A DNA stretch of 64,000 nt, taken from contig OX597821.1 of assembly GCA_951406725.2 (NCBI GenBank), positions 78,802,001 through 78,866,000 of the forward strand, read 5' to 3'. Source of the DNA: Octopus vulgaris (lineage: Eukaryota). The notes under the pieces were generated by a model that was given only the letters and a program-made list of their open reading frames with translations, searched no databases and had not been told where the DNA came from. The position numbers and the translations under genes are program-made. Below, piece by piece: positions 1 through 64,000 of this stretch (the first letter of the stretch is position 1; each line of letters begins with the position of its first letter).

Positions 1-90
1 TGCTCTGTCACACGTTAATTTCATGAGCAGGTTTTTCCGTTGATCAGATCGACTGGAACCCTTGGCGTCGTAACCGGCGGAGTGCCACGG
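1..90 (+). mobile_element. 3' end of an interspersed repeat (same family as 5540-5838)
   Basis: ccgttgatcagatcgactggaacccttggcgtcgtaaccggcggagtgccacg matches ccgttgatctgttcaactagaacccttgtcgtcgtaaccgacggagtgccacg at ~5783-5835. Confidence 0.65.
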
Positions 91-129
91 CAGTGTATAT
101 GTTTGGACGAAGTTATATGTGTTAATGCG

Positions 130-2450
130 CGTTGCATGTGCGTGCGTATACATTGTCTGTGGTCAGGTATTGTGTTCTTGTATGGGTGTAGGAGTGTATA
201 TGTTGTGTGGAGTGTGTACTGAGTTAAACAGTGTGTGGGCTACTCGTATATTAGTATGTGGGGTACCGCTAGTGAAGATATTGTGTATGTGTGGATAATG
301 GAGTGTGATGTATGGATAATGACGTGTGATGTGGATACTGAGAAGTGTTCGATGCTAGTGTGTGTGTGGAGTGGGAAGGTGTTTGTGGGTATGTATGTAA
401 TTGTGTGTATGAAGTCAAGAATGACTGAAAAAGTGTCCGTGGGTATTTGTACAGTCGTATGTGTGTGTGTGTGGTGAGGGTATCGAAGTAGGTTGTGAAG
501 TGGTTGAATGAGGGAGGTGTGTGGGAATCCGCGTGGGGTTGGTGTCAGATGAAGAGTGATAATAACTTCAGTCCGTATGACGCAAAGGAACGGAGAGGGA
601 AGCTTAATTCTTGTTCATGGCGAAGACAGGATCCTGGGTGGTCCCTGTGTAGAGACAGTTCGAACACAGATAGATGGTGTAGCCAGTGATTGGAAGAGCA
701 GAAGTTGAGCGACACCAGAATGTCATTGTCATGTATGATATCTCGGAGGTGCTCCACGAACCGGTAACCCAAGTCTCGTCTGAGCAATGTACAGGATAGG
801 AAAGAGAGAGCAGAAGATGCAGTAAATAACATTACTGGCGGTGCAGCTAAAGGAGTCGGTGAGATGATAGGAACGGTGATGGGTGCCAGTGAGGATAATG
901 GTGTTGGAGAGGTAGAGGCAGATGTGACAGCGTGGGCAGGAGCAGGGGAAGGAGCCAGACTGAGAGGCAGTGACAGAGAAGAAACTGTGGATCGGAAGGT
1001 CATGCAGCTATGGGTTCGTTTGAAGGAAGAAAGGAAGGAAGGAAGGGATAGGTTAGGGAAGGTTACGAGGTGGAGGGGTAGAACTGGAGTCACTGGAAGG
1101 CTCGGAGAATGATGCGTTGGAGGAGCAGGGTGGAGGTGTAATAGAGGAGGGAAAACGGGAACAGGTAAGGGTGGTGCAGGTGCGAGGAGAAATGGCAGAG
1201 GTAGAAGCACAGATCTTGCCCGGGTTAGGTCTTTATGGATAATGTTGAGGGATATCCACGTGGAATGAACTAGTGAGCCATGAGTTGAGACTGAATCTCA
1301 AAGTTGTGATCGTCACAGCAGAGCCGTCGTAGACGGACGAATTGGGAGTAGTGGAAGGTGAGCTTTGGAGGGGTACAGTAGAAGGAGGAGAAGTTAGGAT
1401 ACCAGTGTGAGTAAATGTGTTTGTAGCGGATTGACGTAGCGAGAGCGGATTGTTGTATCTTGACAGAAATGTCAAGAAATTCGACGGAAGATTTAGAGAT
1501 ATTGCGGGAGAATTCGAAAGCAGGATGGAAGGAATCGACAAAGGAGAAGAACTAGTCCAGATATTCGTGGAAGAGTGAGGTCACGCCGATACAGTCATCA
1601 ATATAAAGACCGTATAGCTCAGGAGTGGAACCAGTGAATTGTGAGAATGTTTGGGCCTCAAAAAGGTTTGCATATTTGGAACCTATTCTCGTTCCCATGC
1701 CCGCTCTCGACATCTGTCGGTAAAACTCCCCTACGAACACGAAGCAATTGAGGGAGAGATCAAGTTCGGCCAACCGAAGACGTGTGGAGAAGGCTAAGGG
1801 TCTGGTCGAATGTCAAGGAAGTTTTTAAGCGCAAGAAGGCCTTCGTCGTGGGGATCATCCTATACAAAGATTTAATGTCGGGAGTGAACAGAAGTTGAGA
1901 GCGGCCAGAAGCGAAAGAGAAGAGTTAAACAGACGGAGAGCATCATTGGTGTCATGAATGTGTGAGGGAAAGGACATGGTCGAGGTGTTTGGAAAACATT
2001 TCTTTATGGCAGTTGCAGACGGAGACGATGGAGCAGCCAGGGTTATTGGGCTTGTAGATTTTGGGAAGCAAGTAATTAGTTGGGGTGCGTGGGGTAAGGA
2101 CACTGAGCTTGAAAGTGGTTGGAAGAAGACGGAAGGAGGAAATGAGATCATGAATGGTGGAGGGTATAGTCTGGTGGTCGTTAGGCGTAGGGTGGGAGGG
2201 CAGAGAATTATAGAATATTCTTGAAGTTGACGGAGAGCTTCAATCCTGTAAAGGTTTGTACTAAAACCCACCCTTTTCAACAGGTTTGTTGATGATATTT
2301 TTGTGGCGTCGGAGACATCGAAGGACCGAGAGTTCGGTCGGGGAGGAGTTGAAATGTAGAGGATGTCTACGAAAGCTGAACCGGTCCACAACACACTGAC
2401 AGATGCTTGCAAATTGATCAACTGCTTGGAACTACCAGGAGCTGGCGTCC
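130..2450 (-). mobile_element. Degenerate Penelope-like element (RT + GIY-YIG remnant, GT-rich 3' terminal region)
   Basis: Minus ORF 1552-1773 has PLE RT motifs (F..GEFYRQ..AGMGT..GSKYANLF, YIDD). The end of ORF 545-1210 resembles the GIY-YIG C-terminus (RRDLGYRFVEHL..HEQELSFPL..YGL). Many frameshifts. Confidence 0.8.
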
Positions 2451-3128
2451 AGGAGGATGTTCAGCGACCCAATGACACCTTCAATTCATCAAGATTTTAA
2501 CCGCTTGTTTCTTATAACCGACCACACCTCTTTCAACAGCAATAGCTATAATTTGTTTAATGCAAAATAAAAATATATAAGAAAACTGAAAATTGTCAAT
2601 ATGTTCCGGTGTCGATTTAAAACTTTTGTTTAACCAAGTGTATAAATACATGTGTTTTCTTTCGATTGGTTTATTTGTGAAAATCGATGGATAGAAGTGG
2701 TCATTGATTAGAAAATTAGGGAAGCAATGGCAAAAAACTGATAATTCACTTATGCTCTTGATAACAAAATATTCTGGAGAGATTGCAGAACAACAAAGAA
2801 CCTCATATTTAAAAGTCTTCAAGAAAATTGTAATATCCTTACAACAGCTTCTAGAATTAGAGTGAAAGTAAGTGTAATTTGCTCACCTATCCTTCTAAGA
2901 TTGGAAAAAAGTTTGATGATATTGTTTCAAGTAAATATATATTTCGAAGTCAGTGTAACACAAATCAGTCGGTTTCGTTAATATATGGAATGGCCATGTA
3001 CAATCCCGTTTATCCAAACTTGTAAAAAGGACCATTAAGTTGCAGAAAATACTTTTTCCAGTGAGACATTTGTATTTGGCTGAAATTCTACTTAAAAGTG
3101 ACCTTCACTAAGCAACTCTGTAACAGTC

Positions 3129-3141
3129 ATGAATTTTAAAG
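3129..3141 (+). CDS. Possible upstream coding mini-exon of gene A (MNFK-V)
   Basis: ATGAATTTTAAAG|gtaagt is a strong donor and splices in frame to the acceptor at 4607 (G|TA ATG). Candidate acceptor tttttccag at ~3061. Confidence 0.4.
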
Positions 3142-3464
3142 GTAAGTGAATTAATAATACTAGGAATCAAATAATAATACAATAATAACTGCAATTGTTT
3201 CTATAATTCTGTGTTGGAAAATACTGCCGCTTATTTATTCTCTCGTTACATTATATTTATCATTATCCTTTCGCATTTCCAAGGAGAAGCAATGAGAGAA
3301 TTAGGGAATTTTAGAAATCATGGATCGACAGATAAAGTAATTTTAATATTAAATAACGTATCTTTACGTTCTTATTTCGAATCCCACAATGTTGGTGTTT
3401 ATCTTTCATTTGTCTCTCGTGTGGTTTGTGTCTACGACAGAAATCATTACCATTTTTAAATATC

Positions 3465-3631
3465 AGTCGTTGTGTGGTATGAAGCTTGCTTCCAAATCAC
3501 ATGGTTCTGTCTTCAGTCCCACTGCGTGGAACTTCGGCAAGTGACTTCTGCTATAGCCACGGCCCGACCAAAGCCTTGTGAGTGGATTTGGTTGCCTGAA
3601 ACTGAAGGAAGCCGGTCGTATGTATACATAC

Positions 3632-3693
<62 letters not shown>

Positions 3694-3935
3694 GTATGTA
3701 TGTATTTGTATATATATACATGTATATATGTCTGTATGTTTTGTCTGTGTTTGTCCCTCCACCATCGCTTGGCAACCGATCTTGGTTTGTTTACGCCCCC
3801 GTAACATAGCAGTTCGGCAAAAGAGGCCGATAGAATAAGTACTAGGTTTAAAAAGAATACGTCCTGTGACCGATTTGTTCAACTAAAGGCGGTGCTCCAG
3901 CATCGCCACAGTCAAAGGATTGAAATGATTAAAAG
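3465..3935 (+). mobile_element. tRNA-derived SINE with internal (TA)n
   Basis: Homologous along its length to the better copy at 39876-40280. Confidence 0.85.
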
Positions 3936-3989
3936 AAATAATAAATAAACAAAAATAATGCAATAAATGAGAAAATTAGTTAGTCTCTC

Positions 3990-4200
3990 GAAATAAATAC
4001 CTCTATCTAGTCTCTGTTCGATTTTCCCTTTCATATCTAAAGGTTTAAATTTATCCGACCTTAAATCCAAATTTACATCTAGAACATCTACACTTTTTAG
4101 GTTAGTATCTATCGTAACCCGTAAGCCCATCCTTTGGAAGAAAGCAATAAGTTCCTTCCTAAGTTTATCTGATTCATGGCCGTTTAAATTTTTAATTTTT
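3990..4200 (-). mobile_element. Penelope-like RT fragment
   Basis: Translation GLRVTIDTNLKSVDVLDVNLDL..KFKP resembles the PLE RT motif (V.FLDV.LDL). Confidence 0.55.
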
Positions 4201-4606
4201 AATGTATTAATTGTATTAATCGAATTATATTTCTATATAATTGACACTATGTATTTTGAATCGCTGTTTGATTTTAAGGTTGTTCCTCGATTTTTATAAT
4301 TTATAATTTATATTGAATTCATTTATTTTGTTTATCGCATACTTAAGACATTTATTTGAAAGGACCAATAAAAAAAATACATGGTGTATCCTTTAACTAG
4401 TTTTGATCAAACTGTTATTTCTATTCTATTTTAACAAAAACTGTCCAACGAACGGGAACGTAAAAGTCTGAGTAACAGCTTTTGTTATACTTTCTTCCTA
4501 TTTCTTCTGCTTTTAAATAAAGCGTATAACTCTACCTCTGGTATTCGAGTACTCTTTTTTCCACCTTGTTTCACATTTATGTGTTTACTGTATCTATATT
4601 TTTCAG

Positions 4607-4936
4607 TAATGAAAATGTCAAATCAATCCCATTTGATTCTCAGTCGACTGCAAGTATTCACAATTATTTTTATCGCGATTTTGAGAACTGGTGCATCAAA
4701 CGATGACGGGCAACTTTTTAGGAAAACAACGGAGTCAAAATGCTTGAGGCTTCATACTACACGAACCGAATATACGACATCCGTCACAGAATGTGCATTA
4801 CGGTGTATGATGAATGAGAAGTGTGGTTACTTCAGTTATTGTAATGGGCCATGCAAAATGTATGAATTGTTCTACAACGAAGATATTTACGATATTACCT
4901 GCGACTGTTTATCTTATGTAAGGTTCTCGGGAAACA
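4607..4936 (+). CDS. Gene A exon 1: signal peptide + PAN/Apple-like 8-Cys module
   Basis: Acceptor tttttcag|, ATG at 4609, hydrophobic N-terminus, C-x16-C-x3-C-x5-C-x5-C-x3-C-x15-C-x-C, phase-1 donor A|gtgagt. Paralogous to 42771-43094. Confidence 0.88.
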
Positions 4937-5539
4937 GTGAGTAAATCAAGTTTTTACTTGTGTTTTATTTATCATTTGTTTTTGTTTCTTTTTGTCTTCC
5001 ATTTCCACCATTAACCGCTTGCAATATATTTAACCACCTGACTATTGCACATTCGTGAAATTCTTTGTTTTGTATTAAACGAAATATGGGAGCGAAAAAC
5101 AGGCAGGATTAGTACAAACAGCGATCAAGATACATTGCAACGCCTAGCGAAGTCCTTTTTATCATTCAAATTCTGCCAAACTCGTTATCGTTGTGTCCTT
5201 CCTTTTAGGGAGTATAAAGTAAATACACATATATGCGGTGGTCCGGATGAAAGATTATATCCTCTTTCCAAGTGTATGTCTTTGTGTCCACATTAGAAAT
5301 TGATATTGGATAAGATATTTCCGTTTAAAATAAACAAGGAAATCGGGCACATCGAATATAGAGGGCAGTTTCCGTAGCTATACTTTGGAAATAAATGGAA
5401 TGCCTGGTGTGTGTGTCTCGTTATAGCTACTCCTTTTACCTCTGTTCCTCATTTCGCCATTCTTTCTTTTCGTCTCTGAGATTGCTACACGATAAACGAG
5501 TGTCAGTTTAAGGTTATAGATACTATTTATATAGATAAT

Positions 5540-5838
5540 AGACCGGGCGATGTAAGTGTTTACTGAGCGAAAACACCTAAAGCTTCACAAGGCTCCGATA
5601 GGAGGTAGTGGCGAACCCTGCTGTTATCTTTCGCCACAACTTTCTCTCACCCTTTCTTCCTATTTCTTTTGTACCCGTATTTCAAGGGGTCAGCCTTGTC
5701 ATACTCTATGTCACGCTGAATCTCCCTCGAGAACTATGTTAAATGTACATGTGTCTATGGAGTGCTCAACCACTTGCATGTTCCGTTGATCTGTTCAACT
5801 AGAACCCTTGTCGTCGTAACCGACGGAGTGCCACGACA
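5540..5838 (+). mobile_element. Short interspersed repeat
   Basis: 3' part repeated at 1-90. Confidence 0.55.
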
Positions 5839-7099
5839 TATAGATACTATGTTTCACACACATACATTATACATGCACTTTCTCCACACATGGGGTAGAT
5901 CAGGTTTCCATGAACAGAGACCCTGAAAATATAATCAGAACATAAGCATTAAACATAGCAAGAGAAAGGCATTAAAAGAAAGCCATGGGAATTAATACCA
6001 ATACGAACCCTTCTAACCTTTGATTATCTCACGTATTTACCGCATACATACAGTATTCCTGAAACTATATCTTCTTTTTATTGTCCTCAGATACGGTGTA
6101 TTCTTTACAATGCCCAAAGAAGACCCACTTAGTCCATTTCTAAATTTTCTAAAAGGTGTCACTATTAGGACAAGGAAAGGATTTATATAAACATGTCCTT
6201 CTCTATGCTTGCAATCTTAGAGAAACATATGATTAAACAAATGTACCTTACTATTTGTGCTTTTGCAGTTCAGTGTTCTTCACAAAACTAGTCTAGTTTC
6301 TGGTTTACAACTCCATTGCTCAAGAGCTAAACGACTAAACTAAAGCCCTTGAAGTAGCGATGGGGACCAGGTGTCAAAATCCCAGATAATATCACGTGAC
6401 ATTTTCACATGTTTAAATTTGGCAATGCTCTGTCCCAAAGCATGTAATGTTTCTTGACATTCAAGAAATAATTCAGTTCTAGCAAGTTATTAATTCTCTA
6501 CAGAACACCAATAAGACAAGGGCTTTGTTGCTCACATTTATTAAACGGTTTTCTTGCGATATTCACAAAATATCCAAGACGGCAACCAAAAGAAGGTTAT
6601 CCGACTGACTTACAGTTATTCAGGACATTTGTAATGCTTTAATCAGTTATAATACTCCAAGAAGTCAATGACTTATTTTCCACAAAATTAATTCTTCAAT
6701 ATACGCGATATTATAACAAAGCAGTTCTTTTAAAGAAAGTTAAAAGGTAGTTTCCCATTAAGGTTCGAACTCACGGCTATAACCAGTTATATAATTAATA
6801 TTAATAAATCATCCAGTTTACACATACATGTCTTCTCTGATTTATTCTCTAAACTATTGCAGTTTTCTACAGCAATCGGAGTACACTTTTGTACATCCAA
6901 TTAGTGATTTGTTCATTATAATTTAGGAAAGTGCGTACAACATCATACGTCGCTAATGAAGTGCTAAACAAACCGTAAATTGTTAGGGTTTTACTTTCGT
7001 TCTTTCAAAAATAATCTTAAATATTCAAAAACTAATATATTTTCCTCCACAGCCTAATAATTTCTCGTTAAAAGTTTTTAATGTTCCTACCTTAAATAT

Positions 7100-7220
7100 A
7101 TTCTTTTCTACTCTAGGCACAAGGCCCGAAGTTTTGGGGGAGGGGGCCAGTCGATTAGATATATCCCAGTACATATCTGGTACTTAATTTATCTATCCCG
7201 AGAGGATGAAAGGCGAAGTT
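7100..7220 (-). mobile_element. SINE 3' fragment
   Basis: Reverse complement resembles the gtcgactttcc..gataaattaagtatcagt..actggggtcgat segment at 29466-29540. Confidence 0.55.
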
Positions 7221-7842
7221 TATACCATAAACAGAATAACACTAAACGAACAACTGCTTTTCATGCAGATGGGGTCTATAGGACTTGTTTTCCTTTTTCC
7301 ATTTTTACTAACGACTTCTATCCTAATAATGTGTATCATAACTCTTTCAATAAAATATTTCATCGATTTAATTTAATGCGTCATAAGGCCATGCTTTCCC
7401 AAGTCGGTCGATCTGCTAAAAACATCAGAAAAATCACCTTCAAATTATATCGTGTCATCTTGAAAAGGACGGTACACATCGGATTGTGCTAGATAGAAAA
7501 TATATGAGAGATAGACGAGTTAATCATGGCCCGAACAACTTTTCCTATAAGACTTCTCAATCAGGGTTGAATTGGTGCTAAGTAGCAACAATACTAACAA
7601 CGTTCTAAAATTTTCTTTAAATATGAAATTCTGGAATATGTGAAATAGGAACTGAAAATCAAAAAATCGAGATGAATCTGGAGAAAACTAATTGCAAATA
7701 TCATAATTTCTAAATCCTTGCAGTAATTTTCACTGCCTCGTATGACATGTTAATATATTGGTTTTAAAATCTTGGTAAAATTTACTTTAAAATCTCGTCT
7801 CTTCCTTTACAGTGAAAATGTACTTATTTATTACTCATGCAG

Positions 7843-7934
7843 GTACAAGCTGGCAGAAGGTATTTGAGATAAACAAAAGCTCATTTAAAAGGAGTCCTAT
7901 TTATAAATACTGGGAAAATTTGCCAATTGAAATG
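7843..7934 (+). CDS. Gene A exon 2 (STSWQKVFEINKSSFKRSPIYKYWENLPIEM)
   Basis: catgcag| and |gtaata; 92 nt, phase 1 to 0; 26/31 aa identical to 48120-48211. Confidence 0.9.
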
Positions 7935-8509
7935 GTAATACATTTAAAAAATTTCCAAATGGTTGTCATTTAATGAACAGTCTTCATATGGTTGGTCCGT
8001 TATATTGGAAGATATTTCCATCTTTTCATGTCAATATCGTAATAGCGTATGTAATATATTGTCTCAAAATTGCTGATGTTGTTGTTGTTTAAACCTTGTG
8101 GTCTAGTAAGTTCCAGTTTTGACTCGTGTCTTGTTTTGAAATTAGTCTTTCTATACCGTTTGCTTCGGCACGCATACACGGAGTCAAGGCACAAATAATC
8201 ACTCACATAAGCGCATGCGTCCACAAACACCCTTCTTTGATTATTTCTATTTGAGAGAAAGCTCAAAGATAGCTAATGGCAAAGGCTTACTAAATAAAAC
8301 GTTCGACTAACAAGGTAACCCCTATGTGATCATTTTATTAACAGGGAATAGCAGTCAAATCCGCCACAAATCATAATGCATCTATCTACAGGGTACCGTT
8401 CTCTGAGACGCAATATTTTGAGAAAACGAGAAGACTGGAAGCTCTTTCATTATGTCATTTCTCACGAAGGATGATTAGGATTGAATGAAAACTACGATAG
8501 CTGAGAGTC

Positions 8510-9250
8510 AAAATCGTTAGACTGTAGGGTATTGCTTCCGACTTTTTATGTTCTGGGTTCAAATACCATCGGTGTCAAAAGTAAAGTTTCCCTAATCAGG
8601 GTCGAGATAATAATGTACCGGTCAAGTGCTAGATTAGATTTAGTCAATAAACCCAACTCCAAGATTTGTGAATTTGTAGAATCGTTACAGTATTCTGCTT
8701 TTTACTTACGTTTTGAGTTGAAATTCCGGCAGAGCCAACATTAACTTTTATCCTTTCGAGGTCGATAAAGTAAAGTACCAGTGAAGTACAAGAATTGATT
8801 TAATCGACAAACCCCCACCTCGAAGGTTAGGGAATTTGTAGAATCGTTAACACAGAGGACAAAATAGCATTTAATCTTTTTTACGTTCTGAGGCATATGC
8901 ATCATAAACATGTGTGCATAAACAGCACATCGACTTGCAGGTGGAGCCCACTTAGAATTTTCTTTGGGTAGAATAGCCCACACCGCTCAGAAGGTACCTG
9001 AAAAAGGTTTGTTTCATGATGATGAAGAAAACACGCATGTTTCCAGAAGTGAATTATTCAAACCCCAAAGAATTCACCCCAACACATGGCCGTGACGCTC
9101 TCTCACTACTACTCCTCGTTATCAGAAATGCTCATATAGTCATTCACTAAATGACGTGCTCAACTGGTTAAAGTCAAGCAATTCTGCAGTACTAAGCAGA
9201 AAATTTGCTCTAGCCCATCTTTCACACAAGACTTCTGATCAGTGAATATT
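8510..9250 (+). mobile_element. Cluster of degenerate SINE fragments plus a copy of the ~550-bp repeat seen at 29580 and 31910
   Basis: Repeated aatcgtta..ttcaaat..gataaa..gtacc..gtcaag motifs. 8900-9250 aligns to 29690-30040. Confidence 0.6.
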
Positions 9251-10586
9251 AGAAGGCATGAGAATCACTGTAGCACTGCAGCAGGGGATTTATTATCATC
9301 ATCATCACCATTGGATTGATAGAAACACAAAAGCGTTGAACGCATTTCTTTACCGTATTTAATTACGGCTTTTTTAACAGTAAGCTCATATCACACCGAG
9401 ATCAACTTAGCCTTCTATTACACCAAGATGGATAAAATAATACACCAAGTCATTAAGATGAGGAATTCATAGAGAGCAACATAGCCAGGAGGATCTCATA
9501 TCAAACATTGTCGAGTATTTTCTGATTTTTATGGGTGACAGAAAAGCTTTTGGTTGTGAAATGCTCAGTGGCCTGAAACAAATTTTATGTGGTTTTGAAG
9601 GTAACTCTATAGGTTTAACTCAACAAAAGACGTACTGTTGGTCACTAAGAGGACTGGGGGAGAAAGAAATACAAATGGTGACATAGAATATAACTGTTCT
9701 TTATTGTTTGCATGATTTCTGAGATCCTGGAAGTAAGAGTCTTTCGACGATAGTTAGCAGGCTGGTTCCCACGAAGAGATGTCTCTTTTTGAGAAGGGTA
9801 ATCCTCGTTATTCCTATCACTTCTAGCAGACATTCAGTCGACTGTTCTTATTGTTAATCCTTCCATTTTAAATCACCAAAATATAATTGTTATTTTCTCT
9901 CGTAAAATCATTATTTTCCTTGTTTTGAAGTGAATGTGATGTGTGGAAAAGAGGAAAACCATATGAAATACCTCACAAATGAAGGCTTCTGGCTGAGCCT
10001 CATCAGAAGTACATCAAACCCTTAGGAAACATTGATGTGAGAAATTTTAAGATACTAGACAAATAGATTTTGGAGGGTATTAACAAATATTCCGAGAAAA
10101 AAAGACAGGGAAATTAATTTTCTCCACATTTTTATTTTGTTTCCAACTATATAAATGTGCATTGCTCGAGGTCAGAATGGAAGCAGGTATACCTGTTCCA
10201 TGACCTCAGGTTTCTGCACTAAGAGGTCGTAGCAATCAGTGAAACCAGAATATTCGAGGCGTAATTTCCTGTCCCCCTTCTGAGAGACTGATGCCTGCGG
10301 CACATTCGGTCGTTCTGGATCAAAGACTGGGAACCTATTGTTAGGGTGCCTAGTGGGATAATCTATAGTTTCTGTGATACTTTGGTGGATGGAATTAGCT
10401 ATTATGCTTGACGCTCTTCACTAACCTACTCGCGATTTCTTACCGAGAATAGCACAATAATTTGAAACATTACATATAAACTCAGTGATTTCATTAAACA
10501 GAACTGATTGTCGTAAATACAGACGTAAAGTATTTCATTATGATGAACGTTAATTGAATGCATCAACGGTAATATATTATTTTCAG

Positions 10587-10690
10587 TCAGGAGGTTATTG
10601 CCATCAGGCCAAGTGGTCAATATGGTGCGCTGAAAGCAGGCAAGCGTCAAGGTACTGGATATTATATTCGTTACAGAGAGGACGTGTCTG
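10587..10690 (+). CDS. Gene A exon homologous to gene B exon 4 (QEVIAIRPSGQYGALKAGKRQGTGYYIRYREDVS); alternative acceptor gives a start at 10591
   Basis: tattttcag|tcag| acceptors, phase-1 donor G|gtaata. 14/34 aa identical to 63855-63964, and the upstream intron is clearly homologous. Confidence 0.8.
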
Positions 10691-10989
10691 GTAATATATT
10701 TCTTTTTGTTTTCTGCAAATGGTTGTATATATGTGTCTGTATATATATTCATGAATACATGTACAGATGTGTGTGCGTGTGTATGTGTGTGTGTGCGTGC
10801 GTGTTCTGAGATTGTACGCTTCCACTTGTTACTTATTTATTGATAAATAAGGAAGGTGGGGCCTGATTTTAAATAAACAAAGTAAAGCACAACTGGAATT
10901 TGGATGACAACAGTAATTATTACAAATTGCTCTTTAAAGAAAAGTCCTATTTACAGATTGTATCTGGTAACGTTCATGTTAGCCAGTCT

Positions 10990-11200
10990 GGTTTCATTTA
11001 CTTGAAAATATCAGCTTTTTCAATTTGCCGCTTCGACATTTACTAACATAACCAAGTGCTCCAATCATTATTGATATAAATGTGAATTTATCATCAAGGT
11101 AGATATCTACTGGTTCGGCAGTAGCTGTCCTTAGGTATTCACTTTTTTCGTGGATTTTGGAAGATATTTTCACCTCCATGATTACAAACGACATTAACCT
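10990..11200 (-). mobile_element. RLE LINE C-terminal remnant
   Basis: FISIMIGALGYV resembles the IPVIVGALG motif of the RLE LINEs in this window. Confidence 0.5.
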
Positions 11201-11828
11201 TTTCTAATAAGTTTGATTCTTCAACTTATCTCCAACGTTTTCTTAACAATCTCATTTCTAGACCTTCTCTCTTAATTTCCCCTTACATCACACAGCGTAA
11301 TAACCCTTTAATTAATGCAATTGTACAGTTTGTCCCGTATAAAGCGCGTCTGTCTGCGGTGACAGTTTTGCCTCTAGCTTCCGCTTCAGTATTTCTATTT
11401 ATAAATATATCATTGTAACCAAACTTCATTCCATACGAGTTCATAACTGCTTGCATCTCTTATAAGCACACTTTATGCTTACGAATGCCAGTTGTTCTGT
11501 GAAAATTTATGTCAATATACATTAAAACGATTAAGTAATGTTTTATTCAGCATTACTTACACATTTGTAATACCATATTATTCCTATTCACTTCACATAT
11601 ACATATTTATAAGCGCGCTCACACACACAAACGCATAAGCGTACATATATATGTGTGTATGTGTATATATATATGCACCTAACGTGCAATATATGGGTTC
11701 ATGGAATCCTGTAGGGACTACACAAGTGGTCTTCTAATTTACTCCACGTCTGGTTTAGTCCAGATTTCCAAGTGGAAAACGTGGATGAGACGACAAGCAG
11801 GGTGGGTTACAAAAGGAGTCATACATAC

Positions 11829-11941
<113 letters not shown>

Positions 11942-12079
11942 TGGGGAGTGAGTACATCTGAAACCGCAGTTGGATTGCATTAATCTTTACTGCCCCCCAT
12001 GAAATTACGTATGCAACTTCGATGCGTGCTCCAAGACATGAAGAGATGAAACCCGCTCGATGAACTAGAGCAACTCGGT

Positions 12080-12330
12080 ATTTCAGGTGAATGTCAAATC
12101 GTCGGAACCATTCAGTATTATGCGCTCAGTCCGCCAAGATGGTCTCTTTCTTGTCTCTTTCGTACGTACGGACTCTGACGTCACTGCAAGATATAATGGA
12201 GAGGTTAAGGAGCATCCTGCACGAAAACGTGAAAGAACAATGTCGAAATTCACGGATGAGATTGCCGCTATCATGTCAGACACTATGACGGGAGATACTC
12301 CTGATCAACACTAGTCTAAGATTATACGAT
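12080..12330 (+). mobile_element. L1/Tx1-like RT fragment
   Basis: QVNVKSSEPFSIMRSVRQDG resembles vNG..S..F...RSVRQGCPLS. Confidence 0.5.
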
Positions 12331-13439
12331 GCGCTGTCTGGAGAAAAAAATCAGTCAAGTCTGTTTAATGGGCCTACAGGTGCTAGCCACCTGGGCAGGT
12401 AGGTCCTTGCCGTCTACGACCCAATAGTGTCGGGATTCTGTACATACGGACCGGTTCAGTTATACGGTGCTCGGTTTGGTTTGGTCCAGATTTCCAAGTG
12501 GAGAAAAACGTGGACGAGACGAGATGCAAGTTGGTCAGCTTCAACCAATAATAAACCTAAGGAAAGCTATCCTTGAAAGTTTAGTGGAATTGATATTGCG
12601 AATGCATACTTGGCCTTCGTCGTATATCTCGTATGAGCTTCGTACTTTGCTCCAATTCACCTCTAGCCGAACTGGAATTCCTACTCTCCTGTATTCTGTA
12701 AAAGTGACGCGTCAGCCACTCCATGTTTTGTCAATACCAGTTCCATGGAGGACTGGGCATGTCTTGGGGTCGATTTGCTCCACTAAAAACGGTGCTCCAG
12801 CATGGCCGAAGTCAAATGACTGAAACAAATAAAAGAATAAATGTATATTCACTTGTTTATTTATCTATAATCTATCTGACTGGTTTATAACAAAATTCCA
12901 GAGAGGTTCCCATCCCAACCAACGTCGTTTCACGTAAAACTTAAATATTGCAACGTGCCAGAATATTCTGGAATCCATATCAACCACTATTCGTGAGTTT
13001 CCTTTAAAATGTATTATAATTGGAAATCACCTTAAGATAAGGTACCTGAAATGCAACAAGGTATATTTTGCTTGTTTATTGACAGGCAGCGAAGGTGAAA
13101 CTAGTACAGCTAACTCTGGTTTTGCTAATAATATGACGCATTCGATTAATGACATTTTCAAAGGTTTTTGGAAGTTCTTTCTAATTCCTTTTTAAATTCT
13201 CCTTCTCAAATATGTATTTTCTTTAAGGTTTGTATATCTTTCATTTCAACGACGATGCAGCTTTTGTATACAACCACAATCAACATTTTATTTGGTTTAA
13301 TTTTTTTTTTTTTTTGTTTTGCATTTCAGTCAGAAACGCTAGGCTTCCACTTGACGCTCTGGATATCTACACATTATTGAAGTAGAATTTATATTATTCT
13401 TGGAATTACTTATGTTAATATGTGTATGCATGTGTGTGC

Positions 13440-13900
13440 GCGTCGATCACACACACCCCACATATAAATTCCCTCCCCACCTACTCAACTGCATACCGCC
13501 CACATCGGTAACCTCACTACACCAGTACTCTCAAACACATATACACTGTTCAACTCATCGCTTACTTAAAACACCTTTACACACACCCACACAACACCTT
13601 TCTACTCCACATACACTACCACCAAACACTTCTAAACACCCACACCACACACAATTATCCACTCACTCACACACAATCTTCAATAACGTCACCATTCATA
13701 GCCCTATACGAGCAGCCACACACACTCTTTAACTCAGTAGACACACCATACACCATCATGCATACTACCACACCAACAAATGTACATAATGCCTGGACAC
13801 AAACAGTATATATTCCCACACCCACGCAGGTACATGATACCTAAACAAAGACAATGTATACAGACACACAGAACACGCATGATACACGCAATACATATAG
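13440..13900 (+). mobile_element. Solo CA-rich terminal region of the same PLE family as 130-545
   Basis: Reverse-complement homology, e.g. cacacactctttaactcagtagacac vs gtgtactgagttaaacagtgtgtgg. Confidence 0.65.
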
Positions 13901-14472
13901 ATAAAGGTAACGTTCACCTACAAGCATACACTATACACATGCACACAATTTGGTCACAGACACAAACACATACACATGTGATCACACCACTTTAGAAAGC
14001 ACAGAACGACTGCTACACGAAACATACACATACACACGTTACACAGGCATATATCTAGCAATCAAAAAAATGTGACCCTAGCCGTATTTGAATGCAAAAG
14101 TCAGGATTAAAGTAGTTCGCTGTTTAAAATGGGAGAATGTAATGCCTATTATGAACATACAAACATACAAACCTATTTATGCCTTCATTTTATCAACAAC
14201 TTAACATCTTACTTGTTATCACTGACCACGCCTCTTTCGACATTAAGAATAAATTATCCAGTACAAAATTCTTCAAAAATTAACCAACCGAAAACTGTCA
14301 ATATTATTGTGAAGTTAAAATATAATACTTTTGCACACACAAACACACACGTCTGAATCACTCGCCATTATTCGCACATACATACTCACACACACACGCT
14401 TGTGCACCTTAGTTCGTTGGGCTTACCATTACTATCTCGCTTTCCTTCTCTCTCCATTTTTCCCTCTTATTC

Positions 14473-14508
14473 CTTTCTGTCGAAAAGTGTAGACTCGAAA
14501 CGTAAAAG
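14473..14508 (+). ncRNA. Hammerhead-like motif, non-canonical core (A6U)
   Basis: cttt CTGTCGA a aagt-gtag-actc GAAA cg TA aaag. Confidence 0.45.
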
Positions 14509-14599
14509 ACTTTTCCATTTTTCCCGTGTCTTACATTAATACACATAACTGTTGTTACTACACCTGTCTTCGTCTTTTCTTTTTCTGAAAATTTGAAAT

Positions 14600-14631
<32 letters not shown>

Positions 14632-15179
14632 ACACACACACACACTCAAACACAAACTACGTACACACTTACACGCGCGCTCACAAGCATAAGTCACTAT
14701 ATATTCTGTTTTACCAATTGCTCATCAGGAAAGAAGAAACGAAAGTTTTGGAAGATTTCATTTATGATGAAGGTCATTTGCAGACAAACTAACAAGCCCA
14801 AGGCAGAAGAGGCCCTTCAAATCCTCGGCTGCACCCTGATAACTACTGGGCGTTTACCACATGTTGCACCAGAGTAATATAAGTTTGAAGGACGAAATAT
14901 TACGATTGACTCTTCGCGCACCATTCCCACTATAAGGACAAGGCCCTTCGGACTTGTCGGTTAATTCATTTAGCTTATAAAAAGGCCGAACAAATGAATC
15001 TCAAAGAAAATTTCAGATGGAGGAAAATTGAAATACGCACGATTATACTTAACCAATATCTGTATCTCTCTGCGACACCCTGCATAATAGGAACGGATTG
15101 CCTTGTCTTTTTCTTGTGGCACTTTAATGTATAATGAGGTAGTAAGTTTACTTGGAATTGCTTCTCGAAACATCTATTG

Positions 15180-16295
<1,116 letters not shown>

Positions 16296-17188
16296 GCTGA
16301 AATTATAATTTGCTGAGATGGAATAGTCACTTAAATCGAATCTAGTATACACCTAAAACCGCTTAGTTCCACAGATTCCATTTAACCTATCGAATCAATC
16401 CATGAAGCACCCAACTCACGAACTTCACTTTCCGAAAACCACTAATTTTAATAATTAAGAAATGGACTTTTTCTTTCTTTTCTTCCTTTCCATGATTATA
16501 TTTTCTTGTTGCGACATTTTTTAAGCTTAAATTCCTCATATTTATGATGTAATGTTGTTTACAATATTTTTCTTGTTGTCCATTGGAGAGTGAGCTACAC
16601 TTTTCGATATGACTTTTATTTCAATTACTTTTGACATGGTAAAAAAAGATTATAACACTGGACTTTTTGTTATTCATCTGTATTTGCAAATAATTTCCCA
16701 TCGAATATTATAAAGCATTCAGAAATTCTAAATAAAGTTTTATTTCACACGCACCGTATTTTTGTTTCTCTGTTTGAACACTTTTTTTCCTTTTTTCTAA
16801 CTTACAAACTGCAATATCGTTTGACTTTCTTACTCGCTGGGTGTAAACAAACCAGAGGATTTTTTCTCATCTCTTCTTTCATACACGTCTAGTTTTCAAA
16901 GTATTCAAGCCTGGACATTCACACATCACCAACTGGAAGACTGATTAACTTATATAAGTTAAATTATATCTTCTCATATATTTGTAAACTCAATGAAACC
17001 AACTGAATCCATTCACAAAAGCATTTTATTAAAACTGTCTAAATATTTTCCGCGTCTGTGATGAAGGGATATCCCTAATATCCCAGAAACAGTTGTAAGA
17101 CTAACTTCCCCTATATAAATATCCTGAAAAAACTCCACACACCATGGGCTTTGTTGTCTCCTTTCATCTAATATATATATACATTCAT

Positions 17189-17298
<110 letters not shown>

Positions 17299-17349
17299 GG
17301 AAAAAAAGTCGAGGTAGAAAATGCCCAAATAATTTTATAAAAATCATTT

Positions 17350-17384
17350 CAGCACCGGTTTCAGTCACTGAGATTTTTCAACTG
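17350..17384 (-). ncRNA. Hammerhead motif, U3-A8 variant, probably inactive (G at cleavage site)
   Basis: rc: cag TTGAAAA atctcagtgact GAAA ccgg TG ctg. Confidence 0.55.
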
Positions 17385-18422
17385 TAAGTATGGGAAACAA
17401 TTAAATTTTGGAAAAGTTAAAAGAAAAGGCCGTGAGTAAAAAAATGCGGAAGACCCAACTGTGAGATATGCAACAATTCAATTGATGTGTCAGAGTTCTC
17501 CTTCAAACAGGGACAACGTTTCACAGTGAAAAGCAACTTCACATATGCTTCGAAGGACCTGATATACGCACTAACCTGCTCTGGATGTCAAGAGCAATGC
17601 ATAGACCAAACGAAAAACAGTCTACGTAAAAGAATGGCTCTGCACAGATTCCAGATCAAAATTCCCCAAAGCAAAAAAATAGCATTCAGCTAACACATCG
17701 ACATTTGCTCCAATAACAAAAGTCTAAGCTTTAGAATATCCCCTCTAACAATTCAGGGACAATACAACCTGTAGCCAACGAATTAGTAAAGAGACTCGCT
17801 TTATTACAAAATACAGACCCCTTTTGAAAATATCTACAACAAACGACTTATCCACCACGGCCTTAGAATATTAAAATTAATATTAAGAATAATACTTTCA
17901 AGGGATTTCCAATATTTCATTAAACATTCCCAATCACTGCTATATACCATAACGATCCACGTTTAAGTCACTTGACCATTTAATATCTTACTGCTATCAT
18001 GCTAACTACATTCCTTCTTATTCTCCCTTCTCTTTCTTCTTCTTCTTCGCCTTCTTCCTCTCCGCCACGTCTTTCCTAACTTTACCGCTATTGCTGTTCC
18101 GAATAACACCTACGCAAATTTTATAAACAAAATATTCAAAAGAGGTGTTTCAGGAATTCAATCACTACTGGCATCCACAACGGGTCACTTTCAGGATACC
18201 TGACCATTTAACATACTACAATCATGGCACTCCCGCATTCTTCTTTTTTTTTCTTCTTCTTCCCTACTAAGAGTTCACAGCGTCCTCGAACTCAGAAGAG
18301 TAAACAAGAGAGAGAAACAGGCAGAAACAAGGAAAATGCCACTTGTATTTGAACACTATGCAAATATTCTTAAAAAAAATTATTTTTTAATTTTTCGAAA
18401 ATTTAATTGTTTTCCATACTTA

Positions 18423-18458
18423 CAGTTGAAAAAGTCTCAATAACTGAAACCGGTACTG
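18423..18458 (+). ncRNA. Minimal type-I hammerhead, U3-A8 variant
   Basis: cag TTGAAAA agt-ctcaata-act GAAA ccgg TA ctg; palindromic stem III ACCGGT. Confidence 0.75.
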
Positions 18459-19277
18459 AAATGTTTTTTTATCAAATTTTCTACCTTGATTTTTCCATAT
18501 ATATCAACTCGCGTGTTCCTTTTCAACCTACATATATATATATAAATATAAAGAAAACAAGGAGGCAGTCGGAATTTTGGATAATACTTTATTTAGCGCT
18601 TTCATCATTCATACGAATTTCTCAAGGTCAGTTTTGTAGAAATTTTCTGGGCTTTTGTGTAAATGAAGAGGGGGAGAGGTGAAAAATAAAAAGGGGAGGG
18701 GAGGAGGGGGAAAGAAAGGAAGAAAAATAGGAGAGAAAATAAAGGAGGAAAGTATTTTGAGATGGTCTGTGAACATGTAACTAAAAGCATTTCAAGATGT
18801 CGATTGTCTTCTTTAAAGAAAGAGAGAAAAAGTAGTCAGGAAGAAGCACAAGATGGAAAGATAAACAAGAAGAAGAATGAATACAAGTGATGTAAGAGGG
18901 GGACAGAAAAATGGGGTTTTCGCTATGAAACTTATAAGGAAAGGGGTTTCTTTTCAATAGTATTTATACATTCAATCTGTTGAAGTTTGATTACAATTCA
19001 AAATGTCAAATCTTTATTTAGTCATTGCTTTTAAAAGCATGTTTCTCTCTCTCTCTTTGTCTCCCTTCCTCTCTTTCTCTCTCTTTCTCTCTCGTCCTCA
19101 TCTGTCTCTCTCTTTCTATCCCTCTCTCTCTTATCCTACATCTCTTATTGCATACATATTTACATGGTTGCAAACATTTACATGCATACTCTTTACACAA
19201 ACATACACACAATACACCCCCAAGAATCTCTCTTGTCTGCTTTTCTCATTCTCTTATATACATACTAATATATTTAA

Positions 19278-19358
<81 letters not shown>

Positions 19359-19375
19359 TATATATATATATGCAA

Positions 19376-19453
<78 letters not shown>

Positions 19454-19593
19454 ATATATATATATAAATATACAACATAAGGGCAGAAGAAAAATTCTAA
19501 TGCCAAATATGCCGAAACAAAAAATTGTCGATAACCATTATAATTTATGCGTCTCGAAACAAACCGATAGAAATCTCTAAAAAATTCGTTATT

Positions 19594-19650
19594 ACCGTAT
19601 TGGTCCAATTTCGGTGTTAATTCATAAGAAATTTTCCCCTCTTCAGCGGC
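19594..19650 (-). ncRNA. Type-I hammerhead (one stem II mismatch)
   Basis: rc: gccg CTGAAGA gggg...cacc GAAA ttggaccaa TA cggt. Confidence 0.75.
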
Positions 19651-19880
19651 AAATATTTTTTCCCAAAAAAATTTTATCCTATATTAATTATAAATAGATT
19701 AGTGTTCACTTCCGGATTCTATCACTCTGTGAAAGTTTCTAGTTCGAATCACACGTGTCTCGAGGTGCGTCGATGATTTTTTTATTTTGGATATATTTGG
19801 GGTACTTAAGTCTGCTCAGGACTTAGTGCTTGCTTTTTCCATGGGTATGAGTAAGTATTTCATTTATATCTCGCGTATTT

Positions 19881-19937
19881 GCCGCTGAAGAGGGGAAAAT
19901 TTCTTATGAATTAACCCCGAAATTGGACCAATACGGT
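19881..19937 (+). ncRNA. Type-I hammerhead ribozyme
   Basis: gccg CTGAAGA gggg...cccc GAAA ttggaccaa TA cggt. Confidence 0.85.
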
Positions 19938-20196
19938 AATAACGAATTTTTCAGAGATTTCTATCTGTTTGTTTCGAGACGCATAAATTATAATGGTTAT
20001 CGACAATTTTTTGTTTCGGCATATTTGGCATTAGAATTTTTTTCTGCCCTTATCTTGTAAATTATTTATAAATTTTACCTTTAGAGGCATTTTTTGATAT
20101 GCTGGCCATTGATAAAATTATTTTCCCGAAAAAAATTTTATCCTATATTAATTATATATATAAATATATATATACAATTAATATAGGATAAAATAG

Positions 20197-20235
<39 letters not shown>

Positions 20236-20239
<4 letters not shown>

Positions 20240-20580
20240 GGTAAAGACCCCCTTCGGTCATGAATGACCATGTGATTGCACCTAGAAAGTTACCCTCCTA
20301 GACACAAGTCCGGGCAAGGTTGTTTTATGGAAGACCAGCAGTCACCCATGCATACCAGCCTCCCCTCTCCACGCCACCAGTGTTATCCAAGAGAAAGACA
20401 AAGGTTGATATAACTTGGCACCAGTGACGTCGCAACTCATTTCTACAGCTGAGTGAACTGGAGCAACGTGAAATAAAGTGCCTTGCTCAAGAACACAACA
20501 CGCAGCCCGGTCCGGGATTCGAGCTCACAACCTCACGATCGTAAGCTCGACGCTCTAACCACTGAGCCATGCGCCTTCAC
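20236..20580 (-). mobile_element. tRNA-derived SINE
   Basis: rc starts gaaggcgcatggctcagtggttagagcgtcgagcttacgatcgtgaggttgtgagctcgaatccc (A/B boxes). Confidence 0.85.
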
Positions 20581-20617
20581 GCATGGCTCCCATCATATAT
20601 ATATATATATATATATG

Positions 20618-22832
20618 ATGGGAGACTTCAATCTACCCTGTGTTGACTGGACTACAAACTGTTTGAAACCAAGCACTCCCGCCTCAACCGCTGACAAAGA
20701 AGCAGCAGAGTCACTTTTCGACTTTACGAATGAGTTTTTCTTGTCCCAACTTGTCCTTGCACCAACAAGACATCAGAACATTTTGGACCTAGTGTTTAGT
20801 AACCACACTAACACTATACATAACGTTACAGTGGAAAAAACCCTTCTTTCAGACCATGACATCGTTCTCTGTAACATGAAATTCCACCAGCCGAAAGCTA
20901 ATCCTAGTGACCTCCCTCCAGCCCACCCATTTGACAACATGGATCTCCATAATGCCAACTGGGATGCAATCAGGAACGAGCTATCACATGTTGACTGGTC
21001 CTTTACACATACACACATCTCCACCAACCATAAAACATCCTGGCAGATCTTTGTAGACACCGTCACAGACATATGTGCAAAACACTCCCCACCAAGACCT
21101 GTGAACAAAAAGTGCAGAATCCCCAAAACAGAAAAACCATTATCAGAAAAATAAAAAGAACAAACAAAAAAATTAACAAACTAAAGTACTGCCAACAGCA
21201 ACACACACATTCGACGGCTATCGCACTGCTTGAATCCAAAAAATATAACCTCCAACAATGCATGAAGACCCTCATCAATAACCAAAGATCAGCTGAGGAG
21301 AAGTGGGCCATTGAAAAAATCAAACTCAACCCCAAAGTGTTCTTTTCATTTGCGAGGAAACGCAGGGTCACTGTCTCCATTGTTGGCCCTCTAATTGATG
21401 AAACTGGCACTCTCCAAGATAATGCCAAATCCATGGCCGAGATACTGCATTAACAATACTGCTCTGTTTTTAGCAATCCTGATACGGCCGATCTGGGCTG
21501 TATCAGTGATGTCAACCCCCAACACAGTATATCGGACATAACGTTTAGTGCCCCTGATGTCTTAGCGGCGATAAACGAAATAAAACACAATTCAGCAGTA
21601 GGCCACGATAGGTTCCCTGCTTGTGTCCTGAAGGTGTGTCGACACCAACTTGCATATCCCCTTGCTAATCTGTGGAGAAACTCACTGGATGCTGGCTATA
21701 TTCCAAAAAACCTTCTGTCCCAGTCTGTTGTCCCAGTTTTCAAAAAGGAAACAAGTCCCTTGCAGGGAACTACCGTCCGATCTCACTCACCTCTCATATC
21801 ATCAAGGTATTTGAGAGGGTGGTGAGATCTCGAATAACCCAATTTCTGGAAAGCAACAGACGGCTGATCTCTAACCAACATGGGTTCCGTAATGGAAGGG
21901 ACTGCCTAACGCAGCTCCTGCATCACTTTGAGGACATTTTAAGAGCTTTGGGAGAGGGCTCCAACACCGATCTCATCTACTTTGATTTCAGTAAGGCCTT
22001 CGACAGGGTCGATCACAAGATCCTATTGAAAAAACTATCCAACATTGGTGTCTCTGGAAAGTTACTGAAATGGATCAAGTGTTTCCTGACAGACAGATCT
22101 CAACATGTTGTAGTTGAAGGGGTAAAATCAAGCCCAGCCAAAGTCAGTAGTGGCGTTCCGCAAGGCACTGTGCTGGGCCCACTTCTTTTCATCATTTACA
22201 TTAATGACATTAATGACATCATCAAGCACAGCAACATAAAAATCTTTGCAGATGATTCCAAGCTACAGAAGGTCATAAATGAGGCGAGTGACCGGACATG
22301 CCTTCAGTCAGATCTACTGGCTGTTATCCAATGGGCAGAAAAAAACAATATGCTGCTGAACGAGGATAAATTTGAGTTAATCCACTTTGGAAAAGAGGAT
22401 GCCCTGAAACTCCCATACTCCCTTCCTTCAGGTGAAACTCTCGCGGCGTCCAACAACATCAGAGACTTGGGAGTAATTGTGGACAACAACATAAGCTGGG
22501 CCACTCATATAAACACCAAAGTTGACATGGCCCGCAGAATGTGTTCCTGGATTCTCAGAACTTTCCAGTCGAGAGATATCCACACCATTATCCTTCTCTT
22601 CTCCACTTTTGCCCGACCCCACCTTGAATACTGTTGTCCACTGTGGTCTCCCCACACAATAAAAGGTATCATAAAAGTTGAAGCACCTCAAAGGGCAATC
22701 ACAAAAAAGATAGATGGCATGACAGGCCTCGACTATTGGGGTCGACTAGAAAAGCTAAAGCTTTATTCTCTCCAACGTCGTCGTGAGCGCTACATCATCT
22801 GCATGATGTGGAAAATATTCCATCAGCATTGC

Positions 22833-22833
<1 letters not shown>
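20618..22833 (+). mobile_element. CR1-like LINE (APE C-terminal part + RT), 5'-truncated and frameshifted, bounded by (TA)n
   Basis: MGDFNLP..LDL..SDHD (APE); NYRPISLTS, QHGFR, DFSKAFD, GVPQGTVLGP, FADD, RPHLEYCC.LWSP. Confidence 0.93.
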
Positions 22834-22869
<36 letters not shown>

Positions 22870-22870
<1 letters not shown>

Positions 22871-24495
22871 CCTTCACTGCCTTTGACATCATAGCAGCAA
22901 TAAATGAGGTCAAATACTATTCTGCTGTAGGCCCTGATAGATTCCCCGCTAGTCTCTTGAAGGAATGTAGACACCAACTTGCAGTCCCTCTGACCAACTT
23001 CTGGAGAAATCCGTTAGAATCAGGTTATATACCGAAACAGCATCTATCCCAGTCTGTCATCCCGGTTTTCAAACAGGGAAACAGATCCCTCGCAGTCAAC
23101 TATCGCCCAATCTCACTCACATCCTAAATAATTAAAGTGTTTGAAAGAGTGTTAAGATCAAGGATAGCTGACTTCCTGGAGACCCACAAACTCCTAAATG
23201 CAAATCAGCATGGATTTCGCTGTGGCATGAACTGTCTAACACAGCTCTTACACCACGTTGAAGATATACTCAAAACCTTGGGAACGGTTTCGAACTCTGA
23301 TGTCGTATATCTTAACTTCAGTAAAGCGTTCGACAGGGTTGGCCATAATATCCTACTCTCAAAATTGGCAAATGTTGGAATACGTGGAAAACTTCTACAC
23401 TGGATTAAGTATTTCCTGACGAATAGAACACAACATGTTGTAGTTGATGGAGTCCACTCAAGCCCAGCAAAAGTCACCAGCGGTGTCCCTCAGGGTACTG
23501 TCTTGGGCCCGCTACTCTTTATAATTTACATAAATGACCTTTCCAGTGTCGTACATTACTGCAAAGTGAAAATATTTGCTGATGACACTAAGCTCTAGCA
23601 AATCATCAATGAAGAAGCAGACCGAACTCAACTCTAGTCTGATCTATATGCTTTGAGTCAATGGACAGACAGAAACAAAATGCAACTGAATGAGGGAAAA
23701 TTTGAGCTGATGCATTTTGGAAGAAATTCCTCACTAAAACAGCCATACTCTCTTCCTTCAGGGGAACTGCTCACAGCCTCTAACAATATCAGAGACCTGG
23801 GTGTGATTGTTGATGACGATCTCAGCTGGAGTGCACACATCAACAAGAAGGTCAATATAGCTCGTAGGATGGGTTTCTGGATCTTAAGAACTTTCCGGTC
23901 CAGAGAACAAGGTGTCATCATACCACTTTTCTCCTCCTTTGTACGGCCACACCTCGAATACTGCTACCTACTGTGGTCTCCCCATAAAAGACAAAACATC
24001 TCGAGGATTGAATCACCCCAGAGGGCACTCACTAAACGAATTCGAGGCATGGCTGCTCTCGATTATTGGGACCGCCTTAAAGCCTTGAAACTCTACTCTC
24101 TCCAGCGTCGCCGTGAGCGGAACATCATTTGTACGATGTGGAGAATATACCGCCAACTTTGCCCAAACGACCTGAAAATTAGCTTCAAGGTTCATCCAAG
24201 ACTGGGACCACAGGCCATACGTCCTCTGCCCAATTCAAGAACACAGCATACATGTACACTGTAACATAATTTCTTTTCCTCAACAGGCCCTGCCCTATTT
24301 AACATTGTCCCGAAAGAGATCAAAGAGGAAAAGGATCCCATCAACTTTAAACGGAGTCTGGATAGATTCCTTCAAGGAAAACCAGATAAGCCAGCCATAA
24401 TTGGATACAACTCAGCCAACAAAAGCTCACTACTTGAATGGACCAGAAACAAAACTTGACTTAAATAGGATTTAAATAATCCTATCAGCTGGTGA
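22870..24495 (+). mobile_element. Second, diverged CR1-like LINE RT/3' end, bounded by (TA)n
   Basis: ORFs 23137-23598 and 23653-24264 carry the same RT motifs, with internal stops. Confidence 0.93.
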
Positions 24496-24499
24496 ACAC

Positions 24500-24578
<79 letters not shown>

Positions 24579-24669
24579 ATCAGTGTCAGTTGAGGATTGA
24601 AAAAGTTATTCTTAATTAAGTACAGTCATAATTATAACATATGAAACAAATCTAAAAACATACATTGGC

Positions 24670-24717
24670 TTATAATAATAATAATTATTATTACTATTAT
24701 TATTATTATTATTATAA

Positions 24718-24782
<65 letters not shown>

Positions 24783-25181
24783 GTTATAATTATTATTATT
24801 ATTCTGTTGTGTCTGGGGAGAGTCATTTTCTTTTTGTGACATATAATTTAACACACTCACCGGTAAAATTTCCATTTTTTCTTATTTTCCTAAAATTTTC
24901 GTTGCGTCTTGCAACGTTTTCAATAGTCAAGACTATTGAACAGGTTGCAAGACGTAAGGAAAATTTTAGAAAAATAAAAATAAGAGAAAGGGGAAATTTT
25001 ACCGGTGAGTGTGTTAAATTATAAGGCACAAAAAGAAAATGACTCTCCCTAGACACAACAGAATATGCTTCAACACATGAAACTCATATAAAGAATCTTG
25101 CAAACCAAATCCAAAAACGAAATTATTATTATTATTAGTAGTAGTATTATTATTATTATTATTTTTTTATTATTATTATTA

Positions 25182-25248
<67 letters not shown>

Positions 25249-25352
25249 ATCATTATTATTATTTTTATTTTTATTATAATTATTATTATTATTACTATTA
25301 TTATTATTATTATTATCATTATTATTATTATTATTATTATCATTATTATTAA
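24670..25352. repeat. (TTA)n tracts enclosing a fold-back element (24800-25065)
   Basis: Arms 24800-24928 and 24931-25065 are reverse complements around a 2-nt centre. Confidence 0.9.
24890..24926 (-). ncRNA. Minimal hammerhead-like motif, U3-A8 variant (degenerate mirror copy at ~24933-24970 +)
   Basis: rc: cta TTGAAAA c gttgc-aagac-gcaac GAAA at TT tag. Confidence 0.55.
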
Positions 25353-26044
25353 AAACAACTCGTTTCCGCCCCATGCAACTTAATGCTTCATATGCTCGTC
25401 ACGTTCATTAAAGAACATTTAACTTCTTCCAAACAATAACAGACATTATTGAGAAACTGACAAATAAAAATTCTTTTATGAAAAAACTGGGATAAGAAGA
25501 AAAAGAAAAATGAAGATCGCTCATGTACTTAAAAGAATTAACAAGTTCAAACAAGAAATACATTTGTATTCTTATAGATGGTGAGATGTTTATTCGTCAA
25601 TAAATTTAAAGCTAATGAAAAGGTAATATTTACCATAACTTCCGGCTACTGAATGCGAAACATAAACTAACATCTAGTTAATAGATAATCATTGCTGATT
25701 GCTTTGTTGTCAGTGTATTTTATTTCTTCTTAACATACCGTTATAATGATTTTACACGGTTAAATGAGTATTTCTGGCGAATGGTAATCTAGATGCCTTT
25801 TAATGATCAAATAGTAACACAAACAAACCCACTTAGCAACACACACCATCTGAAGATCAGTTTTTTTAATTCAATTCTGAAATAAGTAAATAAATAAATA
25901 AATAAATAAAAACAGTTTATGTCAAACATAATAATTGGTTGAGGGTTTGTATATTTTTTTATTGCAACAAACAGAAGAGAATGGAATCAGTAAAATGCTC
26001 ATTTAAATATGTGGATATAGATTCTAGATCTTTTCACTCATTTT

Positions 26045-26430
26045 TTTTACTTGTTTCAGTCATTACTCAACGTTCATGCTGGGGCACAGCCTTGAACGAA
26101 TCAACCCCAGTACTTTTTTAATCCTGATACTTCTTGCATCGGTCTCTTCTACCGAACCGCTAGCATACGGGGTGGTAAACAACACACAAAGGCCGATTAT
26201 CAAGCGGTAGTGGCGGACAAACACATACACAAGGACACACACATACACACACAGATACATAGATGACGGACGTCTTTTAGCTTTCAAATCTACTAACAAA
26301 CCTACTTACAAGATTTTGTTAACCTGAGATTATGGTAGAGGATATCTGCTCAATGTTCGGCGTAGTGGGATGGAACATCCCACCGTGAAGGTGTGAAGTA
26401 AACTTCTTACCACACAGCCCTGCCCGTGCC
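26045..26430 (-). mobile_element. tRNA-derived SINE (family of 39876-40280), diverged
   Basis: Reverse-complement homology along its length. Confidence 0.8.
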
Positions 26431-26500
26431 TGTAATATATGTATATATACACACACACACACATATATATATACACACACACAGACGCACACACACACAC

Positions 26501-26540
<40 letters not shown>

Positions 26541-26721
26541 TCAGCTCAGAGCTGCGGCCATGCTGATGCACCGCCGTTATATATATATATATATAATTAA
26601 TTAAGAGAAATAACTTCTAAGTAATTCAATAATGAAAGACTATCTATATCATATAGAAAAAATTTAATATACTATAATAAATATTATTCAACGAATCACT
26701 AAATTAAACATACATTAAATT

Positions 26722-26804
26722 GACTACATGCGTTTCGTGACTGTATCTTTAAATCAATAATAATAAAATTAATTCGATCTAAAAATATAGTCACGCTTCA
26801 GGTC
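26722..26804 (-). ncRNA. Hammerhead motif with A9C substitution
   Basis: rc: gac CTGAAGC gtgacta...cagtcac GAAA cgcatg TA gtc. Confidence 0.6.
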
Positions 26805-27419
26805 TAAAATAATAATAAAATAAATGTATGTTAACATATGATAAATAAATATAGAAATATACGTATCTTAACTATAAATAATCGAATATAAGAATATTAA
26901 TGAAAAATAAAGTCATAACTTATCTTATTGAAGAATTCCAGTTAACTGAAATTTTAAACGTTATACTTAGAAACTAGCGTTGCTAATAAATTCATCACGT
27001 GAAAACATGACGTAAATAATAACTACAGAATAAATAGATAGAAAAAATATTTTTGCTGTGAAAATAACAATATGTATGTTAGCTGTGAAAATAAGAAATA
27101 AACTAGAAGTAATATACCATTTACTGGAAAAATTCTAAAATCTCAATGATTTAAAACTAAAATACGTAAAATACATAAAATAAACTAAGTTTCAATATAC
27201 TTAATCTATATTCATCAATTTTTAAAAATTTTATTTATAAACAACTTGGTTTAATCTTTCAATTATGTAATATGCACTACATAATCTACTGCTAATTTAT
27301 ACTCATTATACTACAACAAATTATAACTACAAAAGTTAATAACATAAATCAGATATTGTTGTTGTTTTTGTTATTATAATTATAATAATAATTATTATTA
27401 TTATTATTATTATTATTAC

Positions 27420-29310
27420 TTTTTTTTTCTTCTTTCAAATTTGCTTCCATTTCTTGCCGAGTGTCTTCCCGACTCCTAGGGCAAAGAAACTCATAGAGCT
27501 TTGAACTTTGACAGCCTAATGTTGTTGTTTAACCACAAGTTTGATTGGCTCTTAATTGAGTAGCAATTTTCATTGAATACATTATTGCAATCATTATCAT
27601 CTCGTTTTTGTTTTCGGACAGTGTTCACTATGCAAATATGTAGGCCATTAAACCAAACTCAGTAGTTCGTTCATTTTTTTTTTTTTTTTTTTTTTTTTTA
27701 AGTTAAATTAAAATACATGAGCAGCAACAGTTCTCACATCGACAATGCTCTTCTCAATACGTGTGATGTACCAGTTAAGACAATCTTTTGCACTTCTTGC
27801 AGGGATGGTAAGCCAGGGATCATTCTCATATAATTTTCGGTTCCCTTCTTGATCATTCCTAGTGCTCCTACGATCACTGGTATTGTAACCGCCTTGAGAT
27901 GCCACATTTTCTCAATTTCAATGAGTAGGTCTTTATATTTTCTGAGCTTGTCAAACTCTTTCGCTGAGATATTATGATCACAGGGGATGCTCATGTCGAT
28001 CAATAAGCAAACTTTATTGTTTTGGTCTTTCACAACAATATCTGGTTTATTGGCCTTGATGGTTCGGTCTGTATGTACTGGAAAGTCCCACAGAATGGTT
28101 ACATTTTCTCCTTCAGTTACAGCCTGAGAGTGGTGATTATACCACTTGTCGGCAGTTTTGATATTGTAATGCCGACTTATTAGCCAGTGGAGATATTGGC
28201 CAACTCTGTCATGTCTTAATTTATACTCCACTGGTGCTAAGACTTTACATCCAGAGATTAGGTGGTCCACTGTTTCAATCATGTCGTTGCAGAATCGGCA
28301 TTTTGGGTCTGCTCCATTTTTCATCACATTGGCCTGGTAGTTCCGGGTTAATAGGCTTTGGTCTTGAGCAGCCAGGATGAAACCTTCGTTCTCTGCTTTT
28401 AGCCCTGAGCTCCGCAGCCACTGATGGGTTTGCTTCTGGTCAACATCAGCTTGTTTGCTGCGGGTCACATATTTGCCGTGCAGAGGTTTCTCCTCCCACC
28501 TATCAGCCAATTGCTCGTGCGCTTTTTTCGTTGCCATTGCAACAATAGTTGCCGTACTTCCCTCGGGTTGTTCAGTTTGGGTATCCTGCACGAGATCAAT
28601 AGCAAATTTTTTGCTTTCCTTGATGATAGAATGAAGCTTCTTTTGTCTCTCGTGATTTTCCACGAGCTTTAGCATCCAGTCATTCGATATTTCGAGATAT
28701 TTGGCCAGTCCAATTGTGGTTGTTTTGTAAGCTAGTTCAAATTGGATCAGGCCTCGACCTCCTTGGGCTCTGGGAAGGTAAAGGCGATCTACGTCTGCCT
28801 TTGGGTGGTGCATCCTATTACAACTCAGCAGCTTGCGTATTTTTCTATCTATATTCTTTACTTCACTCATATTCCAGTTCAACACATTGTAGCTATAAGT
28901 AACAACTGGAACTGCTAAGGAATTTATAGCTAACACCTTGTTACGTGCATTTAGTTCAGATTTCAGGACTGCACGAACTCTCCTATAACATTCCTTCCTG
29001 ATTTTCTCTTTCATGCTTGCATGCTGAATACCAGAGCCTTCATTTATCCCTAAATATTTGTATGTTTGTTCTTGCTCAAGCTCTCTTATGACTGTGTCAA
29101 CATCTAACACGACTGAATTTGTGGTCTTCACTTTCTCTTTCTGGAAAGTGGCCTTGGCACACTTCTCAAGTCCAAACTCCATCCCGATGTCATCGCTGAA
29201 TGCTTTCACGGTGCGCAATAGGCCTTCAAGTTCATTATTGTCTTTACCATAGAGTTTTAAGTCATCCATATAAAATAGATGGCTTATTTTTTTATTGGCA
29301 ATTTTATTGG
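27420..29310 (-). mobile_element. R4/Dong-like RLE non-LTR retrotransposon, 5'-truncated, in (TAA)n
   Basis: 511-aa ORF from YMDD through CCHC (CRFC..ETVDHLISGC), RHD and the PD..D..K restriction-like endonuclease; (TTA)n on both sides. Confidence 0.95.
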
Positions 29311-29347
29311 CAATAATTTATTATTATTATTATTGTTATTATTATTA

Positions 29348-29391
<44 letters not shown>

Positions 29392-29401
29392 ATTATTATC
29401 A

Positions 29402-29560
29402 AGGCGGTGAGCTGGAAGAATCGTTAGCACGCCTTTCACTATGTTCTGCGTTCAAATTCCGCCTAGGTCGACTTTCCCATTAATACTTCGAGGTTGATAA
29501 ATTAAGTATCAGTGCAATACTGGGGTCGATGTTATCGACTTAATCCCCACCAAGCTACTC
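29402..29560 (+). mobile_element. SINE fragment
   Basis: ggcggtgagctggaagaatcgttagcacgcc..gttcaaattccgcc head. Confidence 0.65.
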
Positions 29561-29579
29561 TTGTGGCAGAAATTATTAT

Positions 29580-30124
29580 TGGGTGAGAGAGCAGTACATG
29601 CCATCAAAGTGACACTGGGGTAAAATATACGAAGCCCAGTATACCCATCATGACTACACGTCTGATAAGGGTACACCAGGCACATGCATCACAACCATAT
29701 GTGCGCGACATGGTGATCTCATAACAAGATAAACAGTGCATGACCTCGCAGGTGGGGCCCAGTTAGAATTTTCTTCTGATCGAGTAACCCATCTTGTTCA
29801 AAAGGTCTCTGAATAAGGATTGTTTAAGGATGTTGAACGAAACACCCATGTTTCCAAAGGTGAATTATCCAAACCTCTAAGAATTCCTTTCAACACACGA
29901 CTATGATGCTCCCCCACTACTTCTGCTGGTAATCAGAGATGCACACTAAGTGACATGCTCAAATGGTTAAGGACGATCAACTGACAAGCAAATCTGTGGT
30001 ATTAAGTAGAATATTTGCTATTGTCCATCTTTTATACCAAGACAAAACAATGTACATGATAACACTTCTAATCAGTTAAGATCAGAAGCCATGAGAGCCA
30101 CTGTCTGGTACTGCATCAGGACAT

Positions 30125-30127
<3 letters not shown>
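29580..30127 (+). mobile_element. ~550-bp non-coding interspersed repeat abutting trinucleotide microsatellites
   Basis: Other copies at 31910-32260 and ~8900-9250. Confidence 0.75.
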
Positions 30128-30165
<38 letters not shown>

Positions 30166-30225
30166 GTCATCATCATCATCATCATCATCATCACCATCAC
30201 CATCATTATTACCATTACCACCACC

Positions 30226-30299
<74 letters not shown>

Positions 30300-30327
30300 A
30301 ATTATTATTATTATTATTATTATTATT
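30128..30327. repeat. (ATC)n/(ACC)n/(TTA)n compound microsatellite
   Basis: Directly visible. Confidence 0.95.
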
Positions 30328-31620
30328 GTCTTTTTTCAATTTTGCTTCCATATCTTGCCGGGTGTCTTCCCGACACCTAGGGCAAAGAAACTCACTGTTT
30401 ACTTTGGTATAGCATTAAAATAGGCTCGCAAGATTGTTTATTTACAAAATTATGTGATAGATAAAAGGGGACGAAAGACAAAGAGGAAAAGGAAATAAGA
30501 AAGCAAGTAAAGGTTTTTCCAGTTAGTCTTTACACGGTTGATATATTTTAGTATTGTTGGAGCTGCTTTCTTTTAGTGGAGAGATTATTTTCTTTTCGTG
30601 TTGCATTATTATAAATATAGTAGTCTTCTACTTTTTGTTTCTAAGTATGTTTCTAGTCCAGCCGTTGTTATTTTATAATAGTTCTGTATCTGTATCAGGA
30701 CACGGCCTCCTTCTGAGCTGGGTAGATATATTCTTTCTGCGTCTGATTTGGCGTGCTGACTTAGGTATGCTGTTAATATTTTTCTGGTGTTCCTATCTAA
30801 GGTTTTCGATTCATTGAGTTTCCAGCGTTTTGCGTTGAAGCTGTAATTTATGACTGGAATGGTTAGTGTGTTTATCCCTATTATCTTATCTTTAGCAATG
30901 CGTTCATTGTTTAATATTAGTCTAACCCTTCTACAGTATTTTGTCATAATTTTCTCTTTCATTACTGAGTGTTGTGTTTTAGCTGTTTCGTTTATTCCTA
31001 TATATGTATACAGTCATTTCAATGTGTGCAGTCCTTTCGAGTGCAATCCTTTCAATGCTGATTAATTTGTCTCTTCTCAGTGTCACTTGGACCCTTTTGT
31101 CCACCCCATGCGCATCTCGATATCCTTACTGAAACTATGGGCAATTTTTAGTAGGGGATTCTGTTTTCAAGGTTTTTAGGGAAAAGTTTTAAATTATCTA
31201 TGTGTAGCAGATGTTTTATTGTTTGACCATCGCATCTATAACACATGGTAGTTTCATTTTAACAAGTTTGATAGCGGGGTCAGAGCCAAGCAGAAAACGA
31301 GGAATGACAGCGGTCTGCTTTGAACCATCCATCTTCCAGTGGATATAGAGTAGGTTTTAATGGCTTGTGATTAATTTTCAGGGTTATACTGGTTTTCCAG
31401 TTTACCATTGTATGTATGATATATTTTAGTAGTATGGAGTAGCTACTTTATTTGTGTGGAAAAATTCCAGGATCAATGAGTGTAGAACACTGTTGAATAC
31501 CTTTCGGTAATCGATCCAAGACATGTTCATGTTTGTTTTTCTCCTCTTACAGTCCACTATAATGGTTCAGTGTACTAAGCGTTGCTGCCTCTATTGCTTA
31601 AATTGTTGTAGAGGCATATC
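30328..31620 (-). mobile_element. Old degenerate R4/Dong-like LINE
   Basis: ORF 30609-30962 is homologous to the RLE LINE thumb region; same 3' UTR motif (tttctttgccctagg..gggaagacac). Confidence 0.85.
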
Positions 31621-31868
31621 ACATTTACATTTTTCGCACGTGCGTTGCTGTAACTACGTGCCTGGCAGCAACTATGAGAGAGGTATTTCGAGGTCGTGAA
31701 ATGACTACTATTAAGAAAGAATTTTCTTTCATTTCTTGCCGTTTCTTACATTCTAAGTGGCGAGGATAACAGGGAGCTCGCTCGTGCACATCCATAATTT
31801 TTAATATTCGCTGCGGCGCATACTTAATTCGCATATTCATTCGCTGTGGAGTATGTTGTTGTTATTAA

Positions 31869-31909
<41 letters not shown>

Positions 31910-31911
<2 letters not shown>

Positions 31912-32260
31912 GAGTGAGAGAGCAGCACATGCCGTCAAAGTCACGCTGGGGTGCAAATATATGAAAACTAATGTACCCATTATGACTACCCGTCTGGTAA
32001 GGGTAGAGCAGGTATATGCATCCCAACCATATGTACGTGACATGGTGGTGATCTCATATCACGATAAACAATGCATGGCCTTCAAGTCGAGTAGCCCATC
32101 CCGTTCAAAAGATCCCTGAATAAGGTTTGTTTTAAGGATTATGAACAAAACGCACATATTTCCAGTGGTGTATCATTCAAACCCCTAAAAATTCCTCTCA
32201 ACACAGCTGTTTCTCTCCCACTCAATCTTCTCGTGGTCAGAGATACAAATATCAGAGAGA
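31910..32260 (+). mobile_element. Copy of the ~550-bp repeat (partial)
   Basis: Aligns to 29580-29950; starts at a (TTA)n boundary. Confidence 0.75.
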
Positions 32261-33053
32261 GGTTCACAATTTAAACCAGTTTCACTTGTGCATCTGAAAA
32301 CTTAATTTATGTAATAACCTGCTCGGGTCGTGGACAACACTATATTGAACAGATGAGTATGACTTTGAGACGGAGAACCACTCTTCACAAGGAGCAGAAC
32401 CGGTTCCCGTAATACAGACAAATTTCTATAAGGGAACACATAGAGAAATGTGCAGGTAACATCAAACTAAATTTCACTGTTTTCCCTTTCTACCAGTGCA
32501 AAGACACACTTTCTCTACACGAATGTTTAAATAAACTATTTTCATCGAAAAATACAGAGCGCGCCTAAATTCGCACGCACAAGCAACTTTGATCGCTTTA
32601 CATATTTTAATACATGATTACATCACTACATATATCTCCCCACTAAACTAGTTTTCGAATTTTTTTATATATATACAGGTATAAGTTAGAGGTGTTTAAA
32701 GCATGTAAGGGCTAGATATATCCAAATGCACTCCTGGTAATTGCCTTAGTAGGTATAGTCATTGGTAAAAGGCATACGGCAGCAGGTAATTTGGCGAGTA
32801 AGCCGTAGTTTAATTGATACTGGCGATAAGAAAATGGAGGAAAATAAGAAGTGTGTCTTTTGCACTAGGAAGCAATTATCATATTTACCCCCTACCGAAA
32901 GATGAACGGTTATCTCCCCTGCCCATAATAATAACAGCAATAATAACGATAACCGATTAGTTTTGTACTTGTTGAATCATTCGCTCACAAAATTCATACA
33001 CAACATGGGCCAAAAAAGATCTTAAGAAAATACGTATTTAAATGAATCAGAAT

Positions 33054-33084
33054 GTCATGAATGGCGAAAGCGAAACCGGTTGAC
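33054..33084 (+). ncRNA. Ultra-minimal hammerhead-like motif with A3-U8 core (and A9G)
   Basis: gtc ATGAATG gc-gaaa-gc GAAA ccgg TT gac. Confidence 0.55.
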
Positions 33085-33915
33085 TAACACAATACAAGAT
33101 ATATTTAAAATTATATTAAAGCTATTTCAAATTTGTGCATTTTCCTTCCTTAATTTCTTACATATACATACATAATGAAAAATATACCTTGTGTATAGGA
33201 CATCCCCAACGAGTGATAAATATGTAAATACACAAGTAATAAGTACACGACAAAATGCAAAAACATATATATATACAATAAGTACAAGACATAACCGAGG
33301 GAAAATATGTAAACACACGAGAGACAAGTACAGGACAAAATACTAAAACAAGATAACTACTCATCAGTTGTCGAACATTTTATTACTCCCATTTCACGCT
33401 TTTAACGATAATGTAGGGAACTTCATAAGATAGCAGTATCTAGAAATTTGAAAAATATAAAATTGCTGGAGAGTTAGAGCTTCGAACGAACAAACAACGA
33501 CAAAGTCGACGTACAGAGTAAACAATCGGCGAAGACAAACATTAAGGGCTGTTAGGCCAAGACGCATTGTAATGAATAATGGATACCTGAGATAATTTTT
33601 TTCGAGGAGATAAAATAATAGAAGAGAAGAAAATAGTAGAATAGGAAAATTAGAAATGAAGAAAATAGTAGAAGAAAAAATGTAGAAGAACTGTCGGGAG
33701 TCGAGGAAAATGACATCCAATCCGGTGAAAGTCTTGTCCAGAAAAGGAATAAGCAATAGAAATTGCCTGTAATCACATGTGAGTAACAGAAGCAGAAAGC
33801 AAGGGAAAGGATGGGAGAAAGAAACAAAAGAAATGAGGGAAATTGGGAAGGAACGACGGATAGTTGGGAGTGTAAGAAAGACAGATAGGTTATAGTGGGA
33901 TAGAAAGAAAGAAAA

Positions 33916-33974
<59 letters not shown>

Positions 33975-34037
33975 CAGAGGGTGATCACAGAAATTACATA
34001 TAAAAATATAAATTCACTGTCATCAAGACTGCGGTGC

Positions 34038-34069
<32 letters not shown>

Positions 34070-34149
34070 GCCATAGAAACACTAATATGACCCAGTTTAG
34101 CAACAGGGAAAAATAACTCTCAAAGACTGGAACATCTACAATACCTCGT

Positions 34150-35095
34150 GAGTATTTAAAATTCTCTTCAAAATAAGTTGGGAAATTTAAAATTTACATA
34201 TCTGCAGTTTTCAAACATACATCCGATCGGCTTTAAAAACTTTAATACCCACAACTGCCTCTGTAAGCACCCTTTTTTTTTTCTTCTCTCTAAAAACTTC
34301 ACGCTTTTCTTTTTGTGGACTTGCAAAACCCTAAAACTTTCTATGAAAATCTGACTTTTCTTTGGCTTCCTCCCTGAATATTCAAATATAAATGTAAACA
34401 TATACTTTTTATTGCAAAGACGCACCTGTTCTTCTAGCTGGACATACAAACATCTCTAGAAGGGTCATCTTCGGCCTCCACAATATTACCTTGCACGAAG
34501 TGTACAAACACTTTTATTGCAATAACACAAACGCACATGGAAAGGGTAATGATGCTGAGATTCTCTCTAGTCGAGCACAACTTCTCTATTCACAAATAGT
34601 ACAGAGCAGCCCTTCAAAATAAGTTGAGAAATTTACAAATTTACATATCTACAGTTTTCAATCATACATTCGACCAGCTTTAGAAACTTTAATACCCACA
34701 ATTGCCTCTGTAAACATCCTTTTTTTTTTCTTTTTTTTCTTTTTTCTATTTTCTTTTTCTTCTCTCTAAAAACATCACGCTTTTCTTTTTTGTGGACTTA
34801 CAAAGCCCTAAATCTTTCTATGAAAATCTGACTTTTCTTTGCTTCCTCCCTGAATATTCAAATATAAATGTAAACATATACTTTTTATTGCAAAAACACA
34901 CCTGTTCTTCTAACTGGACATACAAACAACTCGAGAAAAGTCAACTTCAACCTCCACAATATTACCTTACACGAAATATACAAACACTTTTTAACTCAAT
35001 AACACAAACGCACATGGAAAAAAAAATAATGATGCTAAGATTCTCTCTGGTCGGACACAACTTCTCTATTCACAAACAATACAGAACAGCCCTTC
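34150..35095 (+). repeat. Tandem direct duplication of a ~465-bp unit
   Basis: 34165-34612 aligns to 34612-35095. Confidence 0.9.
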
Positions 35096-35689
35096 CTTAA
35101 TTTTTCTTAAGGCTAATAGTAGTAAACATTTGAACTTTTTTTGACCGATAGGACCCCACCTAAAAAAAATATCACTGATGGTGATGGTGATGATGGTGAT
35201 GATGATGATAATAATGATAGTAATAGTGCTGATAATCTATTTATCTATCTACACATACACACACACTCAAAGAATTCAACCAACACAAACCTCACCTCGG
35301 CTCTATTGTTAACCAAATATGAAAGTATTATTTGACAGGCAAGAACTCTGGCGTTGAAGACAGTCAGCCAGCCAACCACCAAGCCAGCCAACGAGACAGA
35401 CAGACACTACTGTGATGGTGATAATGATAAAAAACAAAAATAACGATAATAAGATACTGCAGGACTACACATAAAACAATATCATTGATGATGATGATGA
35501 TGATGGTGATGGTGATGATGATAATGATGATGGTAATGGTGGTGATAATGATGATAGTGATAATAATGGTGATGATAATAACAATAATAAGCCGACTACG
35601 GCTGTTATAATGGTACGATTATAATTGTAACGGCAATGATGGCCGTCTCCCCACGAGCCATTCAAAGCTCAAAAATGATAACATTATTG

Positions 35690-38600
35690 TAGCACCAAAA
35701 TGTTTTTGGAGACTAAAAGGAAAACTAAATCAGTATACCAAATCGCTTGTCCTATGGTTAATCTGGAAGCGCGTCCCCCAGGGAAGAGCCAGCCTGGGAT
35801 CGAAAAGTCATCAACTGGCACAAACTCTTCTCCGAATACGAACATGGATGGTCACATGAACGGGAAATCCCCCAACTCGGGCCCTCCAAGTTCACCACCA
35901 CAACCACCACAGAAAGAAAAATGTAAGCGGAACAAATGGACCCGAGAAGAGTATAAAGAAGTAATATACGCTTATTATTATGCATTAGGTAGGCAATCTC
36001 AAGAGAGACACACCGCAAACTCTTACAGTATATGGAGAACACGGAATCAAGACAGTAGGCCCTATTTGGACGAGAACAAATTAGCAAATGTGAGAAGTTT
36101 TACAAGCAAAATAAGCTGTTCACATCCAATGCCAAAAAAATCTACAGAGAAATAGGGAAGGAGAAAGTAACCGTTAAAGACCCCCTCCCATGGAAGAAGT
36201 TCAAAACTTTTGGAAAAGGATTTGGAGTGACGAGAAGACGTACAACATAAATGCAGACTGGATTATACAAACTGAAGGATCCTACCAAAATTTACAACAA
36301 TAAGCATGGGAAGACATCACAATAGCAGACCTAAGGAAAGGCACTCACGAAGGCCCATAATTGGAAATCCCCCGGTAAAGATAGGGTGCCGAATTTCTGG
36401 CTCGCATCGCTCCCATGCGCACACGGTAAGCTAGTTCAGCTGCTCAATGGAATTATGAGAGACCCAAAGAAAACACCTGAATGGTTAGCAAGTGGTATTA
36501 CTTACCTACTCCCAAAGAATAACGAAACCAACCTTCCAAAAAACTATCGGCCTATAACCTGTCTATCCACCACGTATAAAATCCTAACATCTATCCTGGC
36601 GGAGAAAACATATGCATTCATGGAGAAGAACGATATTTTCCCCATTGAACAAAAAGGGTGCCGCCGAGGCTCTTACGGATGCAAAGATCAACTGCTAATT
36701 AATCGTATGATCCTTGAGAACTGTCACAACAAGCGCAGAAATCTCAGCTCCGCATGGATTGACTACAAAAAGGCCTTCGACAGTATACCGCATCCATGGA
36801 TCTTGTGATCGCTGGACATCTTCAAAATTTCCCCTGTGATTTCAAACTTCCTGAAGCACAATATGTCGTTGTGGAATACGAATCTCCAATTATACCACTC
36901 TAATGGAGTACTTGCCTCAGAAAATATAAACATCAACTGTGGAATTTTTCAAGGTGACTCACTTTCACCTTTAATATTCTGCATAGCCCTAATACCCCTT
37001 ACAAGTGAATTAAACAACAGGGTATGGGTATAAAATTGCCAATAAAAAAATAAGCCATCTATTTTATATGGATGACTTAAAACTCTATGGTAAAGACAAT
37101 AATGAACTTGAAGGCCTATTGCGCACTGGGAAAGCATTCAGCGATGACATCGGGATGGAGTTTGGACTTGAGAAGTGTGCCAAGGCCACTTTCCAGAAAG
37201 GGAAAGTGAAGACCACAAATTCAGTCGTGTTAGATGTTGACACAGTCATAAGAGAGCTTGAGCAAGAACAAACATACAAATATTTAGGGATAAATGAAGG
37301 CTCTGGTATTCAGCATGCAAGCATGAAAGAGAAGATCAGGAAGGAATGTTATAGGAGAGTTCGTGCAGTCCTGAAATCTGAACTAAATGCACGTAACAAG
37401 GTGTTAGCTATAAATTCCTTAGCAGTTCCAGTTGTTACTTATAGCTACAATGTGTTGAACTGGAATATGAGTGAAGTAAAGAATATAGATAGGAAAATAC
37501 GCAAGCTGCTGAGTTGTAATAAGATGCACCACGCAAAGGCAGACGTAGATCGCCTTTACCTTCCCAGAGCCCATGGAAGTCGAGGCCTGATCCAATTTGA
37601 ACTAGCTTACAAAACAACCACAATTGGACTGGCCAAATATCTCGAAATAACGAATGACTGGATGCTAAAGCTCGTGGAAAATCACGAGAGACGAAAGAAG
37701 CTTCATTCTATCATCAAGGAAAGCAAAAAATTTGCTATTGATCTCGTGCAGGATACCCAAACTGAACAACCCGAGGGAAGTACGGCAACTATTGTTGCAA
37801 TGGCAACGAAAAAAGCGCACGAGCAATTGGCTGATAGGTGGGAGGAGAAACCTCTGCACGGCAAATATGTGACCCGCAGCAAACAAGCTGATGTTGACCA
37901 GAAGCAAACCCATCAGTGGCTACGGAGCTCAGGGCTAAAAGCAGAGAGCGAAGGTTTCATCCTGGCTGCTCAAGATCAAAGCCTATTAACCCGGAACTAC
38001 CAGGCCACTGTGATGAAAAATGGAGTAGACCCAAAATGCCGATTCTGCAACGACATGATTGAAACAGTGGACCACCTAATCTCTGGATGTAAAGTCTTAG
38101 CACCAGTGGAGTATAAATTAAGACATGGCAGAGTTGGCCAATATCTACACTGGCTAATAAGTCGGCATTACAATATCAAAACTGCCGACAAGTGGTATAA
38201 TCACCACCCTCAGGCTGTAACTGAAGGAGAAAATGTAACCATTCTGTGGGACTTTCCAGTACATACAGACCGAACCATCAAGGCCAATAAACCAGATATT
38301 GTTGTGAAAGACCAAAACAATAAAGTTTGCTTATTGATCGACATGAGCATCCCCTGTGATCATAATATCTCAGCGAAAGAGTTTGACAAGCTCAGAAAAT
38401 ATAAAGACCTACTCATTGAAATTGAGAAAATGTGGCATCTCAAGGCGGTTACAATACCAGTGATCGTAGGAGCACTAGGAATGATCAAGAAGGGAACCGA
38501 AAATTATATGAGAATGATCCTGGCTTACCATCCCTGCAAGAAGTGCAAAAGATTGTCTTAACTGGTACATCACACGTATTGAGAAGAACATTGTCGATCT

Positions 38601-38794
38601 GAGAACTGTTGCTACTCATGTATTTTAATTTAACTTAAAAAAAAAAATTAAAAAAAATTTTTTTTTTTTTTAAATGAACGAACTATTGAGTTTGGTTTAA
38701 TGGCCTACCAATGTATACTATGAGTTTCTTTGCCCTAGGAGTCGGGAAGACACTCGGCAAGAAATGGAAGCAAATTTGAAAGAAGAAAAAAAAA

Positions 38795-38795
<1 letters not shown>
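35690..38795 (+). mobile_element. R4/Dong-like RLE LINE, near full length with internal deletion and frameshifts
   Basis: N-terminal KWTREEY region, RT (NYRPITCL, EQKGC, WIDYKKAFDS, GIFQGDSLSP, YMDD), CCHC and RLE; followed by (TAA)n; nearly identical to 27420-29310. Confidence 0.95.
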
Positions 38796-38846
<51 letters not shown>

Positions 38847-39237
38847 CCAACATGATTATGCAGAATCAGTGTCGTGACGGGAACGCATGTGTTGGGAGAT
38901 TGACCGGCAGACGTGATCAGGTTGCACATGCTTGCCCTTTAGAAACAACCACCCCCACCATCTAACTCCACTTGGCCCGTGTGGTGGGAGCCCTTCCAGC
39001 AAGGAAAATAGAACGCCCAAAAGGGTTCCCGATCCTCTGTGTCAGAAGAGGTTATGCTCGGATTACAACTATATCTTAACCTAAGCCTAAGTTAACTAGC
39101 GAAAAGGGGCTCAGAAGCTTCTGAAACGCAGCGACTAACCTCAATCTAGACCTAACCCCACTGCACTGGAAAAGGTTGCCTTGGAGATCTTCATCGAAGA
39201 TCTGCATTGGAGAAGGTTGCATCAAATGTTTGCAAGC

Positions 39238-39302
<65 letters not shown>

Positions 39303-39339
39303 CAAAAATTGTGAAGCATGACCGTCACCAATACGACAC

Positions 39340-39382
39340 GAACCTGAAGATTGCAGAATTTAATGCATGAAAGTACTAGTTC
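39340..39382 (+). ncRNA. Minimal type-I hammerhead ribozyme
   Basis: gaac CTGAAGA ttgca-gaatttaa-tgcat GAAA gtac TA gttc. Confidence 0.75.
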
Positions 39383-39875
39383 AATCAGAATTAACATTTA
39401 ACATTCTATTATTTTATTTTATTTTATTATATTATATTATATTATATTATATCATTATAAGATTTAAATAAAACGTGAAAATCAGACAAGGTTGGAATTC
39501 CTTTCATTAATATATATGTATATATACAATATCACATTCTCTACTATATATATATATTTAATAACGAACCATGTAATTCACAATCTGGAAATTTTATTTC
39601 TGTAAAATGTTGGGAGTGGGTAAAATTTCCGAGGCTTAACTCTCACCCCACCCTGTTTTCGGATCTCAAAAACTGTTTTGTAGCACATTAGGAGGTCACA
39701 GGAATTCATTCAACGAAGAAAATTCCAATGATTCCGGGATGACACCGATTATTAATACCATAATTACCTAAATAAAATTTATCATAATTCTTAATGTTAG
39801 GTTTATTATTATAAATATCATAGGAATCATTTATATTATAATCTTTTATATTATAATTATATTTACAATTATTAA

Positions 39876-40033
39876 GAGTGGCTGTGTGGTAAGTAGCTTG
39901 TTTACCAATCACAAGGTTCCGGGTTCAGGCCCACTGCGTGGCACCTTGGGCAAGTGTCTTCTACTATAGCCTCGGGCCGATCAAAGCCTTGTGAGTGGAT
40001 TTGGTAGACGGAAACTGAAAGAAGCCCGTCGTA

Positions 40034-40073
<40 letters not shown>

Positions 40074-40280
40074 TGTGTGTGTTTGTGTGTCTGTGTTTGT
40101 CCCCCTAGCATTGCTTGACAACCGATGCTGGTGTGTTTATGTCCCCGTCACTTAGCGGTTCGGCAAAAGAGACCGATAGAATAAGTACTGGGCTTACAAA
40201 AGAATAAGTCCCGGGGTCGAGTTGCTCGATTAAAGGCGGTGCTCCAGCATGGCCGCAGTCAAATGACTGAAACGATAAAG
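39876..40280 (+). mobile_element. tRNA-derived SINE with internal (TA)n(TG)n
   Basis: A box tggctgtgtggtaag, B-box-like ggttcaggcc; several copies in the window. Confidence 0.9.
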
Positions 40281-40491
40281 ACTAAAGGGAAAAGAGATAT
40301 CCCCCCACAAGGCTTCATTATAGTAAGGTGCGTGTTTTTGGAAAATCTCTAAATTAGAAGAGAGCATCGATATTGTTTTACCTATATTATCTATCAACGA
40401 TTTCTTAATTGAGGGAGGTTGATTAATATTAGCATTAATATATCTAAGGTTTTCCTTAATTTTGTGGAATGTTTGGGTTTTACCTGTTATT

Positions 40492-40536
<45 letters not shown>

Positions 40537-40565
40537 TGTGGTTATCCCCGACTCAACCCGGGACC

Positions 40566-40675
<110 letters not shown>

Positions 40676-40676
40676 C

Positions 40677-40750
<74 letters not shown>

Positions 40751-40761
40751 GTATATATATA

Positions 40762-42127
<1,366 letters not shown>

Positions 42128-42596
42128 TTTATGAATTTGTTCACCACTTGTTTATTATTGTTTATCATTGTTCTTATTTTATGTCTGGGAATCATTCATC
42201 ATGTACCTCTGACCTCCGTCCCAGGCATCTCCCCCTGTTCCATGTAATCCATTTTGTTTTACTATGGTGTGCATCCTCATCTATCATACGTTTGTGTCTC
42301 TATCTGTGCATGCGTGAGAGTGTGCGCGCGTGTTTATGTATTTTGTATGTCATTGGTGTGTGTGTGTATGTATGTATGGGTTTGCTTACTATAGTGCTTG
42401 TATCAGTGCCCTTTGTATAGTTTTCCCCTTTCATCTTAAGTATGTGTACGTGTGCCTTTTTGTTTGTGTATATGGTTTTATGTATTATACTATTTGTATC
42501 TACTTCATTTTCTCCTATTCTGTATTTAGTCGTCATGTTGTGTAATGTGGTTGTGGTGATGATGGTGGGTGTTATTCCTTCATTCGTGATTATAAC

Positions 42597-42702
<106 letters not shown>

Positions 42703-42770
42703 GGGGTGACTCTATGTGTATGTCTCTTTTTATAAATCTATCTAGCAATACATTTATATATTTTTTTCAG

Positions 42771-43094
42771 GGATGGTAACGTCTGTTGAAAACCATTTCA
42801 TTCTGAAATTATTTCCAGCTTTGATAATTGTACTTACCTTGTCTCCGGTTACTGGTGAATATAAAGAAAATAATTTCAAAAGACTTTCTAAATCAAAATG
42901 CTTAACTGGCCCATTTGAAATATCTAAGGAGACATCATCTCGTACCCAATGTGCATTGCTGTGTACATCAAGCGATCGTTGTGGATATTTTAGCTATTGC
43001 AATGGCTCATGTCGCATGTATCGCCCTTTTTACCACAAAGATCTTAGTGATGAAAGCTGCGACTGTTCATCGTATATTTTGCTCGACGGAAACA
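42771..43094 (+). CDS. Gene B exon 1: signal peptide + PAN/Apple-like 8-Cys module
   Basis: ttttcag|, ATG at 42773, hydrophobic leader ending VTG-EY, same 8-Cys spacing as gene A, phase-1 donor A|gtatgt. Confidence 0.9.
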
Positions 43095-43537
43095 GTATGT
43101 AAATCATATTTGTCTTGTATTCCTTTGTAATTTCATTAGCATAATGTACTGTGGTGGAATATATATATATATAACTTACATATGTGTGTTTGTAAGTGTA
43201 AGTATGTACGTGAAAATATGTCTAATATATAAATTACAATGAAAAATGTATGTTAATATTCTTAAGATATTACAACTGCAAAAGTATAGAACAAGGTTTA
43301 CATAGCAGAATTTATCTAATTCGTCACCTCTAAAGGAAACTAAATAGTACTTCAAAGAAAATTCTACTCTACTTAAAATATTGCAGCTGAGAATAGCATT
43401 TAAAAAATGTACATTTAAGTGTAGGTATATGTATTTAGGTATATTTATGTATACTTATGTATATGTATGTTTATGTAAAAGTATGTATATATGTGTGTGT
43501 ATTTATATTTATAACTTAACCTTATGTACTTTCTAAA

Positions 43538-43661
43538 ATCTCTGACGAAGCCTAGAGAAACATCCAAGTACTTCACTTTCATCTACTAATTACTTCAGTC
43601 CACTGGAGAGATAAAGGTAGAATGAGGTATTTTTGCCTCTTGGCTGAAACAGCTGTAAGAT
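43538..43661 (+). ncRNA. Type-I hammerhead ribozyme with long stem II insertion
   Basis: atct CTGACGA agcctagag...ctcttggct GAAA cagctg TA agat; predicted cut after 43657. Confidence 0.82.
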
Positions 43662-43692
43662 ATTATCACAATTTCTATTCATGTATCTTATA

Positions 43693-43748
<56 letters not shown>

Positions 43749-44099
43749 ACATATGTGTGTTTGTAAGTGTAAGTACGTACGTGAAAATATGTCTAATATA
43801 TAAATTACAATGAAAAATGTATGTTAATATTCTTAAGATATTACAACTGGAAAAGTATAGAACAAGGTTTACATAGCAGAATTTATCTAATTCGTCACCT
43901 CTAAAGGAAGCTAAAGAGTACTTCAAATGAAAATTCTACTCTACTTAAAATATTGCAGCTGAGAATAGCATTTAAAAAATTTACATTTAAGTGTAGGTAT
44001 ATGTATTTAGTTATATTTATGTATATGTATGCTTATATAAAGGTATGTATATGTGTGTGTGTATTTATATTTATAACTTAACCTTATGTACTTTCTAAA

Positions 44100-44223
44100 A
44101 TCTCTGACGAAGCCTAGAGAAACACCAAAGTACCTCAATTTCATCTACTAATTAATTCAGTCCACTGGAGGGATAAAGGTAGAATGAGGTATTTTTGCCT
44201 CTTGGCTGAAACAGCTGTAAGAT
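44100..44223 (+). ncRNA. Second tandem hammerhead ribozyme
   Basis: Identical core and stems; predicted cut after 44219. Confidence 0.82.
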
Positions 44224-44439
44224 ATTATCCCAAATTCTATTGGTATATGTTATATATTTTAATAATTATTGATATTTTTATGTTTTATATGTTATATATG
44301 TAAAGCATAATATGTTATACATGTATATATATTGTTATAATTTTCCTTTTAGTAAATAAATAAATAAATTGACGTAATATAATGTCTAAAATGAATGAAT
44401 ACGACCTATTGATCCCTCCATTTTCTTATTGCTCTCTTG

Positions 44440-44515
<76 letters not shown>

Positions 44516-44532
44516 GTCTGCATATATGTGTG

Positions 44533-44575
<43 letters not shown>

Positions 44576-44859
44576 ATAATAATATAGGGTGAAATTAATT
44601 AATTTGGAATAATCATTAATTTCACCAAGTAGATTTCGGCATGTAAAAGCCCCATTCAAGGAAGGTTTAAGTAATACTAAGTAATTAAGGGTTTAGCAAC
44701 GATTTGCCTCACCACACACCGAATTTAGAAATAGCAGTCAAAGAGTTATGGCAATTCTTTCTACTTAAAAGGGAGATCCCAGTAAAACCACAGCACTTAA
44801 AAGGCAAACAACGCAGGCAAAAGAGAAAGAAATGACGACAATCATTCTATATTAAGTCA

Positions 44860-44950
44860 CCTACGAACGTACGTTTCGAAATTAAGTCATAGGAAAGCAT
44901 AAAAATTAAATAATTACGTCTTACCCGACTATTTTTCTCCTCAGCGTAGG
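44860..44950 (-). ncRNA. Type-I hammerhead ribozyme
   Basis: rc: cctacg CTGAGGA gaaa...tttc GAAA cgtacg TT cgtagg (6-bp stem I, palindromic stem III). Confidence 0.87.
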
Positions 44951-45182
44951 ACTCTTCAATTATAAATAATTGCGTCTCAATTATTAATAATTGTGTATTA
45001 AATTTGGAGGCACTAGAAGACATCACCTCAACTCATGGTATCAGAGCGAGCGTAAGCCATTACCAGTACCACCAAATTCAAAGGGTGAATCAAAGTATGT
45101 CACCATCCTCCTCCCACCAGCGTGCTGCCAGAATAAGATGTTGCGGTTATCTACTGGGATGAGTGTGTGTGTGTGTGTGTGT

Positions 45183-45335
45183 GAGGAGGCGCGTGGTTTA
45201 GTGGTTAGTGTGTCAGCATCATGATCGTAAGATTGTGGTTTCGATTCCTGGACAGGGCGACTTATTGTGTTCTTGAGCAAAACACTTCCTTTCATGTTGG
45301 TCCAGTCCACTCAGCTGGCACAAATGAGTAACGCT

Positions 45336-45398
<63 letters not shown>

Positions 45399-45687
45399 AA
45401 TAGATAAATATATATATATATATATCATAAATAGATAAATAAATACGCCCCATTAAAGCCTAGCCAGGCTCATGGACCAGGTTTCCCGTTTTCTATAGCG
45501 TATGTGTTCCCCAGCTGGACAGGACGCCAGTCCATCGCAGCGTTACTCATTTGTGCCAGCTGAGTGGACTGGACCAACGTGAAAGGAAGTGTTTTGCTCA
45601 AGAACACAATGCGTCGCCCTGTCCAGGAATCGAAACCACAATCTTACGATCATGATGCTGACACACTAACCACTAAGCCACGCGCCT

Positions 45688-45692
<5 letters not shown>
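45183..45692. mobile_element. Inverted pair of near-identical tRNA-derived SINE copies around (TA)n
   Basis: 45183-45337 (+) is the reverse complement of 45537-45692. Confidence 0.88.
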
Positions 45693-45743
<51 letters not shown>

Positions 45744-46527
45744 ACTGTATCTTCGTTTCAGTCATCGGAAAAATCGACGAACAGGGGTGCAGCTCTGCAA
45801 AACAAAGATGCATCAAGTGTCAGTACGACGCCAGCCGACGACACTGGTCGGTATGCTAATGCCTACGCGCGGTACCAAGTGTTTTCTAGCGGCGGAAAGC
45901 TTGATCTACAACTGGTTAGTCCCACAAATAACGTTTCCAGTTACATTTGGATATCCCGGGTATGTCATTATTCAGTTTTATTTCAAGATTTCTTGCCAAT
46001 AGAGAAGAACCATTTTCTAACCTAGATGAAAGATATATGTAGGTATGTATGTATGTATATATGCATTTATGTATGTATGTATGTATGTATGTATGTATGT
46101 ATGTATGTATGTATGTATGTATGTATGTATACTATCTGCAGATAATGGAATACCGATTAGATATACAACCATATAGTGTCAGCAACAAACAAGTTCAAAA
46201 CACGATACAATCATCTGAAAATTACTTTTCTTAATCTAAACCGAAAAATGATACCTTACTATCTTCGCATCTATGAACGCTAATGTTAAATGTACCCAAT
46301 TTGGTATTAAATAAAAGAATTGTCCCATATTGCTAAGTACCTAGGAAACAAAAGTCTCTACCAGCTCTGTAGCGATGAATCGTATAATATATTATTCATT
46401 TGATCACGAATACAGAACTCCCTTCCTACAAGTATAAAATCTTCAAAAGTGTAAGAATTAAAACATATATTTTTTTGTTTTTTACAAAGGTTAAACAATG
46501 ACAATATTTCATACACTTCACCTAACA

Positions 46528-47950
46528 CTTCCTCTTCTCTGATGCCATGTCCTGAACGTGCATGGAAGCCGCGGGCGCGAGTCCTGGTGCAGCCGACCGC
46601 GGGTGCAGATCTCGGTGGTAGTAGCAAATATTCGAACGAGACCTTCGAAGACCGAAGTGGAGAAGGGTTCCGTGCCAACGGCGGTCGAGCACGGTTCAGT
46701 CGGTCCTAAGAAGCGGGCGAAAGCTTCCACGAAAGGCGCCGGATCCGTCGTCGCGAACGTAGCAGTCGAAAGAAAACTAAGCAGCCGGCCTCGCATCGAA
46801 AGGGGATCGGGTTAATATTCCCGAACCCAAACTCGGAGAGTGCCTGTCCGTCGGCGGGAACGCAGCGTGCTCCTAGCAGCGCGTCCGTCGTCGAAGCCGG
46901 CGGCCGGGCGAAGCAGCGGCAACGCAAGCGAGCCCGGAGACGTTACCGGGAGCCCCAGGAAAAGTTCTCTTTTCTTCGTAAAGGACCGTGTCCATGGAAT
47001 CGGCTGGTCCGGAGATACGGATATGGTACCTGTAGAGCGCCGCGTCTCGGGTAGCGTCCGATGCGCTCTCGGCGGCCCTGGAAAATCCGGGTCCGTAACG
47101 AATCGCAGCTCTCGAGTCGGTCCGTACCCACCATCCGCAGCAGGTCTCCAAGGTGTACAGCCTCTCGTCGATAGCGCCAATGTAGGTGAAGGAAGTCGGC
47201 AAAATGGATCCGTACCTTCGGAAGAAGGATTGGCTCCAAGGACCGGGTCGGTCGGGCCGTGTGTGTCGCAGCGCTCCCGCACAGCCGCGTCGCCTTTCAC
47301 TCGGCATCACGCTGCCGGGCGCCGGAACACGTCTTCACATAAACGATTGTGTCCTTCCATAATTATATTTTTTGCTTTCTGAAAGAGTTCTACTTCATGA
47401 TATTTAATGCCGCTGTTTTTTAACCTGTTCATCATCCTTCTGCTCCCCTGCTTCTTTTCCCTTCAATCTTCTCGGTCATCCCTAAATTCTTCAGGCCCTC
47501 TTTCCGCATCACATGAGCTAGAAATCTGTTACATGACCTATATCTAAATTTCCTAATTTCCACAGCCAGGGCCATCACACCCTTAGGCACTTTGTATGTC
47601 CATGCTATCCTCACTATTTTCCTTCAGTACCACATTTCACAGCTCTCCAAGCACATTCTCATTTCTACTGTTATAGGTCCTGCTTCACTTCCATATATTA
47701 ACACAGGCTAGACACAGTTCAATGTACGCATCCTGGACCTGCTGTTCAGAGTACAGTTTCTCAAGATGTTATACAATTTTGAGAATGCATATTTTACCAG
47801 CACTGTTCGTCTTTCGATCTCATTCATACATCTTGTATCTTCTGTTATCGAAGTCCCAAAGTGATTTAACGATGAGCCGCCATATACTTTGTCTTCTTGC
47901 AATTTATCAACTGGCCCTTCCTCTCACTTCCCGACTACAACAACCTGAGA
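46528..47950 (-). mobile_element. RTE-like LINE 3' remnant, interrupted by the rDNA insert
   Basis: ITEDTRCMNEIERR..AF, MRIAWT, FLAHVMRKEGL..KIEGKRSRG. The terminal W..TI..V/GHGI segment is split across 47333+ and 46528-46559. Confidence 0.8.
46560..47328 (+). pseudogene. 28S rRNA gene fragment (central LSU region, about D6-D8)
   Basis: Conserved cores gtgcagatctcggtggtagtagcaaatattc, gaagtggagaagggttcc, cgggttaatattcccgaacc, ccgcagcaggtctccaaggtg, ggaagtcggcaaaatggatccgta; GC-rich island. Confidence 0.95.
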
Positions 47951-48119
47951 TCTCCGAAGTTACCTATCTAATTCTGCTAATAAGACTGTGTGAACTGTAT
48001 ATTTTATTTATGTGATATTTCTGTCTCCAGGCCAAATGTCACCAGCTCTCTTAAATAACTATAGCGAATTATGTATACCACCACAGCTAAAACATTCAAT
48101 TTATTTACAATTTATGCAG

Positions 48120-48211
48120 GCAAAAACTGGCAGAAAGTATTTGAGATAAACAAAATGTCTTTTGAAAGAAGTCCTATTTATAAATACTGGGAGAATTTGC
48201 CAATTGAAAAG
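48120..48211 (+). CDS. Gene B exon 2 (SKNWQKVFEINKMSFERSPIYKYWENLPIEK)
   Basis: tatgcag| and |gtaata; 92 nt; phase 1 to 0. Confidence 0.9.
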
Positions 48212-48492
48212 GTAATAATGCATTTTCCAATTTCAAAACGATTGCCATTTGATAAAGAGTATTACATAGTTGTCAGTCTGTTATGATGTGGACGACGTTA
48301 TTTTTATCTTTCATTTTTGTCACTAATGTCACTAATGTCATTCATTTTCTTGATATTGTTGATGTTGTTGTTACTGTTTAAAACATGTTGTCAAATATGT
48401 GCCACTTTTGCTCCAGCCTTATTTTCATATATGCCACTCTCTATCAGTTGTTTCAGCCCTGATACAGTGATACAAAAGCACACACGCGCGCG

Positions 48493-48592
<100 letters not shown>

Positions 48593-49267
48593 CATATACA
48601 CACACACATAAATATTTATGTTTGGCTATTTCTTTTAGCAAGAAAACTCAAAGACAGCTACCAGTTAATGCCTACACACTAAAAACTTAAACTAACGAGA
48701 GAACCTCTATGTAAGCGTTTGATTTGCTGGAAATGACAGCCAAATCTACTACAAATTAGAAATGACCTAACTACTGGTTATTGATTGCTGAGAAGCAATA
48801 TCTTGAGAAACTACAGACAGGAACATTTTCCATCTTATGTCACCACCCACGATGAATAGTTAGGGTTAAAGGAAAACAACAATGTATGTGAGGTGAAATC
48901 GTTAGACCGTGGGACAAATGTCATCCGGTATTTCTTCCGGTATTTTATGTTCTGGGTTCAAATACAGCCCGTGTCATCCAACTTTATCATTCTTCCTCCT
49001 ACAGTCAATATAATAAAGTACCAGTCAAGTACTGATGTCGAATATATTGACTAACGGCGAAGGGTAGTGAATTGGCAAGTTTGCTAAAAAATGTTTAGCA
49101 ATATTTGTTCCGGCTTTACGGAGATCGGCTTTGATTTTAATCCTTTCGGGGTCAATGAAATAGGTTGAGCACCTAGGTCGATGTTATCGACTAGTCATTT
49201 CACCCGAAATTTCTACTAATAGTAGAAATGTATTATATTATTATTATTATTATTCTTATTCTTATTC

Positions 49268-49352
<85 letters not shown>

Positions 49353-49354
49353 TA

Positions 49355-50668
49355 CTATATGTTTGACTTTTGATTTACGTTTGCACAAGCTGGCTCCAAG
49401 TCTCACACACAGACCTCAAGAGACAACAAGTTGGAAGTTCATGTTGGTGTTATGCCCCGGGTGCCATATATTTGGTTTTGTACTTAGAGTTGTACTAGTG
49501 AATGTCTAAAAATACATACGAAAATTATGTTTGTTTTAAAACTTGAGATTACATAGAAAGTATTTTGCGTAGGATATGAGCAGTTCCCATGAGCACTGTA
49601 TTTTGAATTTCTTCCATTTTGGGGTTTCCTGCTATCTGAGTTAGGTAGCAATCAGCCCCTTTTGCTATCATTCTCAGGGCATCTATGACAACAGGTATTG
49701 TTTTAGTCTTCAGGTTCCACATTTTGCTGATTTCTATTTCAAAATCTTTATATTTGCTCAGTTTTTGGTAGGTCTTGGCAGATACGTTCATATCGATTGG
49801 GACAGTCATATCAATGAGGAGGCAGGATTTTTGTCTGAAGTATTTCAATATGATGTCTGGCCTATTTGCATCTATCTTTCTGTTAGTTTGTATGGGGAAG
49901 TTCCAGAGGAGTGAGATGTGGTCATTTTCAAGCACTGGAGGTGGTTTGTGTTCCCACCAGTGTTTATCATGGGGCAAGTCCAGGCTTTTGCAAATTACCC
50001 AGTGAATATATTGTGCAGCTCCATCATGCCTGCTGAGATACTCTGTAGGCGCAAGAAGACTGCACTTGGAGAAAACATGATCAATGGTTTCATTTTGTTG
50101 TTGACATACACAAGATGGTGGGCTACTGCCGTTCTTTAATATGTTGGCCTGGTAGTTTCTTGTAGGTAGGCATTGATCTTGAGCTGCTATGATAAACCCT
50201 TCTCTTTCAGATTTTAAGCCATTGATGGGTCAGGGCTTTGTCAACATCGGCATTATTCGCTCTCTTTGGGTATTTGCCATTGAGAGGTTTTTTCATGCCA
50301 TTTATCATTCAGAACATCTAATGCAGTAGTTTTAGCACGGATTTCCATGCGCTTAGCTTCTTCTGTGCTTGTTTCTTGTGTGTCTAATTCCGAAATTTGT
50401 TGTATTCGGAATTCACTTAGATATTCCTTTGCCTGTTTTGTTACTGAGTATGATGCTTTCTTGCTTTCATGTTTTGAGATAAGTTTTAACATCAAGTCCT
50501 CAGAGTTTTTCAGGTAGGTGTCTAGGCCAATTGTAGCAATCTTCATTGTTATTGCCAGTTGTAAAAGTCCATGGCCTCCCTCTTTTCTTGGCAGATAAAG
50601 TCGTTCTATATCTGCCTTAAGGTGGTGCATTCTATGCATTGTCGACAGTTTCGTATTTTTGTCTGACA
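49355..50668 (-). mobile_element. R4/Dong-like RLE LINE (second family), 5'-truncated
   Basis: ORFs 50253-50669 and 49549-49977 (NRPDII..LIDMTVP..K); abuts (TTA)n; homologous to 59340-60610. Confidence 0.9.
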
Positions 50669-50711
50669 TTTTTTTTTTCGTATTTTTATTATTATTATTA
50701 TTATTATTATT

Positions 50712-51322
50712 CAGTAGTTTTATTTTTATAGCGTGTTTTCACTTCCTTTCCTATCTCTGAGCGCAGCTCTGTGTGCCTTGGGTATGTGCTGTGATTTGTT
50801 GTGATGCTCTGATGGTTACGTTAGATGTCATTTTCCTTTGATGGTACCTTTGCACATTTATCGAGCCAATTGCATTCTGATGTCGTCACTGAATTGTTTG
50901 ACTATCGCTAGTAAGCCCTTGAGTTGTTGGTCATTTTTTGCAAAACGCTTTAAATCATCCATGTAAATGAGATGATTTATATTTTTATCAAACATTTTTT
51001 TATTATTATTATTTGTCTGAATATTTTTTTATCATGCCTAATACCTACTATGATAGGAATTGTTTCTGTTTTCAGATTCCACATTCTATTACCTCTATTT
51101 CCAGGTCTTTGTATTTTGAGAGTTTCTCCATTTCTTTTAGAGACACGTTGTCATCTGCCGGTATTGATACATCAATTAGAAAGCATGTTTTTTCTTCATG
51201 ATCTCTGACAACTATATCTGGTCTGTTTGCCCCAATTTCTCTATCTGTGTGTATCGGCATATCCCAGAGTATGGTTGCTTTCTCGTTTTCTGTGACCTTT
51301 TCTGGTGTGTGCCTATACCATT
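50712..51322 (-). mobile_element. Mosaic of RLE LINE fragments (second and third families)
   Basis: 50712-50820 matches the 3' UTR at 62630-62730; 50830-51000 the YMDD region; 51010-51322 the RLE region. Confidence 0.8.
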
Positions 51323-51589
51323 ATCATTATTATTATTATTATTATTAACATCACCATCATCCTTATCATATTGATAACTAGGATAACACACTAATCGCTG
51401 GTACTTTCCTGGAGGTAGCCCTGTCCGATATGGAGAAAACGTGTCGGGAGAAACTCTATAAGGCGTATACAGCGCAAGCTATGGACGCATAAGAGGGGGA
51501 GCTGTGTCATTGGACGACAAACGGAGCAAGTAGTCTTTACATGTGACAGATGTAAAAGTATATTAAACACCAGGAATGTACAAAAATAG

Positions 51590-52340
51590 ACTCCCTCGTA
51601 TGCCAGGAATGTTCCCTAGAAGGAGTAGGCAGTTTCCATTACTCAAGTGACAAAATAAGTAGTGGGTGGGCTTGCTCTGAAATCATAGCTGCTAGAATAA
51701 GAATAAGCTGAGCAAAGTTCAAAGAACTACTACCTCTGTTAGCCACAAAGGGGCTCTCCCTCAGAGATTCAGGCAGATTGTACGATGCCAACGTACAGAC
51801 AGCTATGTTATATGGCAGTAAGTCATGGGCTGGTACTACTGAGGGTATGCGAAGAACTGAAAGAAATGATGCTAATGTGCTTCGCAGGATGCGTAATGTT
51901 AGTATGTATATACGACAGATTGTGTTTTGAGAGAGAAACTAGGTATAGAGAGCAACAAATGTAGTGCGCAGGAGAGAAGACTGTATCGCTATAGCCATGT
52001 AATAGGTATGAATGAGGAGTGTTGCATCAAGAGGTGCCGATCTCTAATTGTAGAGGGCTAGATCCAAGAAGACGTGGGACGAAGTGGTGGGAAAGGATCT
52101 ACAAACGTTGGGAGTCACAGAGAGGATGGCAGGGGAACCGAGACTTCTGGTGGTTTACTGCACTTGAAAAGACACTTGAAGCTAAGTAAAAACTTGGTTG
52201 CACTTGCGTACAGGCCCGTCCATTGCAACCCTCTCCAAGAAAGCATTTGTAATGTTGCTGGCTCGAAAGTGCTGGTGCAACGTAAAAAGTACCTGCTCCG
52301 ATGCTGCGTAACAGGACTCATTGGTTAGCGTAAGGAACGG
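51590..52340 (+). mobile_element. RTE-like LINE 3' remnant
   Basis: Degenerate AKFKELLPLL..GLSLR..GRLYDA.V.TAMLYGS.SW. Confidence 0.7.
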
Positions 52341-52453
52341 AATAAGGACATCCAGCAGTAGAAAGCTTGCCAAAATAGACATGGATCTTGAATAGCCCTT
52401 CATATATATATATATATATATATTTGCATACATACATACATACATACATACAT

Positions 52454-52527
<74 letters not shown>

Positions 52528-52829
52528 GAAATATGTTACAAAAAGAAAATATAAAATACACGTGGAAATGTAAGGGGAAAATATGAAAAATCAACGAAAA
52601 TGCACATTGTAAATAAAAAAGAAAAGGCTTTTTATGACAGGTAACGACACATATATACATTTAGATGGACTGAGGTAGTAATAAAAGTCATAAAAGTCGT
52701 TATTATGAGATGATTAAAAAGTCAGGAAACAAAGCATACAATGGTTTCGGCAAAGCTATTCATTGCTTTGAATAAACACTGGTTAATACACGGTGTCAGG
52801 TCTAATGGATCCTGAGAAAAAAGATTATT

Positions 52830-53985
52830 TGTAAGGGAGGTAAGTAGTTCTGGATTTAAATATTGAATTGTAATGTGAATGGTGTAGGTAGTATATAGGA
52901 GTTAGTGGTTTTAATTAGAGGTGTTCTGTATTAGTTGTGAGCTCATATTTAGTTGTGGGAGATATTTATTGATGAAAAATGCCTTTTTATTCAACCTTTG
53001 TTGCATTGTGGTGTTTTGTGAACATTGATAGAAGGGAAAGATTTGGAAATTAGGATTAAGATTCCTGGCATACCTTTCTATGTGTTCACTAACCTGTAAC
53101 TGTCTGTATTGTGGGTGGCGGATTTGCTGTTTGTGAATGGTGGTTCTTCGACGGAGTGAAATTCCTATTCGTCCAATATAGCGGTTACCACATCCTAAGC
53201 ATGTCATGACGTAGACTAGATTTTCTGAGGCGCAGGTGAAATTTGATTTGATCTTAAATATTTCTCCTTGTTTGAAGTGAAATTCTGAACCCTTCAAAAG
53301 GTGAGTGCATGTTCCACAGTTAGTACGACCACATTTTTTCACTTTTGGCTCTGTTGTTAGTGGATATAGACTTGCGCTGGTTAATATTTTTTTCAGTGAC
53401 TTCGGTTGCTTTTTATAATTTTGTATGAGCTTAAAATTTCGTCCATTGTTTTGTCTGCTGTGAGGATGGGAAGATTTTGGGTGATAATGTTGAAGGCTTC
53501 GTTGTTTCTAGGGTTATGTGTGGAAATGTACGGGAGTATTTTTAAGTCTGGTTTAGTATTTCGGCTGGTTTGCCTTAACATTTGTATATCTATTTCCTTA
53601 GCTCTTTTAATACCTCCATTTATTAATGAGATTGGGTAATATCTTTTAGTTTGTGTTGATCTAAGTTCAAGGAGTCTTTGTTCACGAGTATATGTATCCG
53701 AAACTATGGTACAGATTCTTTTCGCTAGATTGAAGGGTATATTAATTTTTACGTGTTTGGGGTGGCAAGAGTTAAATAATAGGTATTGTTTTGAATCTGT
53801 GGGTTTATAAAAGATGTCTGTTTCTATGTGGTTGTTAACTATTTTAATTAAGATGTCTAGAAATGACAGATGTTTACTGTTGTGTTCCATAGTGAATTCT
53901 ATATTGCTATGTATTTTGTTAAGCATTATTTTGAAATCAAGGAGTTTATCCATGCTGTCTTTCCAAAGTATGAACATATCCCCCA
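52830..53985 (-). mobile_element. Penelope-like element (Neptune-type), 3' part: RT C-terminus + GIY-YIG
   Basis: SFLDIL..YKPTD..SCHPKH..IPFNLA.RIC; KCGRTNCGTC..C.SENLVYVMTCLGC..YIG. Confidence 0.92.
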
Positions 53986-53989
53986 CAGA

Positions 53990-56300
53990 GGAAGAAAAAA
54001 AGATCTTGACGAGTTCTGCAGCCACATTGAGAACTTTCCCTACCATACTATACATAAACATACAGTTAACTCAAATTTTAGCACTGCACAATGGAAGGAA
54101 CTGATAGAACTTCAAAATGATGAAGATATAACCATTAAGGAAGCAGACAAAGGAAGTGCAATTGTAATAATGGATACATTATACTATAGAAATCTTGTAA
54201 TTTCCTTGCTTGATGACAATCAATATCATGAAAAAATCACCCACTACACCCCGAAAAAAATAATGAAAACTCTGTCCTCACTAATTAAAACACATGAAAA
54301 GGAACTAACAACCAAAGACTTTCTAACAAATTTTTAATGCAAGCCTAGCTTCTTCTATGGTCTGCCAAAAATACATAAAAGCCAAATTATAAATGAAACC
54401 ATTAAAAAATCACCAAAGAAATACATACACACACCTAGCCCGGGGGACCTAAAACTACGACCCATTGTAGCTGGCCCAGCCTGTGAAACACACAGATTAA
54501 GTCTATTTATGGACATCCTCCTGAAACCCTTCCTAAAACATATCGATATCAGAGATGACTTGGATGATGTTAAACGACCTTCCAAAAAAGTCAACAAAGA
54601 AACAATCATGGTTTCATTTGATGTAGTTAATTTATATACCAGTATACCTCATAATTATGGACTAGACGCAATACAGCTCTGGCTGGACCAATTTCCGGAA
54701 GAAATACCAAAAAGGATCAGTAAAGAATTCATTACTAAATCGGTTGAATTCATCCTACAAAATAACTACTTCACATTTGACAATACATTTTACCGTAAAA
54801 AATCCGGAATTGCTATGGGTACAAGGGCAGCACCAGTCATTGCGAACCTAACAATGGGCTACCTAGAAATAATTGTATACCAGGAATCTTTATCGACCTT
54901 TGGAAACCCCTTTTCTCATAAAAGAGAATTGGAAAATATTGTTTTATACTCTGGAATGAAAACACAGATAAACTCCTAAAATTCAAAAACCTATTGAACA
55001 GCATCAACCCAAATATACAGTTCACAATGGAATACAACCAAAAGGAGCTTCCATTCTTAGATATACTAATTCAAAAAATTAACCTTAAAATAGAAACAGA
55101 CAATTTTTACAAAGCCACAGGCGCTAAACAATACCTACCTTTTGATTCATGTTACCCAAGACACACTAAAACAAACATCCCTTTCAACCTTGCAAGAAGG
55201 ATATGCACAATAGTGTCAGAACAAAATACCAGGAACTTTAGACTACAAAAACTCAAAAACACCCTAATTGACAGACACTACCCAATTCAACTGATAGAGG
55301 ATGGGATCAGACGTGCAACAGAAATCGACATAGAAACTTTGAGAAAAGTTCAACACAACAACACACCTCCCCCTAAAATACTGCCTTACATATCCACATA
55401 CAACCCCAGAAACAAAGAAGCCTTCACCAGCATCACCCAGAATTTACCAATACTTCACAAGGACCCCAAAATAAAGGAAATTCTAAACATACATAAAATC
55501 ATTAAAAGCTACAAACAACCTAAATCACTTAAAAAGATTCTCACAAAGGCAAAATTGTTTTCTGAAATTACGGATGCAAAAGCAAAAAAATGTGGTAGAA
55601 CAAACTGCGCAACATGCCCAAACCTTCTAGAAGGATCAGAATTCCTTTTCAAACAGGGACAAAATTCAAGATCAGATCTAATTTTACTGGTGCTTCTGAA
55701 AACATAATTTATGTCATAAGGTGCTCGGGCTGCCACCAAAACTACGTGGGGTCCACGGGATTATCCCTCAAACGTAGATGCACTCTGCATCGACAACAGA
55801 TTGCATTCCCAGAATACAGAATGATACCCTTTAGTGAGCATATTGAGAAATGAGCAAAGCAACTGCTACCACAATTTTTAATCTTTCCATTCTATCAATG
55901 TGCTATTGGAACACCAACACAAATTCGATTAAACAAAGAAACTTTCTTCATTGAAAAATATAAGCCTAAACTTAACCATTCTAACATTCGTATACAGAGA
56001 AACTCACCCCATTAAATACGGGAAAAGAAATATAAAGCAATTATCTCCCTTATACCGGAAGAAATCGCTTATTACCTCCCCCTACCTGGAACTCTTCTTT
56101 GCACTACATAACGAAGACATAACACGATGTAGGTAAAGACATTTGAGAAATTTGAAAAGTTAACACGAAACCGGTAATTTCTTCAAAAACTATGTTACTG
56201 TGTGAAAAATGTTATAACATTCTTCTAACATCACGACTTAAATATATTCCTTAACCTTATAAAACAAGCCTTCTGTAGTTTTTTCACTCTTTTGTATTTT
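53990..56300 (+). mobile_element. Penelope-like element (Neptune-type), RT + GIY-YIG, frameshifted
   Basis: IKEADKGSAIV, YGLPKIHK, RPIVAG, SFDVVNLYTSIP, GIAMGT, CGRTNC..C, IIYVIRCSGC..YVG. Confidence 0.93.
56146..56182 (+). ncRNA. Minimal hammerhead, U3-A8 variant, in PLE 3' region
   Basis: agaaat TTGAAAA gt-taac-ac GAAA ccgg TA atttct. Confidence 0.78.
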
Positions 56301-57215
56301 CTATATATCCAACCACGTGCTGTCACACACCAACTTTCTCACCTATATATATATATATACTTACATATAAGAAAACAAAGTGTACGTACGCCGCTATATT
56401 TTTATATATAAAAATACAAAAATGGGACAAAAACGCAAATCATCCAGACAGTTAGGTGATACAAAGAAAACAAGGACGGTCATTCTGAGTTTTCTTTCTT
56501 CAGGTGAGTTCTAGATTATATTTGCGATTTCGGCTAGTTATACTCGAGATTGCTCCAATCTGGTTAGCCCCACGGAAAAACTAAGCTAAGAGCATTAGAT
56601 TCCTTGGAAGAAAGCAGCGAATATATACGAAAACAAGGACGAAAAAAAACGGAGAAATGTTACACAAATACAAATGCAAATAACAGGATATAACAACAGG
56701 TGTCTTTCCACCAAACATGAGGTATATCTAAAATATCCCGTACATCTGCTCGGTTCTCTGCTTTCAAGTTATTAGAGAGGTGGAGAGTTAAATCTTCCGC
56801 TAAATAGAAAGCAATGACATTGCAAGTGGAATTACCTAATATTTTATTTTCATACCAATCTCTCATTAATCTGTGAAAGGTTGGTCATAGAACTAAGATA
56901 AAGCATCGCTCCTATATATGCAACGGAATTTACGCAGTTAACGGTTAGTTGATATCTACGCAGTCCTGTTCAATATCCTATAACGTACACAATGATCCAT
57001 GCACGTCTTCCTCCAGAACCCTATCTTTTTTAAGCTCACCCTTCGCTTTTCTCTCACTATTTCACTTTCATCATTTCTCTCTCTCTCAACTGTCCTTCAT
57101 TTCCTTTCTTCCAATCACCATCTCTCGCTTCCTATCCCCCAATCTCTCTGTCCACATACCCTTTCCTCTCCATCTCCCTCTTGACCTCCTGCTTTCTCAT
57201 TCCCTCACATTCCCG

Positions 57216-57267
<52 letters not shown>

Positions 57268-57332
57268 AATTCTCTTTCACACGCTTTTTCTCTCTCAATT
57301 CTACTTGAATTTATTCAGTTTTGTATTTGCAG

Positions 57333-57484
57333 GTGAAACTCGTCTTGAGAAATAATAATGCTGACATTCACTCATTAATTTTCGATGGAAAAGGAACAAA
57401 TTACACATCGTGGTTCCAGGAGAGTAAACTCATTTTAAAGCCCTGGTTTGGAGATTTCTCAGGAATATACCAGTTCAATTATAA
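57333..57484 (+). CDS. Gene B exon 3 (VKLVLRNNNADIHSLIFDGKGTNYTSWFQESKLILKPWFGDFSGIYQFNY)
   Basis: tttgcag| and AA|gtatat; 152 nt, phase 0 to 2; joins exons 2 and 4 in one open frame. Confidence 0.82.
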
Positions 57485-57979
57485 GTATATATGAACCCCT
57501 TGTTCTTTATTCACATTTATAGTTTCTCAATGCTAATAATTACGATTTCTCACATGGGCAAACATTTACATATTTCGAAAATAGAGCACAGTAAACTATG
57601 ATACATCCATCACAATAATTAACGAGTATTATTTTATCGACCCCGGAAAAATAAATAACAAAAAAGATTGTGGTGGGATTCACACTCAAAATATTAATGA
57701 ACAAAAATAACTACAGAATGGCGTATTTTTTGCAACCTTGTTGTCGATTCTGCTATTAGTCATTTTAATTGACGATGATAATGGCAATGATGATTATAAG
57801 TATTCTAATAATAATGAGTGGTAATTTTTCCCATCAGTTGCTCCTTACCATATTTACTGATATGCTTTGTCCAACAGAGACAGTACATTCGCTCGACAGC
57901 AATCGAATGTTCACTAGGTCAATCAAACGGATATCAAATTTATGGTCTACGTAGCTAGCCATTTTGAAATGTGAACATC

Positions 57980-58060
57980 CTACGGGTATACGGCGTAGTG
58001 GTCAAGAGCGCCGGCTACTAGCTCCAAGATTCTGAGTTCGATTTCAGGCAGTGACCTGAA
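57980..58060 (+). mobile_element. tRNA-like SINE head
   Basis: cggcgtagtggtcaagagcg..gagttcgatttcaggc (A and B boxes), running into (AAC/AAT)n. Confidence 0.75.
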
Positions 58061-58302
58061 CAACAATAACAACAACAACAACAATAACAAGAACAACAAC
58101 AACAACATTAACAATAACAATAACAATAATAATAATAATGATAATAATAATAACAACAACAACAACAACAACAACGACAACGACAACAACAACAACAACG
58201 ACAACGACAAAGACAACAACAACGACGACGACAACAACAACAACAACAATAACAATAACAATAATAATAATAATAATAATGATAATAATAATAATAATAA
58301 TA

Positions 58303-60612
58303 AGTCAGACAAATACTCACCCAACAGAACTACATGATCTAAAAACTGAAATCATGATTGAATGGCTGAAAATTAAAGAAATCAGTATGGATGAACGCGA
58401 TACTCTCCCGAAAATCTGCAATTCTAAAAAAACTGAAAATAATTGGTAAAATCCACCTTGCACTAAAGGATATAATTTCAGCTAATGATGTTGATATCAC
58501 AGATCTCAACCATCTTTACTATGCATACGCGAAAATCTCAACGATTCTATGTGGTGAAAAGATTAGAAAACGGCAACATTCCCACAAAAAGTCTTTTGAT
58601 AGCCAACCACATAGCTGGATTAAGAAATGCCTGGAAATGTATAAAATAGCTTCTACTCTGCGAAACATTTTGTCTGTAAGAATGAAATCATGAAGAACCA
58701 AACTGATTTTGAATAGTGACAATGAATCTCTAAATGCTGGAAATGTAAAAAATTCATGTGACATTTTTCCAGCGTGACTTACTATCAGCACTTCTCTTTT
58801 GTTTGTCCTTAATACCTCTCTCAAAATCGCTCAATGATGCACAGTACAGTTATAAAATGTTTGATAAAACTATAAATCATTTCATTTACATGGATGATTT
58901 AAAGCTCTTTGCAAAAACTCACCAACAACTCAAAGGCTTACTAGTGATTGTTAAACAATTCAGTGATAACATCAGAATGCAATTTCACTTCGATAAATGT
59001 GCAAAAGGCTACCTTTATCAAAAGGAACATGACAGAAACATCTAACGTTAATCTGGACTAGTAGAATGTCATAAAAGAGTTAGACCCAATGCAGAGGTAC
59101 AAATACCTGGGGGTAATTGAAGGGGACGGTGTCAGGCATTCAATGATAAGGGAAAGGATCAGGAGAGAATATTTAAGAGCAATACTTTAAGACAAAGCTG
59201 AAAGCGAGAAACAGGATCGAAGCGATCAATGCTTTAACCATACCAGTCGTGACTTACAGTTTCAATATCATTAACTGGTCAATTACTGAAATATTTAATC
59301 TTGACAGAAAAATACGAAAACTTTTGACAATGCATAGAATGCAACACCCTAAGGCAGATATAGGACGACTTTATCTGCCAATAAGTGATGGAGGCCGTGG
59401 ACTTTTACACTTGGCATGAAGATTGCTACAAATGGCCTAAACACCTACCTGAAAAACTCTGAGGACTGGATGTTAAAACTTGTCTCAAAACATGAAGGCA
59501 AGAAAGCATCATACTCAGTAACAAAACAGGCAAAAGAATATCTAACAAATACAACAAATTCCTGAATTAGACATACGAGAAACAAGCGCAGAAAAAGCTG
59601 AGCGCATGAAAACCCGTGCTAAAATTGCTGCCTTAGATATTCTGACTGATAAATGGCAAGAAAACCCTCTGAGTGGCAAATACCCAAAGAGAGTGAATAA
59701 TGCTGATGTTGAGAAAGCCCTGACCCATCAATGGCTAATGGCCTCTGGCTTAAAATCTGAAACAGAAGGGTTTATAATAGCAGCTCAAGATCGATGCCTA
59801 CCTACAAGAAACTACCAGGCCAACATATTAAAGAACAGCAGTAGCCCAACATGTCGTGTATGTCAACAACAAAATGAAACCATTGATCATGTTGTCTCCA
59901 TGTGCAGTCTTCTAGCGCCTACAGAGTATCTCAACAGGCATGATGGAGCTGCACAATATATTCACTGGGTAATTTTCAGAAGCCTGGACTTGCCCCGTGA
60001 TAAAAACTGGTGGGAACACAAACCACCTCCAGTGCTTGAAAATGATCATATCTCACTCATGTGGAACTTCACCGATTGAACGGACAGAAAGATAGATGCA
60101 AATAGGTCAGACATCATATTGAAATACTTCAGACAAAAATCATGCCTCCTCATTGATATGACTGTCCCAATCGATATGAACCTACCTGTCAAGACCTACC
60201 AAAAAATGAGCAAGTATTAAGATCTTGAAACAGAAATCAGCAAAATGTGGAACCTGAAGACTAAAACAATACTTGTTCTCATAGGTGCCCAGGAAATGAT
60301 AGCAAAACGGGATGATTGCTACCTAGCTCAGATACCAGGAAACCCCAAAATGGCAGAAATTCAAAATACAGTGCTAATGGGAACTGTCCATATCCTACGT
60401 AAAATTCCTCCTATGTAATCTCAGGTCTTAAAACAAACTCATAATTTTCTTAAGGCTTCTTAAACATTGTCTAGAACAGAAATATGTACAAAGCCAAATA
60501 TATAGCACCCTAGGTATAACACCAACATGAACTTCCAACTTGTTGTCTCTTGAGGTTTCTGGGTGAGACTTGGAGCCAACTTGTACAAATGTAAAGCAAA
60601 AGTCAAACATGA
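58303..60612 (+). mobile_element. R4/Dong-like RLE LINE (second family), degenerate
   Basis: YMDDLKLFAK, GLKSETEGFIIAAQD, CRVC..ETIDH..C, RHD; bounded by (AAT)n. Confidence 0.92.
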
Positions 60613-60655
60613 AATAATAATAATAATAATAACAACAACAACAATGATAATAATG

Positions 60656-60732
<77 letters not shown>

Positions 60733-62730
60733 CCACACGTGGTTCCTCGAAACACTAGCCATTAACAAGGTAACACCAACAATTATAAAATACATAGGAC
60801 ACTATGAATAAATGGCAGACAGTGCTACAACTCCAAACAAAAAAGGGACTCGCGAAAACCAAAGCCATCCCCATTAGAAGAGGAATATTCCAGCGAGACA
60901 CGCACTCTCCACTCCTTTTCTGCTTGGCACTGTCACCTCTATCTGATATGCTAAATGGAACTGGATGCGGATACAAATGTTACGGCGAAACGATCTTTAC
61001 CAAAGAAATAGATATGAAATTTGGATTAGAAAAATGCCCCCAAAGTAACCCTGAAAAATGGAAAACTAGTTAAGAGTGGTAATATCTCACTAGATAAAAC
61101 CAATGAAAAAAGAGAATTAGACCAAAACCAAACTTACAAATATTTAGGAATCCATGAACTAGATAAGACACAACACACAAATGAAAAGAAAATTTTAAAA
61201 AATACTATAGACGAGTTAGATCAATACTAAAAACAGAGCTCAGTGCTAAAAACAAGATAATAGGTATTAACACTTTAGCCGTCCCCGTTGTAAGTTACAG
61301 CTACAATATCTTTAACTGGACGCTAAATGAACTAGCCAAAATATATAGGAAAACAAGAAAATTAATGACAGGATCTAGGATGCATCACCCAAAATCTGAC
61401 ATAGAAAGGCTATATATACAACGTATGGAAGGTGGTAGAAGACTTATAAAGCTGGAAAACTATATAAAATAACCATCATAGGACTGCAAAAATACCTACT
61501 TCAGAAGCAAGGAAAACTGATACAAATAGCGGCAAAATACGAGCAAAAAAAAAACTTTTGTCAGTATTTAAGGAAGCTGACAAATACAAACAAGTAATCA
61601 TACCACCTAAAAAATATGAAGAAGAAGAAGAAAAAGAAGAAGAAGAAGAAGAAGAAGAAGAAGAAGAAGAAGAAGAAGAAGAAGAAGAAGGAGGAGGAGG
61701 ATGTGGAGGAGGAGAAGAAGAAGAAGAAGAAGAAGAAGAAGAAGAAGAAGAAGAAGAAGAAGAAGAAGAAGAAGAAGAAGAAGAAGAAGATGAAGAAGCA
61801 ACAAAAGCTATAAAACAAATGAAATCCAAACTAAAAATAGAACAGCAACGGACCATGATAAAACGATGGCAAGAAAGCCCCTTCAAGGCAAATACAGGAC
61901 TAATCTAAATGCAAAAGAAATAGACAAAGAAAAATCCCAGCAACGGTTGAGAAGCTCAGGACTCAAAGCAGAGACAGAGGGATTGTTAATTGCAGCACAA
62001 TACCAAAGCCTCCCCACCAGAAATTACCAAAAACATATAATGAAAAGAAATATAACAATAAACTGCAGAATATGTGGAGATGGACGAGAAACAATAAATC
62101 ATATTTTCTCTGGCTGCCCAGTCCTGGCTAAGAAGGAATATATTCACAGACACGACAGAGTTAGGACCTACATACACTTGAAGCTATGCCAACATTATGG
62201 AATAACAACAGAAAAAAGATGGTATAGGCACACAACAGAAAAGGTCACAGAAAACGAGAAAGCAACCATACTCTGGGATATGACAATATACACAAACAGA
62301 GAAATTATGGCCAACAGGCCAGATATAGTTGTCAGAGATCATGACTAAAAAAAGCTTTCTAATTGATGTATCAATACCAGCAGATGACAACGTGTCTCTA
62401 AAAGAAATGGAGAAACTTTCAGAATACATAGACTTGGAAATAGAGGTAACTAGAATGTGGAATCTAAAATCAGACACAATTCCTATCATAGTAGGTGCAT
62501 TAGGCATAATAAAAAAATATTCAGACAAATACATAACAAATACACCAGGACTTACAAACATATATAACATACAGAAAATTGCACTACAAGGCACTGCACA
62601 CATCCTACGCAGAACACTTTCAATACAGTAACCATCAGAGCATCACAAGAAAGCACAGCACATACCCAAGACACACAGAGCTGCGCTCGGTAGTGAAGTG
62701 CAAGAACGCTATAAAAATAAAACTACCGAA
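60733..62730 (+). mobile_element. R4/Dong-like RLE LINE (third family), 5'-truncated, with (GAA)n expansion
   Basis: RGIFQRD..SPLLFCL, CRIC..ETINH..C, HRHD, NRPDIV, IPIIVGALG; bounded by (AAT)n. Confidence 0.92.
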
Positions 62731-62759
62731 TAATGATAATAATAATAATAATAATAATA

Positions 62760-62845
<86 letters not shown>

Positions 62846-62855
62846 CAACAACAAC

Positions 62856-63040
62856 ATCGAAAAACACCTTAGAAATGAGAACCCGGGCACGAAATTTCGC
62901 CAAGTGACCTGATGAAAGCTGGAGGGTATATCAGCTGAAACGTTATGTTAACAACAAACAAGATGAGGACAAATATCTGTCAAATGTAAATAATGTAAAT
63001 AATGTGTATAATTCCTCATCTCTGAAATATAGAACTGTAT
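62856..63040 (+). mobile_element. Probable 3' half of the SINE begun at 57980, containing a hammerhead-like motif (62906-62950)
   Basis: gac CTGATGA aagctg-gagggtatat-cagct GAAA cg TT; stem I imperfect in this copy. Confidence 0.6.
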
Positions 63041-63854
63041 TATGCTATACTATCGTTATCTGCGGCTGCAACAAATATTCATGAAGGTACGATTTGGATG
63101 AACTGCTATGCTTGCTTCTCGTCCACGCAGGTGCATCAGGGAAACTTAGTCGTTACCTGTCAGATAAATGGAAACTTCTGAACAGGTTTTCGAGGCGCCT
63201 GGCACTATCCTCCAATGCGCTAACCTTACATATTTCCGCCATGCGTCTAAGATGCAATTCCGCTCCCGTGCCAGTTGGAGTACTTTTCCATCATGGCGAT
63301 GTTTCTATAGATATATATTTTCAATTTAGAGAAAGAAATCGGAACCATACCATTGGATTTACAACTGAAAGGTGAACGATAGCCAATCTCGTCCATTCAA
63401 ATACTACAAACACATGCACATTAGTACAACTAATAGCCAACAACCCCACAGTCTCTTCTCTCTTCTTTCGTTACAAAAGTGAGTTTCCGGTTCCTCAAAT
63501 TGGAACAGCTCTTGTCTACAGCCACTGCACATATTCAAAACTGCTTCTGACAGTCATTTTGATTCTCATCATTTACATTTCCTAAACTCCCGTTTCAGTC
63601 TCATATGACACTCCTTCTTTGCCTCTTTTTTCTTCAGACTTGAACTGAAGCTAATAACAAAATCTAATTTATTCAAAGTACATTTCATATTTACTTTTTA
63701 TGTTATAAATAACAAACTAGGAATAATACACTCAATAATTTCATAGATGATATATAAACGCATTAAACAGAACTGATTGTTGTAAATACAGCCGTAAAAT
63801 ATTGCATTATGATGAACGTTGTTAAATCCATCAGTTGTAATATATTATTTTCAG

Positions 63855-63964
63855 TGACGAGGATATCTTCATCCGACCAAAACTTTATTATTCTGCAATG
63901 AGAGCAGAAAAGAATGACGACGGCAATAATAATTATCGTATTTATTACAGAGAGAACATCAAGA
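63855..63964 (+). CDS. Gene B exon 4 (DEDIFIRPKLYYSAMRAEKNDDGNNNYRIYYRENIK); gene continues beyond the window
   Basis: ttttcag| and A|gtaagt; phase 2 to 1; only this frame is open; homologous to 10587-10690. Confidence 0.88.
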
Positions 63965-64000
63965 GTAAGTATTAAATTTCTTTTTCATGTAATCTAAAAT

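Follow-up and report, generated by a model that had tools for sequence, protein, structure and literature searches.

An intron of gene B of Octopus vulgaris carries two consecutive copies of a 562-bp unit, each with an intact hammerhead core. The tandem would quite likely consist of a 3′-end fragment of a Penelope-like retrotransposon (PLE) of the Hydra clade and part of a neighbouring repeat, duplicated once, with (TA)n slippage or unequal crossover as the likely route and with weak cleavage, if any. The locus itself is probably an ordinary transposon remnant with a small duplication. Judged from the sequences compared, the unusual trait is the very long helix II, which belongs to the whole family and not to the tandem locus; the sequence-only reading, which had noted an unusual insertion in stem II, is to be corrected in this respect.

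The duplicated unit and its host intron

The window, i.e., the whole stretch of DNA analysed, comprises 64 kb. The features relevant to the tandem are as follows.

42773 to 43094, plus strand: first coding exon of gene B, with a hydrophobic N-terminus, a weak PAN-like domain, and a phase-1 donor at 43095
43095 to 48119, plus strand: intron of gene B with the tandem, GT...AG, 5,025 nt; splicing predicted from homology and the GT-AG sites
43159 to 43173, no strand: leftmost part of the duplicated unit, a (TA)n run
43224 to 43412, plus strand: MITE-like terminal inverted repeat fragment, copy 1, about 190 bp, 80-83% identical to L034 and L035 at both of their ends
43408 to 43699, plus strand: PLE pLTR/3′-UTR fragment, copy 1, 5′-truncated, stopping about 40 nt past the predicted cut site
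43538 to 43661, plus strand: hammerhead 1, with stem I at 43538-41/43658-61, core at 43542-48, helix II at 43549-43645 (97 nt), GAAA at 43646-49, palindrome at 43649-56, and the predicted cut after 43657
43689 to 43744, no strand: (TA)n run at the inter-unit junction
43795 to 43984, plus strand: MITE-like terminal repeat fragment, copy 2
43980 to 44433, plus strand: PLE pLTR/3′-UTR fragment, copy 2, with the same 5′ junction as copy 1, running about 210 nt beyond the predicted cut
44100 to 44223, plus strand: hammerhead 2, with core at 44104-10, helix II at 44111-44207 (97 nt), GAAA at 44208-11, palindrome at 44211-18, and the predicted cut after 44219
44432 to 44573, no strand: (TC)n/(TA)n run at which the PLE similarity stops, as it does in several other copies
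48120 to 48211, plus strand: second coding exon of gene B
57333 to 57494: third coding exon of gene B

The two tandem units with intact cores and helices are found where the sequence-only reading had placed them. In the window sequence, the CTGACGA core starts at 43542 and 44104 and GAAACAGCTGTA at 43646 and 44208; position H17 is an A at 43657 (hammerhead 1) and at 44219 (hammerhead 2), and the cuts foreseen after these two residues, 562 nt apart, are thus confirmed as to position. Both hammerheads have a stem I of 4 bp (ATCT/AGAT), the helix II base AGCC/GGCT, and the stem III palindrome ACAGCTGT. The CUGANGA, GAAA, and UH core elements are enclosed by helices I, II, and III, as the definition of a type I hammerhead demands. 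The earlier assignment to PLE-type hammerheads with palindromic stem III holds in both copies. They had also been called minimal, which does not hold in full, stem III being made of 2 bp and a palindromic tetraloop. Likewise, an insertion of about 80 nt had been noticed in stem II; a long helix II is indeed present, its span being 97 nt, or about 89 nt beyond the 4-bp base.

When positions 43159-43699 are aligned with 43730-44260, 507 of 530 aligned bases are identical, and the two units differ at 23 sites and by two indels of 1 nt and 10 nt. Due to these indels, the repeat period is 571/572 bp at the left end of the unit and 562 bp at the ribozymes. A relaxed hammerhead descriptor gave two further matches elsewhere in the 64-kb window. 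The Rfam scan of positions 40000-48000 at E ≤ 5 returned 60 matches, none of them to a hammerhead family; both hammerheads probably escaped it on account of their long helix II.

By its sequence, the unit is a chimera of a PLE end, (TA)n, and the terminal repeat of an unrelated MITE-like element. Thirty family loci were fetched, two of them being those of the window; in the 28 others, the part of the unit on the ribozyme side is all that is shared, and unit positions 153-321 have no match in any of them. The middle part belongs to a different repeat with 168 candidates, of which the 38 scored matches outside the window are 78-87% identical and often occur as inverted pairs about 1 kb apart; the label "MITE-like" refers to these apparent inverted ends. 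This family, which is unannotated, measures about 1.1 kb and has terminal inverted repeats of about 190 bp and TA-rich flanks (L034, L035, L037, L038, L041). A 33-mer spanning the MITE-PLE junction, searched with up to two mismatches, occurs twice in the genome, both times at this locus.

The three coding exons of gene B would, by predicted splicing, join in frame to an intact ORF of 191 amino acids. Its match to PAN_1/PAN_4 is sub-threshold (E 0.02-0.03), and the sole protein relative found for the first coding exon is named from Octopus sinensis. The tandem lies in sense orientation about 450 nt downstream of the 43095 donor. The intron had been called intron 1; it is the first one after the first coding exon, and an acceptor-like site immediately 5′ of the ATG means that it is not necessarily intron 1 of the transcript. 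From two sequencing runs guessed to be RNA came a single contig of a gene B exon (42770-42959) at depth 3, along with two pieces belonging to other repeat copies, and nothing bearing on the cut sites or on a back-junction; contigs are unable to reveal RNA ends. Upstream in the window (4777-4935 and 7839-7937) there is a gene B paralog whose exons are laid out in the same way, and a 28S rDNA fragment occupies 46550-47330 of the tandem-bearing intron on the sense strand.

The parent element and its copies in the genome

The parent element was traced by walking upstream through segments shared among copies, which led to an ORF resembling an endonuclease, with a CxCX5C linker, and to an RT. Of 19 endonuclease loci, seven have a sense hammerhead 1.4-3.2 kb downstream of the endonuclease, and three (L122, L124, L128) have a 5′-truncated RT bordered by an inverted piece that bears a hammerhead; L124 shows both arrangements. 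The order RT, endonuclease, UTR, hammerhead, with RT and endonuclease in a single ORF, is seen in L124, L136, L139, and L141; all RT-endonuclease ORFs seen are broken by stops or frameshifts. Among 20 loci scanned, the RWK motif is present in L202, L203, and L205, and the DKT motif in L189, L190, L202, L203, L205, and others. The CxCX5C linker, together with CxxC(-E) and CxH near the endonuclease end, is found in L096, L129, L202, and L206, while the Pfam search with the L096 endonuclease piece gave no GIY-YIG match. RWK, DKT, CxCX5C, CxxC, and CxH are the motifs by which the Hydra clade is defined in PMC8557442. Furthermore, a ribozyme lies upstream of the ORF start in L189 and L205, in the direct orientation expected of a pLTR hammerhead; in L189 it belongs to a pLTR of the window type (77-79% identity) that immediately precedes the ORF start.

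On these motifs, the window hammerheads are assigned as the predicted pLTR ribozymes of a 5′-truncated Hydra-clade PLE. The hammerheads that share a locus with an endonuclease form a sister subfamily, 72-83% identical to the window; among the fetched loci, no ribozyme copy of at least 93% identity is joined directly to the ORF, and in 19 more diverged endonuclease loci no hammerhead of subfamily A or B occurs within about 5.8 kb downstream. As one candidate partner, a Penelope-type RT upstream of the L071 copy was considered and rejected, since it is adjacent in this one locus and missing in the other 18 junction-fetched loci. This broken RT (L071:6780-8330, oriented) is of another clade, has a CxxPxCxxC-like knuckle, and is a chance neighbour. 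In L097, a long array of a G+A-rich minisatellite of about 40 bp interrupts the family copy inside the endonuclease region.

With the Hydra-clade PLEs described by Craig et al. 2021 (PMC8557442), the element has in common the C-terminal endonuclease, RWK/DKT, the CxCX5C linker, CxxC and CxH, and also (TA)n flanks, a 3′ hammerhead, and inverted 5′-truncated copies. It differs in its microsatellite-rich 3′ UTR of about 2.5-3 kb, which brings the whole element above the clade norm, typically given there as less than 3 kb in total. With the PLE pLTR hammerheads of Cervera and de la Pena 2014 (PMC4209133), it shares type I topology, a short helix I, a palindromic stem III, a G10.1-C11.1-type base, an extra position after the core, and the occurrence mostly as single dispersed motifs, with inverted pairs 100-700 bp apart.

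The genome searched is a chromosome-scale assembly of 2.8 Gb in 227 contigs. The 161-nt ribozyme query gave 788 candidates, and the 40 of these that were scored are 93-100% identical. The tandem hammerhead cores exceed chance, the 22-nt ribozyme 3′ core being present in 242 exact copies and the reversed control in none. A 14-nt hammerhead 3′ core has 14,584 exact copies (control, 18); with its ACAGCTGT palindrome it is common to compact and long-helix families, so that stem III pairing between unrelated copies would be possible in principle. Another abundant repeat family carries a compact hammerhead with a ACTCGAGT palindrome (L172, L051, L090).

Same-strand pairs are rare. In none of 53 non-window loci (28 family copies and 25 loci of the sister subfamily) does a second hammerhead lie on the same strand within about 1.5 kb; pairs in inverted orientation do occur, at L004/L030 and L157. 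One other same-strand pair, L186 (G000:C1:51644500-51650500), was encountered among the first 100 listed of the 242 exact 22-nt matches. There, a family hammerhead is part of a local 1,619-bp tandem, 98% identical, that includes host flank; this independent tandem argues that accidental hammerhead pairs recur. Neither window core has a disabling change. As 19 of 30 subfamily-A copies have intact cores, two intact out of two would be expected about 40% of the time, which gives no sign of selection.

Origin of the tandem and its predicted cleavage

In the proposed sequence of events, a MITE-like terminal repeat would already have been present in the intron. Next, a PLE cDNA whose truncation point was about 135 nt upstream of the ribozyme core would have become linked to it through a short TAC microhomology. 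Duplication of the segment reaching from the upstream (TA)n to just past the ribozyme would have followed soon, or would have come about by crossover of two diverged alleles. The age of the duplication may be read from positions 43495-43699, where the copies differ at 13 sites and have no private change in common relative to the 28 family copies, the single minority allele shared by both being a family polymorphism. Hence, either the copies split near the time of insertion, or two diverged alleles were joined by unequal crossover.

The same region bears on the alternative that the tandem was formed as the PLE integrated, or afterwards by template switching or gene conversion involving another copy of the family, instead of by plain slippage. 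Besides the lack of a shared private mutation despite 13 differing sites, which would place the split near insertion, three neighbouring sites at 43680-43683 differ in a way that recalls two different haplotypes of the family; plain duplication does not explain this pattern, which leaves room for a template switch or conversion. PLEs are described as forming partial tandems (PMC8557442), which favours integration. However, the duplicated unit takes in about 250 bp of non-PLE DNA and has (TA)n microhomology at its borders, and L186 demonstrates that tandems including flank also arise. DNA run X2 moreover hints at a haplotype with one unit and the same PLE junction, which would speak against this origin. 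This origin is consequently regarded as unlikely, and duplication by slippage or unequal crossover is preferred.

In the life cycle of the element, the ribozyme would have the task of processing tandem PLE transcripts, and would probably do so as a dimer via the ACAGCUGU palindrome, as hypothesized in the literature; the window hammerheads would work like a PLE pLTR hammerhead, possibly in dimeric form. In the intron, the tandem would most likely be a passenger that is transcribed with gene B and cleaved slowly in comparison with splicing, with no selected function. The double-hammerhead fold costs +17 kcal/mol in an 811-nt context and the monomers +10 to +11 kcal/mol, values that concern secondary structure only, ignore core tertiary contacts, and are uncalibrated on a known active dimer. 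PLE hammerheads are reported to be of low activity even as dimers (PMC4209133). Among Xenopus retrozyme dimers, one of nine tested was cleaved and eight were not (bioRxiv 10.64898/2026.07.22.740005), and a PLE hammerhead of Anolis is described as cleaving in vitro, yet RNA-seq ends at the cut site are reported as absent (PMC11167929). On the other side, most invertebrate retrozyme hammerheads, also with a 2-bp stem III, are said in PMC7229834 to cleave efficiently. The folding energies and the published low or absent dimer activity argue against efficient cleavage, and weak cleavage without a selected function would be the best estimate.

Could the accidental pair nevertheless be catalytically competent? 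The gene B pre-mRNA would then form a double hammerhead and shed a 562-nt RNA, which a host ligase may circularise. Both cores are intact and in sense orientation to gene B, the 8-bp stem III is self-complementary, and the nested dimer topology is possible. Such a pair would fit the proposal that retrozymes are born when PLE termini are amplified locally in tandem (bioRxiv 10.64898/2026.07.22.740005), and retrozyme RNAs are described as circularised in other invertebrates (PMC7229834). Against this stand the stem I of just 4 bp, the energy of the double-hammerhead fold, the low published activity, and the fact that the unit has not spread, all of which make competence decidedly unlikely. Bolder still, and to be considered improbable, is the idea of a newborn retrozyme, in which a chance duplication of the terminal repeat of a Hydra-clade PLE would have produced, within the host intron, a working double hammerhead with helix II arms of 97 nt that sheds a circularisable 562-nt RNA with a MITE terminus, the long-helix-II hammerheads, some thousands in number and overlooked by Rfam and customary descriptors, being an active structural subclass. 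The locus offers a natural test case for the proposal that local duplication of PLE termini in tandem gives rise to retrozymes. It equally allows testing whether an intronic double hammerhead affects splicing; the apparent single-unit allele of DNA run X2 would serve as a built-in control.

This allele is also an argument for regarding the tandem as an assembly artefact in which two alleles were set side by side. In run X2 the contigs follow a single path across the MITE part, with the same depth (30) as in the exon, no contig crosses the tandem junction, and about 1-2% divergence separates individuals even within the exon. On the other hand, run X1 has two paths through the MITE part versus one through the intron start, the assembly is of chromosome scale, the copies differ at 23 sites and two indels, and contigs cannot prove absence. 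An artefact is held to be very improbable. The insertion is independently supported, since X2 contigs with the depth of the exon run across the MITE-PLE junction; the tandem lacks such support and may be polymorphic.

The sequence-only reading had described a retrozyme-like unit. This stands as far as the two-unit dimer is concerned, a dimer being defined as two or more units in succession whose type I cores are complete (bioRxiv 10.64898/2026.07.22.740005), and falls as far as a mobile unit is implied, the unit being a single-locus chimera with a junction found only here. Membership in the non-LTR retrozymes is accordingly limited, on the sequences at hand, to the two-unit arrangement and does not extend to a family. 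In common with metazoan non-LTR retrozymes (PMC7229834; bioRxiv 10.64898/2026.07.22.740005) are two head-to-tail non-coding units, type I cores, low G+C, and a PLE-derived ribozyme, and about 43% of retrozyme copies are reported to be intronic (bioRxiv 10.64898/2026.07.22.740005). In contrast to them, the window unit contains a MITE fragment, has neither family nor multimers, is known from DNA alone, and measures 562 nt against 170-400 nt for characterised retrozyme circles (PMC7229834; bioRxiv 10.64898/2026.07.22.740005). That it represents a member of a dispersed retrozyme family has a practically negligible probability: the two consecutive complete type I cores, the low G+C, and a length within the reported 51-972 bp (bioRxiv 10.64898/2026.07.22.740005) would agree with it, but the junction is unique (the search would miss copies with over 2 of the 33 junction bases changed), the middle of the unit is absent from the 28 other ribozyme loci fetched, and direct tandems number 0 in the 53 others.

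The long helix II

Helix II folds as a single long hairpin in both window copies, with z values of -3.4 and -3.6 and none of 200 shuffles as stable. Among the fetched loci, 53 distinct cores have a CTGANGA upstream, and in 45 of these helix II is 97 nt long; related families have helices of 54, 70, 90, 99, 105, and about 114 nt. Seven of nine such related regions fold with z below -2, two do not. Subfamilies A and B differ in 27 of 150 columns and in 0 of the 19 columns of core and stem III; four fixed A/B changes fall in two inner helices, and all of them keep pairing. Within subfamilies A and B, no covariation above shuffles was found in helix II, and RNAalifold on 53 copies gives only a 5-bp consensus helix. 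In distant families, the base of helix II is still paired, as judged by eye, and the sequence is different.

For an estimate of abundance, 40 core sites were picked evenly from the first 100 listed of the 14,584 exact 14-nt matches, all on contig C1. Helix II measures 21-29 nt in ten of them and 53-100 nt in six; 24 were unscored, many being decayed. This suggests roughly two thousand long-helix II forms in the genome. A sizeable set of PLE hammerheads is thus missed by Rfam here, and descriptors with a short loop 2 would miss it too.

In the 26 Hydra-clade rows of File S2 of PMC8557442, helix II is about 12-26 nt long, versus 97 nt here, and the largest helix II in any row of that file is about 52 nt. 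Hydra-1_Obim of Octopus bimaculoides, from the same source, has a compact ribozyme whose sequence is unlike that of the window. What is termed a "large" helix II in PMC4209133 has 6-8 bp, as opposed to the multi-segment 97-nt hairpin of the window. A long insertion within an active hammerhead has a precedent in Clec2 (PMC6765202). With the amniote intronic and the discontinuous Clec2 hammerheads described there, the window has in common the location within a host transcript and the long insertion, tolerated there in active form; those are conserved across species, whereas the window tandem is a recent transposon remnant. The literature search, which reached the preprint without its supplements, returned no paper on such long-helix PLE hammerheads or on octopus retrozymes. 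As far as the sequence comparison goes, the novelty would reside in a long helix II variant of the known PLE hammerhead, of which a prior description is possible.

More hammerheads whose helix II measures 54-105 nt and whose inner sequence is unrelated were encountered at L182:2854-2907 (minus strand), L183:998-1075, L204:2067-2136, L171:2922-3011 (minus strand), and L136:2496-2600 (minus strand), as well as in L218, L238, and L241. In L183, a 12-nt palindromic stem III is located about 490 nt past a Hydra-type endonuclease.
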